Shown: positions 1 through 64,000 of the stretch, in pieces | Layout: each line of letters begins with the position of its first letter | Numbering within the stretch: position 1 is the stretch's first letter | Source: Chitinophagales bacterium | GTDB lineage: Bacteria; Bacteroidota; Bacteroidia; Chitinophagales; BACL12 | Reading direction: 5' to 3' | NCBI GenBank assembly: GCA_041751015.1 | Contig: JBGSYF010000030.1 | Span: 16,973-80,972, forward strand | DNA length: 64,000 bases | The notes under the pieces: generated by a model | What the model was told of the DNA's origin: nothing | The model's database searches: none | What the model saw: the letters and a program-made list of their open reading frames with translations, nothing else | Position numbers and translations under genes: made by a program

Positions 1-7
1 AAGGAAA

Positions 8-688
8 TTATTCTTCAGCGCCCCCTGCTTCAGCAGCCACCTCAGCGACCACCGGCTCAGCAATGGCAGCCTTGCTTTCAATAATCACGTAAGATCCCTT
101 GGCTCCGGGAACAGAACCCTTGATCAGCAACAAGTGCTGATCGGGCATGACCTTAAGCAGGGTCAGACCCTTGGTTTGTATGCTCACATTGCCCATCTGA
201 CCGGCCATGCGCATGCCCTTAAACACCTTGGAAGGGAAGGACGAAGCACCGATCGATCCGGGAGCGCGACCGCGGTTGTGCTGCCCGTGGGTGCGCATAC
301 CAACACCGCTAAAGCCGTGCCGGCGAACAACACCCTGAAAGCCCTTGCCCTTGGACACTCCGGTGACCACCAACTCCTCACCTGCGGCGAAGATGTCAGC
401 CTGCACCAGATCGCCTACCTGCAAGTCAGCCGGAAAGTCGCGAAACTCCGCCAGCTTCTTCTTGGGGCTCACACCGGCCTTCTTAAAATGACCAGCCATC
501 GGACTAGTTGTGTGCTTGTCCTTGGCGTCTCCAAAGCCCAGTTGCAGCGCATTGTAGCCATCGCCGGACTCCTCCTTTTTCTGCACAACCACGCAGGGAC
601 CCGCCTCGACCACCGTACAGACGTGCTGACGGCCATCTTCGGCAAAGTAGCTGGTCATGCCGACCTTTTTTCCAATTATGCCTTTCAT
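8..688 (-). CDS. rplC: 50S ribosomal protein L3
   Basis: [12 protein letters not shown] start, [13 protein letters not shown] and MRMAGQMG motifs; follows rpsJ; short acidic Ala/Glu C-terminal tail. Confidence 0.98.
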
Positions 689-694
689 CGCTGA

Positions 695-1000
695 CTAGAC
701 TTTGATCTCAACATCCACACCACTGGGCAATTCCAACTTCATCAGCGCATCCACGGTCTTGCTCGTAGAGCTGTAGATGTCCAGGAGGCGCTTGTAAGTA
801 AAGAGCTGAAACTGCTCGCGGGCTTTTTTATTCACGTGAGGCGAACGCAGCACGGTGTAAATCTTCTTCTGCGTGGGCAGAGGAATAGGACCGGAAACCA
901 CGGCTCCTGTATTGCGAACAGTCTTCACGATTTTCTCGCTGGACTTGTCCACCAGATTGTGGTCGTAAGACCTGAGTTTGATTCGAATCTTTTGATTCAT
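695..1000 (-). CDS. rpsJ: 30S ribosomal protein S10
   Basis: [32 protein letters not shown]. Confidence 0.99.
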
Positions 1001-1017
1001 GACGCTGCGCTAGCGGG

Positions 1018-3123
<2,106 letters not shown>

Positions 3124-3148
3124 GTTGAATGGCCTTGTGGCTGTCTGA

Positions 3149-3616
3149 TTAGACGCGGAAGTGGCTGAACGCTTTGTTCGATTCGGCCATCTTATGCGTG
3201 TCTTCCTTTCTTTTAATGGTAGCGCCCTCTCCTTTTGATGCGGCGATCAACTCCGAAGAGAGTTTCTCGGCCATGGAACGACCAGAGCGCTTGCGGGCAA
3301 AACTGATCAACCATTTCATCGACATCGAAGTGCGGCGCTCCGGGCGTATCTCAATCGGAATCTGAAAGGTGGCTCCACCGATGCGGCGGCTCTTCACCTC
3401 CACATTTGGCGTGGCATTCTGCAATGCCCTCTTCCAGATCTCATGACCATTTTCCTTGGTCACCTCTTCAATGCGATCCATCGCATCGTAGAAGATGGAA
3501 AAGCTGGTGCTCTTCTTACCCGCGTACATCAAATTGTTGACGAACTGGGTAACCTGGGGATCTCCATAGCGGGGATCCGGGGCCAGTGGGCGCTTTTTGG
3601 CTTTAGTCTTCCTCAT
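3149..3616 (-). CDS. rpsG: 30S ribosomal protein S7
   Basis: [15 protein letters not shown] and [14 protein letters not shown] motifs. Confidence 0.99.
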
Positions 3617-3661
3617 CGGTTCTTAGCTCAATCGGGGCTGTTCAGGACCCCTAAGCGTTAA

Positions 3662-4081
3662 TTATTTCTTCTTTCCTCCTCCTTTGGCGGCTGCAGCGGC
3701 GGCGGCACCTGCCTTGGGTCGTTTGGTGCCGTACTTGGAACGGCTCTTTTTGCGATCGTTAACCCCGGCCGTATCCAACGCGCCGCGGACAATGTGGTAA
3801 CGCACACCGGGAAGGTCCTTCACCCTTCCACCCCGAATGAGCACAATGCTGTGCTCCTGCAGGTTGTGACCTTCGCCCGGAATATAGGCGATCACCTCTG
3901 TGGAATTGGTCAGACGCACCTTGGCCACCTTGCGCAGAGCCGAATTCGGCTTCTTGGGCGTGGTGGTGTAAACGCGCGTACAGACCCCTCTTTTCTGGGG
4001 GCAACTGTCCAGGGCCCGCGACTTACTCGCAGTTTGAATGACATTCCGGCCCTTGCGGACCAATTGTTGGATGGTAGGCAT
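3662..4081 (-). CDS. rpsL: 30S ribosomal protein S12
   Basis: [35 protein letters not shown]; Ala/Lys-rich C-terminal extension. Confidence 0.99.
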
Positions 4082-4103
4082 ACAACCTCAAATTTTGGGA
4101 CGG

Positions 4104-4134
4104 CAAAGATAAGGAGACAAAGGGAGAAGGCAAA
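4104..4134 (-). promoter_or_regulatory. Proximal Bacteroidota housekeeping promoter of the str operon
   Basis: Minus strand TTTG (4134-4131), 19-nt spacer, TATCTTTG (4111-4104), ending 22 nt upstream of the rpsL ATG. Confidence 0.85.
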
Positions 4135-4372
4135 GGGCTACCGGAAGCAAATGTGCTTTCGCGATCAACTCCTTGTCCGGCTCGACTTTGGGCCCGTCTT
4201 TATAGCTTACTGTTCTGCAACAGTGAGACCCCGCCTGCAACAAGCTCATCAATACCCCTCACGCGGAAAACATCAAACAAAAACCCGGAAAATGCTGACA
4301 ATCAGTGTCTTTTGACCCCGTTTTCAGCCCGGGCAATCGCCTTATGAGGCACCGTAATACGGATTCCTCCGG

Positions 4373-4392
4373 TTTGGGACGGCAAAGATAAG
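4373..4392 (-). promoter_or_regulatory. Distal -7 promoter element of the str operon (exact 20-bp copy of 4094-4113)
   Basis: TTTGGGACGGCAAAGATAAG occurs identically at 4094-4113 and 4373-4392 and contains TATCTTTG on the minus strand; no canonical -33 box at the usual spacing. Confidence 0.6.
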
Positions 4393-4484
4393 TTACTTGA
4401 GTGGATAATTGGTGTTATCAACAAGGTAAAAAAGCACAAAAGCAGCGCCATGTGCAGGGCTTTCGGTTTTGTAGCTTTGGGGCC

Positions 4485-5786
4485 ATGAAGTACCGCCCTA
4501 TTTCGCCAGAACTGTTCCGCAGCAACCGCGAGCGCTTCTGCGCGCAGCTCCCGCGCGGCTCCCTGGCCGTCATCGTGTCCAACGACGAGATGCCGCGCTC
4601 CGGCGATGCCAATTTCCCCTTTCGCCAAAACCCCGATCTGTTCTACCTCTGCGGCATCGATCAGGAGCAAACCATGCTCATCCTCTATCCGGATGCCCCT
4701 GACCCCAAGCACCGCGAAATCCTCTTCTTGCGCCAGACCAATGAGCACATCAAGGTCTGGGAGGGACATAAATTCACTCAGGACGAAGGGCGGCAGATCT
4801 CCGGCATCGAGCAGGTGAAATGGAATTCGGAGTTTGAAGCTCTGCTCAACATGCTCATACACCGGGCCGAAAGGCTTTACCTGGGCAGCAACGAGAATGA
4901 TCGGTCCGCCAATCCGGTCGGCGACGGTGCCCATCGCTTTGCGCTGATGCTCAGGGAGCGTTTTCCCCTGCACGAATTCCGGCGCGCCGCTCCCCTGCTG
5001 ACCGATCTGCGCATGGTCAAATCGGCGCATGAAGTGGAGCTGATCCGCGAGGCCTGTTCCATCACCGAAAAGGCATTCAGGCGGGTGCTGGAGTTTGTCC
5101 GCCCCGGGGTGATGGAGTACGACATCGAAGCCGAAATCATCCATGAATTCCTGATCAACCGCGCCACCGGTCACGCCTACAGTCCCATCATTGCCTCGGG
5201 TGCCGACTCCAACATCCTCCATTATAACAGCAACAACAAAAGTTGCCAGGCCGGGGACCTTTTGCTGATGGACTTTGGCGCCGAGTACGCCAATTACAAC
5301 GCCGACATGACGCGCACCATTCCGGTCAGCGGCTCCTTCACGGATCGGCAGCGGGCGGTTTACGATGCCGTCCTTCGCGTCATGCGCCAGGCCAGCGCTA
5401 TGCTCCGCCCCGGAACCCAGCTTCAGGAGTACAATCTCGAGGTGGGCCGGATGATGGAATCCGAGCTCATTGCGCTGGGCTTACTCAAGCGCCAGGACGT
5501 TGAGAATCAGGACCCTGACTCACCCTTATACAAGAAATACTTCATGCACGGTACCAGTCACTACCTGGGTCTGGATGTGCACGACATCGGCAACCGATAC
5601 GGGGTGGTTCAACAGGGCAATGTCTTCACCGTCGAGCCGGGGATCTACCTGCCCGATGAAGGTTTTGGCATTCGCCTGGAGAACAACGTGCTGGTCACTG
5701 ATGGGGATCCTATTGACCTGATGGCCGACATTCCCCTGGAAGCAGAGGAGATTGAGAGCTTGATGAACGCCGCCGTCCGTGGATAA
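4485..5786 (+). CDS. pepP: Xaa-Pro aminopeptidase (M24B)
   Basis: FRQNPDLFYL N-domain, DFGAEY..YNADMTRT, HGTSHYLGLDVHD, TVEPGIY, GIRLE metal ligands; start moved to ATG 4485, just after TAGCTTTG (4472-4479). Confidence 0.93.
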   Translation: MKYRPISPELFRSNRERFCAQLPRGSLAVIVSNDEMPRSGDANFPFRQNPDLFYLCGIDQEQTMLILYPDAPDPKHREILFLRQTNEHIKVWEGHKFTQDEGRQISGIEQVKWNSEFEALLNMLIHRAERLYLGSNENDRSANPVGDGAHRFALMLRERFPLHEFRRAAPLLTDLRMVKSAHEVELIREACSITEKAFRRVLEFVRPGVMEYDIEAEIIHEFLINRATGHAYSPIIASGADSNILHYNSNNKSCQAGDLLLMDFGAEYANYNADMTRTIPVSGSFTDRQRAVYDAVLRVMRQASAMLRPGTQLQEYNLEVGRMMESELIALGLLKRQDVENQDPDSPLYKKYFMHGTSHYLGLDVHDIGNRYGVVQQGNVFTVEPGIYLPDEGFGIRLENNVLVTDGDPIDLMADIPLEAEEIESLMNAAVRG

Positions 5787-6582
5787 GATCATCCGTCAGA
5801 TCCCCAACTTCTTCACCCTGGCCAACCTGTTCATCGGGTGCATGGCCATTGTGTATCTCTACTATGACCACCTCTACATCTATGTCGGGGGAAAGGTGGC
5901 CGCCGTTGATATGCCCCGGGTAGCGATGGCCTGTTACCTGGTCTTTGCCGCGGCCGCCCTGGACTTTGTGGATGGCTTTCTGGCCCGGGTGCTCAGGGCG
6001 CAGAGCGAAATGGGCAAGCAACTCGACTCCCTGGCCGATCTGGTCACCTTCGGGCTGGTTCCCGGACTGATGCTCTTCCAACTCACCGCCCAGGCCTACT
6101 ATGTCAGCTATGACGCCTTTTCGGTGCCCATTGCCCTTTTCGCCACCGGTTTTGCCGTCACCCTGGGGGCCGCCTGGAGGCTGGCGCGCTTCAACATAGA
6201 CGATACCCCGCGCAGCGGATTCAGCGGACTTCCCACCCCGGCGATGGCCATGTTTGTGGCCTCGCTGCCCCTGATTGTGCTCAGCGATACGGGATCGGTT
6301 GGCGAACTGTTAAACAACAAATGGGTGCTCATTGGCATCAGCGCTGGCCTGACCGCCCTGATGACCTCGGACCTTCCCCTGCTCAGTCTCAAGTTTGGCC
6401 GGTTCAGCCTGAAAGAGTACCCCTGGCAGATCGGGGGCATGTTGAGTGGCTGGGCCCTTTTGTTAATCGCTATCTTTATCCTGAAGCTCGGCTGGCTGAG
6501 CATCCCCCTGTGCTTTTTCTGGTACCTGGCCCTGTCCATAGGGCACAACCTAAGCCGCCCATCCCGCAACCCTTCCACCTGA
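5779..6582 (+). CDS. pssA: CDP-alcohol phosphatidyltransferase (phosphatidylserine synthase-like)
   Basis: IPNFFTLANL and DFVDGFLAR...GKQLDSLADLVTFG signature; RLARFN; multiple TM segments. Confidence 0.88.
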   Translation: MDKIIRQIPNFFTLANLFIGCMAIVYLYYDHLYIYVGGKVAAVDMPRVAMACYLVFAAAALDFVDGFLARVLRAQSEMGKQLDSLADLVTFGLVPGLMLFQLTAQAYYVSYDAFSVPIALFATGFAVTLGAAWRLARFNIDDTPRSGFSGLPTPAMAMFVASLPLIVLSDTGSVGELLNNKWVLIGISAGLTALMTSDLPLLSLKFGRFSLKEYPWQIGGMLSGWALLLIAIFILKLGWLSIPLCFFWYLALSIGHNLSRPSRNPST

Positions 6583-6622
6583 ACACCTCGCCTGCACGAG
6601 CAGGCGCCCAAGAAGCAAAACC

Positions 6623-6892
6623 ATGACCTTTAAAGCCTACCTCAACATCATGCCCCATCCTGAATTGCTCGACCCCCAGGGCAAGGCCGTAGCCGGGAGC
6701 ATGAAGCACCTCAAGCTCGGCAACATCAGCGATGTGCGCATCGGAAAGCGCATCGAACTAACGCTCAGCGCGGGCTCCGAAGAAGAGGCCGGCAGCCTGG
6801 TTCAGCAAGCCTGTGAGAAGCTCTTGGCCAACCAAATCATGGAGCATTTTGAGTACCGCATCGAGCGGCAAGTAGAGGAACCAGCAGTTTAA
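6623..6892 (+). CDS. purS: Phosphoribosylformylglycinamidine synthase subunit PurS
   Basis: LLDPQGKAV, VRIGKRIEL, CEKLLANQIME. Confidence 0.96.
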   Translation: MTFKAYLNIMPHPELLDPQGKAVAGSMKHLKLGNISDVRIGKRIELTLSAGSEEEAGSLVQQACEKLLANQIMEHFEYRIERQVEEPAV

Positions 6893-6940
6893 ACAAATGG
6901 CTTAATCATCCTCATCTAAAAAACTCAGCAAGAGCAGATT

Positions 6941-7756
6941 ATGTCATCAAGTCGAAAGGCTTCCCGGACCTCTTCCCAGGCCCCCTTCGACCCGATGATG
7001 CCAGAGCCGGACGAAGGAGCCGAGGCGCTCAAAGCTGAGCCCTTGCGCGCGCATACCCGTATGCCGGCGGACGCCGCCAAAGGCCGATTGATTCTGCTGC
7101 CCGGTCCCATTGGCAATCTCGAAGACATCACCTTAAGGGCTTTGAGAGTATTGAAAGAGAGCCCGCATATCCTGGCCGAAGACACCCGAAGCGCCCGCCG
7201 CCTGCTCGATCACTTTGGCATCTCCACCCGGGCCGAAGCTCATCATCTGCACAACGAACACCGGCAGACACCCGCCCTGGTGGAGCGCATGCTGGGCGGT
7301 CAGCAGATCGTCCTGCTCAGCGATGCGGGCACCCCGGGCATCTCCGATCCGGGCTTCTTTCTGGTCAGAGCATGCCGGCAGGCCGGTGTTCCGGTGGAAT
7401 GTCTTCCCGGACCCACCGCCTTCGTTCCTGCCCTGGTCAGCAGCGGCATTCCCTGCGATCGCTTTGTCTTTGAGGGCTTTCTTCCGCCCAAGAAAGGGCG
7501 CAACACCAGGCTGGCAGCCATAGCTCAGGAAAGGCGCAGCGTCGTGATCTACGAAAGTCCCCATCGCCTGCTTCGCTGCCTGAAGGAGCTTGCCGAACAT
7601 TGCGGACCCGATCGGGTCGCCGGAGTTTTCCGCGAACTGAGCAAGATTCACGAGGAACACTTCATTGGCCCCCTGCATGAACTGATCAGCGACTTTGAGC
7701 AAAGAGCCTCCATCAAGGGCGAGATTGTTCTGGTTCTCAGCGGCTCTGAAGCTTGA
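6941..7756 (+). CDS. rsmI: 16S rRNA (cytidine1402-2'-O)-methyltransferase; true start may be ATG 7061
   Basis: PIGNLEDITLRA, AEDTR, LSDAGTPGISDPG, FEGFLP, YESPHRL, RELSKIHEE. Confidence 0.96.
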   Translation: MSSSRKASRTSSQAPFDPMMPEPDEGAEALKAEPLRAHTRMPADAAKGRLILLPGPIGNLEDITLRALRVLKESPHILAEDTRSARRLLDHFGISTRAEAHHLHNEHRQTPALVERMLGGQQIVLLSDAGTPGISDPGFFLVRACRQAGVPVECLPGPTAFVPALVSSGIPCDRFVFEGFLPPKKGRNTRLAAIAQERRSVVIYESPHRLLRCLKELAEHCGPDRVAGVFRELSKIHEEHFIGPLHELISDFEQRASIKGEIVLVLSGSEA

Positions 7757-7887
7757 AGCAAGCCTCAAAATGAGCCTCGCTTTTTCCACATTTCGAAACT
7801 TGTTTTCATGTTTCTTTTAACATGTGTGCAGCGTTTAGTAAATTTATGGCCCACTTCAACTCTTTTGTCTTCTCAAAACCAGCCTCG

Positions 7888-9975
7888 ATGAATCACTTGA
7901 TACCCAGTTTTAAAGCCCTTAAACTCTTCATGCTCAGTCTGAGCTTTGGAGCTATAGCTCTGGTCAGCAGCCTCCCACTTCACGCGCAAATGGCCCGCAA
8001 GCAGCCTATGATGGAGCATTTTACCAATGCCTCCTGCGGTCCTTGTGCATCCCAAAATCCCCTCTTCGAGCCAGTGAGGGAGGCATTTCTCGGTTCGGCC
8101 AATCACGTGGCCTATCACACCTCCTGGCCCGGTACCGACCCTATGTACACCGCCAATGCGGCCGAGAATAACGCCATGGTCGCCGTTTATGGTGTGACAG
8201 GTGTACCCTCCATGATTCTTGACGGCGTCAATATCGGAGGTCCGGCTGGAGTTTCTGCTCAGACGCTGGAAAATGCCATCGCTCAGGGCAGCCCAATTCG
8301 GGTTCGGGTTGAGGAAAGCGGCACTACATCCCGCATGGTTGCTGTTCATGTGGATGGAGTTGGGGAGATTCCCTCTGGAACTTACCGACTCAGGGTACTG
8401 GTCATAGAAGACCCCAAGAACTACCTCAGTCCTCCCGGCAGCAACGGGGAGCGCAATTTCCCCAATGTATTCCGGAAGGCCCTTCCCGGAACGACAGGTA
8501 CGATCATTAGCCTTCCTGAATCAGGCAATACCGAAAGCTGGGGCTTCGAATACACGGTAGATCCCACCTGGGATGAAGCCAACACTTTTGTGGTGGCCTA
8601 TGTGCAAAACACCCTGACCAGGGAGGTACTCAACTCCGGCAGTTCACGATCTGCCCGCTATGAGCTGGCACCCGGTGCGGCACCGCTCTTTCAACCGGGC
8701 AATACCACCTCAGTTTTCCTCGGTGAGTTGCTGGAATTTGGAACCGGCACCGAGAGCCTGAAGATCTCTCTGAGTGCCGACCAACCCACGGCTGATGACT
8801 GGAATGCCACCTTGTACGTCAATGACAGCCCTTTCACGAGCGGCACTGACCTGACCATGAACGGCGGAGAAGTTGCCAGCATCAGATTGGACGTTACCTC
8901 TTATGACACACCCGGCATTGGCGAGTATTCGCTTGAAGTGAGCTCCAATGACAATCCTTCGCTGGCTCCTCAGCGCCTGCAATTTGTGGTAGTCAACAAC
9001 ATCACGGATTTGATTGTCAACTCCGGAGAGGGCTTTGGCGACGGAACTGCACCCGGATCTTATGATACTTACTTTCCCTTTACCGGCGGATTGGCTGCTA
9101 CAGGGCGTGAAACCCGCGCAAGCATGAGCCATTTCACCTTTGTCAGAGCCCTGCCCAGCGGAGTACTGGATGCTGTTCCCAATGTTTACTACAATGCCTC
9201 ATGGACCTTCCCGGCCATGTCCAATGAAAAGGTTGAGGCCTTCATGGACTTCCTGGATCGGGGGGGCAATCTCTTTATCAGCGGTCAGGATCTGGCCTGG
9301 GAGATCATGGACGCAGGCTCTCCTTATGGAACTCCTGTGAATCGCAATTTCTTCCTCAATTACCTCAAAGGCCTTTACACCGCAGACGGCTCTCCCGCCA
9401 CGACCAGCCTTAGCTTCAGCGATGGGGATACCTGGTTTGGCACTGCGGGTTCCAGTTCCATCAACCCTCTTTATGGCGCGGGCAATGTGTATCCGGATGA
9501 GATTCGCCCCAGCGGTCCGGAGGCTGTAGGCATCATGTACTACAACGGAGATCCTTCGCGTATTGGAGGTCTGCGCACGGAGGCAGATGGCTATAAGATG
9601 GTCTGGCTGGGCACGGGACTGGAGATGTTCGGTGACCAAACTGTTGCACGCGAAGTGGTTCAGTTGGCCCATGATTATTTCTGGAATGACCTGAGTGGGT
9701 TGGAGTTCGATGAGCTGCTCGCTGCAGCACTGCTGGGCCAGAACGCGCCAAATCCAGCCAACACCTACACGATCATTCCACTGTATGACTGGAACAGCGA
9801 TGGTGTGCTGAGGCTCAGCGACCTCCACGGCCGCCAGCTCAGAGAGATTCAGGTCAGCCCCGGTCAAAATCGGGTTGAACTGGATTTGAGCGGACTTTCC
9901 AACGGTCTTTACCTCTATACCCTGAGCGACGGGCAGCGCAGTACATCCGCCAAAAAGTTGACGGTTTTGCGCTAA
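7888..9975 (+). CDS. T9SS type-A cargo protein with N-terminal Omp28-like/thioredoxin-fold CxxC domain
   Basis: Signal peptide; EHFTNASCGPC, YHTSWPGTDP, GVTGVPSMILDG; C-terminal NAPNP...GLYLY...KKLTVLR CTD; start could be 7930. Confidence 0.85.
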   Translation: MNHLIPSFKALKLFMLSLSFGAIALVSSLPLHAQMARKQPMMEHFTNASCGPCASQNPLFEPVREAFLGSANHVAYHTSWPGTDPMYTANAAENNAMVAVYGVTGVPSMILDGVNIGGPAGVSAQTLENAIAQGSPIRVRVEESGTTSRMVAVHVDGVGEIPSGTYRLRVLVIEDPKNYLSPPGSNGERNFPNVFRKALPGTTGTIISLPESGNTESWGFEYTVDPTWDEANTFVVAYVQNTLTREVLNSGSSRSARYELAPGAAPLFQPGNTTSVFLGELLEFGTGTESLKISLSADQPTADDWNATLYVNDSPFTSGTDLTMNGGEVASIRLDVTSYDTPGIGEYSLEVSSNDNPSLAPQRLQFVVVNNITDLIVNSGEGFGDGTAPGSYDTYFPFTGGLAATGRETRASMSHFTFVRALPSGVLDAVPNVYYNASWTFPAMSNEKVEAFMDFLDRGGNLFISGQDLAWEIMDAGSPYGTPVNRNFFLNYLKGLYTADGSPATTSLSFSDGDTWFGTAGSSSINPLYGAGNVYPDEIRPSGPEAVGIMYYNGDPSRIGGLRTEADGYKMVWLGTGLEMFGDQTVAREVVQLAHDYFWNDLSGLEFDELLAAALLGQNAPNPANTYTIIPLYDWNSDGVLRLSDLHGRQLREIQVSPGQNRVELDLSGLSNGLYLYTLSDGQRSTSAKKLTVLR

Positions 9976-10025
9976 AACGCTATCTTTCCCACGATAATGT
10001 CTGGTCAGACACCTCAAATCAGACC

Positions 10026-10763
10026 ATGAAAAAACTCTATACCCTTAGCTTTCTCATAATCAGCGCCTTGTGGAGTGCTAATACGGCATCCGCACAGGGA
10101 TTGACGCTCAACATAGAACCCTGCGGTCAGGAGATGGACGGCAATGTCTGGGATTTAACCAAGTTACCGGCAGATCTTACCCACAGCGGCAGTACCACCA
10201 TCAATGTTGCCTGGGAACGCCTTTCTGTGGATATGCCAGAAGAGTGGTCAACAGCCGTTTGTGACCCCAACCAGTGTTATGCACCCATGGCCGATCAACC
10301 ACTTGGTCCTGGATCTGTGCTCATTCCCTTCAGTATGGATGCGGGAAGCACGGTGACCGGAGCGGAATTCTACGTTCAGTTTATCCCCAACGGAGTTTCG
10401 GGGAGCGGATCAGTCAGCCTTCGCGTTTATGAGGTGGGCAATCCCAACAACAGCCTGACTTGCAACTACACCTTCAATGCTCTGGCTACCAGTATTGGCC
10501 ATGTTCAGGCCTCTACCCCGCTGAGCATCTTCCCCAACCCCATTCACCAGACCATGCGGGTCAACGCCGCAACCGGAATGCCCATTAGCTCGGTTGAGAT
10601 TTATTCTATCGTAGGACGGATGATTCGCAAGATCGAACTGGGCGCTGAGCGTCAGAGTTTTGAACTCGACCTCGGAGGCCTGAAAGAGGGTATGTACTTT
10701 GCCCGTTTCATGAATAAGGACAACGAACTGGTGGAGTCCAGACGTTTTTCCAAGGTTAACTGA
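10026..10763 (+). CDS. Small T9SS type-A cargo protein with CxxxxC motif
   Basis: MKKLYTLS signal peptide; WSTAVCDPNQCY; IFPNP...YSIVGR...EGMYF...RRFSKVN CTD. Confidence 0.85.
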   Translation: MKKLYTLSFLIISALWSANTASAQGLTLNIEPCGQEMDGNVWDLTKLPADLTHSGSTTINVAWERLSVDMPEEWSTAVCDPNQCYAPMADQPLGPGSVLIPFSMDAGSTVTGAEFYVQFIPNGVSGSGSVSLRVYEVGNPNNSLTCNYTFNALATSIGHVQASTPLSIFPNPIHQTMRVNAATGMPISSVEIYSIVGRMIRKIELGAERQSFELDLGGLKEGMYFARFMNKDNELVESRRFSKVN

Positions 10764-10820
10764 TCAGTTCAACGAATCAGATTCAGGCGTCAGACTGACG
10801 CTTCAATGATTGATAGACAC

Positions 10821-10857
10821 AAAAAAACCGCCAGGATGTTCCTGGCGGTTTTTTTTT
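10821..10857. terminator. Bidirectional intrinsic terminator
   Basis: A7-CCGCCAGGA-tgt-TCCTGGCGG-T9 between convergent genes. Confidence 0.92.
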
Positions 10858-10871
10858 GTTTGATATGCGAT

Positions 10872-11399
10872 TCACTTACCCTTGCCAGCCATCTTAGCCA
10901 GCTCATCTTCCAATAAGTACTCATCGCCATCCACGTAACCGGCGTGCCGGCTGACGATCTTGCCTTCCTGATCAACAATGACCGTGAAGGGCACCTGCTG
11001 GAAATTGAGTTTTTGCTTGAGGATGCCATTGATGTCCACCAGCACATCATAGTCCCATCCCTGCCCATCCACATAAGCCTTTACCTTGGCCTTGTTGCGG
11101 GCATCATCGATGGAAATGGCCACCAATTCCATGTTGTAATCCTTCTGCCAATCTTCATACATTGGCGCAATGTTGTTGAGCTCCTTTTTGCAGGGAGTGC
11201 ACCAGGTAGCCCAGAAGTTCAGGACGGTTATCTTTCCGTTGCCGGCATAGCGATTGATGTCAACGCGCTCCCCATTGACATCTTGCAAACTGGCGTCGGG
11301 TAGTCTGTCTTGTGCCTGTGTAGTGAATGGTAGAAGCGCAAAAACAATGACGCTCAATCCGCAACGTATGCGGGAGCGAAAGGATTGATGGTTTATCAT
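10872..11399 (-). CDS. TlpA-family thiol-disulfide oxidoreductase (exported)
   Basis: Signal peptide; LNFWATWCTPCKKEL, AISID, cis-Pro motif QVPFT. Confidence 0.92.
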   Translation of the reverse strand: MINHQSFRSRIRCGLSVIVFALLPFTTQAQDRLPDASLQDVNGERVDINRYAGNGKITVLNFWATWCTPCKKELNNIAPMYEDWQKDYNMELVAISIDDARNKAKVKAYVDGQGWDYDVLVDINGILKQKLNFQQVPFTVIVDQEGKIVSRHAGYVDGDEYLLEDELAKMAGKGK

Positions 11400-11440
11400 G
11401 TATTGAGTGAGTTTCTTTTGGGGTTTTGGACATCAAATGT

Positions 11441-11455
11441 TCAAATTTCGTGCCA
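11441..11455 (-). promoter_or_regulatory. Candidate sigma-54 (-24/-12) promoter upstream of the TlpA gene
   Basis: Minus strand TGGCACG-AAAT-TTGA versus consensus TGGCACG-N4-TTGC; 41 nt upstream of the ATG. Confidence 0.55.
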
Positions 11456-11626
11456 TACGGGCGATTTCAGAACCCAGTGACCACTTAGGAGCCTTAAACT
11501 ACAAAAAAGGAGCAGCATCTGAGCCGAACTGCGCTCCAAAATCATGCAAACAGTTGCCTAAAGCTTCAGATTGAAGCATTTGGAACTTTATAAAACCCGA
11601 TTGCCGGACTACTTTTAGGCCTCCGC

Positions 11627-13249
11627 ATGCAAAGCCAGCTCCAGTCACGCGCTTCCGGCCTGGGAATCGCCTTGTTCAGTCTCCTTGCTCTACTGCTGCC
11701 CCTGGCGCACAATGGCCATGCTCAGGGTCAGTTCAGTGGCGATTTGCAGATGGAAACACAGTTTTACATCCGCGATACCCTTATTGGCGCCTCCAATACC
11801 GAGCACTATGATGTGCTCAAAAACGGCGGAGACTCCTGGCTATCCCTGAACTACCTCCAACCCGACTGGGATTTCTCCGCCGGAATCAGGATAGATGCCC
11901 ATTACAACTCCAACCTGCACAATCCCGGAACGGCCTTCACGGGCATTGGCGTTGGCACCTTCTATCTGCAAAAACGGGTGGATAAACTCGACATCACCGC
12001 AGGCTATTTCTACGAACAATTCGGCTCCGGGCTCAGTCTGCGCGCTTATGAGGAAAGAACACTGGGCATTGACAAAGCCCTGCTGGGGCTGCGTCTGCTC
12101 TACCAGTTCAACGAAAATTGGGCCTTCACCGGCCTGGTCGGAAAACAGCGCAATCGCTTTGATTTGTTTGCTCCCATCATCATGGGCGGGCGGCTCGAAG
12201 GCAGTTTTCAGGTCAACGAAAAGGCCTGGTTCAACCCCGGACTCTCCGTGGTCAACCGCAGCATGGACAAGGCCAATCTGGACCTGGTCCGGGCCAACCT
12301 GGCTCCCACCCTTGACCCGGGCGACAGCGTAAGACCCCTGAGCAATACCTATGTCGCGTCCATTTACAACAACATCGATCTGGGCAAGTTTAGCTGGTAT
12401 GTTGAACTGGCCGGCAAGACTCCGGAGTACCAGCGACCGGACGGCAGTCCCTGGGATCAGTATGGCAGCGCAGTGCTCAGCAGCCTGAGTTACTCCCGCA
12501 AAGGACTTGGACTCACAGGGCAAGTAAGACGTATAGAATCTTTTCTTTTACGAACGTCTCCCAACGAACAATTGCTGGACGGAATCTTCAATTTCCTGCC
12601 CACCCTGACCCGCCAAAACTCCCTGCGCCTTCCCGCGCGTTACAATCCCGTGGCCCAGGATCTCGGCGAAATGGGTTTCCAACTCGACGCGATCTACTCG
12701 CCCATCAAAGGTTATACTTTCAGCGCCAATTACTCCGACATACGCACGTTGGACAATCAAAATCTGTTCAGAGAAATATATGTTGATTTGGAATTGCGCA
12801 CCAGCACGAGCTGGAAACTATTGGGAGGAATTCAACATGTGCGCTATGATCAGGACTTCTACGAGAACAAACCCGGAGTTCGCCCGGTAAGCACGGTAAC
12901 TCCATTTGCAGAATTCTTATACAAATTAGATAAACGCAAATCACTGCGCCTGGAATTGCAGTATATGAACAATCCGGGCGATTTCGGAAGCTGGTTGTAC
13001 GGTCTGATCGAATTCAATATGGCTCCGAGTTTCTCTATCTCCATTGCCGACATGTACAATTTCGACCCCACCGACAAAAGCCCTGGCCAGATTCACTACT
13101 ACACCCTTTTTACTTCATATACACAAAAAGCCAATCGTTTTTACCTCAGTTATGCCCGTCAGGTCGAAGGGATCATCTGCACCGGAGGAGTTTGTCGGTT
13201 TGAACCCGCTTTCAATGGTGTCAAGTTAGGCGTAACTTCAAGTTTCTGA
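11627..13249 (+). CDS. DUF6029-like outer-membrane beta-barrel protein
   Basis: Signal peptide; ITAGYFYEQFGSGLSLRAYEERTLGID; amphipathic beta strands; C-terminal GIICTGGVCRFEP and terminal Phe. Confidence 0.8.
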   Translation: MQSQLQSRASGLGIALFSLLALLLPLAHNGHAQGQFSGDLQMETQFYIRDTLIGASNTEHYDVLKNGGDSWLSLNYLQPDWDFSAGIRIDAHYNSNLHNPGTAFTGIGVGTFYLQKRVDKLDITAGYFYEQFGSGLSLRAYEERTLGIDKALLGLRLLYQFNENWAFTGLVGKQRNRFDLFAPIIMGGRLEGSFQVNEKAWFNPGLSVVNRSMDKANLDLVRANLAPTLDPGDSVRPLSNTYVASIYNNIDLGKFSWYVELAGKTPEYQRPDGSPWDQYGSAVLSSLSYSRKGLGLTGQVRRIESFLLRTSPNEQLLDGIFNFLPTLTRQNSLRLPARYNPVAQDLGEMGFQLDAIYSPIKGYTFSANYSDIRTLDNQNLFREIYVDLELRTSTSWKLLGGIQHVRYDQDFYENKPGVRPVSTVTPFAEFLYKLDKRKSLRLELQYMNNPGDFGSWLYGLIEFNMAPSFSISIADMYNFDPTDKSPGQIHYYTLFTSYTQKANRFYLSYARQVEGIICTGGVCRFEPAFNGVKLGVTSSF

Positions 13250-13251
13250 TC

Positions 13252-14226
13252 ATGAACTTGCAAGAGCAGAAATCTACGGTTCGAACGGCCCCAGCAACCC
13301 GCCGCCAGCAGCTCTACACCTTTTTCAAGAGAGTTTCCCGCTTGGCGCCCAAGCCTCCTGTCTCTCTGCCAGGCAGAATCCGCCTGGCGAGTCTGGTTTT
13401 GCTCAGCCTGAGCAGCGCTTTACTGATGAGCAGTTGCGAAGAAGAAACCCCCTTCGTCACCGGCCCAGTCCTCACCCTGGACACCACCTATATCGATACG
13501 GATTTGCCCCCTGCCCAGGCTCGTGTGGTTCTGCTCGAAGACTTCACCGGTGTTCAATGCGTCAATTGCCCGGATGCACACAACCTGGCCAAGTCCCTGA
13601 TTCAGGCCAACCCCGGCCGCGTTGCAGCGGTATCCGAACACAACTACTTTCTGGGCGGCTATCCCAACAGCAGTGAAGACTTTCGCACCGATGAAGCCTT
13701 TGCCATCGATGCGCTGATCGGCCCCACGACGCTATGGCCCATCGGCACGGTCAACCGCCGTCAGTTCAGCGCTGAACCGGCCATCCTGCTGACCCTGCCC
13801 AAATGGACGGGCTATGTGGACAGTGAATTGCTGGAAGAGCCCCTCGTCAATGTGAGCATGGAGCTGGATTTGAAGCGCCCGGAGCGCCTGCTGGAGGTAC
13901 TGGTAGAAGCTCACTTTCTGGAAACCGTCCCTGAAGCCACCCGCCTGAGCGTGATGGTCCTGGAAAGTGGCATCGTTGATCCCCAACTGACCTTGAGCGG
14001 CATAGACGATGTCTATGTGCACGATCACGTGCTGAGAATCATGCCTACAGCCGCCACCGGTGCGCTGATCACCGTGAGTACCGAACAGGGTCGCGTCATT
14101 CGCCGCGGATATGAAGTGCAACTGAAAGAGCACTGGAACATGGATGAACTGGAGGTGGTGGTCTTTGTCCATCTCGGCGAGCTCGACAATCAGCGGGTCC
14201 TGCAGGCTGCTCTGGCCAAACCCTAA
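13252..14226 (+). CDS. Omp28-family outer-membrane lipoprotein (CxxC)
   Basis: Lipobox LLMSS-C followed by acidic EEE; VLLEDFTGVQCVNCP; YVHDHVLR; start uncertain. Confidence 0.85.
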   Translation: MNLQEQKSTVRTAPATRRQQLYTFFKRVSRLAPKPPVSLPGRIRLASLVLLSLSSALLMSSCEEETPFVTGPVLTLDTTYIDTDLPPAQARVVLLEDFTGVQCVNCPDAHNLAKSLIQANPGRVAAVSEHNYFLGGYPNSSEDFRTDEAFAIDALIGPTTLWPIGTVNRRQFSAEPAILLTLPKWTGYVDSELLEEPLVNVSMELDLKRPERLLEVLVEAHFLETVPEATRLSVMVLESGIVDPQLTLSGIDDVYVHDHVLRIMPTAATGALITVSTEQGRVIRRGYEVQLKEHWNMDELEVVVFVHLGELDNQRVLQAALAKP

Positions 14227-14316
14227 TCGGCATTTTCACTACTTTTGCTGCTTTGCCAGAGCTGAATTTGGCGCAGCATCACCCTGCGTCTGAGTCCATC
14301 GACAGGTAATCCAGGC

Positions 14317-16857
14317 ATGAAAATTTCCCTGAACTGGCTGCGCCAGTACATCAACACCGATCTCGATGCCGGTGAGATAGCCGCAACCCTGACCAGCATA
14401 GGGCTTGAGGTCGAAGGCATCTCGCCTTACACATCCCACCCAGGAGGCCTGGAAGGTTTGGTCATCGCTGAAGTGCTGGAAGTGCTCAAGCATCCCGATG
14501 CGGATAAACTCAGTCTCTGCAAAGTCGAAGTGGGCACCGGAACAGCCCTTCCCATCGTCTGCGGAGCTCCCAATGTGGGCGCGGGACAAAAAGTCGTAGT
14601 AGCCCTGGTCGGCAGCACGCTCTACCCTTCCCAGGGTGAGCCTTTCACCATCAAAAAGGCAAAGATTCGGGGCGAAGTCTCTGAGGGCATGATATGCGCT
14701 GAGGACGAGATTGGCCTCGGACAGGACCACAGCGGCATCATCGTTCTGCCCCCCGAAGCGCAAACGGGCACCCCCGCCGCGGAATACTTTGGTGTTGAGC
14801 GCGATCAGATTCTGGAGATCGGGCTGACCCCCAATCGCTCGGATGCCTTCTCTCACCTGGGCGTGGCCCGGGATCTCTATGCGGCACTCTGCGCCAGGGG
14901 CAAAAAAGCCGAACTTTGTTTGCCGGGCTCAGCCGCCGCTGTCAAGCCAGGCTCAAACGCGGTGGGCTCCCAGGCCCCCGAGCAGCCCAGCCCGGGCGCG
15001 CAGGACTCCGCGTCCGCCAGCACCCAGCCCAGCCCAGCCACTACCCTCCCCGCTCAGGCCGGCACCCTGCCCCCCTTCCCCGTAACGGTGCATGAGCCCG
15101 AAGCCTGCCTGCGCTACAGCGGCATAGCCCTGAGCGGATTGAGCGTCGGCCCTTCGCCCGAATGGCTTAAGAGAAGGCTGGCCAGCATCGGTGTGCGCTC
15201 CATCAACAATGTGGTGGATGTGACCAATTTCATCTTGCACGAATATGGGCAACCCCTGCATGCATTCGACGCAGATCGCATAAAAGAAAAACAAATTCAC
15301 GTTCGCTTTCTACCGGCCAAAACCCGCTTTGTCAGCCTGGATGGCGCGGAGCGCGAACTGGGCGAAAAGGACCTGATGATCTGCGATGCCGAGAAGCCGC
15401 TTTGTATGGCGGGCATCTACGGAGGCCTCAACTCAGGCGTGACAGAAAGCAGCAAAAACATATTTTTAGAAAGCGCGTGTTTTGAGGCCCGGCATATTCG
15501 CCGCAGCTCCACAGCGCACGGCTTGAGAACCGATGCTGCCGCCCGCTTTGAAAAAGGCTGCGACCCCAACATGACCCTGGACGCGCTGATCAGGGCCGTT
15601 GCCTTGCTTTTAGAATGCGCGGGAGGCCAGGTCGCCTCGGGCATCAGCGATGTTTACCCCATAGTTCAAGAGCCCAGAGAAGTCAGCCTTCGATGGACAG
15701 CATTACAGCGTCTGATCGGCATTGACATACCTCAAAAAGACGTATCTGATATTTTAACATTTCTTGGCATGGGCATGAAAACCCAAACCAGGGATGCGAT
15801 AACCGTATGGGTTCCCACCAGCAAGACCGATGTCACCCGGGAGGCAGACCTTATTGAGGAAGTCCTGCGCATCTATGGAATGGATCGCGTACCCCTTCCC
15901 CAGAATCTGAGAAGCAGCATAGTGCCGCCCATGGCCGATGCCAAAGAACAGGGCCGGTTCCGCATGGGCAGCTTGTTGAACGGGGCGGGATTTTCCGAGA
16001 TCTTCTCCAACCCGGTCACCCGTTCCCGCTATCTGAAGAACCTGGACGATGCCGCACAGAAGCGCGTGGTTCGCCTGGCCAACAGCCTGAACGCCGAGCT
16101 GGACATCATGCGTCCGGACTTGCTTTTCGGGGGAATGGAAGCGGTAGCTCGCAACCTGAATCGCCGCCGGGAGCGGCTTCGACTCTTTGAATTTGGAAGG
16201 GTTTTTGAGCAACACCAAGGAGGCTTTGAGGAACCCGAACAACTGGGACTATGGCTTTGCGGCCCCCAAAATGCGGAAAGCTGGCGCAACCCTGCGGCGG
16301 CGGCGAATTTCTTTGACCTCAAGGAAAACGTGGAAAGGGTCCTGTTGCGCTGCGGTCTGGAACAGTGGGATAGCCGCTCCAGCGAGCATCCTTTTCTGGA
16401 ATATGGTCAGGACTATTTGCATGCGGATCAAAAAATAGTATCTTTTGGTCGGGTCAGTGAGGGTTTGTCTGCCTTGTTTGACTTAAAGCTGCCGGTTTTC
16501 TATGCCGCCTTGAATTGGGATATCTTAGGCGTGCGATTGCGTCAACACCAAACGCGCTATCGTCCGCTGTCTCGTTTTCCGCTGCTGCGCAGAGATCTGG
16601 CGCTGGTGCTTGACAAAGGCATTGCCTACCGGGATGTGGAGTCGCTGGCCAGGCAAAATGGAGGCAAATTGCTCCGGGAGGTCTTTCTTTTTGACGTTTA
16701 CCAGGGTTCAAATCTGGGCGAAGACAAGAAATCTTATGGAATTGGCCTCAACTTTGGCGATGATCAGGCCACGCTGACCGATGGACAGATAGAGAAGGTG
16801 ATGCAGAAGCTGATCCGGGCATGTGAAACCGAATTGAACGCAACGATACGCCGCTGA
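14317..16857 (+). CDS. pheT: Phenylalanine--tRNA ligase beta subunit
   Basis: MKISLNWL, HPDADKL, CGAPNV, GLTPNRSD, INNVVDVTN, RFEKG, RDLAL, FDVYQG. Confidence 0.98.
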   Translation: MKISLNWLRQYINTDLDAGEIAATLTSIGLEVEGISPYTSHPGGLEGLVIAEVLEVLKHPDADKLSLCKVEVGTGTALPIVCGAPNVGAGQKVVVALVGSTLYPSQGEPFTIKKAKIRGEVSEGMICAEDEIGLGQDHSGIIVLPPEAQTGTPAAEYFGVERDQILEIGLTPNRSDAFSHLGVARDLYAALCARGKKAELCLPGSAAAVKPGSNAVGSQAPEQPSPGAQDSASASTQPSPATTLPAQAGTLPPFPVTVHEPEACLRYSGIALSGLSVGPSPEWLKRRLASIGVRSINNVVDVTNFILHEYGQPLHAFDADRIKEKQIHVRFLPAKTRFVSLDGAERELGEKDLMICDAEKPLCMAGIYGGLNSGVTESSKNIFLESACFEARHIRRSSTAHGLRTDAAARFEKGCDPNMTLDALIRAVALLLECAGGQVASGISDVYPIVQEPREVSLRWTALQRLIGIDIPQKDVSDILTFLGMGMKTQTRDAITVWVPTSKTDVTREADLIEEVLRIYGMDRVPLPQNLRSSIVPPMADAKEQGRFRMGSLLNGAGFSEIFSNPVTRSRYLKNLDDAAQKRVVRLANSLNAELDIMRPDLLFGGMEAVARNLNRRRERLRLFEFGRVFEQHQGGFEEPEQLGLWLCGPQNAESWRNPAAAANFFDLKENVERVLLRCGLEQWDSRSSEHPFLEYGQDYLHADQKIVSFGRVSEGLSALFDLKLPVFYAALNWDILGVRLRQHQTRYRPLSRFPLLRRDLALVLDKGIAYRDVESLARQNGGKLLREVFLFDVYQGSNLGEDKKSYGIGLNFGDDQATLTDGQIEKVMQKLIRACETELNATIRR

Positions 16858-17147
16858 TGGAAGACTGGTCTGCAGGTTTAGCCAATATCCTGGACAAGGT
16901 GGAAACCTTGATGGTCAAGTACGCCCGGGCAAAGGAGGAGAACAAGAACCTCAGGACCGAGCTGGAAGACATGCGCCGCCTCAAAGAGGAGCGCGATCAG
17001 CGCGTCCGCGAACTGGACGAGAAGATCACCGTGCTCAAAACGGTCCGGGAGATCGGGCAGGACGACGAGGACCGGGCGGCCATACGCCAAAAAGTCAGCG
17101 AGTACATCAAGGAGATCGACCGCTGTATTGCCCTGCTGAATACCTGA
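16857..17147 (+). CDS. Coiled-coil protein upstream of zapA (ZapB-like hypothetical)
   Basis: Heptad coiled coil ending EIDRCIALLN; TGATG overlap with the pheT stop. Confidence 0.75.
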   Translation: MEDWSAGLANILDKVETLMVKYARAKEENKNLRTELEDMRRLKEERDQRVRELDEKITVLKTVREIGQDDEDRAAIRQKVSEYIKEIDRCIALLNT

Positions 17148-17299
17148 TTACTGGTCAAAGGGCTCTGGATCCGCTCCAGGGCCATTCCAATGTTAACGGC
17201 AATTAATGTTAACTTTACACGAACGTACCCTGCGACTGCCCCGGGAGGGCGCAACGGGCGGCGGGAATCAATCAAAAAGAACCGGTTAAGCTATACCGT

Positions 17300-17602
17300 A
17301 TGGATGCAGAACAGGAATTGATCAACATCAATGTCAATATCTGTGACCGTCCCTACCGGCTGAAAGTAAAGCCCACGGAAGAGGAAAATGTCCGGAGGGC
17401 GGCCAAACTGATCAACGATAAGGTCAAAGACCTGCAATCGCAATATTCGGCAAAAGACAAGCAGGACTATCTGGCTATGTCAGCGCTCATGATGATGGTG
17501 GAGAAACTGAGCTCAGGGGCCGATGTATTGATCAAAGACAATTCGCTTGTAGAGCGAATGGCCGACTTGGATGCCCGGCTCAATCAGGTTTTGGCTCCCT
17601 GA
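17300..17602 (+). CDS. zapA: Cell division protein ZapA
   Basis: INVNICDRPYRL..EEENVRRAAKLIN..DKQDYLAM; precedes rny. Confidence 0.9.
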   Translation: MDAEQELININVNICDRPYRLKVKPTEEENVRRAAKLINDKVKDLQSQYSAKDKQDYLAMSALMMMVEKLSSGADVLIKDNSLVERMADLDARLNQVLAP

Positions 17603-17677
17603 CTGCTATTGCCCCCCCGGACAGGAAGGACCTGAGGGTTACGTCCCTTTATTAACAGGACCCCAAAACCGGGAACT

Positions 17678-19237
17678 ATGGACATCCTCATTTACGTCAT
17701 CCTGGCAGTAGTCGGGCTACTGATCGGTTTGATCATTGGCAAGTTTGCCTTTGGACAGACCACCAGCCAGCGCGAGATAGCCGAAAAGGAGGCCGCCAGC
17801 ATCATCAAAGCAGCCCGCCATGAAGCCGATACCCTGGTCAAGGCCCGGGAACTCGAAGCACAGGCTCACCTCGAAAAGCAGGAAGCTGCGGCCGATCGCC
17901 GCCATCAGCAGCGGGAACGCCAGCTTGAAGAGCGGGACAACAAGGTCAAACAGCGCGACAAAGACCTCTCCAAAGAGCGCGACCGCATGAAGCGCCGGGA
18001 GCAGGAGATCGAACTGCTTCAGGGTCAACTGGAACAGCACATCGAATCGGTCAAGCTCAGGCAGGAAGAGGTGAACCGGGCGCACAGCGAGAATGTGCGC
18101 AAGCTGGAGCAACTCGCCCAGCTCAGCGCAGAAGAAGCCCGCAATGAGCTGGTCGAATCGCTCAAAGCCGAAGCCCGCACCAAGGCCATGGGCATGATCA
18201 AGCAGATCACCGATGAGGCCAAACTGCAGGCCAACAAGGAAGCCAAGAAGATCATCCTCCAAAGCATACAGCGCACCGCTGCCGAGCAGACCATAGAGAA
18301 CTGCGTGTCGGTTTTCCATCTGCAGAGCGACGATCAAAAAGGTCAGATCATCGGCCGCGAGGGCCGCAATATCCGGGCCCTGGAAGCGGCTACCGGTGTG
18401 GAATTTGTGGTGGACGATACCCCGGAGGCCATCCTGGTTTCGGGCTTTGATTCAGTGCGCCGCGAGGTGGCCCGACTTTCGCTGGAGCGCCTGACCGCCG
18501 ACGGGCGAATTCACCCGGCCCGCATCGAGGAAGTGGTCAAGAAGACCCAGAAACAAATGGAGGAGCACATCATGGAGCTCGGCGAGCGCACCGTGATCGA
18601 TCTGGGCATCAACGGCCTGCACCCCCAACTGGTCAGGGCGGTAGGCCGGATGCGCTTCCGCTCTTCCTACGGTCAGAATCTATTGCAGCACAGCCGCGAG
18701 ACCGCCAATCTCTGCGCCACCATGGCCGCAGAACTGGGCCTGGACGCCAAGCTGGCCAAGCGAGCCGGTCTGCTGCACGACATCGGCAAGGTTCCCGAAG
18801 AGGAAAGCGAGCTCTCCCACGCCCTGCTCGGAGCCAAACTCTGCGAGAAATTCGGCGAGAACAAGGCCGTGGTCAACGCGGTGGGCGCCCACCACGACGA
18901 GATGGAGATGAAGTATCTCATCTCTCCTATTGTTCAGGCCTGCGACGCGATCTCCGGTGCCCGCCCCGGTGCCCGCCGCGAGATGGTCGAGAGCTATATC
19001 CAGCGCATCAAGGACCTGGAAAAACTGGCCCTGAGCTACGACGGTGTTGACGAGGCCTACGCCATTCAGGCCGGCCGCGAATTGCGCATCATCGTGGCCA
19101 GCGACAAGGTCACCGACAAGCGGGCAGAGGAATTGTCCTTCCAGATCTCAGAGAAGATCCAGGAAGACATGCAGTACCCCGGCCACATCAAAGTCACCGT
19201 CATCCGCGAACACCGGGCGGTGAGTTTTGCCAAGTAA
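17678..19237 (+). CDS. rny: Ribonuclease Y
   Basis: N-terminal TM and coiled coil, KH motif [14 protein letters not shown] motif LLHDIGK, AIQAGRE. Confidence 0.98.
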
Positions 19238-19242
19238 GCCCT

Positions 19243-20049
19243 TCACTCCAGGGCCAGCACTTCTTTGCGCGCCGCTTCCGTGAAGCGCTGCAGATCAGCC
19301 ACGAGCGCTGCAGAGCCGCAGATCAGTCCGCCGCCGTGAACCGGGTCGCGGCCCGGGGCGAAAGGCTCCACCACTCCACCCGCCTCCCGCACCAACAACA
19401 CGCCCGCTGCGCAATCCCAGGGGTTTAATCGGTACTCAAAGTAGCCGTCCACACGACCGCAAGCCGTGTAGGCCAGATCAACCGCCGCCGAGCCAAAGCG
19501 GCGAATGCCGTGGCTGTTGCCCTGCACCGCTCCGGCCATCTTCATGAAGGGCTCCAGCCACTCCGGCCTTCCATAGGGGAAGCCCGTGGCCAGCAGCGCA
19601 TCGCTCATGCGGGAACATGCGCTCACCCGAATGGGCTGATCGTTGCAGCGGGCTCCCTGTCCGGCAATTGCGCTGAAGGATTCATCCCGGGTAATTTCAT
19701 ATACGCATCCCCATTGCAGAACACCCTTCTGCTCCAGAGCCACGCTGACCGAGTAGCAGGGCAGACCGTGCATGAAATTCGTGGTTCCATCCAGGGGGTC
19801 AATGATCCAGCAATGCTCCGCATCGCGGTGTTGATCAATGGTCTTCTCTTCGGTGATGAAGCTGGAACCGGGCAGCAATGAACTCAGGCCGCTGACCAAC
19901 ATGCGCTCTGCTCCTAAATCCACATCGGTGGCAAAATCAGCCCTGCCCTTGCTGTGCACCTGTTCCGTTTGCAGGGTACCCGCACGCCCGGCAATCCAGC
20001 GCCCGCACTGAACAACCAGTGCCTCAGCATCACCATAAATATTTTTCAA
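19243..20049 (-). CDS. suhB: Inositol monophosphatase family protein
   Basis: WIIDPLDGTTNF, RRFGSAA, PWDCAAG. Confidence 0.9.
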   Translation of the reverse strand: MKNIYGDAEALVVQCGRWIAGRAGTLQTEQVHSKGRADFATDVDLGAERMLVSGLSSLLPGSSFITEEKTIDQHRDAEHCWIIDPLDGTTNFMHGLPCYSVSVALEQKGVLQWGCVYEITRDESFSAIAGQGARCNDQPIRVSACSRMSDALLATGFPYGRPEWLEPFMKMAGAVQGNSHGIRRFGSAAVDLAYTACGRVDGYFEYRLNPWDCAAGVLLVREAGGVVEPFAPGRDPVHGGGLICGSAALVADLQRFTEAARKEVLALE

Positions 20050-20054
20050 TTTTA

Positions 20055-21749
20055 TTAATTTTTTCTAAAGGCAAAGCCTCCGGTCAGACGACTGACCAGG
20101 GTCAACAGCACCATACCGGCCACAACCCAGCCCGCCGTTCGACCTATTAAATCTCCCTGAAGCATATAATGAGTAACTTCATCATTAGCATACATCACCT
20201 CTACCAAGACATCTTCGCGGTCAAAGCCCGCACTGGATACGATATCACCCCGCTGATTGATATAACTCGAAACCCCGGTATTGGCCGAGCGGGCCACCCA
20301 GCGGCGATTCTCTATAGCGCGCAGACGGGCATAGGCCAGGTGCTGCAATCGCCCGGGTGAGTTGCCCCACCAGCCGTCGTTGGTGACCACAAAGATCAAA
20401 TCGGAACCGCCGCGCGTCCATCCACTGCTGTACTCCCCAAAGATGGATTCGTAGCAGATGGCCGGTGCCACCCCAATGCTGTCGCCCGATGAACGTTGAT
20501 GCCAGAACGTCTTGCGCTCAGCCGAACGCGAAAGTCGACCCATATAATCCTCCATGCCCGGTACCAATCGGTTGAGCCAGCCCAATTGCTCGTAGTAGGG
20601 ATAGCACTCCGGGCCCGGCACCAAAATGCCCTTGTGATAGACTTGCACATCAGAACCGGCATCCATCTGCAGAACGCTATTGTAGGACGAAATCCAGAGC
20701 CTGCGCCCACCCCCGAAGTCAACGCGCCGCGCAGAAGCCGGAGCCGCCAGCGAATCGCTGAACTTCTCATAGGCATTGATGCCCGCTATGAGCTTGGTCT
20801 GGGGGTAGTCGGCGAGCATGGCCCTCATCTTCTGCAGCGAAGGGTGGCGGTTCAGCGACTCCAGATCTATGCTGTTGGTCAGGGCCGTTTCGGGCCAGAC
20901 GAGATAGTCCAGCGAGTCACTCAGCACCGGCTGGCTCAACTCGATCATCTCCTGCAGAATCTGCTCCGGACTCAACTCAAATTTCTCGGTATGCGGGTCG
21001 TAATTGCTCTGCAAAACCGCCACGCGCACCGGATGGCCGGCATTGGGGTCGCGCTTGTGGTAGATGAACAGCGACAGGGCAATGGGCAGGAGTATGGCCA
21101 GTGCAGGTCGAAAGGCGGCCAGAGCGATGGCCAGCCCCCTGCGCTGCTGATCGCTGCTCTGGTAGCGCCGGGCAATGCCCAGGGCATAGCCAGCCAGGCG
21201 GTTCAGCTCGCGGTAGATCAGTATGTTGACCAGCAGGATCCACAGACTTCCGCCGAGCACACCAGTGAACTCATACCACTGCACCCAGGCGGGATTGTTG
21301 GCAAAGCCATTCCCCAGATTGAGCCATGGCCAGGTGAATTCCCAGCGCATGTGCAGGTATTCAAAGGTGATCCAGGCGCTGAGCAGGGTCATGTAACTGG
21401 CCATATTGCCCAGGTGCCGCCGGGCGCCCACATAGACCATCAGGGGCAGGGTCATCAGAAGACTGTTGACCACAACGGCAAAGACCCCGCCGGGAATGGT
21501 GGCCCTGGCCACCCACCAGGTGGTCAGCGCATTCCAGATCAGAAAGGCCAGAAAGACAAAGAGCCAGGTCGGGCGCCAGGCGCGCCCCCCTTCCCTCGAA
21601 GCCAGGATGGCGTCTATGCCCTGAAGAATGGGTATCCAGGCCAGGAACAGCAGGAAACTGAAGGGAAGCGGAGGCCAGGCCAGGCTGAGCAACACAGCGC
21701 TGCTCAACGCGCGCAGGGCCAGACTTTGGGTGGAGGGCTTGCGAACCAT
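20055..21749 (-). CDS. lnt: Apolipoprotein N-acyltransferase
   Basis: N-terminal TMs; nitrilase triad WPE, YHKGILVPGPE, ICYES; TNDGWW, RAIENRR, SANTG; start placed at ATG 21749. Confidence 0.93.
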   Translation of the reverse strand: MVRKPSTQSLALRALSSAVLLSLAWPPLPFSFLLFLAWIPILQGIDAILASREGGRAWRPTWLFVFLAFLIWNALTTWWVARATIPGGVFAVVVNSLLMTLPLMVYVGARRHLGNMASYMTLLSAWITFEYLHMRWEFTWPWLNLGNGFANNPAWVQWYEFTGVLGGSLWILLVNILIYRELNRLAGYALGIARRYQSSDQQRRGLAIALAAFRPALAILLPIALSLFIYHKRDPNAGHPVRVAVLQSNYDPHTEKFELSPEQILQEMIELSQPVLSDSLDYLVWPETALTNSIDLESLNRHPSLQKMRAMLADYPQTKLIAGINAYEKFSDSLAAPASARRVDFGGGRRLWISSYNSVLQMDAGSDVQVYHKGILVPGPECYPYYEQLGWLNRLVPGMEDYMGRLSRSAERKTFWHQRSSGDSIGVAPAICYESIFGEYSSGWTRGGSDLIFVVTNDGWWGNSPGRLQHLAYARLRAIENRRWVARSANTGVSSYINQRGDIVSSAGFDREDVLVEVMYANDEVTHYMLQGDLIGRTAGWVVAGMVLLTLVSRLTGGFAFRKN

Positions 21750-21896
21750 ATGCGGCTGAACGCCTTCGCGTCCGGGTCGAAAGGGGCGCCACAGCTCTCC
21801 TTGCGACCGGGGTAAAGATAAGTCAACAAAGGGCTTTGCTAACTTAGCCTTCATTATACCACCCGGCAGTTTCCTTTGGCCATATCCACGCCCCCC

Positions 21897-22667
21897 ATGT
21901 CAAATAATCCTCTGAATCCACCCCAACCCGACGGACCTAGTTTTCCGGAAGATGCCCTGCATCAGGCCCAGGGCCGCTTCAAAGGGGCCCAGCAGTACTT
22001 GAGTGAGTTTGTTTACGGTGGAATAGACGGGAGCGTGACCACCTTTGCGGTGGTCGCCGGAGCCGCGGGTGCCGGTCTGGGCTCCAATGTGGTGCTCATC
22101 CTGGGCTTTGCCAATCTGCTGGCCGATGGTTTTTCAATGTCGGTGGGCGCTTACCTGAGCAAGAAAAGCGAACTGCAGAACTACCGCAAACACCGCCGCA
22201 TTGAATATTGGGAGGTGGACAACATGCCGGAAACGGAGCGCGAAGAGATCCGCGAGATCTACCGCTCCAAGGGCTTTGAGGGAGAGCTGCTGGAGCAGGT
22301 GGTCAGTGTCATCACCGCAGACCGCGACCGCTGGGTGGACGTGATGATGAAAGAAGAGCTGGAGATGATCCGGGAGCAGAAAAGCCCCATTGCTATGGGC
22401 GCGGTGACCTATGCCTCCTTCCTGCTGGTGGGGGTGGTGCCCCTCTCGGTCTATGTCTGGGACTTTGCGGTGGGCACTTTCCCGTATTCGCTCTTTTGGT
22501 CGGCCAGCGCCCTGACTACCATTGGCTTTGCCGTCATCGGCTGGCTCAAGAGTTCCGTCACCGAAAGCAGCCGCCTGCGCGGGGTGTTCGAAAGCGTGAT
22601 GCTCGGAGCTTTAGCGGCGGCGGTCGCCTATGCGGTCGGCGCTCTTCTGGATGGAATCATCGGGTAG
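21897..22667 (+). CDS. VIT1/CCC1-family Fe/Mn transporter
   Basis: [34 protein letters not shown], Glu-rich cytoplasmic domain. Confidence 0.92.
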
Positions 22668-22691
22668 TCTACGCCGGCCGGCAGGGCAGCT

Positions 22692-24488
22692 TTAGAATAC
22701 ATAGGCATTCGCCTCAATCATAGCGGCAGCTACGCGGCGGCGGGCCCTCACCGTATCCATGGGCGGGTACTTGCAGAAGCGCTTGAGAGCCATCAGCAGC
22801 ATGCGGGCCTCATCGCCTTCGGCAATGGCCGTGACCGCTCTGTTGCCGTTGACGCGAATGCGCTCGGTAGCGTCGTGGAGGTAGATTCGGGCCATGTCCA
22901 CGCGGGGGCCATCTGCCTCTTCCTGACCGAGATCAACCAGTTTCTGCACCCGCAGCAAGGTGGACTCAGCCACAAAGGTATCGTTGAGCATGTCGGCCAT
23001 CCAGAGCAGCACTTCCTGCTCGGCAGCCAGGCGCTTGCCCAACTTCTGACCGGCATAACCGATCACGGCCAGACAGGCTTTTTTGAAGTTCGAAACAGCG
23101 CTGATCTCCGCGGCAAAGGGCGCGCTCATGTCGGCGTTCAGATCGGGCATACCCATCAATTCCTGCTGCACAGCCATGGCGGCCGGCATGAAGGCGACCT
23201 GACCCGTGAGAGCACGGCGCAACAGCATGTCTATGGTCAACATGCGGTTGATCTCATTGGTGCCCTCGAAGATGCGGTTGATGCGGCTGTCGCGGTAGGC
23301 GCGTGCAGCGGGGTATTCCTCGCTGTATCCGTAACCGCCGTGCACCTGCACCAGTTCGTCCACCACGTAGTCCACCGTCTCAGAGCCGATGACCTTGAGC
23401 ATGGCGCACTCAATGGCGTACTCTTCGGCTGCACCGAGCAGAGCGCTTCTATAGTCTGCGCCTTCGGCCAGCATGCTCTGTTCCTTCTGATCAATCCAGG
23501 CGGTGGCGCGGTAGCAAGCCGATTCCGCCGCGAAGGTGCGCACGGCCATCTCGCCCAGTTTGTGCTTGATGGCGCCAAACTCTGCAATAGGCCGGCCAAA
23601 CTGATGCCGCTCATTGGCGTAGCGCACAGCAGCACCTAAGCCCTGCTTGGCTCCGCCCAACACCCCGGCGCAGAGCTTGATGCGGCCCACGTTGAGGATG
23701 TTGAAGGCGATCTTGTGCCCCTGCCCTATTTCGCCCAGAACATTCTCTACCGGCACTTTGACGTTCTCAAAGAACACCTGTCGGGTCGAAGAGCCCTTAA
23801 TGCCCATCTTCTTCTCTTCGGCACCTACCGAAAGCCCTTCCCACTCACGCTCCACAATAAAGCCGGTGAACTTCTCGCCGTCAATCTTGGCGAACACGAT
23901 AAACACATCGGCAAAACCGGCATTGGTAATCCACATCTTCTGCCCGTTGAGCAGGTAATGCGATCCGTCTGCACTCAAGTCAGCGCGGGTCTTGGCGGCC
24001 AGAGCATCGGAGCCCGATCCGGGCTCGGTCAGGCAATAGGCGGCCTTCCACTCCGCCGTTCCCAGCTTGGGCAGGTACTTGCGTTTCTGGGCTTCGTTGC
24101 CGAAATAGACAATGGGAAGGGTGCCGATGCCCACATGTGCACCAAAGGAAACCGAGAAACTGTGCCCCATCCCGGTCATCTCCGTGATGAGCATGTTGGT
24201 GATGAAATCCTTGCCGTATCCACCGTATTCCTCTGGAATGCTCATGGCGGTCAGACCCAGCTCGGCGCTCTTGTCCAGCAGAGACTGCAGCAGGCCGGGC
24301 TCCATCGCATCAATGCGATCCAGATTGGGATAGATCTCCGTTTCGATGAACTGCTGCACCGTATCGGCGATCATGCGCTGTTCTTCATTGATCTCTTCGC
24401 GGATAAAGGTCTGCTCCGGAGTGCTTGCACTCACCAGAAATTCTCCGCCTCGCAGAGTTTGCCGGGTTTTTACGCTTGGACTTGCCAT
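22692..24488 (-). CDS. Acyl-CoA dehydrogenase (paralogue 2)
   Basis: YCLTEPGSGSDA, GQKMWITN, KMGIKGSST, QVHGGYGY, RIFEGTNEI; start at ATG 24488. Confidence 0.95.
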   Translation of the reverse strand: MASPSVKTRQTLRGGEFLVSASTPEQTFIREEINEEQRMIADTVQQFIETEIYPNLDRIDAMEPGLLQSLLDKSAELGLTAMSIPEEYGGYGKDFITNMLITEMTGMGHSFSVSFGAHVGIGTLPIVYFGNEAQKRKYLPKLGTAEWKAAYCLTEPGSGSDALAAKTRADLSADGSHYLLNGQKMWITNAGFADVFIVFAKIDGEKFTGFIVEREWEGLSVGAEEKKMGIKGSSTRQVFFENVKVPVENVLGEIGQGHKIAFNILNVGRIKLCAGVLGGAKQGLGAAVRYANERHQFGRPIAEFGAIKHKLGEMAVRTFAAESACYRATAWIDQKEQSMLAEGADYRSALLGAAEEYAIECAMLKVIGSETVDYVVDELVQVHGGYGYSEEYPAARAYRDSRINRIFEGTNEINRMLTIDMLLRRALTGQVAFMPAAMAVQQELMGMPDLNADMSAPFAAEISAVSNFKKACLAVIGYAGQKLGKRLAAEQEVLLWMADMLNDTFVAESTLLRVQKLVDLGQEEADGPRVDMARIYLHDATERIRVNGNRAVTAIAEGDEARMLLMALKRFCKYPPMDTVRARRRVAAAMIEANAYVF

Positions 24489-24525
24489 GGTGAAACAGGG
24501 ATAAAGAGTAGAGAGATGGGAAAGA

Positions 24526-26316
24526 TTAGTAGGCGTACTGATTGGCTTCAATCAGGGTGGCGGCAATGCGGCGGCGCGCGGCAATGCTGTTGTAGGGTTC
24601 GGCCTTGGTGTAGCGCTTGAGACCTAGCAGCATCATGCGCAGCATATCGCCCTCGGCGAAGGCACAGATGGCCGTGCGGCCCGAATCGGCAATGCGGGAG
24701 ATGGCACCGTCGAGGTAAACCCGACACAGATCAGCCTGATCGGAGCAGGCCTCCTCACCGCGCTCCAGCATCATCTTCTCGGTGCGCAACACCGTGCTTT
24801 CACAGGCGAAGACTTCGATGAGCATGTCGGCCAGGCACATCATGACTTCCTGTTCTTTGTCCAGCTTGGTGCTGTAGTGCTGAGCGGCGGCTCCGGCCAC
24901 CATGAGCAGAGCCTTCTTGGCGTTCTCTACCGCGCGCTTCTCCGCGCCCAGCAGACCTTCCGGGCTGCTCATGTCGGGCATACCCATCAATTCCTGTTGA
25001 ACGGCAGTGGCAGCGCCGAGCATATTGAGCTGACCCTTCATGGCCCTTTTGAGCAACATGCCCACAGACAATAGGCGGTTGATCTCATTGGTGCCTTCAA
25101 AGATGCGGTTGATGCGGGCGTCGCGGTAGGCCCGGGCAACCGGGCTCTCTTCTGAGAAACCCATTCCACCGTAAATCTGAACGGCTTCATCTACAGCATA
25201 ATCCAATACTTCTGACCCAAATACTTTTAGGATAGCACATTCTATGCTGTACTCTTCGGCGGCTTCCAGTTTGGCCAGATAGCGGGGCTTGCCGGATTCT
25301 TCCAGAGCCAGGATCATCTCGTTGATAAGTCCGGAGGTTCTGAATGTCGCCGATTCCGAAGCGTAGATGCGGCTGGCCATCTCGGCCATCTTGTGCTGCA
25401 TGGCGCCGAAGGTGGAGATGGGCACGCCAAACTGAACGCGCTCATTGGCATAGCGAATGGCTGTGCTGCAAGCTGCCTTGGCACCGCCGGTCACCATAGC
25501 GCAGAGCTTGTAGCGGCCGATGTTGAGCACGTTGAAGGCGATCTTGTGCCCCTGCCCTATCTCGCCCAGAACATTCTCCACCGGAACGGGGGTGTTCTCA
25601 AAGAACACCTGACGGGTCGAGGAACCCTTGATGCCCATCTTGTCCTCTTCCTCTCCCAGGGTGATGCCAGCAGCGTCGGCATCCAGGATAAAGCCGGTGA
25701 ACTTGTCGCCGTCAATCTTGGCAAAGACGATAAACAGATCGGCAAAACCCGAATTGGTGATCCACATCTTCTGCCCGTTGAGCAGGTAGTGTGTTCCCTC
25801 GGGGTTCAGGTCTGCGCGGGTCTTGGCGGCCAGGGCGTCGGAACCCGAACCGGGTTCCGTGAGGCAGTAAGAAGCCTTGAGTTTGCCGCTGGCCATGCCG
25901 GGCAGATACTTGGCCTTCTGTGATTCGGTGCCGAAGTAGAGCACGGGCAGAGTTCCGATTCCGGTGTGCGCCGCAACGGCCACACCGAAGGAGTAGCTCT
26001 TTCCGATCTCTTCGCTCAGCAGGGTTTCGGTATTGAAGTTGACCCCCATTCCACCGTAAGCCTCCGGAAGGCTGGCGCCGAGTAAACCCAGTTCTCCCGC
26101 TTCTTCAAGCAGTCCAACAACAATATGAAAACCCTTGTTATCAATTTCATTCACTTGAGGAAGCACGCGCTTGTCCACAAACTCTCTGGCAGAGTCGCGG
26201 AACATAGCTTGTTCTTCATTGATATCACCCGGTGTGAAGGTCTCTTCGGCCTTGCTGCTTTGGATCAGAAAAGCGCCCCCTTTGAGCACCTGCCTGTTTT
26301 GTGTGATGGTTGACAT
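24526..26316 (-). CDS. Acyl-CoA dehydrogenase (paralogue 1)
   Basis: YCLTEPGSGSDA, GQKMWITN, QIYGGMGF, RIFEGTNEI. Confidence 0.95.
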   Translation of the reverse strand: MSTITQNRQVLKGGAFLIQSSKAEETFTPGDINEEQAMFRDSAREFVDKRVLPQVNEIDNKGFHIVVGLLEEAGELGLLGASLPEAYGGMGVNFNTETLLSEEIGKSYSFGVAVAAHTGIGTLPVLYFGTESQKAKYLPGMASGKLKASYCLTEPGSGSDALAAKTRADLNPEGTHYLLNGQKMWITNSGFADLFIVFAKIDGDKFTGFILDADAAGITLGEEEDKMGIKGSSTRQVFFENTPVPVENVLGEIGQGHKIAFNVLNIGRYKLCAMVTGGAKAACSTAIRYANERVQFGVPISTFGAMQHKMAEMASRIYASESATFRTSGLINEMILALEESGKPRYLAKLEAAEEYSIECAILKVFGSEVLDYAVDEAVQIYGGMGFSEESPVARAYRDARINRIFEGTNEINRLLSVGMLLKRAMKGQLNMLGAATAVQQELMGMPDMSSPEGLLGAEKRAVENAKKALLMVAGAAAQHYSTKLDKEQEVMMCLADMLIEVFACESTVLRTEKMMLERGEEACSDQADLCRVYLDGAISRIADSGRTAICAFAEGDMLRMMLLGLKRYTKAEPYNSIAARRRIAATLIEANQYAY

Positions 26317-26359
26317 AGCTTGAAAATTAAAATAAGAAAAAGGGAGATTCTTAGTGGGC

Positions 26360-27538
26360 TCAGTTCAGGTTTTCGTAAATGCCGGCCACGCCCTGTCCCC
26401 CGCCGACGCAAGCGGTAACCATCCCGTACTTTGAGTTAGTACGTTTCAGGTCATTGAGGAGTTGCACGGTCAGCTTGGTTCCGGAGCAGCCCAGCGGGTG
26501 TCCCAGCGCGATGGCACCCCCGTTGATGTTCACCACATCGGGGTTCAAACCGGCTTCGCGGATCACCGCCAGCGATTGGGATGCAAAGGCTTCATTGAGC
26601 TCAATAAGGTTGATATCGGCCAGCTTGAGACCGGCCAGCTTGAGGGCTTTGGGAATGGCAGCAACCGGACCTATACCCATGATGCGGGGCTCCACGCCAA
26701 CGGTGGTGCAGGTGATCATCCGCGCGATGGGCGTGAGCTTGTGCTCCTTGACCATGCGCTCCGAGCAGACCAGCACAAAGGCCGCTCCGTCGGAGGTCTG
26801 GGAGCTGTTGCCCGCCGTCACCGTGCCTCCGGCTGCAAAAACGGGCCGCAACTTGCTCAGGCTGTCCAGGTTGGTGTCCGCGCGGGGCCCTTCATCGGTA
26901 TCTACGGTATAGCTGCGCTCCTGGCGCTTGCCGGCATCGTTGACAAAGACTTCGGTGACTTCCACCGGGGCAATTCCGGCCTTGAAATGGCCGGCCTTAA
27001 TGGCTGCGGTGGCTTTTTTGTGTGAATTCAGGGCGAATTGGTCCTGGTCTTCGCGCGAAACTTTGTACTGGTTGGCTACGGCTTCGGCGGTCAGTCCCAT
27101 GGCGCTGTAGTAGTCGGGATTGTCCACGCTGACCTGGTAGTTCAGGGTTGGCTTATAGCCCACCATGGGAACCAGGCTCATGCTCTCCACCCCGCCGGCA
27201 ATGATGCACTCGGCCATTCCCGCCCGGATCTTGGCGGTGGCCATGGCTATGGTCTCCACGCCGGAGGCGCAGTAGCGGTTGACGGTCACCCCCGCAGTCG
27301 TTTGGGGCATTACGCGCACGGAGATCATGCGCCCGATCTGCATGCCCTGTTCCGCTTCGGGAATGGCGTTGCCCACGATGACATCTTCGACCAGGCTGCG
27401 GTCAAAAGAGGGCACGGAGTTCATCAGGTGATTGATCACGTCCACCGCCAGATCATCGGGGCGCACAAAACGGAATCCTCCCTTTTTGGCTTTGGTTACG
27501 GCGCTGCGGTAACCAGCTACGATATATGCTTCTTGCAT
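26360..27538 (-). CDS. fadA: Acetyl-CoA C-acyltransferase (thiolase)
   Basis: NRYCASG, NEAFA, GHPLG and CVGGGQG catalytic motifs. Confidence 0.93.
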   Translation of the reverse strand: MQEAYIVAGYRSAVTKAKKGGFRFVRPDDLAVDVINHLMNSVPSFDRSLVEDVIVGNAIPEAEQGMQIGRMISVRVMPQTTAGVTVNRYCASGVETIAMATAKIRAGMAECIIAGGVESMSLVPMVGYKPTLNYQVSVDNPDYYSAMGLTAEAVANQYKVSREDQDQFALNSHKKATAAIKAGHFKAGIAPVEVTEVFVNDAGKRQERSYTVDTDEGPRADTNLDSLSKLRPVFAAGGTVTAGNSSQTSDGAAFVLVCSERMVKEHKLTPIARMITCTTVGVEPRIMGIGPVAAIPKALKLAGLKLADINLIELNEAFASQSLAVIREAGLNPDVVNINGGAIALGHPLGCSGTKLTVQLLNDLKRTNSKYGMVTACVGGGQGVAGIYENLN

Positions 27539-27575
27539 TGGTTTTTCTTGTATAGTTTTCTTTAAAAAGAGAAGA

Positions 27576-30011
27576 TCAGTTGCGCAGTGGTCTGCCCGTG
27601 GTCAGAATGTGCTGCACCCTCTCCAGGGTTTTCTTCTGACCCAGCAGGGAGAGGAAGGCTTCGCGCTCCAGATCGAGCAGGTACTGTTCAGAGACCTGCT
27701 GCGGGCTGCTCAGATCTCCACCGCAAATCACATAGGCGAGCTTGCCGGCAATCAGGGCATCGTGCTCCGAGATGTAATTGGCGCGTTTCATCGAGTCGAT
27801 GGCCACGTTGAAGGAGCCCAGGGCGGTGCGGCCCAAGACCTTGACATCGCTGCGGCGGCTCGGTTGCACATAGCCCTTGCGATCCAGGTCCAGCACTTCG
27901 GCCTTGGCCTCGGCGATCAGGCGATCCTGGTTGATGACCACCCGGTCGCGCTGGTGCTGGAAGATGCCCAGATTGTAGGCCTCATAGCCCGAAGTGGCCA
28001 CCTTGGCCTGCGCGATGTTGAGCAGATACTCCTGCAGGACGTTGAGCTCCACGTCGCCTTCGCGGTAGGCATCTGCTGCGCGAAGGGCGAATTCCTTGGT
28101 GCCGCCACCGGCGGGAATCAAACCGGCCCCCACTTCGACCAGACCGATATAGGTCTCTGCGGCAGCCACCACGGCATCGGCGTGCATGCTCAGTTCGCAA
28201 CCTCCGCCCAGGGTCAGACCATGGGGTGCCGCCACCACCGGAACGGAGCTGAAGCGAGCGCGGGCCACCGTGTCCTGGAAGACCTTGATGGCCATGTTCA
28301 ACTCGTCAAACTCCTGCTCCATAGCCAGCATGAGCATCATCATCAGGTTGGCCCCGGCAGAGAAATTGGGCGCGTCGTTGCCGATCACCAAACCGCGGTA
28401 GTTCTGCTCGGCAAGGCTGATGCCCTTGTTGAGACCTTCGATGATCTCACTGCCCATAGCATTCATCTTGGTATGGAACTCCAGACAGAGCACTCCATCG
28501 CCAATGTCGTGTAGGGTGGCCCCGGAATTGGACCATACCGGAGAGTTTGCCCGGTAGTTGTCCAGGATGATGAAGCCTTCCGTTCCGGGAACGGCTTTGT
28601 AGGCCTTGTCGGGAATGCTGTAGTAGAGGCGCTTTCCCCCTTCGAGCTTGTAGAAGCTCTCGTGACCGGCGGCCAGCATCTCTTCTACCCAGGCGGCGGG
28701 TGCGTATCCGGCGGCCTTCATATGCTCTGCAGTCTGGCGCACACCCAGGGCATCCCAGGCCTCAAAGGGTCCGATTTCCCAGGCAAATCCGGCGCGAAGG
28801 GCGTCGTCAATCTTGTAGAGTTCCTCGGCGATTTCTGGAATGCGCAGGCTCACATAGCGGCTGATGCGATAGCTCGCCTGGCGGTAGAATTCACCGGCCT
28901 TGTCTTCGGCCTTGTGCAATACACGGAGTCGCTTGCGCAGATCGTCCACTGGCTTGGCGGCCTTGATGGCGTCAAAGCGGGGCTTGGTGGATTCGCGGTA
29001 CTCGAGGGTGTTGAGATCCAGAGCCAGGATCTGACGGCTGCCATCAGCAGCCTTGGTCTTCTTGTAGAAACCCTGCCCGGTTTTGTCGCCCAGCCAGTTG
29101 TTCTCGGCCATCTTGCGCACAAAGTCTGGAATGGCAAAAGCATCGCGACTCTCATCATTTGGACAATCTTTGTATAAATTGTCTGCTACTTTGATGAAGG
29201 TGTCCAGACCCACCACATCGGCGGTGCGGAAGGTGGCCGATTTGGGTCGGCCCGAGATGGTTCCGGTCAGCGCGTCAATCTCTTCAATGCTCAGCCCCAT
29301 TTCCACCTGAAGACCGATGATGGTCATCATGCTGAACACCCCGATGCGATTGGCGATGAAGGCGGGTGTGTCCTTGCACAACACCGTGGTCTTGCCCAGT
29401 TGCAGACTGCCGAAGTTCATCAGGAAGCTGACCAACTCCGGATCGGTCTCGGCTGTGGGGATGATCTCCAACAGGCGCAGATAACGCGGCGGGTTGAAGA
29501 AGTGCGTACCGACAAAGTGCTTCTTGAAGTCGTCGGAGCGGCCTTCGAGCATGCTCTGGATGGGAATGCCGGAAGTATTGGAGGAGATGATGCTGCCCTT
29601 GCGGCGGTGCTGCTCTACCTGCTCAAAGACCTGCTTCTTGATGGCCAGATTTTCGATGACCGCTTCCAGCACCCAGTCGGCGTCGGCGATCAGCCCCATA
29701 TCGTCGCTGAAATTGCCGGTGCGGACTCGGGAGGCAAAGGCTTTGTCATATAGAGCTGCCGGGTTGGCCTTGATGGTAGCCTGAAATGCCCCGTCAACGA
29801 TGCGGTTGCGGGCGCTCTTCTGCTTTTTCTCCTCATCGCTCAGGTTGCCCGGAACGATGTCCAGCAGCACGACCTCACAGCCGATGTTGGCAAAATGACA
29901 GGCAATCCGCGAGCCCATCACACCGGAGCCCAGCACAGCGACTTTCTTGACCGGCCGGTTCTTATGTGTTGCGGGATTGGACTTGGGTTTTGATTCCAGC
30001 ACAGCTTCCAT
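27576..30011 (-). CDS. 3-hydroxyacyl-CoA dehydrogenase/enoyl-CoA hydratase (FadN-type)
   Basis: VLGSGVMG Rossmann motif, SNTSG, HFFNPPRY, C-terminal crotonase FSAGANL and GGGCE. Confidence 0.95.
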   Translation of the reverse strand: MEAVLESKPKSNPATHKNRPVKKVAVLGSGVMGSRIACHFANIGCEVVLLDIVPGNLSDEEKKQKSARNRIVDGAFQATIKANPAALYDKAFASRVRTGNFSDDMGLIADADWVLEAVIENLAIKKQVFEQVEQHRRKGSIISSNTSGIPIQSMLEGRSDDFKKHFVGTHFFNPPRYLRLLEIIPTAETDPELVSFLMNFGSLQLGKTTVLCKDTPAFIANRIGVFSMMTIIGLQVEMGLSIEEIDALTGTISGRPKSATFRTADVVGLDTFIKVADNLYKDCPNDESRDAFAIPDFVRKMAENNWLGDKTGQGFYKKTKAADGSRQILALDLNTLEYRESTKPRFDAIKAAKPVDDLRKRLRVLHKAEDKAGEFYRQASYRISRYVSLRIPEIAEELYKIDDALRAGFAWEIGPFEAWDALGVRQTAEHMKAAGYAPAAWVEEMLAAGHESFYKLEGGKRLYYSIPDKAYKAVPGTEGFIILDNYRANSPVWSNSGATLHDIGDGVLCLEFHTKMNAMGSEIIEGLNKGISLAEQNYRGLVIGNDAPNFSAGANLMMMLMLAMEQEFDELNMAIKVFQDTVARARFSSVPVVAAPHGLTLGGGCELSMHADAVVAAAETYIGLVEVGAGLIPAGGGTKEFALRAADAYREGDVELNVLQEYLLNIAQAKVATSGYEAYNLGIFQHQRDRVVINQDRLIAEAKAEVLDLDRKGYVQPSRRSDVKVLGRTALGSFNVAIDSMKRANYISEHDALIAGKLAYVICGGDLSSPQQVSEQYLLDLEREAFLSLLGQKKTLERVQHILTTGRPLRN

Positions 30012-30054
30012 AATGCGTTCTATATTTTCAGGATTTGGTGAGACGAGGTTTTAT

Positions 30055-30068
30055 CAAACAGTCGTTTG
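30055..30068. promoter_or_regulatory. Candidate TetR operator O2
   Basis: Palindrome CAAAC-AGTC-GTTTG between the TetR stop and the hydratase/dehydrogenase start; matches O1. Confidence 0.6.
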
Positions 30069-30069
30069 G

Positions 30070-30660
30070 TCAATTTCTGACCTGAACGGGGTCTTTACAG
30101 AGTTTTTCAAACTTCTCTCCAATTTGTTCCAGGGCCTGTTGGAGATAGGAGCGGTCGTTGAACACCCTCATGAGCATGGTGGCGCCCTCTACAGCGGCAA
30201 CGGTCTCCCGGGCCAGTTCTGCAGCCCGCTCATCGGGCAATTCCTGGCGGTAGATATGGGCCATAGCGTCAATCCACTCCTGAAAGAAGCTGCTGATCAG
30301 GCCGCTGAACTCTGGAACCACAGAGTTGGTCTCCATGGCGATGTTGGCCATCAGACAGCCCCCTTCCTGACCGTAGAAGAGCTCCTGATAGAACTTGGCC
30401 AGCATGCTGAGCTTCTGACGGGCCCCGAGTTTGTCGTCATAAGCGTGTCGAAAGGCGTTGTGGCGATAATACTCGTGCAGATAGATGATCACTTCCTTCA
30501 TCAACATCTCCTTGCCGGGAAAGTAGTGATAGATGCTGCCCTTCAGCAGACCGCAGGCCACCCCGATGTCCGACATGGAGGTGGCGTGGTATCCGCGATC
30601 CCTGAACAGGTGCAGGGCTTCACGGATGATGAATTCGCGGTTTACTTTCTTCTTAGCCAT
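30070..30660 (-). CDS. TetR/AcrR-family regulator heading the beta-oxidation operon
   Basis: HTH LFRDRGYHATSMSDI...KGSIYHYFPGKE; GCL motif. Confidence 0.93.
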   Translation of the reverse strand: MAKKKVNREFIIREALHLFRDRGYHATSMSDIGVACGLLKGSIYHYFPGKEMLMKEVIIYLHEYYRHNAFRHAYDDKLGARQKLSMLAKFYQELFYGQEGGCLMANIAMETNSVVPEFSGLISSFFQEWIDAMAHIYRQELPDERAAELARETVAAVEGATMLMRVFNDRSYLQQALEQIGEKFEKLCKDPVQVRN

Positions 30661-30765
30661 GGTTCTGAGTCCTCCTTCTAAGCCCGATCGGCGCGGCTTA
30701 GCCCGGATGGATTAGACCGGTTTTGCCATTGATGTGCAAGGCTCAGCTAGAGCCCTGCTTAATGT

Positions 30766-30798
30766 CAAATTTACATGAAGCTGTTCAATTTTACCAAA
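30766..30798 (-). promoter_or_regulatory. Promoter of the tetR-fad operon
   Basis: Minus strand TTTG (30798-30795), 21-nt spacer, TAAATTTG (30773-30766). Confidence 0.75.
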
Positions 30799-30808
30799 CG
30801 GTTGTTTG
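30795..30808. promoter_or_regulatory. Candidate TetR operator O1 overlapping the -33 box
   Basis: Palindrome CAAAC-GGTT-GTTTG. Confidence 0.65.
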
Positions 30809-30964
30809 AATACAATAGAATTTTTTTATCTAGAGTTTGTTAAAAATTACATAAGACAAGGCGGGCAGGCCTTTCAGAAGTACTGAGCTTGCATAAGGCG
30901 GGTAAATTCAGCCTTAGGAGAGCAAAAACACCCAATCTTGCTTCCATGAGCATCATCGGGGCTC

Positions 30965-30997
30965 AAAAAAAACGCCCGAATCCTGAGATCCGGGCGT
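30965..30997 (-). terminator. Intrinsic terminator downstream of the second TetR gene
   Basis: Minus strand ACGCCCG-GATC-tcag-GATT-CGGGCG-T8. Confidence 0.85.
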
Positions 30998-31042
30998 CCT
31001 AAACCGTGAAATGAGAAACGAAGACCCCTCACGAGCAAGCTC

Positions 31043-31618
31043 TCAGACTCCGTTGAGGGCGGCGCTAAGCTTGATCTTATCGCGTTTGTTCTTCAAAAGG
31101 CCTGAGAAAACCCCATAAAGCTTGCGTGCGCTCGCTTTATTGCGGTTGGCACAGAGCATCTGAACACCCAGATAAGCGGTATACTCTACCTCAGCCAACA
31201 ACTTAGCATCTTCGGTAGGATAGCCCATCTCCATGAACTGGCTGCTCAACATGCGCATGCGCTTCTTGTCCATCTTGTCGAGAATCTTGGTGACTTTTTC
31301 CCGGCCAAAGGACCAGGCCCTGATCACCACTTCCAGCCTGGGAGGCATATCCAAAACTCGTTCGTGAAAACTTCGCAATCGCTGATCGGGATTGCCCTCG
31401 CTGTCCAGGGCTTCGACCAGATGCTGGTGCATCATGGCCTCCCAGGACTCTACGAGTTTGTCCACATAATCATCAATGTTGGTAAAATGGTGGTAAAAAG
31501 AACCGATGGAGATGTCCAGCCGTTTGCAGAGGCGATCAATCTTGATGCCTTCAAAGCCACTCTCCGACAATTCTTCTAAACCCGCTTTCAACCAATCCTG
31601 CCTTCCTAATCTTGCCAT
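31043..31618 (-). CDS. TetR/AcrR-family regulator
   Basis: DWLKAGLEEL..GFEGIKIDRLC..ISIGSFYHHF HTH. Confidence 0.9.
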   Translation of the reverse strand: MARLGRQDWLKAGLEELSESGFEGIKIDRLCKRLDISIGSFYHHFTNIDDYVDKLVESWEAMMHQHLVEALDSEGNPDQRLRSFHERVLDMPPRLEVVIRAWSFGREKVTKILDKMDKKRMRMLSSQFMEMGYPTEDAKLLAEVEYTAYLGVQMLCANRNKASARKLYGVFSGLLKNKRDKIKLSAALNGV

Positions 31619-31925
31619 ATCTAGAGGTGTGAACCCGGCTTTAGTGCCGGGAGGGTGAATAATTGCTGTTGTTTTATGAATCCTGTGAATCCTGACCGAT
31701 CGATATGATTTAACAGTACTGTAACCTATATTCGGTTACCTATATCGCTTATTTAAGAAAGGCTAAATGTAATGAAGAAGCCCTGACCATCCAAAAATAT
31801 AAGAGTCTAAACACCGAATTGTTCATTTATTTTTCTGCTGAACCCCGCGCCATCCCTGAAAACCGCTAGATAACACAAGGTTATATATGGTTCCGACCGT
31901 ATGACACCTTATACTTCACAACATT

Positions 31926-34481
31926 CTATGTTTCTGTTCGCTGTCTGTGCAGGCTGGGTTCAACCACCTTTGCCATCGCCTCAACATCGAGTTCTTCGCC
32001 CAGGAAATCCCGAATCCGACCGGCCTGTGCCAAAGGGTCTTTTAGCACGTCAGCATGATTAACGTATAAAACAGTTATATTGCTTTGCTCCGGCAGCCAG
32101 TTCTTAACCTTTCTCATTTGTTGCTGAAAGGCATTGACCAGACGCAGAGGCATAGCCTCTTCTTTGGCCTTGCCCTGGCGCAGGAGCATCTGATGCTGAG
32201 AGTGCAGCACCTCGCTGAACTCCCTTTCCATAAAAATAATTTTATAGGAAAATCGGGCTGGTAAATGCTCCAGCAACTGGGCGATGACCTTGACCACCTT
32301 TCCACCGGCTTGCGCGAGGAAGTCCTTGTTGCGCATAAGCGCTTTGACGGCCTCGTGTTCATAGTAGCCCCGGGGATTGCTCTCATCGGGCTGCCGGATG
32401 TTGTCGGTGAACAGTACAAGGCCGCCGCTTTCGAGCATCTGCATCATCATGCTGGTTCCAGAGCGGGGAAGTCCGCTGACTATGGTGATATGGGCCTGCA
32501 CATGGCTGGATACGTCTTGTTTAAACTGCGCCGCCTTTCCCCCCTGACCGAGATGATCGCCATAGATGCGGCTCAACCACTGACGGGCCTTGTTCAGACC
32601 CGGAGCCATGCTCAGGGCCACTTCAAAAGCCTGGGCCGAACGCTCGTAGTCCTCCAGGGCATAAAGCGCTTCGCCCAGATGATAGTGGGCAAAGGGGAAA
32701 TGGTAGATCAGACCCACTGAATTGAGCAGGGACTCCACCGCTTCGGATGCCTTACCGGCGCGCAATTGCGCCATGCCCAAACCGTGCCAGGCTCCGGCCG
32801 ATTCGGAATCGATCTCCAACTCGCGGCTAAAGGCCCGGATAGCGTCTTCCCATCTGCGGAGCATGGTATAGCCCCGGCCAATCTGCAGATGCAGTCTGGG
32901 CATGTTAGGCGCATCCTTCTCCGCGGCATTAAACTCCTCTAAAGCCTTGAGGGGCTTGTTCTCGCTGAGCAGCAAAGAGCCCTCCAATACGCGCAGACCC
33001 GGAGTAAGCTCCTTGCGCTGGGTCTTGATCTGATCCACCACCTTGCGGCAATCCGCAATGCGGCCAAGGCTCTGGTACACCCGAGCCAGGCGAACCCCAT
33101 AGCGCGTCTGATCGGCATTCTCACTGAACAGGCGCTCCAAGATGGAGGCGGCTTCTGTATACTTTCTCCCGTCGACGTAAGCCCGGGCCAGGTAGTAGTC
33201 GTTCTCGTTGATGGTCTTGCGAATAGCCTTGCTGGCATCCTCATCGGGCCGCTCCACATAACCCAGTTCGATGAGTTGCTCCATCGCCTCGTGCTGGGCG
33301 GTGGCATCCTGCTGCAAATCCGGCGGGTGCATACCGCATTCGCCCGGAATGTCCTCCCAACTGCTGATCTGCTCCAGCTCGGGTTCCTCCTCAAAGGCAT
33401 TGACCATCACCTTTCCATCCATATCCCGGCCGCTTGGCAAGCCAAACAACGTGAGCAGAGTTGGCGTGACGTCCAGGATACTGGCTCCGTAGATGCGCTC
33501 ATCCTGCTTTATCCCCGGGCCTTTGAGCACCACAATCCCATAAGGGCTGTGCTCCAGAGCAGGAGCGGCGGGCTCCTTGGGCAGTGATTTGGGTCGAAGG
33601 TGGTCGGGATGAAAGCCGTGGTCGGAGATGAGCATGATGGTAGTATCCTCCCCGGCCAGTTCCAAAAGCCTTTCCAGCATCATGTCGTGGAAGCGATAGG
33701 CCCCCACCACCACGTCCTTGTAAAGTGCGTATAAATCCTCTGGCACTCCGCCCATACGCGGGGGGTGAAACTTCATGAACCCGTGGCAGAAGTGATCAAT
33801 GGCGTCGTAGTAAACCGCCAGAAAATCCCAATCATCCTGCTCAGCCAGATAGGTAGCCGCCGCGTGTATGGTCGATGCCTCCGCCAATATCTTGGAGATG
33901 GCCGTGATGCGCTTATCGCTCTTCTGATCAACACGGGCGGCTTCAGGAACAAAAGGTAATATATGTTGTGCAGTAATCTCTCCGGGATGCACCCGCAGAT
34001 CGGCAAACAGATCGCTGAGCGCCGTGGGGTGGACGGTTCCATCCATCAAAGGCCAGGGTTTGTCGATAGCATGCCTGGCCTTCTGATAGAAATTGGAGAT
34101 GCTCACTCCCTTGATGGGCTCGGCCGGGTGCGAAGGCCACCAGCCGATCACATGGCTCTTGAGTTGGTGCTGGGTGAGGATGTTCCAGATGGCCTTGACC
34201 TTGCGACCGGTGTTGTAAACAGGTCGAATGCCCTTTCCGCCCGGATCGGGCTCGGTAAAGCCCAGAATACCGTGCTTATAGGGCCTCTTGCCCGTGGCTA
34301 TGGAGCTCCACAACATGGGCGAAAGGGGCGGGTCAAGGGTAGCCAGATTGCCCATGGCACCCCGCCCCACTAACTTCTCCAGGGTGGGCAAAAGCCCGGC
34401 ATCCAGCAGGGGATTGATCACCTTCCAATCGGCGGCATCCCAGCCGATCAACATCACTTTTTTGGCTAATCGCTTTCCCAT
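31926..34481 (-). CDS. Alkaline-phosphatase-superfamily (NPP-type) / TPR / sulfotransferase fusion protein
   Basis: LIGWDAADW, LSPMLWSSIATG, DHFCH, SDHGF; central TPR helices (AWHGLG, AHYHLGEAL); C-terminal SGLPRSGTS PAPS-binding loop; no signal peptide. Confidence 0.85.
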   Translation of the reverse strand: MGKRLAKKVMLIGWDAADWKVINPLLDAGLLPTLEKLVGRGAMGNLATLDPPLSPMLWSSIATGKRPYKHGILGFTEPDPGGKGIRPVYNTGRKVKAIWNILTQHQLKSHVIGWWPSHPAEPIKGVSISNFYQKARHAIDKPWPLMDGTVHPTALSDLFADLRVHPGEITAQHILPFVPEAARVDQKSDKRITAISKILAEASTIHAAATYLAEQDDWDFLAVYYDAIDHFCHGFMKFHPPRMGGVPEDLYALYKDVVVGAYRFHDMMLERLLELAGEDTTIMLISDHGFHPDHLRPKSLPKEPAAPALEHSPYGIVVLKGPGIKQDERIYGASILDVTPTLLTLFGLPSGRDMDGKVMVNAFEEEPELEQISSWEDIPGECGMHPPDLQQDATAQHEAMEQLIELGYVERPDEDASKAIRKTINENDYYLARAYVDGRKYTEAASILERLFSENADQTRYGVRLARVYQSLGRIADCRKVVDQIKTQRKELTPGLRVLEGSLLLSENKPLKALEEFNAAEKDAPNMPRLHLQIGRGYTMLRRWEDAIRAFSRELEIDSESAGAWHGLGMAQLRAGKASEAVESLLNSVGLIYHFPFAHYHLGEALYALEDYERSAQAFEVALSMAPGLNKARQWLSRIYGDHLGQGGKAAQFKQDVSSHVQAHITIVSGLPRSGTSMMMQMLESGGLVLFTDNIRQPDESNPRGYYEHEAVKALMRNKDFLAQAGGKVVKVIAQLLEHLPARFSYKIIFMEREFSEVLHSQHQMLLRQGKAKEEAMPLRLVNAFQQQMRKVKNWLPEQSNITVLYVNHADVLKDPLAQAGRIRDFLGEELDVEAMAKVVEPSLHRQRTET

Positions 34482-34493
34482 AAAAGGGCTTAA

Positions 34494-36224
34494 TCAAGAC
34501 CCGCCCGGCACTTCGGAATCGGCCTCCTGAATATAGTGAACTGTCCGGTAACCCAGCGCAACGGGCACAAAGGCCACAGCGGCAAGGGTCATCAGAGCGC
34601 TAAAGAACCAAAAGTACTCAGCACCGACCAGACGATTCACATAGACGGAATGCTCCTGCGAGGGCCTGTAGCGCCCAATGATCTGCAGCGGCTCACGGCT
34701 GGCGGCATCCAGCAGGGCAAAACTGCGATCGCTCATCCGCGGTGCATCCATCAGGTAGGTTCCCTGAAGTCGAAGGGTATCGGAAACGCCTTGCGGGTTT
34801 GAGCGCAGCAGAAAAAGCCCGCAATCTCCGCTGAACATGATCTTGCGGCCCTGAATCAGATCGCTGCGCTTGTCCAACAGCACAAATCGCGCTGATGCAG
34901 AGCCGGGAGCAGCGAAACCCGCAGATTCAGTGCCCTGCATCTGCACCTCTATGTCCTTTCGCATAAGCCGATTGACCTCAACGGCCAGAAAGTTCCCAGC
35001 GGAGAGGGATAGAAAATACAGGCCCATAACCAGGGACTTGGCGGGATTCGGGGCCTGGGTATAGGCAAACTCCAGACAGGTCATGGAGATGAGCACTTCG
35101 GCTGCCGTAAGGACCACATAAGCCCAGATCTGTCCGTTAACCGAGACGCGCTGACCGTGGAAGATCTTGTACTCCAGAGCCGCAATCAGGGCAAAGGAAA
35201 GGGCCGTGAGAAACATGCCAAATCCTATCCTCCGCAGCGGGGTGGGTCTGAGTCCCCAGCGTATGGCCAGAGGATACAATACCGTACTGAATAGTGGAAC
35301 AAAGATCAGGATCAGCACCGGATTGATGGCCTGGATCTGGGAGGGCAGCCATTCCACCGAAAATCCCAAAAAATTGAGGCGCTTGTCCATCAGATCGCTC
35401 TGGGCCTGCTGCACCCAGGAACTTCCCGTCTGATCATACAGCGACCAGAACACCGCCACCAGGCCAAAGACCGGAAGAATGCGCAAGATCGCCTTGCGCG
35501 TATCGCCCCGGCTCAGGGTGTGTTTGAAGGCCTTCCAGCCCACGGGAGGAATGCTCCGGTACTCTTTTCTGCCGATGTAGAAAACGATGGTGGCCAGCAG
35601 CATCAAAGCCCCGGGCAAACCAAAGGCCGCGTGAGGTCCGAAGCGCTGAAGAAGAAACTCCCCGGCCAGCATGGACAAAACCGCCCCGATGTTGATGGCG
35701 AAGTAAAACCAGGCGTAGGCCCGCTCGAGCAGATGGCTGTTGGAACGGCTGAACTGATCACCCAGATGCGCCGAAACGCAGGGCTTGATGCCGCCAGCTC
35801 CCACAGCGATCAGCGACAGCCCTATGCTCAGGCCCAGTCGCGTGTGATCCAGGGCCATGACCAGATGACCCAGGCAGTAGATCAGCGAGAGCGCCATGAT
35901 GGTCTTGTACTTGCCCAGAAAGATATCGGAGAGCAGCGAACCAAATAGCGGCAATAAATATACGCCCATCACAAAGGTATGGTACCATATCCTGGCCTCG
36001 CTCTCGGTCATCATATCCTCCTGACCCGAGGCATCCAAAAGGTAGCGCGTCATGAAGACCGTCAGTATGGCCTTCATGCCATAGAAGGAATAGCGCTCCG
36101 CCGCTTCGTTGACAACGATGTAGGGCAGGCCCGAAGGCATTCCCGCCTTTCGCCCTGCAGAAGGGGGGTATTTTTCGGGCGAAAGGCCGCCTGTTTCAGA
36201 ACCTGGTTTCAGCACATCACTCAT
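34494..36224 (-). CDS. POT/PTR2-family proton-dependent peptide transporter
   Basis: ExxERF-type motif NEAAERYSFYGM, GAGGIKPCVS, FYFAINIG, LEFAYTQAP. Confidence 0.92.
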   Translation of the reverse strand: MSDVLKPGSETGGLSPEKYPPSAGRKAGMPSGLPYIVVNEAAERYSFYGMKAILTVFMTRYLLDASGQEDMMTESEARIWYHTFVMGVYLLPLFGSLLSDIFLGKYKTIMALSLIYCLGHLVMALDHTRLGLSIGLSLIAVGAGGIKPCVSAHLGDQFSRSNSHLLERAYAWFYFAINIGAVLSMLAGEFLLQRFGPHAAFGLPGALMLLATIVFYIGRKEYRSIPPVGWKAFKHTLSRGDTRKAILRILPVFGLVAVFWSLYDQTGSSWVQQAQSDLMDKRLNFLGFSVEWLPSQIQAINPVLILIFVPLFSTVLYPLAIRWGLRPTPLRRIGFGMFLTALSFALIAALEYKIFHGQRVSVNGQIWAYVVLTAAEVLISMTCLEFAYTQAPNPAKSLVMGLYFLSLSAGNFLAVEVNRLMRKDIEVQMQGTESAGFAAPGSASARFVLLDKRSDLIQGRKIMFSGDCGLFLLRSNPQGVSDTLRLQGTYLMDAPRMSDRSFALLDAASREPLQIIGRYRPSQEHSVYVNRLVGAEYFWFFSALMTLAAVAFVPVALGYRTVHYIQEADSEVPGGS

Positions 36225-38179
36225 CGCTGTCGATAGGCCTTGACGGCAAGATGGTAGAGCGTATAGCCGGTTCCCAACACAATGGCCAGACCCAGCCAGT
36301 CGCTCGACGCCAATTGCTGCAAGGGGAATAAGTCCGGATTGTTGGAAACGGCGATGGGCACCGCCAGGCCAATGCCCAAGAGCGCTTCGCCCGTAATCAG
36401 GCCGGAGGCGAAGAGCAAACCGGTTCGCTCTGAAGCCTGTTTAGCAGGATCGTGATCATCGGGGTTGAACTGCCTGGAACGCGTTGCCCGCTCCACCGCC
36501 CAGGCCAGCATACCGCCCAGCATGATGGCGCTGTCCAGTTCAAAGGGAAGGTACAAACCCACCGCAACGGCCAGAACCGGTATGCGGAATGAAGCCCCCC
36601 GCCTGCGCTGAAACTCGTCGGCCAGAATGATTGCCACGGCTATCCCTGCGCCCGCGCTGACCAGGCCCCAGGGGAGATCCCGCCTAAAGACCCCGCTGGC
36701 CACCGAAGCCATCAAACTGGCCTGGGGAGCCGAAAGTTTGTCGCTGCCCAGGACATAGGCCTGATGCAGAATGTTTAACACTAAAGGCAGGACCAGAGCC
36801 GCGGCCAGAACGCCGACAAACTGCATGATTTGCTGGTTTCGCGGCGTTGCACCGAGCAGGTATCCGCTCTTCAGATCCTGCATGTTGTCTCCCGCGATGG
36901 CAGCCGCACAGCAGACCACAGCACCGATCAGAATGGCCGCTGCAGCTCCGCGAAGGGGGTCGCTGCCCGTGCCCAGCAGCACCAGCAACATCAAGGAAGC
37001 CGAGAGTATGGTGGCGATGGTCACCCCCGAGATCGGATTGTTGGAGCTGCCCACCAGACCGGCCATGTACCCGGCCACGGCGGAAAACAAAAAGCCCGCC
37101 AGCACCATGATCAGGGCCATGAACAGCGAGATGCTGACTTGCCCAATCTCGCGCTGATAGATGATAAAGACCGGAACGATCATCACCCCGATGCCGATCA
37201 TCACCCAGCTCATCGGGGTATCCAGGTCGGTGCGCAACTGCACGACCTTGCCGCTGCTCTTCTTGAAGGCATCCAGCCCCTCGCGCAGCGCCATACCCAG
37301 GGCTGAGCGGATAGACACCAGGGCCCAGAGCCCCCCGACCACCATGGCCCCCACGCCCAGATAGCGCAGTCGGGCGCTCCACAGACGCCCGGCCACCTCC
37401 GCCGGACCCGCGTCAGCGCCGATGCCCAATTCGCCCATCAATTCAGCCGAGCCGTGCAGGGCCAGATAGGCAGGAATGGCGATCCACCAGGTGATCACCC
37501 CTCCGGCAAAGACCAAAACGGCGATGCGCAAACCCACAATATAGCCCACGGCCATCAGAGCCGGACTCAAGTTTATTCCAAAAAATAATATATTATTTCC
37601 TTTAATCCAAGCTGCTTTTTCCAGTGCGGCGTTCCAAAGCCCCATGCCCGCTTCGGCGAACTTGACCAGGGCCCCAAGACCTGCCGCAGCCGCCAGATAA
37701 ATGACCGAACTGCCGCCCTCCGTTCCGCTCTTCAGCACTTCGGCAGTAGCCACGCCTTCGGGAAACTGCAGGGCCTGACGCACAATCAGGGCCCTTCTCA
37801 GGGGAATGGTGAACAACACCCCAAGTGTGCCTCCGCTCAGCGCGATGAAAGCCGTTTCGAGGTAATTGAAACTGGTCCAATGGCCCAGCATGACCAGGGC
37901 CGGAAAGGTGAAGATGACCCCTGCCGCCAGGGACTCTCCGGCTGATGCTGCCGTCTGAACGGCGTTGTTTTCCAATATGGTGCCCTTGCGAAGGAGCTTG
38001 AGAATGGCCATGGACATCACCGCCGCCGGGATAGAGGCCGAGACGGTCATTCCGGCAAACAAACCCAGATAGGCATTGGCGGCGGCCAGCACCGCGCTGA
38101 GCAATACCCCCAGCACCAGGCCGCGGGGTGTCAGTTCACGCATGTTCTCGCCTGGGCTGACGTAGGGCCGATTTTCCAT
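36221..38179 (-). CDS. OPT-family oligopeptide transporter
   Basis: AANAYLGL..GMTVSASIPA, ENNAVQT, FPEGVATA, GSSNNPISG, MQDLKSG, SAPQA. Confidence 0.94.
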   Translation of the reverse strand: MENRPYVSPGENMRELTPRGLVLGVLLSAVLAAANAYLGLFAGMTVSASIPAAVMSMAILKLLRKGTILENNAVQTAASAGESLAAGVIFTFPALVMLGHWTSFNYLETAFIALSGGTLGVLFTIPLRRALIVRQALQFPEGVATAEVLKSGTEGGSSVIYLAAAAGLGALVKFAEAGMGLWNAALEKAAWIKGNNILFFGINLSPALMAVGYIVGLRIAVLVFAGGVITWWIAIPAYLALHGSAELMGELGIGADAGPAEVAGRLWSARLRYLGVGAMVVGGLWALVSIRSALGMALREGLDAFKKSSGKVVQLRTDLDTPMSWVMIGIGVMIVPVFIIYQREIGQVSISLFMALIMVLAGFLFSAVAGYMAGLVGSSNNPISGVTIATILSASLMLLVLLGTGSDPLRGAAAAILIGAVVCCAAAIAGDNMQDLKSGYLLGATPRNQQIMQFVGVLAAALVLPLVLNILHQAYVLGSDKLSAPQASLMASVASGVFRRDLPWGLVSAGAGIAVAIILADEFQRRRGASFRIPVLAVAVGLYLPFELDSAIMLGGMLAWAVERATRSRQFNPDDHDPAKQASERTGLLFASGLITGEALLGIGLAVPIAVSNNPDLFPLQQLASSDWLGLAIVLGTGYTLYHLAVKAYRQR

Positions 38180-38361
38180 TGGGGGCTAAAATAGGGGCTG
38201 GAGATTGATGCGGAAAACCGCATTTGGGAACTATGGCGCGGATCATCCTTTGACGCTTAAGCCAATATTCATCCGCGGCACGGTCCCATTCGCCCAACAA
38301 TTCCTAACTTTAGAGAACTTCATAGAGCACTTTTACCACTATACGAGCTCTAAACCACCTC

Positions 38362-41300
38362 ATGGCGCTGGATTCGGCTTTGCGGATGAACGCCCTGCTC
38401 TGGGCGATTTTATGGCTTTGGCCTTTGGCTGAGGAGGGTGCTTTGCGCGCACAGCAACCCGACACGACCGTATCGCTCAACGCCGCCGAGGCCCTTCTGC
38501 CGCTCACTGGAGAGAGTCCGGCGCGTACCGGAGCGCCCGGGCCCCGCTTTGTGCCCAATCTGGGTCAGTGGGAAGGGGATTTCAGTTTCAAGGCAGAGAT
38601 TCCCGATGGGGCCTTGTTCTTTGACGATCAGGGGCTGACCTGGAGCCTGTTGAACGCGGCCGATCTGGTGGCGGTTAAAGAGGCCAAAAAAAGTGGCATT
38701 CCTCCCCCTCCCGGTGGTTTTCGCGTTGCCGGACACAGCTTCCGAACCCGTTTTGTGGGCGCTCAAAGCCTGAAGACCGAACCGGCGACCGAACCCGAAA
38801 CCCACTACCGCAACTACTTTCTGGGCAATGATCCCGCTCGGTGGAAGGGCCGGGTGCCCGAGTACTCCGCCCTGAAAATCCCTTCCCTCTATCCGGGTAT
38901 AGACCTCATGCTCTACGCCAGCCACGGCACGCTCAAGTATGACTTCATTTTAAAACCCGGCGCCCGCCTGGAGCGCATTGTGATGCAATACGATGAGTTG
39001 AGCAGCTTCCGCATCAGCGAAGGCCGGCTCATCTTAAGGCACAGCGCCGGTCAGATTCAGGAGGCCGAACCCCTGGCCTATCAGGACATCAACGGGCGGC
39101 GGCGCGTCATACCCTGCCGATACATTGAACGGGCCGGTGGAATCGGTTTTGAGCTCGGGGCGAAGTACGACAGTCGCTATCCCCTCATCATCGATCCCAT
39201 ATTAGTTTTTGCTACTTTTTCGGGCTCGAGCGCCGATAACTGGGGCTATACCGCCACCTATGATGCCGAAGGGCATTTGTTCGGAGGCGGAATCTCCTTC
39301 GGCATAGGCTATCCGGTGACGCTGGGGGCCTTTCAAACGGGCTATGGAGGCGGCGGGGGCGGTTTAGGTTGCGACATCGCCCTGAGCAAATACAACCCCG
39401 ACGGCAGCGCGCAAATCTGGTCCAGTTATCTCGGTGGAAGTGGGAATGAATTTCCGCAAAGTCTGGTGACCAATGCCGCCGGCGATCTGTTTGTTTACGG
39501 CAGCACCGGTTCGGCAAACTTTCCCATAACCGCGGGGGCATATTCGGGCAGTTACAGCGGTGGCAGTTCTGTCTTCGTTACCGGGATAGACTTCGCCACC
39601 GGCAGCGACATCTATGTCAGTCGAATCTCGGCAGACGGAGCCACGCTCATGGCCAGCACTTATGTTGGCGGTTCGGCCAATGACGGGCTCAACCTGGCGG
39701 CAAATCTGCACTACAACTACGGAGATCACGCGCGCGGCGAGATCATTCTGGCTCCGGACGGAGGTCCTATCGTCGCCTCATCCACCAATTCCAACAATTT
39801 TCCGGTTTCTCCGGGGGTGGTGCAGGGCAGCTTGGGCGGTGCTCAGGACGGGGTGCTCTTTCACCTCAACAATACCCTGACGAGCATGCTCTGGTCTACT
39901 TACATAGGCGGCTCGGTGGCCGACGGAGCCTACTCGGTCAAGGTGCACGAAGGCAGCGGAGATCTGCTGGTTTGCGGCGGCACCGGAAGCACCGACTTTC
40001 CCACATCGGGCGGGGTCCTGCACAGCACTTACCGGGGCGGAGCCACGGATGGCTGGGCCATGCGGCTGAACAGTAACGCCACCACGCTGATCGCCTCAAC
40101 TTTCCTGGGCACCGGCGCTTATGATCAGGCCTACTTCATCGACCGCGACATCGACGGCGATGTTTACGTCATGGGCCAGACCCGCGGACCCTATCCGGTC
40201 TCGGCAGGCGTGTATGCCAACCCCGGCAGTTCACAGTTCATTCACAAGCTCAGCGCAGACTTGAGCACTACGGTCTATTCTACCGTCTTTGGAAATGGTT
40301 CCAATACCGTGAACATCTCGCCAACAGCATTGCTGGTGGACGTCTGCGAGCAAGTCTATGTGTCGGGCTGGGGTGGCCTGGTCAATACCGGATTCAACCC
40401 GGCGGTGGGCAATATGAGTGGACTTCCCTTAAGTGCAGATGCCTTTCAGACCACTACAGACGGCAGCGATTTCTACTTCTTTGTGCTGGCCAGGAACGGG
40501 GTCGGCCTGCTGTATGGCTCCTACTTTGGGGGGGGTGTCGTCGGGGGAATTGTCTCCAGAGAGCATGTTGATGGCGGAACCAGTCGCTTTGATGAGCAGG
40601 GGGTGATCTATCAGGCGGTCTGTGCCGGATGCGGAGGAATGAATGCCTTTCCAACCACCCCTGGCGCCTGGTCAAACACCAATCTGAGCACCAATTGCAA
40701 CCTGGGAACCCTCAAGTTTCGCTTTGAACTCAGCGGGGTCGAAGCGGTTTCGGATGCAGAACCAGACCTGACCGGTTGCGCCCCCTTCACGGTCAATTTT
40801 GAGAACAACAGCACTGGTGCCAGCATCTACGAATGGTACTTCGGCGATGGAGATTCCTCTGATCTTTTCGAACCGTCACACACGTTTACAGAGGTGGGCA
40901 TCTACACGGTCATGCTCGTCGCTTCGGACACCAGCAGTTGCAACCAGAGCGATACCACCTTTCTGACCATCATAGCGGGCCTGGACAGTATTTCGGCCAA
41001 TTTCGAACTCGAGGAATTTCGCAATTGCGACACGCTTTGGGCTTCGTTCAGCGATCTGAGCAGCACCCTGGGCCCTTCGACCCAGATTACCTGGCTGCTG
41101 GGCGACGGAACGGTGCGCAATGAAGGCGGCGACTTTACCCATATCTACACCGCACCCGGCACCTACACGGTTCAGTTGATCCTGCAGGATTCGCTGAGTT
41201 GCAATCAGGTGGACACCATGACCTTTGTGCTGGTCTACAGCGCCGGTTTCAGTTCCGGCTTCAGTGTGGATTTTGAGGGTTGTATTCCCATTACAGCCCT

Positions 41301-41994
41301 GTTCATCAATGACTACCCGGATGCGGAGTCCTATTCCTGGGACTTTGGTGACGGCAACAGCGGAAGCGGCCTCAATCCCACCCATGTTTACAGCAGTCCG
41401 GGGCCTTATACCGTAAGCTTGACTACGGTCAATTGCGGGGTGTCTGAAGTAAGCACGAATATCATCGAAGTTCCGCCCGATCCGCTGGCCTTCTTTGACG
41501 ACGAACCCTATGCCGGTATACTCGGCACCCCGGTGCGTTTTACCAACCTGAGCCAGTTTGCCACGAGCTATCTCTGGGAATTCAGCGATGGGAGCAACAC
41601 AAGCGCAATCAATGCGGTTCACACGTTCACGGAAGCGATTACGCATACGGTCTGTTTGACGGCCTACAACGACTATGGTTGTGAAGATCAATACTGCCGG
41701 GAGATAGACATTGAGTACGAAGGCTTCATCGATGTTCCCACGGCCTTTACCCCAAACGGGGATGGTATGAACGATCGGTTCCTGGTGCAGGGCTTTGGCG
41801 TGGATGAGTTTCGATTGCGCATCTACAATCGCTGGGGCGAATTGGTCTATGAAGGCGACAACATGTTTGAGGGCTGGGACGGCATCTTTCGCTCTAAGCC
41901 TCAGGAGATGGATGTCTACGCCTGGACGCTCAGGGTGCGCTTTGCCAACAACCGCATTGAAGAGCGCAAAGGAAACCTAACCCTGCTGAGATGA
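38362..41994 (+). CDS. T9SS type-B cargo: DUF7948-like N-domain, SBBP-like propeller repeats, PKD domains, gliding-motility-associated CTD
   Basis: FVPNLGQW, NYFLGNDPARW, LYPGID, IIDP; repeated STY(V/I/L)GGS; W(Y/D)FGDG PKD repeats; VPTAFTPNGDGMND...IYNRWGE...KGNLTLLR. Confidence 0.9.
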   Translation: MALDSALRMNALLWAILWLWPLAEEGALRAQQPDTTVSLNAAEALLPLTGESPARTGAPGPRFVPNLGQWEGDFSFKAEIPDGALFFDDQGLTWSLLNAADLVAVKEAKKSGIPPPPGGFRVAGHSFRTRFVGAQSLKTEPATEPETHYRNYFLGNDPARWKGRVPEYSALKIPSLYPGIDLMLYASHGTLKYDFILKPGARLERIVMQYDELSSFRISEGRLILRHSAGQIQEAEPLAYQDINGRRRVIPCRYIERAGGIGFELGAKYDSRYPLIIDPILVFATFSGSSADNWGYTATYDAEGHLFGGGISFGIGYPVTLGAFQTGYGGGGGGLGCDIALSKYNPDGSAQIWSSYLGGSGNEFPQSLVTNAAGDLFVYGSTGSANFPITAGAYSGSYSGGSSVFVTGIDFATGSDIYVSRISADGATLMASTYVGGSANDGLNLAANLHYNYGDHARGEIILAPDGGPIVASSTNSNNFPVSPGVVQGSLGGAQDGVLFHLNNTLTSMLWSTYIGGSVADGAYSVKVHEGSGDLLVCGGTGSTDFPTSGGVLHSTYRGGATDGWAMRLNSNATTLIASTFLGTGAYDQAYFIDRDIDGDVYVMGQTRGPYPVSAGVYANPGSSQFIHKLSADLSTTVYSTVFGNGSNTVNISPTALLVDVCEQVYVSGWGGLVNTGFNPAVGNMSGLPLSADAFQTTTDGSDFYFFVLARNGVGLLYGSYFGGGVVGGIVSREHVDGGTSRFDEQGVIYQAVCAGCGGMNAFPTTPGAWSNTNLSTNCNLGTLKFRFELSGVEAVSDAEPDLTGCAPFTVNFENNSTGASIYEWYFGDGDSSDLFEPSHTFTEVGIYTVMLVASDTSSCNQSDTTFLTIIAGLDSISANFELEEFRNCDTLWASFSDLSSTLGPSTQITWLLGDGTVRNEGGDFTHIYTAPGTYTVQLILQDSLSCNQVDTMTFVLVYSAGFSSGFSVDFEGCIPITALFINDYPDAESYSWDFGDGNSGSGLNPTHVYSSPGPYTVSLTTVNCGVSEVSTNIIEVPPDPLAFFDDEPYAGILGTPVRFTNLSQFATSYLWEFSDGSNTSAINAVHTFTEAITHTVCLTAYNDYGCEDQYCREIDIEYEGFIDVPTAFTPNGDGMNDRFLVQGFGVDEFRLRIYNRWGELVYEGDNMFEGWDGIFRSKPQEMDVYAWTLRVRFANNRIEERKGNLTLLR

Positions 41995-43121
41995 AAGGCT
42001 TTCTCTTTACGGGTCGAAAGGTGGAGGAGCAGGCTAAAGTTGCCGGGTTTAGGCAAGTTCACTCTTCAAAGCTGGATAGCAAGAATATTGAATTTACGCA
42101 TATTTTAAGGCATACCCTTGTTTGCATAACATTTCTAATGGTATGGTTGTGTTCCTTCGTTTCATTGAACGCTCAGGACATCCACTCTTCACAGGAGTTT
42201 GCTATTGCACCGGTCTATCACCCGGCCAGCACCGGGCGCTTTGACGGGTTCTACCGCTTAGGTGCGGCCTATCGCGATCAATGGCGTACCATTCCGGCGA
42301 ACTTTCAGACGTTTTCGTTCTTCGGGGACATGAGTTTCCCGACCTCTAAAAAGCGCAACCCCAGCGGGCATTTTGGCCTCGGTGTTCTGCTGACGGCAGA
42401 TCAGGCTGGTGACGGCAATCTGAGCACCACCGAAATCGGTCTTCAAAGCGCCTATCATCAGCAACTTTCACGGGGTGGAAATGTCCTGCTCAGCGCGGGT
42501 GCGGGTCTCAGCCTGGGCAACAAGAGCGTTGAAGCGGGCCGTCTGATCTTCAACAACCAATGGACGGAAAGCGGCTTTGATCCCCTGTTGAGCAACGGGG
42601 AGAATTTTGCCTCCTTGAGTACCCGCTATCTGGATGTTCAGGCCGGTTTGGGTTTGTTTGTGCGAACCAGTCTGCACAATTATGTATTTATGGATGCTTC
42701 TCTGCACCATATCAACCGGGCACAGATCAGCTTCTTCAACGCCGATCAGGCTCTGGATTTCAGGCCCATCGCCAGCCTGGGGGGCCGGTTTGGATTGAGA
42801 GGAAGCACGGCAATTCTTCCACGAATTCAATTCAGTACCGAGCAGAATGCCCGCCAGATCACCGCCGGTGCCAATCTGAGCTGGGGGCTGGACTATCAGG
42901 TAGACGGCAATCAGATAATCGGGGGACTGTGGTATCGCTATGGAGATGCAGTGGTACTCAATGCCGGTGCCCGTCTGAACGATATGCAATTCATCATCAG
43001 TTACGATCTGAACGCATCGAGTCTAAGCCCGGCCAGTAGGGGCTATGGGGCCGTTGAGTTAAGCCTGATCTATGTGGGCAAACGCAAAGACCGCAGCCTG
43101 CAGTGCCCGGTGAATTTCTGA
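41991..43121 (+). CDS. PorP/SprF-family T9SS outer-membrane protein
   Basis: AQDIHSSQ..PASTG..YRDQW, HINR, GLWYR, SYD; ATGA overlap with its type-B cargo. Confidence 0.9.
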   Translation: MKGFLFTGRKVEEQAKVAGFRQVHSSKLDSKNIEFTHILRHTLVCITFLMVWLCSFVSLNAQDIHSSQEFAIAPVYHPASTGRFDGFYRLGAAYRDQWRTIPANFQTFSFFGDMSFPTSKKRNPSGHFGLGVLLTADQAGDGNLSTTEIGLQSAYHQQLSRGGNVLLSAGAGLSLGNKSVEAGRLIFNNQWTESGFDPLLSNGENFASLSTRYLDVQAGLGLFVRTSLHNYVFMDASLHHINRAQISFFNADQALDFRPIASLGGRFGLRGSTAILPRIQFSTEQNARQITAGANLSWGLDYQVDGNQIIGGLWYRYGDAVVLNAGARLNDMQFIISYDLNASSLSPASRGYGAVELSLIYVGKRKDRSLQCPVNF

Positions 43122-43148
43122 AAGGCGAGATCGCCCGCACAAGGATCA

Positions 43149-43595
43149 CTATATCTTTAACAAATACTCTTCCCTGCTCACAGACTGCTCTCTCGATCGA
43201 TAGGCCGTTTGGACAGTTTTCTGCAGGGCCAGCTTTAGCTTATTGAAATCAGCGGGTTTTGTTATGTAAACATTTGCTCCGTTGCGGAAGGTATCTTCCT
43301 GGTCCCTTTCGTTGTCTGATGTGGAGTAGATGGCTATAAACACGTCCTTAATCTTATCACAACTTCTAATCTCTTTAAGGCACTCCAAACCGCTTTTGAG
43401 TGGCATGTTGAGATCAAGAAAGAGAAGCTGAGGCAAACAAACAGCATTCAACCTGAGCCATTCCATCAATTGAACACCATTTTTCACGGTGTCAACCACC
43501 GTGTTTAAGTTTAACTCCGTTAAGGCTTCTTTGAAGAGAAGGCGGTCAGCCTCATCATCATCGGCCAGAAGGATGCGCAGCGGATTGGTTTCCAA
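43149..43595 (-). CDS. Single-domain response regulator (receiver)
   Basis: ILLADDD, FLDLNMP, YSTS, YITKP; TTG start. Confidence 0.9.
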   Translation of the reverse strand: METNPLRILLADDDEADRLLFKEALTELNLNTVVDTVKNGVQLMEWLRLNAVCLPQLLFLDLNMPLKSGLECLKEIRSCDKIKDVFIAIYSTSDNERDQEDTFRNGANVYITKPADFNKLKLALQKTVQTAYRSREQSVSREEYLLKI

Positions 43596-43607
43596 AGTAT
43601 ACCATGT

Positions 43608-46600
43608 TTAGTGGGAAGTAGGAATATAGATATCGAATATAGCTCCTTTGTTTAGTTCACCCTTAGCGGTGATGATCCCGTTGTGATTGTCCACTATCTT
43701 CTTTACAATGGCAAGACCGATGCCTGTGCCAGAAAACTCTTCTTTGCTGTGCAGTTTCTGAAAAACTTCAAATATTTTTTCGTTGAACTCATTTTCAAAA
43801 CCGATGCCATTGTCTTTAATGCTGATATGATAATATTCCCTCTGAGGCGGAAGGTTTGGCATCTTAAGCTTGTTGTACTTCACGAGCTTGCTGGTAATGC
43901 TGATCTGCGGTGGCACACCTTTCCTTGAAAATTTGAGGGCGTTTCCGATGAGATTGTGAATGAGCTGGCGGAATTGAAAGGGAATGACGTTTACTTCGCA
44001 GCTTTCCTTCACAATAATGGTGGCGCGCTTATGCACAATGATATCAGCAAACTCAAATTTGACCTCCTCCACAATCGTACTGAGTTTGAGCACCTCAAAT
44101 TTTCGCTCCGAAGCGCTGAGACGTGAGAAAGCCAGCAGGTCGTGTATCAATTGCTGCATGCGCTCTGCAGCACTTTGTATGAGACGGAAATAGTTTTTTC
44201 CTTTGTCGGATAAGTTTATATCCTCTTTCTCTAACAAGAGGATGGCAAAGGTCTGTATTTTGCGCAAGGGCTCCTGCAAATCGTGACTGGAAACATAATT
44301 GAACGCCTCTAATTCCTTGTTGAGATTCTGAAGGGATACATTCCTTTCTTCGAGTGAATCATTGGCCTGCTTGAGCTGCTGAGTTCTCTCTTCAACAGCC
44401 TTTTCCAATCTAACCTTTTCCTCCTTGCGCTTGATGATCTCCTGATTCAGTATCACCTTCTCTCTGAGCTCCTTTTCCACAATCAACTTTCTAACCTCGG
44501 TGATATCAGAGATGATCAGCAGAATCAAGTGCTCGCGATGGGTCTTTTGAATGATGCGGCTGGCGTTGAGCGACATTACTTTCTCCCCCAGGTTCAAAAA
44601 GGTGTGATTCACTTCATAATTGTAAAATTGAGAATTCCTGGGGATGATGTCTTCCAGTAACTCGCGAAGAGCAGGAATGTTCCATTGTTTGTTCCCCAGG
44701 TTGTACAAAAGCTCGCCTTCTGTCTGCTCTTCGGTAACCCCAAACTTCTTGTAAAATGCCTTATTGGCTGATTTGACCCTAAGATCACTTCCCAAAACAA
44801 TCATGGGATCATGCATAGTGTTCACAATGGCCTCTGAATACTCGTAGGATTCATTGAGCAACTCATTGCGCGTCTGCAATTCCTGGTTGGTGGTGGTCAG
44901 TTCTTCATTGGCAGATTCTATCTCTTCTTTAGAGGTCTCCAGTTCTTCATTGACCGTCTTTAGTTCTTCGTTGGTCGAGACCACTTCCTCATTGGCGCTT
45001 TGCAACTCTTCGGTAAAGGCTTCCTGCTCGTACGACATGGCGAGGGAATCCGCCTGGGCAGAGGCTAGTTCCTGCTCCAATTTCTTGATTCTCCTGTCTT
45101 TGGCCAGGGAAGTGCTCTTTCTGCCATTGGATTGCTCGGCATAAATCTCTGCCTGCTCCTGTTCGGAAAAGAGAATCAAGAGCAAGGGTTCGTCTCCCTC
45201 TATATGCAGCGGAACGATCTCTACGCTGACAATTTTAACTGTTGAGTTTATTTTTACTTCAATTCCCCCCTTTTTAAAGCGCTCTTTGGTCCTTATCACC
45301 TTTGAAATGGCATTGCGCAATTCAAAAGCAATCTCCGGGCGAGCCATCTTTAAGATGTTAAAAGTGGCCCTTCCTTTGGGGTGGGTTAGGTACAATTCAG
45401 TCGTGCCTCGAAACTGCACTATCTCCATCTGGTGATTGATGACAACGCTTGCTGGCATAAACTCTGCCACAAGCAATGCATCAATAGCATTGTCCAGTCC
45501 GTGGTTATTGACGGTAATTTTTCTCTGTGTCTTGCTCTTGCTATCCAGTGCGTTGTTTTGATTAGATGGTGTTTGCTGCGCAAAGGGCGGTGTTAGTTCA
45601 GGAAGTCGATGAGAGCCGGAATTAGGTTTGCGCAAAAATATTTTATACTTTTTATTGTGCTCTGAGAAAAGATTGGTCGATTGTGAGATACTCTCTGACT
45701 TTCCCAACATCAAAAAGCCTTCAGGGTTCAAAGCATAATGAAATGTAGTGATGACTTTCTTCTGAGCAGCAGTTTCAAAGTAAATCAGCAGGTTGCAACA
45801 ACTGATAAAATCCAAACGCGAAAATGGCGGGTCGCGCAGAACATTATGTGGAGCAAAAACACATATATCTCTCAAAGACTTGTTGACGCGATAGTTACCA
45901 TCCGCCTTGGTAAAGAATCGCTGTATCCGCTTTGGAGATACGGTTTCCAATTCCTGCTTGGAATAGACGCCAATACGGGCTTTGGAGATAGCATTACCGC
46001 TCAGGTCAGTAGCAAAGATCTGAATAGGTATATTGGTCCCCTGACTGGACTGAATCTCTATCAGCATCATGGCAATTGAATAGGCTTCCTCTCCAGTTGC
46101 ACAGGCGGGAACCCATATCCGCAAGGACTCTCCTGACTTCTTCCCTTTCAGAAGTTTGGGGAAGAGATTCTCCTTTAAATACTTATGGGTGTCGGTAACT
46201 CTGAAAAAGCTGGTAACACTTATTAATAAATCTTGATATAAAATATCTATTTCTTCGTGCTTTTGTGTTAGCAGTTTAGCATATTCATTGAGCGTAGTTA
46301 GTTTATACAGCAGCATTCTGCGAATGATCCGCCTCTTAATGGTGTTCATCTTATAGGTGCTGAAATCAACACCTGTGGCTTTGTGCAATTGATTGAGAAT
46401 AACCTTTAAATCGGGATTGCTGTTGTCAATCAAATCCTCCTTGCCGGACTTTACAGGAGCTGCTTTTACAAATGGATGTTTACTCAGACGCTCTAATTCA
46501 TGGGCAATTTGCATTGGCGATAAAACAAAGTCGACAGCCCCTGCAGCAACCGCAGAGTTGGGCATACTTGTAAACTTGGCACTGTCGTCCTGTGCAAAAG

Positions 46601-47075
46601 TCAGTCCGCCCTCGTGCTTTATCGCCTTTATTCCAATTGTGCCATCAGTCGCGCTACCAGATAGGATTATTCCTATAACTCTTTCCCCATGCGCATTTGC
46701 CAGTGATGAGAAAAGCACATCAATGGAGATTGCCGTGCTGCTATCTGAACGCGGAATCAACTTGATCTTCCCATCTGAAACTTCAATTCCTTTGTTGTAA
46801 GGAATTACAAAAACATTATTGGGCTCAATGGTGTCCATGTTGTCGATCTCCTGAACCTTCATGCGTGTCCTCTTAGACAGAATTTCCGACAACATGCTTT
46901 TGTGGTCAGGACTGAGATGCTGCACATAGATAAACGCCATGCCCGTATCGGGTGGAAGATTATTCAACAGCTCTATCATAGCTTCCAACCCACCTGCCGA
47001 AGCACCAATGGCAACAATCGGAAAAGAATTTTCCTTTTTAGCTGGAGCCCTTTTTCTGGTTGAACTTGTACTCAA
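43608..47075 (-). CDS. CheB methylesterase / CheR methyltransferase / PAS / histidine kinase fusion
   Basis: AIGASAGG, VQHL, LSGSATDG (CheB S/H/D); ACATGEEAYS, FATD, DPPFSRLD (CheR); EEL coiled coil; PAS; SHDLQEPLR, NALKF, DNGIG, GTGIGL. Confidence 0.93.
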   Translation of the reverse strand: MSTSSTRKRAPAKKENSFPIVAIGASAGGLEAMIELLNNLPPDTGMAFIYVQHLSPDHKSMLSEILSKRTRMKVQEIDNMDTIEPNNVFVIPYNKGIEVSDGKIKLIPRSDSSTAISIDVLFSSLANAHGERVIGIILSGSATDGTIGIKAIKHEGGLTFAQDDSAKFTSMPNSAVAAGAVDFVLSPMQIAHELERLSKHPFVKAAPVKSGKEDLIDNSNPDLKVILNQLHKATGVDFSTYKMNTIKRRIIRRMLLYKLTTLNEYAKLLTQKHEEIDILYQDLLISVTSFFRVTDTHKYLKENLFPKLLKGKKSGESLRIWVPACATGEEAYSIAMMLIEIQSSQGTNIPIQIFATDLSGNAISKARIGVYSKQELETVSPKRIQRFFTKADGNYRVNKSLRDICVFAPHNVLRDPPFSRLDFISCCNLLIYFETAAQKKVITTFHYALNPEGFLMLGKSESISQSTNLFSEHNKKYKIFLRKPNSGSHRLPELTPPFAQQTPSNQNNALDSKSKTQRKITVNNHGLDNAIDALLVAEFMPASVVINHQMEIVQFRGTTELYLTHPKGRATFNILKMARPEIAFELRNAISKVIRTKERFKKGGIEVKINSTVKIVSVEIVPLHIEGDEPLLLILFSEQEQAEIYAEQSNGRKSTSLAKDRRIKKLEQELASAQADSLAMSYEQEAFTEELQSANEEVVSTNEELKTVNEELETSKEEIESANEELTTTNQELQTRNELLNESYEYSEAIVNTMHDPMIVLGSDLRVKSANKAFYKKFGVTEEQTEGELLYNLGNKQWNIPALRELLEDIIPRNSQFYNYEVNHTFLNLGEKVMSLNASRIIQKTHREHLILLIISDITEVRKLIVEKELREKVILNQEIIKRKEEKVRLEKAVEERTQQLKQANDSLEERNVSLQNLNKELEAFNYVSSHDLQEPLRKIQTFAILLLEKEDINLSDKGKNYFRLIQSAAERMQQLIHDLLAFSRLSASERKFEVLKLSTIVEEVKFEFADIIVHKRATIIVKESCEVNVIPFQFRQLIHNLIGNALKFSRKGVPPQISITSKLVKYNKLKMPNLPPQREYYHISIKDNGIGFENEFNEKIFEVFQKLHSKEEFSGTGIGLAIVKKIVDNHNGIITAKGELNKGAIFDIYIPTSH

Positions 47076-47545
47076 TGCTTTTCGGGAATTACAATTGATT
47101 CGCCGGTGATCCTGAAGTTCTCTTCCCTTGGGAAAGTTTTGTCCTTCTGCAAAATCAGTGTAAGTGCTTCATAAATCACTTTTTTAAGTTGTGTAAACTT
47201 CGCTGGCTTGCAGATGTAATAGTGCGCTGCATCTCTAAAAACCAATTTGTCCGTTTCAAGACTTGAGGCGGTGGAGAAAATGATGACTGGAAGTTTCTGC
47301 AAGTTGTCGCTGAGTTTAATGTCTCTCAGAGAGGCGAAACCGTTCTTTCTCGGCATGTTCAGGTCAAGGAAAAGCACATCTGGAAGCTTGCTTTCCTCTT
47401 GAGTAAGCTTCTCCAAAAGCTGTTCGCCATTACTGACGACGGTGAGTGAGGCAGTTATCGGCAACTCATCTAAAGCCTCTTTGAAAAGAAGACAATCGTC
47501 CTGGTCGTCGTCGGCAAGAAGTATATTGATATTCTGTGAAAACAT
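47072..47545 (-). CDS. Single-domain response regulator (receiver)
   Basis: ILLADDD, FLDLNMP, FST, YICKP; ATGA overlap with the CheB/CheR gene. Confidence 0.9.
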   Translation of the reverse strand: MFSQNINILLADDDQDDCLLFKEALDELPITASLTVVSNGEQLLEKLTQEESKLPDVLFLDLNMPRKNGFASLRDIKLSDNLQKLPVIIFSTASSLETDKLVFRDAAHYYICKPAKFTQLKKVIYEALTLILQKDKTFPREENFRITGESIVIPEKH

Positions 47546-47549
47546 GATG

Positions 47550-47557
47550 CAAAGTTA
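47550..47557 (-). promoter_or_regulatory. -7 promoter element 4 nt before the receiver ATG
   Basis: TAACTTTG-CATC-ATG on the minus strand. Confidence 0.7.
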
Positions 47558-48094
47558 TGAAGTTAGAAAGCAAATGGATTTAATGGAGGAGCTGTGATTC
47601 AATGTCATCAGGCAAGAAATGAATAAAGTTATATTTTTTATTTAACAAGTACATGTCTTGCACAGATATACCCTGAAAATGACCTATATGGTCTTTAGGT
47701 GTATCCAATCTGATCAACTTAGTTATCGGCTTGCTACCTATGTTTTTCTCAGTATAAATTGTTGAAAGTCTGACAATTGAGAGGATAGTTTGCATAAATT
47801 AATGACATACTCATTGTAAATCTTATAGGTGCGAGCTTTCTGACTATCGATATACGGTGATACAAAGACAAACCTTCTTCCGCTACTAAAACAAAAATAC
47901 AACCCCGCTGAAGCGGCTAAAATCAACAAAATCAGGCTTTTATGGCTTTAAAGCTGTGTAACAAAATGTCTGTTACCCAGCTATGTCCGTTTTGTAAGTG
48001 CTTTGATGCGGTCACGTGAAGTTAAGTCTTTCGGGCGAATCAAAATCTGCCTCTGGCTAATTTAGTGCTTTCGCCTCAGACCTTGAAATTAAAT

Positions 48095-48298
48095 TCAGGG
48101 AACCCACACCCGCTGCACGATGCGACCCCTTTCGCTGGAGTACTGGACGAAATTCATGCCAGTCGTCCATCCTGTAGTTGAAATCTTCAGCCGGGTGTCG
48201 GTCAGGGGTCCTTCGACCCGCACTCGCCCATCTACGCTCATGACAACAAGTCGGGCCTCAAAACTGAGCATAGCCGGATCAGAGAGGGTCAGCGTCAA
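48095..48298 (-). pseudogene. Orphan T9SS type-A CTD fragment
   Basis: LVVMSVDGRV...ISTTGWTTGMNFVQ...RIVQRVWV resembles the CTDs in this window but lacks YPNP, a signal peptide and a passenger domain. Confidence 0.55.
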
Positions 48299-48304
48299 TC
48301 ATCA

Positions 48305-48979
48305 TCAGGGTATGATCCTTCCATCTTCCATGCGAATAATGCGGTCGGTCTTGCGGGCAAAGTCATCATCATGCGTAACAATGAGCAGGGAAAGGTCGCG
48401 CTCCTTGCCGAGTTGCCTGAAGATATTGAAAACATTGTCGGCGTTTTGGCTGTCCAGATTGCCTGTGGGCTCATCACCCATGATGATCATCGGGTTGTTG
48501 ATCAGGGCTCTGGCTATGGCGACGCGTTGCTTCTGGCCTCCGGAAATTCGGCTGGCGAGTTTATACGCCTGATCGGCTATGTCCAAAAGGCGGAGCTTTT
48601 CCATGGCATCTTCGCGAATCTCAGCAGTGCTTTTCAAACCGAGTTTCTGAGCCGGTAGCATCACATTTTCCAATATGGTAAATTCAGGAAGCAGGTAGTG
48701 GAACTGAAAAACAAATCCAATATGTTCATTTCGCACTTTTGCCAGTTCTGCGGGAGACTGGCCGGTAAGCTTTTTGCCTTCAAGAAAGAGATGGCCGGAG
48801 TAGTCCCTGTCCATGGTGGAGAGAATATAGAGCAAGGTTGATTTGCCACATCCCGACTTGCCCATAATAGTCACGAACTCCCCCTTCTCTACCTGGAAAT
48901 TGATGTCCTTTAGTACGTCAAAGTTCACCGGATCGGTGAAGGTTTTACTGATGTTTCTGGCTTGAAGTACAGGCTCCAT
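48305..48979 (-). CDS. ABC transporter ATP-binding protein (LolD/MacB-type)
   Basis: GKSGCGKST, FVFQFHYLL, ISGGQKQRV, DEPTGNLD, VTHD; start at ATG 48979. Confidence 0.95.
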   Translation of the reverse strand: MEPVLQARNISKTFTDPVNFDVLKDINFQVEKGEFVTIMGKSGCGKSTLLYILSTMDRDYSGHLFLEGKKLTGQSPAELAKVRNEHIGFVFQFHYLLPEFTILENVMLPAQKLGLKSTAEIREDAMEKLRLLDIADQAYKLASRISGGQKQRVAIARALINNPMIIMGDEPTGNLDSQNADNVFNIFRQLGKERDLSLLIVTHDDDFARKTDRIIRMEDGRIIP

Positions 48980-48980
48980 G

Positions 48981-50240
48981 TTATTGCCCGCGCAGGATTT
49001 CAACGGGATCAATCTTCTCTGCACGCAATGCAGGCAGGTATCCGGCCAGGAAGGTTGAAACCATGGCAAACACCATTCCAATGATATAATAAAGAGGATT
49101 GAAATTAACCGGAAAGGTCTTTATAGTTGGAAGGGCTTCTGTTTCAAATGGCGCATGGTCAATCATCACAGAAACAAAGTAGCCCCCCACTAAGCCGAGT
49201 ATTCCGCCCACCAGTCCAATGACCAATGCCTGAAAGATAAAAATCCACTTCACATCCCGGCCGGAAAATCCAGTTGCTTTTAGAATCGCAATATCATTCA
49301 TTTTCTCATAAATAACCATATTGAGTATGTTGTAGATACCAAATCCCGCAACCACAAGTAAGGTTATGGAGACGGCATAAGTAATCATATTGCGAATAGA
49401 AGTTCCGGTTTCAAACTGCGCATTCGCAGTCTTTATATCAATGGCACGGACATTGAACTGCTTCTGAAGGCGGGCAGCCATAGGAGCGGCAATATCAATA
49501 TCATAAAGTTTTATATTTATATCTGTGATATAATCCTTTGATTCTCCCAAAAAGCGCTGTGCGGAGTTAAGATTTACATAGCTCTGTTTATCGTCAATTT
49601 CAGCCAATCCACTTTGGTAGATGCCAACAATCTTCAACGGGAAGATACCACCACCGATGGTACTGACCTGTATCTTGTCGCCCACCTTAACGGACATTTT
49701 GGACGCAATGCCGGCACCGAGCAGAATGCCATTCTGATCATTCTTCAAAGCTATGGCGCTGCCTTCTACAATGTGATCGCTCATGTTGAACAAGCGCTCT
49801 TCGTCCAGCACATTGACTCCATAAACCACCCCGTTGAGCTCAATTGAACCGGAGATGTAAAATACCTGGGCCATCACCTGGGGAGTTACACCCATTACCT
49901 CTGGTTGTTCATTCAAATAATTTATAATTGGAAGTGCCATGTGCACTCTTTTCAGGCTTTGTTTGGGCTTGATGGAGTGTACTACATTCAATCCATTTTT
50001 ATATTCTTCTACCAAATCTACGGGTTGCTGCTCACTGGGTCTGATTTCGTTGAACAGATGAATATGTGGGGTGCGATTCAGGATCATTCCATCCAAAAGA
50101 CCATTGAGGCCGGTCATAAAACTGACCAATATGATAAAGGTGCCGATGCCAAAGGTTACCCCGAGCGCGGCAACGCTGCTTTGCTTCTTTCGCGCGAGCA
50201 AATGCTTTTGCGAGATTTGCAGAAGAATGGTCCAGTTCAA
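48981..50240 (-). CDS. ABC transporter permease (LolC/E-MacB type)
   Basis: 1+3 TM topology, large periplasmic domain, IAILKATG, YLPALRA..IDPVEILRG. Confidence 0.92.
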   Translation of the reverse strand: MNWTILLQISQKHLLARKKQSSVAALGVTFGIGTFIILVSFMTGLNGLLDGMILNRTPHIHLFNEIRPSEQQPVDLVEEYKNGLNVVHSIKPKQSLKRVHMALPIINYLNEQPEVMGVTPQVMAQVFYISGSIELNGVVYGVNVLDEERLFNMSDHIVEGSAIALKNDQNGILLGAGIASKMSVKVGDKIQVSTIGGGIFPLKIVGIYQSGLAEIDDKQSYVNLNSAQRFLGESKDYITDINIKLYDIDIAAPMAARLQKQFNVRAIDIKTANAQFETGTSIRNMITYAVSITLLVVAGFGIYNILNMVIYEKMNDIAILKATGFSGRDVKWIFIFQALVIGLVGGILGLVGGYFVSVMIDHAPFETEALPTIKTFPVNFNPLYYIIGMVFAMVSTFLAGYLPALRAEKIDPVEILRGQ

Positions 50241-50241
50241 G

Positions 50242-51345
50242 CTAGCGGGGTTTTGTTAGAACATCCGTCTCCTCCAGTCCCGACAAAATCTCCACTTTCT
50301 CCATGTTCCGGATTCCCGTGGTCACAAGCAGTGTGTCATTGTTGACGAGCACCCGGTTTCCATCCATCAGATAAACCAGTGGAATGGTCATGGCCTTTCC
50401 CTTCTCTGAGATGAGGATATTGGCCTCACCCGCCAGCCCGTAAAACAATTGCGGAGGTGCGCTTTCAAATCTGGCTTCTGCTCTAAAAGTCTGGGTGCGC
50501 TCGTCTTTCTTTGAATGCACCCTGCTCAGTCGCGCGACGAAAACAGTGTTGCCATAGGCATCCAGATTGACCAGGATCTTCTGCCCCTCGGCTACGCGCG
50601 TGATGTCCACTTCGTCAAGGCGAAGGTTGAGAAGAAAGCTATCATGGCTTCCGATGGTTGCCAGAGTGGTCTGGGGTGTCACCAGTTCTCCGGGCTCCAC
50701 AAAGACATCATAAACCATGCCTGCAAGCCTGCTGTGAACCGCAAACTCTCCGACATTGGACCGAGCCAGTTGGTAATTGTTTTCGGCCTGCTCCAATTGA
50801 GTTTTCAGATCAATCCGGGTGCGTTGCCATTGATTCTGCAGGCGGCTCAGGTTGCTCCGCGATGCCTTAAGGGCGAGTTCCCGCTGCTCCAAATCGCTTT
50901 GGGAACCAATTTTTTGGGCCCACAGGTTCTGCTGACGGACATAGTTCAGCGAATCGTTTCGAAGCACGGATTGCGCATTAGCGATCTGGGAATTCAGATC
51001 ATCCAGCGGGCTTTGATTGTCCTGAAGATTAGCCCGGGCCAATTGAAGGGCGGCGTAGGCGTTGTTCACATTCAGGGAGGGGTTCTCATTTCGAATGCGA
51101 AACAGGAGCTGCCCGGAGGCGACCGTATCGCCTTCTTCTGCGAACACCGCATCCAATAGGCCCGTGGCGTTGGCATAGGCCTGATAGAGAAACTCCGGCT
51201 CCACCAATACCGAAGCGTAAACAGATTCGGTCAACGGGCCAACAGAGGGAGTGATCGTTTCAGCCGCATCTCGGCAAGAGAGCATCAAGGTCATTGCAGT
51301 GCCGAGGCATACAGGGCACAACACCCTTCTAAAGTTCTTAAACAT
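50242..51345 (-). CDS. Periplasmic adaptor (membrane fusion) lipoprotein
   Basis: Lipobox LMLS-C, EEGDTVASGQLLF lipoyl half, long coiled hairpin, GELVTP; start at ATG 51345. Confidence 0.88.
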   Translation of the reverse strand: MFKNFRRVLCPVCLGTAMTLMLSCRDAAETITPSVGPLTESVYASVLVEPEFLYQAYANATGLLDAVFAEEGDTVASGQLLFRIRNENPSLNVNNAYAALQLARANLQDNQSPLDDLNSQIANAQSVLRNDSLNYVRQQNLWAQKIGSQSDLEQRELALKASRSNLSRLQNQWQRTRIDLKTQLEQAENNYQLARSNVGEFAVHSRLAGMVYDVFVEPGELVTPQTTLATIGSHDSFLLNLRLDEVDITRVAEGQKILVNLDAYGNTVFVARLSRVHSKKDERTQTFRAEARFESAPPQLFYGLAGEANILISEKGKAMTIPLVYLMDGNRVLVNNDTLLVTTGIRNMEKVEILSGLEETDVLTKPR

Positions 51346-52780
51346 TGCGCAGGTTGAACAGGAAACGGCTCCCGTTTCCCTCATCGGATTCTACCCAAAT
51401 CTTTCCGCCGTGGTGCTCGACGATGCGGCGACAGACTGCCAGCCCGATGCCGCTTCCCTCCACCTCTTCGCTGTCGTGCAGCCTTTCGAACAGCGAAAAA
51501 ACCTTCTCGCGGTACTCTGGGGCTATGCCCAGGCCGTTGTCCTGAACACAGAATTGCACAAACCCGGGGAGTTCTTTGGCAGAGACAATGACCTCGCAGC
51601 GGCGCTGAGGGTGTCGAAACTTGAGGGCATTCTCAATCAGGTTCTGAAAAAGCTGGGCCAGTTGACTGCGGCTGGCCGTCACTCCGGGCAGATAGGCGCT
51701 CAGGATATCGGCATCAGCGGCCTGGCTGAGTTCCTGCAGATTGGTATTGACCTCCTGCAGCACTTCATTCACATTGACAGGCCTCATATCTTCGTCGGCG
51801 CGTTGCGTGCGTGAATAGGTCAGCAGATCGCGGATCATGCGCTGCATACGGCGGCTGCCCTCTATGGCGTGATGGATCAGTTCCTGGGCCTCATCGTCCA
51901 GATCAGCGCCGTACTTGCGCTGCAAGAGTTGAACAAAATTGCTCACCGTGCGCAGGGGCTGTTGCAAATCGTGCGAGGCCTGAAAGGCAAACTGCTCCAG
52001 TTCGAGATTGGTTCTGGCCAGGGCTTCAGCCCGCTGCCGCAGCTTGTGCTCGGAACGCACCTGACGGTCAATACTCTGAGCGCTCACCAGATAGATGATC
52101 TCGCCGCCCGCTTCCTGCTCGCCGGCGGGTCTAAACGGCAAGACGTTTACCGTAACCCATATGCTCCGCTGGTTGCGCTTTTTGAGCCTTAGGGGAATCT
52201 GATATCGGGGCAGCTTGCCGCTTCTGAGCTGGGCTTCCTGTTCCCGGACCAGAAGCTGGTCGTTCTTGTGCACCAGGTCGAAGGCCCTCTGTCCCTGCAA
52301 GTCCTCTGGTCCATAGCCCAGCATTCGGGCCATGCTCTCGTTGATGCTCTGGATCACGCCGCTGGCATCGAGCAGCAAGATGCCGATGGCCCCGCTGTTG
52401 AACAGGGTGCTGAACAGCGCATCGCTTTCGGGCATGGAGGCGATCTGTCTGGCCTGGCCACAGATCAGGTTGTTGCCTTCGGTCCACTGCCAGGTCCAGC
52501 GCTGAGCGCTTCGGCCTTCGGTGTGAAACCAGGCAACAAAGCTGGCCGGCCCTTCGACCAGATGATCAAAGAGTTGGAGCAGAGAAGCGTAGGAGCTGCT
52601 GTCCAGGCCCTGGCCGAAGGGCTGTCCGCGCTGCCAGGCGCCAAAATGCCGTTCATAGGCCGTGTTGGCCATGACCATTGCGCCGTCCTTCCGGAGCACC
52701 ACCGCTGGTTGTTCCAGTTGTTCAAAGAAGATGCCGGCTATCTCGGCGCGTGAACGGGCAGCAAATTCGTCAGCGGACAT
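51338..52780 (-). CDS. Cytoplasmic PAS-domain sensor histidine kinase
   Basis: PAS domains; ASHDLQQPLR, NLIENALKF, DNGLG, GSGIGL; no TM. Confidence 0.92.
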   Translation of the reverse strand: MSADEFAARSRAEIAGIFFEQLEQPAVVLRKDGAMVMANTAYERHFGAWQRGQPFGQGLDSSSYASLLQLFDHLVEGPASFVAWFHTEGRSAQRWTWQWTEGNNLICGQARQIASMPESDALFSTLFNSGAIGILLLDASGVIQSINESMARMLGYGPEDLQGQRAFDLVHKNDQLLVREQEAQLRSGKLPRYQIPLRLKKRNQRSIWVTVNVLPFRPAGEQEAGGEIIYLVSAQSIDRQVRSEHKLRQRAEALARTNLELEQFAFQASHDLQQPLRTVSNFVQLLQRKYGADLDDEAQELIHHAIEGSRRMQRMIRDLLTYSRTQRADEDMRPVNVNEVLQEVNTNLQELSQAADADILSAYLPGVTASRSQLAQLFQNLIENALKFRHPQRRCEVIVSAKELPGFVQFCVQDNGLGIAPEYREKVFSLFERLHDSEEVEGSGIGLAVCRRIVEHHGGKIWVESDEGNGSRFLFNLRNV

Positions 52781-52961
52781 AGTGCTTGTGGATACTTTGC
52801 ATTGCAGCGAAAACCGAATTGAGCCACTTGAGCAGAACATTCTGCCCGCTTTGCGGACTTCATTCGCTCTAAAGCCTCAAACAGTGCTCCTGCAAAGCCG
52901 TACTAAGTCAATGATAACCGAATCGCGCGTCTTGTGCAAATTAAGGCTGAGCCGCGTGTTG

Positions 52962-53858
52962 TCAAACTGCGGAGGAAGCGCGGTTGCGCTGTATGCGGCG
53001 GCTCAGGAAGGGATGGATAAAAACAGCTAACAAGATCATGGCCGCCCCGGCATAGAATCCGGGGGAAAGCTCCTTGTGCTCGGCAAAGACGACCATGGCT
53101 AACAATATGCCATAGAGCGGTTCCAGATTGATGCTCAAACTGCTGACAAAGGCGCTGAGGACAGACAGTGCGCGCAGGCCCAGCACATAGGCCAGAGTGG
53201 TGCAGAGCAGGGCAAGGATCAGCAGCCATAGCCAGTCCATGGGCTGGGGCACGCCAATGCTGGAAGGGTCATTTAGGCTGCGGAGACCCAGCACCAGCGT
53301 TAAAAAGAGCCATCCGGCGCCCAGTTCCAGCAAAGTGATGGGAAGGGCGGCATGGCGGCTGACTTGCACCTTGTTCAGGGTGCCGAAGAGCGAAGCCAGC
53401 AGGGCGCTGAGCACCCCGAGCAGGATTCCGGTCCCGTATCCGCCGGTAAAATGGTGGATCATCAAAACTCCTGGAATGATGAATAGACCCAGCAGAAATT
53501 CTTCGGGTCGAAAGCGGCGCCTGGCAATCAGCGGCTCCAGTACGGCGGTAAAGAGGGCCGACGTTCCCAGACAACTAAGGGCTACAGAAACAGTGCTGAG
53601 TTTGATGGAGGCGAAGAAGCTGACCCAGTGCAGGGCCACCACCACCCCGATTCCGGCAAGTTTCAGGCACTCTTTCGGGGGAATGGCCATCAAGCTGCGC
53701 ACCAAGCCCGGTACAATCAGCAGACTCAGCGTGGTCAGCCCCATCCGGTACCAGACCAGCCAGGCGCCGTCCAGGCTGATCAGGCGGCCCAAAACCGCCG
53801 TAAACCCAAAGAGAAGCACGGCGATATGGAGTTCGAGGTAGGCGCGCTGAGTGCTCAT
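52962..53858 (-). CDS. DMT/EamA-family transporter
   Basis: About 10 TMs in two repeats; HWVSFFASIK, NLEPLYGI. Confidence 0.9.
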   Translation of the reverse strand: MSTQRAYLELHIAVLLFGFTAVLGRLISLDGAWLVWYRMGLTTLSLLIVPGLVRSLMAIPPKECLKLAGIGVVVALHWVSFFASIKLSTVSVALSCLGTSALFTAVLEPLIARRRFRPEEFLLGLFIIPGVLMIHHFTGGYGTGILLGVLSALLASLFGTLNKVQVSRHAALPITLLELGAGWLFLTLVLGLRSLNDPSSIGVPQPMDWLWLLILALLCTTLAYVLGLRALSVLSAFVSSLSINLEPLYGILLAMVVFAEHKELSPGFYAGAAMILLAVFIHPFLSRRIQRNRASSAV

Positions 53859-53999
53859 GAGATGCCCGGCGAATAGAGGTTAAAAGCCTGATAGAATCAG
53901 AAAGTGGGCAAAAATACCCCGGTCATTTGCAGATTTAGCGCATAAAGGATACTTTTAATGGTTAACTATCTGGCTGAACCCTCCATCCAAACTCCTACC

Positions 54000-55904
54000 A
54001 TGAAGAAGATCTTTACCCCCTTTCTCCTATTGCTCCTGGGCCTTTTCAGTGCATCTGAGCTGATGAGCCAAACCGTGCTCTACCAAACCGACTTTGAGAG
54101 TGGAATTCCGGCAACCTGGAGCCAAACCACTGCCGATGCCACCAGCAATGGCTTTGAACATGGCACCAGCATCTCTCTGAGCAGTGAGTATTTTCCCATT
54201 CCCGTGCACACCTTTTTTGTGGCGGCCAATGACGACAAGGACGGCTGCTGGACAGGCTCTGCTGACCCCTGCAGCAACCGCAGCGCTGACCGCCTGATCA
54301 TGCCTTCCATGGACTTCAGCGGTGTGAGCAATCCCCGACTGGTCTTTGACCGCTACTTTATTGAAGGCACCTATGTTTATACCGAAAGTGCAGCAGTGCA
54401 GGCCTCAACGGACAATGGCGCCTCCTGGACAACGGTAAAGACCCTGGACGGCGCTGGTGAATGGGTGACCGAATTGGTGGATCTCAGCGCCTACGGCGGC
54501 ATGCCCGATGTCAAGATTTGCTTTTTCTACAACGATGGAGGGGGATGGCTCTTTGGCCTGGCAGTTGATGATGTGAGCATCATTGAGCCGCCAGCTTATG
54601 ATATGGCCGCAACGGATCTGGTTGTTCCCAATTCCTACGAAGTGGCTGGAAGCCGCACGATTCAGGGCAGCCTGTTGAACAATGGTTCCGAAACGATCAA
54701 TAGCCTGACGCTCAATTACAGCATCAGCGGCGGTGCCACGGTCTCCGACAACCTGACTGGTCTCAATATCGTTCCGCTCGGCACCTACAGTTTCACCCAC
54801 CCCAGTGCCTGGATGGCCAGCGCTTCTGCCTCACAACAAACCATTGAAATCTGGGCCAGCAACCTGAATGGCTACCCCGATGAAGTACCGGCCAATGACC
54901 GCCTTACTAAAGGCCTTTACATTGTTGATGCCTCGCAGACCACGCCCCGCCATGTGTTGTTTGAGCATTTTACCAGCTCGAATTGCGCTCCCTGTGCTTC
55001 ACAGAATCCCGCCTACTTCAGTACTCTGAGCAACAATACCGACAAAGCCACTAACCTCTCTTACCACGTCTGGTGGCCTTATAGCACCGATCCCTTTTAT
55101 AACAGCTATACCGCCGGCCCACAAGCCAGGGTATCCTATTACAATAACGTCTTTGCCCCCTGGGCCTGGATGGACGGCAACAGCACTAATGGACTTGCTC
55201 AGGTCAACAATCTGTTGATCAACAATCGCCAGGCTTATCCGGCTCTGTTTGAGATTGATGCCTACGTGGTCATTAGCACTACAAACGAGCTTCAGGTTTC
55301 AGGCACACTCAAATCTCTGGCACCTTATTGGGGAACAGACGTCTCCCTGCACATTGTAGTGATGGAAGAGTACATTCCCGGTCCCAACCCAGACCCCAAC
55401 CCAAACTCGGAGAACAAGTTCGAAACCGTGGTTCGGCAAATGCTGCCATCACACAACGGCGCCGCTGTAATTGCACTCAATGCCGGTGGGGAACAAACGT
55501 TTAGCGGCAACTGGCCCATGGGGGGAACGGGCGTAAATCCCGATGAAATTGCGGTGGTTATTTTCGTGCAGGACAACACTACAAAGGCTGTGATGCAAAG
55601 TGCCTATTTCAAACCCGGTGTCAGCGGTCTCGAAGAGCTTCCGATCGCCAGCCAGTTGAAGCTCTATCCCAACCCTGCGCAGGATTTCAGTGTATTGCAC
55701 TTTGATCTGGAGCAGTCGGCCAACTTGAGGGTTGAGCTGTACGACCTGACGGGCCGCGTCATACAAAGCCTGAGCGAACAGAACTTCAGCCAGGGCCAGC
55801 ACACGCTGAACCTGAACTTGAGCGAACTGCACACCGGCGTTTACTTCGTAGCCCTTGTGGGCCAGAATGGACGGCAGCACATGCAGTTTCATGTGATCCG
55901 CTGA
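54000..55904 (+). CDS. T9SS type-A cargo with adhesin-like beta-sandwich and Omp28-like CxxC domain
   Basis: MKKIF signal peptide; DFESGIPATW, ASTDNGASW, AVDDVSI; FEHFTSSNCAPC, YHVWWP; LYPNP...YDLTGR...GVYFV CTD. Confidence 0.87.
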   Translation: MKKIFTPFLLLLLGLFSASELMSQTVLYQTDFESGIPATWSQTTADATSNGFEHGTSISLSSEYFPIPVHTFFVAANDDKDGCWTGSADPCSNRSADRLIMPSMDFSGVSNPRLVFDRYFIEGTYVYTESAAVQASTDNGASWTTVKTLDGAGEWVTELVDLSAYGGMPDVKICFFYNDGGGWLFGLAVDDVSIIEPPAYDMAATDLVVPNSYEVAGSRTIQGSLLNNGSETINSLTLNYSISGGATVSDNLTGLNIVPLGTYSFTHPSAWMASASASQQTIEIWASNLNGYPDEVPANDRLTKGLYIVDASQTTPRHVLFEHFTSSNCAPCASQNPAYFSTLSNNTDKATNLSYHVWWPYSTDPFYNSYTAGPQARVSYYNNVFAPWAWMDGNSTNGLAQVNNLLINNRQAYPALFEIDAYVVISTTNELQVSGTLKSLAPYWGTDVSLHIVVMEEYIPGPNPDPNPNSENKFETVVRQMLPSHNGAAVIALNAGGEQTFSGNWPMGGTGVNPDEIAVVIFVQDNTTKAVMQSAYFKPGVSGLEELPIASQLKLYPNPAQDFSVLHFDLEQSANLRVELYDLTGRVIQSLSEQNFSQGQHTLNLNLSELHTGVYFVALVGQNGRQHMQFHVIR

Positions 55905-55905
55905 T

Positions 55906-56601
55906 TCAGCCTTCCATCAGACCCTGATCGGCAAAGCTGAAGTAACCCCCATCGGTGATGATGAGGTGGTCGAGTATGGCAATGTCCATGACCTTGCCAG
56001 CCTTGACCACCTTTCTCGTCAGTTGCACATCGGCCTCACTGGGTTTGAGATTGCCCGAAGGGTGATTGTGGCACAGCGCCAGGGCGGAAGCCAGTTTTTC
56101 CAGGGCAACCTTGAAGATGAGCTTGACATCCACCACCGTTCCGCTCACACCGCCCACACTGATGCGCTCCCGGTGCAGCATGCGATTGGCGCGGTTCATG
56201 TAGAGCACCCAGAACTCTTCGCGGTCTCGGTCGCTGAGCACATCCCGGATCTGGGCGTCCAAATCCTGGCTGCAACGCACCTGAGGCCTCAATTCCTGTC
56301 GGCTGGAATGGCGGCGCCGGGCCAACTCCAGGGCGGCAACGATCTTGACGGCCTTGGCCTCTCCTATGCCGCGATGACGGGCCAGATCCGCCGGACCCAG
56401 GCGGGCCAGACGGCCCAAATCCTGCTCCAGATCAGCCAGAATGACCTTGGCCAGATCCAGGGCATTGCGCTCCCGGTCTCCCGAGCCAATCAAAATGGCC
56501 AGCAACTCGGCATTGCTCAATTCATGCCGCCCTTTGAGCAGCAGTTTTTCGCGGGGGCGATCTTCTTCGGCCCAGCGGCGTATGGCCAATCCTTCTTCCA
56601 T
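55906..56601 (-). CDS. radC: RadC/JAB-domain protein
   Basis: DRPREKL, LSNAELLAI, HhH GIGEAKA, HNHPSG..PSEAD, LDHLI. Confidence 0.95.
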   Translation of the reverse strand: MEEGLAIRRWAEEDRPREKLLLKGRHELSNAELLAILIGSGDRERNALDLAKVILADLEQDLGRLARLGPADLARHRGIGEAKAVKIVAALELARRRHSSRQELRPQVRCSQDLDAQIRDVLSDRDREEFWVLYMNRANRMLHRERISVGGVSGTVVDVKLIFKVALEKLASALALCHNHPSGNLKPSEADVQLTRKVVKAGKVMDIAILDHLIITDGGYFSFADQGLMEG

Positions 56602-56741
56602 GCAGCAAAACTGCTGAGGCGATCAGCCCCAGGCCCCGAAATTGGGTGCGGCCTTTCGGAATGTGGAAAAATCACAGGACCGCAGCGGACCCCTGGGCGC
56701 AAATCTGAGTCCGCAGGCGTGCAGCGCGGCCCTTCGACCCG

Positions 56742-56767
56742 AAAAAAAAACCGCCCCAGAAGGGCGG
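56742..56767 (-). terminator. Intrinsic terminator of rpsT
   Basis: Minus strand CCGCCC-ttctg-GGGCGG-T9. Confidence 0.88.
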
Positions 56768-56804
56768 CTTGCAACGGGAAAACCCGAATGATTTGCTGTA
56801 AAAC

Positions 56805-57062
56805 TCAGGCCTGCAGGGCATTCACATGCCTGGCGATGCCCGATTTGAGGTTGCCCGCCTTGTTCTTGTGGATCACACCGCGCTTGGCCAGGCGGTCGAT
56901 CATGGAAATGACCTTAGGTGCCATTTCTTTGGCTTCCTTTTGAGCCGTTGATGCGCGGAACCGGCGCAGGGCGTTTCGCGTTGTCTTGCCGTAATAGCGG
57001 TTGCGCAGGCGGCTGACTGCCGTCTGGCGAATGCGTTTCTTAGCGGATGCGTGGTGGGCCAT
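56805..57062 (-). CDS. rpsT: 30S ribosomal protein S20
   Basis: MAHHASAKKRIRQ..RLRNRY..IDRLAKRGVIHKNKA; start at ATG 57062. Confidence 0.97.
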   Translation of the reverse strand: MAHHASAKKRIRQTAVSRLRNRYYGKTTRNALRRFRASTAQKEAKEMAPKVISMIDRLAKRGVIHKNKAGNLKSGIARHVNALQA

Positions 57063-57098
57063 AACTGTTAAATCAGTCTGTCGTATGCGAATGGAGGG

Positions 57099-57131
57099 CA
57101 AAGATAGAACATTTTGGCGTTGCGGAACAAA
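57099..57131 (-). promoter_or_regulatory. rpsT promoter
   Basis: Minus strand TTTG, 21-nt spacer, TATCTTTG. Confidence 0.82.
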
Positions 57132-57213
57132 ATTTGGACAAAAATCCATCAAAATTGAGCGAATGGGGCTGCTGGCAGGGGCCATTTTGCCTGCCTTAAA
57201 TGTCCTTGTTCGC

Positions 57214-57221
57214 TAACTTTG
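57214..57221 (+). promoter_or_regulatory. sucA -7 promoter element
   Basis: TAACTTTG 34 nt upstream of the sucA ATG. Confidence 0.7.
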
Positions 57222-57255
57222 ACCTTCACTATCCCCGACTTTCGGGGGCTCCTCT

Positions 57256-60000
57256 ATGGACCCATTCTCCTACATTGCCAACGCCGACCCGGCGTACATC
57301 GACTCGCTGTACCGCGACTTCAAGAAAGACCCGGTTTCGGTCAACGAAAGCTGGAAGAAGTTCTTTGAGGGCTTTGAATTTGCCATAGCCCGCTTTGACA
57401 GCCCGGATGCCCCCGGCGCCGATGGGCAGGCGTCGGAAGGCCTTTCGACCAAGGAATTCAGGGTGCTCAAGCTCATCTTTGCCTATCGCGAAAAAGGGCA
57501 TTTGCTCAGCAATACCAACCCCATCAGGCCCCGACGCGACCGTCAGCCCCACCTGGATCTGGCCGATTTCGGGCTGAGTGAAAGCGATCTGGACGAGTCC
57601 TTTGCCGCCGGTGCCGAGCTGGGTCTGGGTCGCTGCAGCCTGCGCGAAATCATCGCCTTTCTGCACGATATCTACTGTCACACCCTGGGCTTTGAGTACG
57701 AGTACATTCAATCGCCCGAGCAAATACAGTGGATACGCGATCGGATCGAAGGGGGTTCGCGCACCATTCAGATTCCACTGGAAAAGAAGAAGCGCATCCT
57801 GAAAAAACTCAACGACACCGTTGTCTTTGAGGAATTCCTGGGCAAGAAATACATCGGTCAGAAGCGCTTTTCGCTCGAAGGGGGAGAGACCACAGTGGCC
57901 GCCCTGGATGCCATCATCAATGAAGCGGCTGAAAACGGCGTAGAGGAAGTGGTCTTCGGAATGGCCCACCGCGGCCGCCTGAACATGCTGGTCAACATCA
58001 TGGGCAAGACCTATGAACAAGTGTTCAGCGAGTTTGAAGGCATATCCTTTCCCGACATGAGCATGGGCGACGGAGATGTCAAATACCATCTCGGTTATTC
58101 CTCCATCGTCACCACTCCCACGGGCAAGAATGTTCATCTAAAATTGAGCCCCAATCCTTCGCATCTTGAAGCGGTAGCACCGGTCATGCAGGGTTTTTGC
58201 AGGGCGAAGGGCGACCTGCTCTATGGCGGGGATCGCAGCCGCGTCCTGCCAGTGGTCATTCACGGAGATGCCGCCATAGCCGGACAAGGCGTGGTCTATG
58301 AAGTGGTGCAGATGAGCCAGTTGGCCGGCTACCAGAACGGAGGCAGCATTCACTTTGTGATCAACAACCAGATTGGCTTCACCACCGATTTTGACGACGC
58401 CCGCTCTTCGGACTACTGCACCAGCGTGGCGCGCATCGTTCACGCGCCCGTCATTCACGTCAATGGCGACGATGCCGAAGCGGTGATCTACGCTGTGGAG
58501 ATGGCGGTGGCCTTTCGCCAAAAATTCAAGAAAAACGTCTTTGTGGACATGGTGTGCTACCGCAAGCACGGCCACAATGAAGGCGATGACCCCAAGTTTA
58601 CCCAACCCGGTCTGTACAACCTCATTGAGCAGCACCCCAATCCCCGCGACCGCTACATGGACCACCTGATGAAAACAGGTGCCGTGGACGATCGCAAGCT
58701 GGCCGAGGACATGCAGCAGGAATTCTGGGCCACGCTTCAGGCCCGCCTGGACATGGTCAAGCAGAAGGCCCTTCCCTATGAATACCAGCAGCCCGAGATG
58801 GCCTGGAAGAAACTGGGCAAGGGCAACCAGAGCGACGACTTTGAGAAAGCGCCCAAAACCGGGGTGAGCAAGGCGCGGCTCAACAAAGTCTTTGAGGGCA
58901 TACACCACATTCCCGAAGGACTGAAAGTGCTGCCCAAAGTGCGCAAGATGCTGCAGAACAACTACGATCTGTACAGCAAAAGCGGCAGCGTTGACTGGGC
59001 CCTGGCCGAGCTGCTGGCCTATGGCACCCTGTTGGTGGAAGGGCATGAGATTCGAATGAGCGGGCAGGACACCAAGCGGGGCACCTTCAGCCACCGCCAC
59101 GCCACGCTCTACGACGAAGAAACCAGCACGGAGTACAACCGCCTCGACGATCTGGACGCCAAACAGGGCAAGTTCAGAATCTACAATTCCCTGCTCAGCG
59201 AGTTTGCCGTGCTCGGCTTTGAATACGGCTACAGTCTGGCCAGCCCGCAAACTCTCACGATCTGGGAGGCCCAGTTCGGCGATTTTGTCAACGGCGCCCA
59301 GACCATCATAGACCAGTTCATCAGTTCGGGTCAGAGCAAATGGCAGCGCATGAGCGGCCTGACCATGCTTCTGCCCCACGGCTACGAAGGCCAGGGTCCC
59401 GAGCACAGCAGCGCCCGCCTGGAGCGCTTCCTTCAGTCTTGCGCTGAGTTCAACATGGTGGTGGTCAACGTGACCACACCCGCCAACTTCTTCCACCTCT
59501 TGCGCCGTCAGTTGCACTGGCCTTTCCGCAAACCTCTGGTGGTCATGTCGCCCAAAAGCCTCTTGCGCCACCCGCTCTGCCGCTCCTCGGTGGAGGAATT
59601 GAGCAAGGGAAGCTTCAGGCATTTGATAGACGATGAATACGCGGCCAAAAACGCCCGCAACGTGAGCAAGATCCTGTTCTGCAGCGGCAAGATCTACTAT
59701 GATTTGGCCGAAAGGCAGCAGAAAGATCAGCGCAAAGACGTGGCCATTGTCCGACTGGAACAGCTCTATCCACTGCCCATCACGGAGATCGAAGCGGTGC
59801 TGGATCGCTACCCAAATGCCATGACCTGCTGGGTGCAGGAAGAGCCCGCCAACATGGGCGCATGGAGCTATATGCTGGCTCGTTATCCCGACATGGAATG
59901 GGATCCGATCTGCCGCAAATCAAGCGCCAGCCCGGCCACCGGCTATATGAAAGTACATAATATAGAACAAAAATACCTGATTGATCAGGCCTTCAGTTAG
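57256..60000 (+). CDS. sucA: 2-oxoglutarate dehydrogenase E1
   Basis: KRFSLEG, GMAHRGRLN, GDVKYH, HGDAA..GQG, RGTFSHRH, WEAQFGDF, GPEHSSAR. Confidence 0.98.
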   Translation: MDPFSYIANADPAYIDSLYRDFKKDPVSVNESWKKFFEGFEFAIARFDSPDAPGADGQASEGLSTKEFRVLKLIFAYREKGHLLSNTNPIRPRRDRQPHLDLADFGLSESDLDESFAAGAELGLGRCSLREIIAFLHDIYCHTLGFEYEYIQSPEQIQWIRDRIEGGSRTIQIPLEKKKRILKKLNDTVVFEEFLGKKYIGQKRFSLEGGETTVAALDAIINEAAENGVEEVVFGMAHRGRLNMLVNIMGKTYEQVFSEFEGISFPDMSMGDGDVKYHLGYSSIVTTPTGKNVHLKLSPNPSHLEAVAPVMQGFCRAKGDLLYGGDRSRVLPVVIHGDAAIAGQGVVYEVVQMSQLAGYQNGGSIHFVINNQIGFTTDFDDARSSDYCTSVARIVHAPVIHVNGDDAEAVIYAVEMAVAFRQKFKKNVFVDMVCYRKHGHNEGDDPKFTQPGLYNLIEQHPNPRDRYMDHLMKTGAVDDRKLAEDMQQEFWATLQARLDMVKQKALPYEYQQPEMAWKKLGKGNQSDDFEKAPKTGVSKARLNKVFEGIHHIPEGLKVLPKVRKMLQNNYDLYSKSGSVDWALAELLAYGTLLVEGHEIRMSGQDTKRGTFSHRHATLYDEETSTEYNRLDDLDAKQGKFRIYNSLLSEFAVLGFEYGYSLASPQTLTIWEAQFGDFVNGAQTIIDQFISSGQSKWQRMSGLTMLLPHGYEGQGPEHSSARLERFLQSCAEFNMVVVNVTTPANFFHLLRRQLHWPFRKPLVVMSPKSLLRHPLCRSSVEELSKGSFRHLIDDEYAAKNARNVSKILFCSGKIYYDLAERQQKDQRKDVAIVRLEQLYPLPITEIEAVLDRYPNAMTCWVQEEPANMGAWSYMLARYPDMEWDPICRKSSASPATGYMKVHNIEQKYLIDQAFS

Positions 60001-60077
60001 GGCGAAGGGCGGCTCCGGTCAACCGCGGGCCCGAGCTTCGCTCAAACTTTAGTTGCTTTGTCCCATAAACCTGCCTC

Positions 60078-61544
60078 ATGATCATCGAAGCCAAAGTGCC
60101 TGTTATCGGCGAGTCCATCAACGAAGTAACCTTGAGCCAGTGGTTGGTTGAAGACGGCGACTACGTGCAAATCGATCAGTCCATTTGCGAGTTTGAGTCG
60201 GACAAGGCCACCCTGGAGTTTCCGGCCGAGAAAGCGGGGCGAATCAGTTTTGTGGCATCCGAGGGCCAGGATCTCAAGATCGGCGACGTCGTCGCCCGCA
60301 TCGACACCAGCGTGGAGGCTCCGGCCGGCAAGGCCAAGCCGGAAGTGGCCGCGGGTGCGGGTGCTGAGGCGGGCGCGGGTTCAAAAGCATCTGGGGCAAA
60401 GTCGGAGTCGGGTGGAAAGGGGAGCTCGAGTGCTACCAGCGCAGATTCTAGCTCGGGTTCCGGGGCCGGCTCCGGCTCTTCGGGCAAGTCCTCCTCAGCC
60501 GCCGCTGAAGCGGCTTCGGCTCCGGTCTCCGGCAATGGCAAGGCCAAGGCTTCGGATGCGGGAGCTGGTGCGGGTGCGGGTGCAGGCTCGGGCTCGGGCT
60601 CCTCTGGCGCGGGCTCCTCGGGCTCCGGCGCGGGCTCCTCAGGCGCGGGCTCAAACGCCAGCCCTCTGGCCGCCGCCATGATGGCCGACAAAGGCCTTTC
60701 GCCCCGACAAATCAAAGGCAGCGGCCCCGGCGGACGCATCACCAAGGCCGATGTGATCCGCGCGGTGGAACAAGGGCTGCCCGCTGCAGAGGCCATTCGA
60801 TCTCTGAAAGCCTTTAGCCGCGAACAGCGCAGCGAGCGCAGCAGCCGCCTGCGCCAAACCGTTGCCCGCCGCCTGGTCAGCGTCAAGAATCAGACGGCCA
60901 TGCTCACCACGTTCAACGAAGTGGACATGGGCCCGGTGATGGAGATGCGCAGCAAGTACAAAGAGGCCTTTCAGAAAAAGCACGGAGTCAGTCTGGGCTT
61001 CATGAGCTTCTTCACGCGCGCCTGTTGCAACGCCCTGCAGGAGTTTCCGATGGTCAACGCCTGGTACGACGAAAAAGAAATCCACTTTCACGATTATTGC
61101 GATGTTTCCATCGCCGTTTCTACGCCCCGGGGCTTAGTGGTGCCGGTTCTGCGCAACGCCGAATCCCTGGACATGCACGAGATTGAAACGGGCATCAAGG
61201 ATCTGGCCATCCGCGCCCGCGACGGCAAGCTGTCTCTGGAGGAAATGGAGGGCGGCACCTTCACCATCACCAATGGTGGCGTGTTCGGCTCCATGCTCTC
61301 CACCCCCATCATCAATTCGCCTCAAAGCGCTATCCTGGGCATGCACAAGATTGAAGAACGCCCTATCGCTCTGAACGGGCAGGTGGTCATTCGACCCATG
61401 ATGTATCTGGCCCTCTCCTACGACCACCGCATCATAGATGGAAAGGAGTCGGTGAGTTTTCTGGTGCGGATCAAGCAGCAATTGGAGAATCCCGAGCAAC
61501 TTTTATTCGGAAAAGATCCGATGGAATTGCTGCTCGGTCTCTGA
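60078..61544 (+). CDS. sucB: Dihydrolipoyllysine-residue succinyltransferase (E2)
   Basis: Lipoyl ESDKA, E3-binding [31 protein letters not shown]. Confidence 0.97.
60340..60655 (+). repeat. Low-complexity Gly/Ser/Ala repeat in the SucB linker
   Basis: Repeated GCGGGT and GGCGCGGGCTCCTC(G/A/T) units encoding AG and GAGSS. Confidence 0.8.
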
Positions 61545-61919
61545 TCAGAGCGTCTGGGGCTGCAGAAACTCCAGGCCCGGCAGGTTGCGCAACACGCTGT
61601 AAATCAGCACCCCGCCGATCAGCATCCACCAGGCCCTTCGCCCGAACCAACGCCTGCCGCTGTAGCCCTCATAGAGCCAGAGCAGGCCGAGCGGAATGGC
61701 CAGCACCACCATGGCATTGCTGCGCAAAGCGTCCATCCATTGACCCGTTTTCAGGTGGAAAAGTGCCCGTTCTCCGCCGCAAGCCGGGCAATAAGTGCCG
61801 CTAAACTGCCACCAATAACAGTCGGGACGGCCGTAAACTCCCATGCGCAACAGCAGTAAAACGCCCAGCAGCAGGGCGCCAAGCGCGAGCAGCAGTCGCA
61901 GGCGGGCGGCAAAACTCAT
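61545..61919 (-). CDS. DUF2752-like membrane protein
   Basis: C-x8-CPACGGERA, ALRSN, SVLRN; three TMs; preceded by TAACTTTG-TCCT-ATG. Confidence 0.85.
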   Translation of the reverse strand: MSFAARLRLLLALGALLLGVLLLLRMGVYGRPDCYWWQFSGTYCPACGGERALFHLKTGQWMDALRSNAMVVLAIPLGLLWLYEGYSGRRWFGRRAWWMLIGGVLIYSVLRNLPGLEFLQPQTL

Positions 61920-61973
61920 AGGACAAAGTTAGTTCGGTTTATTACCGCTGAGGTTGTAGTTTGCAGCTTGCTT

Positions 61974-63098
61974 ATGAACAAGATCATTTTTTCGCTCTGC
62001 GCATTTGCTTTTGTGCTCGGCGCTACTTCTTGCGCGGCTCAGGCGCAAAAAACATCCGGGAATCCGGAACACAATGTCATCTTTTACAATGTCGAAAACC
62101 TTTTCGACACTCTGGACCATCCTCTGAAGAACGATGAGGAGTTTCTGCCAAGCTCAAACCTCAAATGGAATACGGAGCGCTATGAGGCCAAGATGGAAGC
62201 TCTGGCCAGGGTTGTTCTTGCCGCATCCGGCGGAGATCCGCCCGCCCTTCTCGGACTGGCCGAAGTGGAGAATGCGGAGGTAGTGGCTGAATTGGGCAGG
62301 CGTATTGGGGGGGGTGTTGGCGGGCGTATTGACGGGCGTGTTGAAGGGCGTGTTGAAGGGCGTACAAGCGGGCGTACCATACAGTATGGTATTGCTCATT
62401 TTGAGAGCCCCGATATGCGCGGCATAGATTGTGCGCTGCTTTATCAAACAGGGAAGGGCGGCTTTAAGGTCAGCGAGACCCGCGCCATCCCCGTACATTT
62501 TGACGATGATCCCGAGTACAAAACTCGTGATATTCTATACGTTAAGGGGAAATTCGCAAAGATGAAACAACCCCTGCACATCTTTGTCAATCACTGGCCT
62601 TCGAGGCGCGGAGGTGTGGAGGCCAGTGAACCCAGACGTGTGCGCGCGGCTCTGGTGTTGCGGGCTGTCTGCGACAGTTTGCGCGGTGCCGAACAGGATC
62701 CAAAGATCCTGATCATGGGCGATTTCAACGATGAGCCGCACAATCGCAGTGTTGTGGAAATCTTGGGTGCGGGTTCCCTGGACAGCGGGGCTCAGAGCAG
62801 CACTTCGACCCTGCTCAATCTGATGGCTGCGGCTGCTGCCTCCGGACAGGGAAGCTATAACTATCAGGGAAATTGGAATATGATTGACCAGTTCATCGCC
62901 AGTCCCCGGCTGGCTGGGCTTCAGCCCTGCCGCCGCTGTTGGGTCGTGCGCGATGCAGAGCCATTTAGCGAAGAGTGGATGATGTACCAATCGGAGCGCT
63001 TCGGTGACCAGCCCAGCCGCACATATGGCGGACCGAATTACTACGGCGGTTTTTCAGATCACCTGCCCATTCGTCTGAAACTGGTCCGGCTGCGTTGA
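61974..63098 (+). CDS. Endonuclease/exonuclease/phosphatase-family exported protein
   Basis: FYNVENLFD, AEVEN, RGID, NHWPSR, GDFNDEP, SDHLP; signal peptide with Cys. Confidence 0.93.
   Translation: MNKIIFSLCAFAFVLGATSCAAQAQKTSGNPEHNVIFYNVENLFDTLDHPLKNDEEFLPSSNLKWNTERYEAKMEALARVVLAASGGDPPALLGLAEVENAEVVAELGRRIGGGVGGRIDGRVEGRVEGRTSGRTIQYGIAHFESPDMRGIDCALLYQTGKGGFKVSETRAIPVHFDDDPEYKTRDILYVKGKFAKMKQPLHIFVNHWPSRRGGVEASEPRRVRAALVLRAVCDSLRGAEQDPKILIMGDFNDEPHNRSVVEILGAGSLDSGAQSSTSTLLNLMAAAAASGQGSYNYQGNWNMIDQFIASPRLAGLQPCRRCWVVRDAEPFSEEWMMYQSERFGDQPSRTYGGPNYYGGFSDHLPIRLKLVRLR
62298..62381 (+). repeat. Seven degenerate 12-bp tandem repeats (G-R-x-x)
   Basis: AGGCGTATTGGG/GGGGGTGTTGGC/GGGCGTATTGAC/GGGCGTGTTGAA x2/GGGCGTACAAGC/GGGCGTACCATA. 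Confidence 0.85.
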
Positions 63099-63143
63099 GG
63101 GGGGGGATTGAGGTGTTGCAAAAAAAGCTGTTCACTTTAATAT

Positions 63144-64000
63144 ATGATCTTAAACGATCCTAAGCAGTCATCATCCGCGAGTTCAAAATCTGCGCAAGCA
63201 AACCCCCGGCGCATCCTCGTGACCGGGGCTACCGGCTTTCTGGGTCGTCATGTGCTGGCGGCGGTTCCCGAGGCCTTTCGACCTATAGCCGGCATCAGCC
63301 CCCGCCAAAATGCAGTCAACTTACCCGATCTTGAATCCCTGACACTGGACCTGGCCGATCCCTCCTCCTGCGCCCGAAAAGTGCAGGACCTTCATCCCGA
63401 CGGCATTCTTCACCTGGCCGCCATGGCCGACACGGGAGCCTGCGAACTGGACCCCTCCAGCTCGGAGCGCATCAACGTACAGGCCAGCGCTGAACTGGCT
63501 CGGGCCGCACAAGAGCTCAACATTCCCTTTGTATTCTGCTCCACCGATCTGGTTTTCGGCGGCGATAAAGCCCCCTATCGGCCCGCTGATCCGGTGGCAC
63601 CATTGATGGTCTATGGACAACATAAAGCGCAGGCAGAATTTCTGGTCAGTCAATTGCACTCCGGCGCGCTGATTGCCCGCCTGCCTCTCATGTACGGCCA
63701 CTCCGACGACATCCGTCGCGGACTGGTACCGGCGCTCATCGCCAAGCTCAAAAGCGGCCAGAACGTGCATCTTTTTGAGGACGAAGCCCGTAGTGTTGCC
63801 GCAGCTTCCCATGTAGCCCGGGGTCTCTGGCAGGCCCTGGACTGGCCTTCCGGCATCTGGCATTTCGGTGGCCCCGATCCCCTATCCCGCTATGCTTTTG
63901 GCCTGGCCGTAGCAAGACACTTTGGGCTCGAAAGCAGCCTGATCATTCCAAGCCTTCAGGCCGATCATCCTGGCCTAGCTCCCCGCCCCAAAGACGTCAG
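63144..64000 (+). CDS. RmlD-like extended SDR oxidoreductase (runs off the window end)
   Basis: Translated by hand: ILVTGATGFLG, HLAAMA, CSTDLVFGG, YGQHK (YxxxK); absent from the ORF track because no stop lies in the window. Confidence 0.85.
   Translation, partial: MILNDPKQSSSASSKSAQANPRRILVTGATGFLGRHVLAAVPEAFRPIAGISPRQNAVNLPDLESLTLDLADPSSCARKVQDLHPDGILHLAAMADTGACELDPSSSERINVQASAELARAAQELNIPFVFCSTDLVFGGDKAPYRPADPVAPLMVYGQHKAQAEFLVSQLHSGALIARLPLMYGHSDDIRRGLVPALIAKLKSGQNVHLFEDEARSVAAASHVARGLWQALDWPSGIWHFGGPDPLSRYAFGLAVARHFGLESSLIIPSLQADHPGLAPRPKDV

What the first reader, a model, noticed from the sequence alone, without database searches (positions are those of the whole stretch)
7888..14226. 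Five-gene envelope cluster where every protein has a cysteine pair: candidate trans-outer-membrane thiol-redox relay
Seen: T9SS cargo with thioredoxin-type CGPC (~8035); small T9SS cargo with CDPNQC (~10260); exported TlpA with WCTPC (~11190); a beta-barrel whose only two Cys are the C-terminal CTGGVC (~13178); and an Omp28 lipoprotein with CVNC (~13558) and an acidic motif after the lipidated Cys, like the Bacteroidota surface-export signal. Established: TlpA proteins are periplasmic reductases, T9SS cargo go to the surface, and Omp28/DUF6029 have no defined function that I know of. Inference: electrons pass from TlpA to the barrel Cys pair, then to surface Omp28 and secreted CxxC proteins. 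This would be an outer-membrane analogue of DsbD for reducing or isomerising surface or extracellular disulfides, or for handling metal/heme.
Basis: partly seen in the sequence, partly recalled or inferred. Interest (0 to 1): 0.8.

Follow-up and report, generated by a model that had tools for sequence, protein, structure and literature searches.

The report
Conserved outer-membrane cysteine-pair redox module
A periplasmic disulfide reductase, a very large outer-membrane barrel with an invariant cysteine hairpin and thioredoxin-like cell-surface proteins are kept together across Bacteroidota, which suggests an undescribed way of carrying thiol chemistry to the cell surface.

Summary
All five ORFs and their cysteine pairs lie at the stated coordinates, and each pair is conserved in relatives. 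One correction: tlpA is on the minus strand, so there are three transcription units.

New here:
- The barrel (DUF6029) models as 24 strands, with C518/C523 closing a hairpin in the last extracellular connection.
- The Omp28 lipoprotein is a thioredoxin fold plus beta-sandwich, closest to P. gingivalis HBP35.
- The CGPC cargo carries the same domain.
- The small cargo is a remote PorA homologue.

Linkage is strong. Across 58 other genera, Cx4C is present in 57, TlpA lies upstream in 52, and a CxxC protein lies directly downstream in 40. Of 19 genomes with Omp28, 18 have the barrel.

The co-occurrence and cysteine-conservation tests therefore pass. The relay itself is untested: I had no model coordinates, and the one complex job gave no verdict. 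By topology the barrel cysteines face outward, not toward the periplasm.

My best reading is a TlpA-barrel-surface-thioredoxin redox unit. The main rival is an usher-like exporter for its cysteine-pair partners.

I found no paper describing the module. This scan has noted it before in at least seven other genomes.

The parts
7888..9975 (+). g1: 695-aa T9SS cargo. It has an N-terminal Omp28/HBP35-type thioredoxin-like domain (CGPC, C50/C53, its only two Cys), a middle region and a type-A CTD.
   Evidence: Pfam Omp28 covers residues 97-250 (E 1.6e-11); Por_Secre_tail covers 621-693. Similar large Omp28+CTD proteins lie near the barrel in 10 of 50 and 7 of 80 loci.
10026..10763 (+). g2: 245-aa PorA-like small T9SS-CTD protein with an invariant Cys pair (C79/C84, CDPNQC).
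   Evidence: The N-domain profile's only sub-threshold PDB hit is the PorA N-domain 6kjk (E 5.4e-4), with the Cys pair aligned. Relatives lie within 5 kb of the barrel in 21 of 50 and 15 of 80 loci.
10821..10855 (.). Hairpin with a 16-bp stem flanked by A and T runs, between the convergent g2 and tlpA. It is a likely bidirectional terminator.
   Evidence: consensus scan only.
10872..11399 (-). g3: periplasmic TlpA/ResA-type thioredoxin-fold reductase, 175 aa, WCTPC (C67/C70), with a plain signal peptide.
   Evidence: The subfamily profile hits PDB 2m72 at E 4.3e-52, against 1e-30 for ResA. Only 6 TlpA-like matches exist in the 3.6-Mb genome.
11400..11626 (.). 227-bp divergent intergenic region shared by tlpA and the barrel gene; presumed promoter region.
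   Evidence: The divergent arrangement recurs in 67 of 80 loci of the same order. No promoter was identified.
11627..13249 (+). g4: DUF6029 outer-membrane beta-barrel, 540 aa, modelled with 24 strands.
   Evidence: Model pLDDT 89.5. Best structural matches are the 24-strand ushers FimD (Z 19.5) and PapC (Z 18.5). It is the only copy in the genome.
13178..13195 (+). Codons for C518-T-G-G-V-C523. The two Cys face each other across a beta-hairpin (strands 515-519 and 522-526) in the last extracellular connection of the barrel.
13252..14226 (+). g5: Omp28-family lipoprotein. Lipobox Cys C62 (codon 13435-13437) is followed by EEETPF; CVNC is at C103/C106 (13558-13569). The fold is thioredoxin plus beta-sandwich. 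The true start is probably downstream of 13252.
   Evidence: Model pLDDT 89.4. Best fold match is HBP35 5y1a (E 2.9e-12, TM 0.58/0.60). Most listed homologues cover only 67-93% of the ORF; its N-terminal extension is unmatched.

Best explanation
The region encodes a conserved envelope thiol-redox module. Its core is three proteins:
- a periplasmic TlpA-type reductase (g3);
- a 24-stranded DUF6029 outer-membrane barrel (g4), whose last extracellular connection is a beta-hairpin closed by an invariant Cx4C pair;
- an Omp28/HBP35-type protein (g5) with a thioredoxin fold carrying CxxC plus a beta-sandwich, targeted to the outer membrane or cell surface.

Two accessory T9SS-tagged proteins belong to it: an HBP35-like CGPC protein (g1) and a PorA-like protein with its own invariant Cys pair (g2).

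Proposed working. A DsbD/CcdA-type inner-membrane protein passes reducing equivalents to TlpA. TlpA passes them on, at or through the barrel, to the surface thioredoxin-fold proteins, which act on disulfides or another oxidised substrate outside the cell.

Shown computationally: the genes, the folds, conservation of every Cys pair, and the synteny and co-occurrence.

Inferred: localisation of each protein, the direction of electron flow, and the barrel's role. Two routes are possible. The barrel cysteines may be the relay (my odds about 0.3). Alternatively, TlpA and the surface protein may meet directly inside the wide lumen, as the haem proteins do in MtrCAB.
For: Synteny:
- Across 58 other genera, a WCxPC TlpA lies within 1.4 kb upstream of the barrel in 52 of 58, and within 250 bp in 49.
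- In several loci the two ORFs overlap by about 3 nt.
- A CxxC protein lies within 500 bp downstream on the same strand in 40 of 58.
- Pfam on these 40 plus g5 gave Omp28 in 31 of 41, Redoxin in 11 of 41 and a T9SS CTD in 14 of 41.
- In 80 loci of the window's own order: TlpA 68 of 80, Omp28 downstream 69 of 80, Cx4C 80 of 80. Many of these loci are cut by contig ends.

Background rate: the window's genome has only 6 TlpA-like matches in 3.6 Mb.

Genome level: PF11551 occurs in 19 of 101 genomes, and 18 of those carry DUF6029.

Cys pairs are invariant in every partner.

Folds and relatives:
- g5 has a thioredoxin fold with CxxC at the N-terminus of helix 106-119.
- Its best structural match is HBP35, with profile E 1.7e-5.
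- HBP35 is a surface T9SS cargo with thioredoxin activity in vitro, and its physiological reductant is unknown (PMC2907840; abstract and Discussion read).

Barrel:
- The hairpin lies on the same, outer side as the partners.
- The other most conserved barrel segments are also extracellular connections, residues 126-150 and 308-339.

Electron source: the genome has one DsbD_TM gene.

P. gingivalis has consecutive loci PG2175 (thioredoxin-domain protein), PG2174 (uncharacterised, found in OMVs), PG2173 (Omp28) and PG2172 (PorA). Sources: passages of PMC13744359 and PMC4335976, and Table 2 of PMC7712824.
Against: - There is no biochemical or structural evidence of contact.
- By topology TlpA and the barrel hairpin are on opposite faces of the membrane, and I had no model coordinates to see whether the hairpin dips into the lumen.
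- A cross-strand disulfide in a loop can be purely structural.
- TlpA is missing from the fetched flank in 6 of 58 loci. In two of these, L080 and L084, less than 3.1 kb of upstream sequence was available.
- Omp28 is not directly downstream in 18 of 58 loci. In some of these lineages Omp28-like genes lie upstream instead. One family uses a Redoxin-type lipoprotein.
- Surface exposure of the lipoprotein rests only on acidic residues after the Cys. These resemble the published Bacteroidota export signal but do not match it (signal recalled, not tested).
- The loci share ancestry, so the counts overstate independence.
Confidence: 0.55

Rival explanations
1. The barrel is a dedicated, usher-like translocon or anchor. 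It takes its own cysteine-pair partners (the Omp28 lipoprotein and the PorA-like protein) to the cell surface. TlpA keeps their cysteines reduced in the periplasm. The barrel hairpin captures or releases them by disulfide exchange.
For: - The best structural matches of the barrel are the 24-strand pilus ushers FimD (Z 19.5, 366 residues aligned) and PapC (Z 18.5).
- g2 is a remote PorA homologue.
[quoted passage not shown] Its route is unknown (PMC7712824, passages read).
- porA (PG2172) is numbered next to Omp28 (PG2173), PG2174 and PG2175.
- How Bacteroidota surface lipoproteins cross the outer membrane is unsolved (recalled).
Against: - The barrel has no usher plug and no periplasmic N- or C-terminal domains; the barrel spans residues 34-540 of 540.
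- 18-strand porins score nearly as high (Z 16-18), so the match may reflect only the barrel fold.
- PorA-like genes accompany the barrel in only 21 of 50 and 15 of 80 loci.
- In 14 of the 41 scanned, the downstream partner carries a T9SS CTD and so has another export route.
- A reductase is not obviously needed for export.
Confidence: 0.2
2. The module handles a metal or haem at the surface. The Omp28/HBP35-type proteins bind and perhaps reduce it, the barrel is the uptake channel, the cysteine pairs act as ligands, and TlpA keeps those ligand cysteines reduced. TlpA does this for copper-site proteins in rhizobia (recalled).
For: - HBP35 binds hemin, and its mutant grows poorly when hemin is scarce (PMC2907840, abstract and Discussion).
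- The Omp28 family has a nearly invariant Y255-x-H257 and an invariant R262 (window VYVHDHVLR). This stretch aligns with YEHNHVLR of Omp28 2r2c and YLHQH of HBP35.
- Large barrels such as TonB-dependent receptors import metal chelates.
Against: - The HBP35 paper places hemin binding outside the CxxC: the C48S/C51S mutant still binds hemin.
- g1 and the paralogue at 53958-55904 lack the His motif.
- The barrel has no TonB box or plug.
- No metal-transport genes lie in the neighbourhood.
Confidence: 0.1
3. The barrel Cys pair is an ordinary structural loop disulfide. The neighbouring redox genes act on other substrates, and their linkage is inherited gene order without joint function.
For: Cross-strand disulfides that staple beta-hairpins are common. 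No interaction has been shown.
Against: - The linkage persists from the window's order to lineages where the window's barrel matches only at phmmer E 1e-4 to 1e-8.
- It survives inversion of tlpA: divergent in 8 and co-directional in 44 of the 52 loci.
- It survives replacement of Omp28 by a Redoxin lipoprotein.
- Omp28 is almost confined to barrel-bearing genomes (18 of 19).
Confidence: 0.05
4. DUF6029 is a Wzi-like porin for polysaccharide export or capsule attachment.
For: PMC9603273 (passages read) reports HHpred similarity between Wzi-barrel-like proteins encoded near OPX genes and DUF6029. Wzi 2ynk aligns to the model at Z 14.1.
Against: - No OPX, Wzx/Wzy or glycosyltransferase genes flank the barrel in the window. 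The flanks are rsmI-like and pheT-like genes, named from the translations by recall; no family search was run on them.
- The conserved neighbours are redox proteins.
- Wzi ranks below many unrelated barrels.
Confidence: 0.03

Closest known systems
HBP35 of Porphyromonas gingivalis (PG0616; PDB 5y1a)
   Same: - It has a thioredoxin domain with CxxC followed by a beta-sandwich.
- It is the best fold match of g5 (E 2.9e-12, TM 0.58/0.60) and a profile match (E 1.7e-5).
- Like g1, it is a T9SS-CTD surface protein with the CxxC about 50 residues from the N-terminus.
- Thioredoxin activity was shown in vitro (PMC2907840).
   Different: - g5 is a lipoprotein, not a T9SS cargo, and shares only 18% identity.
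- g1 has about 370 extra residues between the domain and the CTD.
- Hemin binding was not tested here.
- No link between HBP35 and a barrel or TlpA is described in the papers I read.
P. gingivalis PG2175 - PG2174 - Omp28 (PG2173, PDB 2r2c) - PorA (PG2172, PDB 6kjk)
   Same: - The window's families match the solved members. The Omp28 profile hits 2r2c at E 8.2e-29.
- The PorA-like profile hits 6kjk at E 5.4e-4, with the Cys pair aligned.
- The TlpA profile hits 2m72 at E 4.3e-52. Only earlier scan notes say 2m72 is PG2175.
- The consecutive locus numbers suggest the same module.
   Different: - I could not read the P. gingivalis genome, so adjacency and the DUF6029 nature of PG2174 are not verified here.
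- In the window, tlpA is inverted and the PorA-like gene lies upstream rather than downstream.
- The PorA paper treats PorA as a Porphyromonas-only regulator input. It mentions no disulfide, no Omp28 and no operon (0 occurrences).
DsbD/CcdA -> TlpA / ResA / CcmG periplasmic reducing pathways
   Same: - g3 is a signal-peptide thioredoxin-fold protein with WCxPC. Its best NCBIfam matches are ResA, StoA and TlpA.
- The genome has a DsbD_TM gene.
- The logic is the same: a cascade of thiol-disulfide exchanges across a membrane.
   Different: - Known pathways end in the periplasm.
- None has an outer-membrane barrel or surface thioredoxins as partners.
- g3 is below the cut-off of every named NCBIfam equivalog (for example TlpA, 65.2 against 230 bits).
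MtrCAB porin-cytochrome complex (PDB 6r2q)
   Same: The three-part architecture matches: a periplasmic redox protein, a very large barrel and a surface redox lipoprotein. MtrCAB is the only established kind of trans-outer-membrane electron conduit. MtrB aligns to the model at Z 13.5.
   Different: - MtrCAB uses haem wires. None of the five proteins here has a CxxCH motif (sequences).
- MtrB has 26 strands (recalled).
- There is no sequence relationship.
Chaperone-usher pore (FimD, PapC)
   Same: Both are 24-strand barrels, and these are the best structural matches (Z 19.5 and 18.5; Foldseek E 3.7e-10). A FimH-like protein, PorA, is a genetic partner in related loci.
   Different: There is no plug, no N- or C-terminal periplasmic domains, no chaperone gene and no pilin genes. 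Sequence identity is 9%.

Membership tests
DUF6029 (PF19494) | Pfam model score above the gathering cut-off over the full length | tested here: met
   414.9 bits against a cut-off of 27; model positions 9-538 of 538.
DUF6029 (PF19494) | C-terminal C-x4-C hairpin before the last strand. This is my own criterion, derived from the alignments. | tested here: met
   CTGGVC at residues 518-523. Invariant in 38 of 38; present in 57 of 58 genera and 80 of 80 loci.
TlpA/ResA-type periplasmic thiol-disulfide oxidoreductases | Thioredoxin fold with a WCxPC active site | tested here: met
   AhpC-TSA 76.8 bits, Redoxin 59.8 bits and Thioredoxin_8 53.5 bits, all above their cut-offs. WCTPC at residues 66-70.
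TlpA/ResA-type periplasmic thiol-disulfide oxidoreductases | Export signal placing it in the periplasm | tested here: inconclusive
   An N-terminal hydrophobic stretch ends in TQA|QD. My regex found no lipobox in 51 of 53 orthologues. No signal-peptide predictor was available.
TlpA/ResA-type periplasmic thiol-disulfide oxidoreductases | Membership of a named NCBIfam equivalog (TlpA NF047696, ResA NF002854, DsbE) | tested here: not met
   65.2 against 230, 84.1 against 170 and 51.4 against 123 bits. It belongs instead to a separate barrel-linked subfamily whose closest solved member is 2m72.
Omp28 family (PF11551 / NF033782) | Pfam Omp28 domain above the cut-off | tested here: met
   g5 scores 67.9 and g1 scores 44.7, against a cut-off of 34.9 bits.
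Omp28 family (PF11551 / NF033782) | NCBIfam lipoprot_Omp28 subfamily cut-off | tested here: not met
   g5 scores 100.9 and g1 scores 29.4, against a cut-off of 150 bits. These are divergent members.
Omp28 family (PF11551 / NF033782) | Lipobox cysteine | tested here: met
   C62 in LMSSC is invariant in 56 of 56. This applies to g5 only; g1 has a T9SS CTD instead.
HBP35-like surface thioredoxins | Thioredoxin domain with CxxC plus a beta-sandwich, similar to 5y1a | tested here: met
   secondary structure; TM 0.58/0.60; E 1.7e-5.
HBP35-like surface thioredoxins | Disulfide reductase activity and hemin binding | not testable with these tools
   Both need an insulin-reduction assay and a hemin-binding assay.
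T9SS type-A cargo | C-terminal sorting domain (PF18962 / TIGR04183) above the cut-off | tested here: met
   g1 scores 34.9 and 33.8 bits; g2 scores 39.0 and 30.3 bits. The cut-offs are 27 and 23.
PorA (P. gingivalis PGN_0123) | Sequence similarity of the N-terminal Ig-like domain | tested here: inconclusive
   The profile of 18 N-domains hits 6kjk at E 5.4e-4 (22.7 bits) over 53 residues. It is the only hit below E 1. The match is weak, and no structure of g2 was predicted.
PorA (P. gingivalis PGN_0123) | Architecture: signal peptide, about 135-aa domain, type-A CTD, about 246 aa in all | tested here: met
   g2 is 245 aa with its CTD from residue 168. PorA is 246 aa with its CTD from D163 (PMC7712824).
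DsbD-like transmembrane thiol relay | A membrane-embedded Cys pair reachable from both faces that carries electrons | not testable with these tools
   Only topology could be inferred: the hairpin lies in the last extracellular connection. No coordinates were available.
MtrCAB-type porin-cytochrome conduit | Multihaem c-type cytochromes (CxxCH motifs) | tested here: not met
   No CxxCH is present in any of the five proteins (sequences). The system may work like an Mtr complex but is not a member.
Chaperone-usher pathway usher | Plug domain plus periplasmic N- and C-terminal domains | tested here: not met
   The barrel strands span residues 35-539 of 540, with only a signal peptide before them.

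The most novel reading that the evidence does not exclude
The DUF6029 barrel is the outer-membrane link of a thiol-based trans-envelope redox chain: DsbD-type protein, then TlpA, then the barrel Cx4C hairpin, then surface Omp28/HBP35- and PorA-type proteins. This would be a disulfide-exchange counterpart of the haem-based MtrCAB conduit. It would explain how cell-surface thioredoxins such as HBP35 are recharged. It might also explain how PorA, whose Cys pair is conserved, senses or signals the redox state of the surface to the T9SS regulators.
Probability: 0.3. Interest if true: 0.9.

Novelty: new variant of a known kind. Interest (0 to 1): 0.72.

Why it matters
Thiol-disulfide pathways are known to reach the periplasm, but not to cross the outer membrane. 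The reductant of surface thioredoxins such as HBP35 is stated to be unknown (PMC2907840).

This module gives a concrete, genetically testable candidate for that reductant pathway. It is present in about a quarter of the Bacteroidota genomes sampled (104 of 401).

It also ties three solved but functionally orphan P. gingivalis proteins into one unit with an unstudied barrel: Omp28 (2r2c), the 2m72 thioredoxin and PorA (6kjk). It further widens the PorA family beyond Porphyromonas.

If instead the barrel is an exporter, it bears on two open questions. One is how PorA reaches the surface without the T9SS. The other is how Bacteroidota surface lipoproteins cross the outer membrane.

Tried and rejected
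- Complex prediction: barrel residues 32-540, TlpA 30-175 and Omp28 63-324, with Omp28 as the partner. It returned 'no answer' (ipSAE 0.29, 0.34, 0.15; mark 0.32), and the controls were not run. This is neither for nor against binding.
- Selenocysteine at the cysteine positions. An in-frame TGA in one barrel (G108) lies far from the Cx4C and looks like a break or a sequencing error. The TGA flagged in an Omp28 match of G075 lies between genes. Neither is evidence either way.
- Sequence searches of the barrel profile against the PDB found nothing meaningful (best E 0.68). g5 and the N-terminal 291 residues of g1, each as a single sequence, were also near noise. Only profiles and folds gave matches.
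- Sigma-70 promoter scan: 7 found against 4.8 expected, so not informative. Bacteroidota promoters differ from this consensus.
- My first iterated profiles cross-contaminated (Omp28, CTD and Trx hit each other). I rebuilt clean ones. The clean barrel profile, built from the window's order only, missed 9 of the 58 distant loci. The 58-locus counts therefore come, and the 50-locus counts.
- timed out and was redone in steps.
- One search used too strict an E-value (1e-30) and returned nothing. It was repeated on 101 genomes at 1e-6.
- Literature: 'DUF6029' is in 2 papers, 1 listed. 'Omp28' plus 'TlpA' gave 4 unrelated papers. 'Omp28-related', 'Omp28 family' or PF11551 gave 2 papers that only list the protein. 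PG2173-PG2175 and PGN_0124-0126 gave 4 proteome or transcriptome listings. None describes the module.
- I considered and dropped a polysaccharide-export role and chance linkage (see the rivals).

Full report
**What is there.** The region holds five ORFs.
- g1: 7888-9975 +, 695 aa.
- g2: 10026-10763 +, 245 aa.
- g3: 10872-11399, minus strand, 175 aa.
- g4: 11627-13249 +, 540 aa.
- g5: 13252-14226 +, 324 aa.

A script placed every cysteine.
- g1 has only C50/C53 (CGPC).
- g2 has four, including C79/C84 (CDPNQC).
- g3 has C67/C70 (WCTPC), plus one in the signal peptide.
- g4 has only C518/C523 (CTGGVC).
- g5 has the lipobox C62 and C103/C106 (CVNC).

First, tlpA is on the opposite strand, divergent from the barrel across 227 bp. 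Second, a 16-bp-stem hairpin with flanking A and T runs lies between g2 and the 3' end of tlpA. The cluster is therefore three transcription units: g1-g2, tlpA, and barrel-g5. The barrel stop and the annotated g5 start are 3 bp apart. Most listed homologues of g5 cover only 67-93% of the ORF, leaving its N-terminal extension unmatched, so the real start is probably later.

**Families.**
- g4 is a full-length DUF6029 protein (E 6.6e-124).
- g3 is a TlpA/ResA-type thioredoxin-fold protein, but it falls below the cut-off of every named NCBIfam equivalog.
- g5 and the N-terminal part of g1 carry the Omp28 domain.
- g1 and g2 end in type-A T9SS sorting domains.
- NCBIfam also holds an 'Omp28-related selenoprotein' model. 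It weakly matches the CxxC region of g5 (29.8 bits, cut-off 200). I treat this as a lead only.

**Structures.**

The barrel model (pLDDT 89.5, pTM 0.81) has 24 membrane strands by my count of the DSSP elements.
- Between strand 23 (503-512) and strand 24 (529-539) lies a short beta-hairpin (515-519 and 522-526). C518 and C523 face each other across a G520-G521 turn.
- Outer-membrane barrels have both termini in the periplasm, and this one ends in the usual C-terminal Phe. The connection before the last strand is therefore extracellular.
- So the cysteine pair lies on the outer side or folds into the lumen from there. No coordinates are returned, so I cannot say which.
- The other most conserved segments of the family are residues 126-150 and 308-339. 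By the same parity they are also extracellular connections. This suggests a functional site in the outer vestibule or lumen.
- Structural matches are the 24-strand ushers FimD (Z 19.5, rmsd 4.6, 366 aligned) and PapC (Z 18.5). They are followed by 18-strand OccD-type porins (Z 16-18), Wzi (14.1) and MtrB (13.5).
- The protein has no plug and no periplasmic domains.

The g5 model (pLDDT 89.4) shows a thioredoxin fold followed by a beta-sandwich.
- The CxxC sits at the N-terminus of helix 106-119.
- Its best match in the PDB is HBP35 of P. gingivalis (5y1a; E 2.9e-12, TM 0.58/0.60, 260 columns).
- Next come 2axo, described in the PDB listing only as Agrobacterium protein AGR_C_4864/Atu2684, and the Omp28 domain 2r2c.
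- The family profile also finds 2r2c (E 8.2e-29) and 5y1a (E 1.7e-5) by sequence.
- HBP35 is a T9SS-anchored surface protein. Its recombinant form reduces insulin in a CxxC-dependent way and binds hemin. The authors state that the physiological role of its thioredoxin domain is unknown (PMC2907840; abstract and Discussion read).

**The small cargo is PorA-like.** Proteins like g2 recur near the barrel. All 18 that I aligned keep the cysteine pair.
[quoted passage not shown] The Cys pair aligns to PorA's CFGQC. The similarity is weak.
- The architecture is the same: 245 against 246 aa, with the CTD from residue 168 against 163.
- According to PMC7712824 (passages read), PorA (PGN_0123/PG2172) feeds the PorXY-SigP pathway that controls T9SS genes.
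- It has a FimH-like Ig domain and reaches the surface even without the T9SS translocon.
- The paper reports BLAST homologues only in Porphyromonas. It does not mention a disulfide, Omp28 or an operon (0 occurrences).
- The idea to test PorA came from earlier notes of this scan.

**Linkage.**

DUF6029 occurs in 104 of 401 sampled Bacteroidota genomes, in 59 of 180 genera, and once in the window's genome. I fetched about 7 kb either side of the barrel in one genome from each of the 58 other genera. I then classified the ORFs with profiles seeded from the window's proteins.

Results over the 58 loci:
- Cx4C near the C-terminus in 57. The exception has a broken frame.
- A 157-209-aa WCxPC TlpA within 1.4 kb upstream in 52, and within 250 bp in 49. 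It is divergent in 8 and co-directional in 44, and in several loci overlaps the barrel ORF by about 3 nt.
- No TlpA in six loci (L040, L060, L065, L080, L084, L091). Two of these, L080 and L084, had less than 3.1 kb of upstream sequence.
- A CxxC protein within 500 bp downstream on the same strand in 40.

Pfam on those 40 proteins plus g5 gave Omp28 in 31 of 41, Redoxin in 11, a T9SS CTD in 14 and DUF1223 in 7. In one family of genomes the downstream gene is a Redoxin-type lipoprotein (CPHC) instead of Omp28. In another, the Omp28-CTD and PorA-like genes lie upstream of tlpA, as g1 and g2 do here.

A second sample of 80 loci came from the window's own order: Chitinophagales and Saprospiraceae MAGs, plus Phaeodactylibacter luteus. 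It was scored with clean profiles.
- Cx4C in 80 of 80.
- TlpA upstream in 68, of which 67 are divergent.
- Omp28 directly downstream in 69.
- A PorA-like gene within 5 kb in 15.
- Several of these loci are cut by contig ends, so the counts are lower bounds.

For background, the window's 3.6-Mb genome has only 6 TlpA-like matches.

At genome level, PF11551 is found in 19 of 101 genomes.
- Of those 19, 18 are DUF6029-positive. The exception is G071.
- The six DUF6029-positive genomes of that sample that lack Omp28 all belong to the family with the Redoxin lipoprotein.
- This cross-tabulation assumes that a handle denotes the same genome in both calls.
- The genomes are related, so none of these counts is a set of independent events.

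**P. gingivalis.** The barrel-linked TlpA profile hits PDB 2m72 at E 4.3e-52, far above ResA at 1e-30. Papers give these identities:
- PG2172 is PorA (PMC7712824, Table 2).
- PG2173 is Omp28, and PG2175 is a thioredoxin-domain protein (PMC13744359, passages).
- PG2174 is an uncharacterised protein found in outer-membrane vesicles (PMC4335976, passage).

Earlier scan notes say that 2m72 is PG2175 and that PG2174 is a DUF6029 protein. I could not check either claim.

**How it most likely works.**

Localisation is inferred.
- TlpA has a plain signal peptide, and no lipobox was found in 51 of 53 orthologues.
- g1 and g2 carry T9SS tags.
- The protein downstream of the barrel carries either a T9SS tag or a lipobox whose Cys is followed by acidic residues. 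Examples are CEEE here and CDxVD or CDxIDE in many relatives. This resembles the Bacteroidota surface-lipoprotein export signal as I recall it, but is not identical to it.

A periplasmic reductase is thus tightly coupled to a barrel whose conserved features face outward, and to thioredoxin-fold proteins that are sent outward. The genome has one DsbD-type gene to feed TlpA.

I conclude that the module is a functional unit linking periplasmic reducing power to surface thiol proteins (confidence 0.55). Within that, the barrel cysteines acting as the relay is one option (about 0.3). The other is direct contact between TlpA and Omp28 inside the wide lumen, in the manner of MtrCAB.

The main rival (0.2) is that the barrel exports or anchors its cysteine-pair partners. 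It rests on the usher-like fold, PorA's FimH-like domain and PorA's T9SS-independent route. Minor rivals are metal or haem handling (0.1; HBP35 binds hemin, and Omp28 proteins share a YxHxH...R motif), a merely structural disulfide (0.05) and polysaccharide export (0.03; PMC9603273).

**Novelty.** My searches found no paper that describes the module. Supplements were closed. The same module has been noted by this scan in at least seven other genomes. My tests agree with those notes, and they gave me the PorA and P. gingivalis leads. The components are members of known families. The combination, and any trans-outer-membrane thiol chemistry, would be new.

Noticed in passing
window 53958-55904 (+): A third HBP35/Omp28-like T9SS cargo, 648 aa. 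Its motif EHFTSSNCAPCASQNP closely resembles g1's EHFTNASCGPCASQNP. It has an extra N-terminal domain and a CTD. It lies 40 kb from the module with no TlpA or barrel beside it.
   Followed up: partly
G000:C2:20902-21366 and G000:C31:145106-145582 (outside the window): Two further Omp28-domain ORFs (291 and 369 aa) lie elsewhere in the genome. That makes five Omp28-domain proteins for a single DUF6029 barrel.
   Followed up: no
g5 residues 253-262 (window about 14008-14037): The motif VYVHDHVLR has Y255 and H257 nearly invariant and R262 invariant in 56 Omp28 homologues. It aligns with YEHNHVLR in Omp28 2r2c and YLHQH in HBP35. This is a possible metal or haem site. g1 lacks it.
   Followed up: partly
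L058, L063, L068, L073, L074, L082 and others (one genome family, f32): A variant module. The barrel is shorter (about 503 aa) with CTSGICYE. It is followed by a 172-178-aa Redoxin-type lipoprotein (CPHC), and often by a 266-275-aa thioredoxin-like protein that also matched my cross-contaminated CTD profile. There is no Pfam Omp28.
   Followed up: partly
L175 (G108:C1:109500-117500), barrel ORF: One in-frame TGA interrupts the DUF6029 ORF in the middle of the barrel, not at the Cx4C. This is probably a pseudogene or a sequencing error.
   Followed up: yes
L176 (G075:C6), between the two Omp28 lipoprotein genes downstream of the barrel: A small secreted protein of about 170 aa with a CCGSNC motif and no CTD. 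It may be a CTD-less PorA-like protein.
   Followed up: no
window 13252-13434: The annotated g5 ORF starts 61 codons before the lipobox Cys, whereas homologues have about 20. The first part is probably untranslated. A hairpin-like element at 13367-13389 lies inside it.
   Followed up: partly
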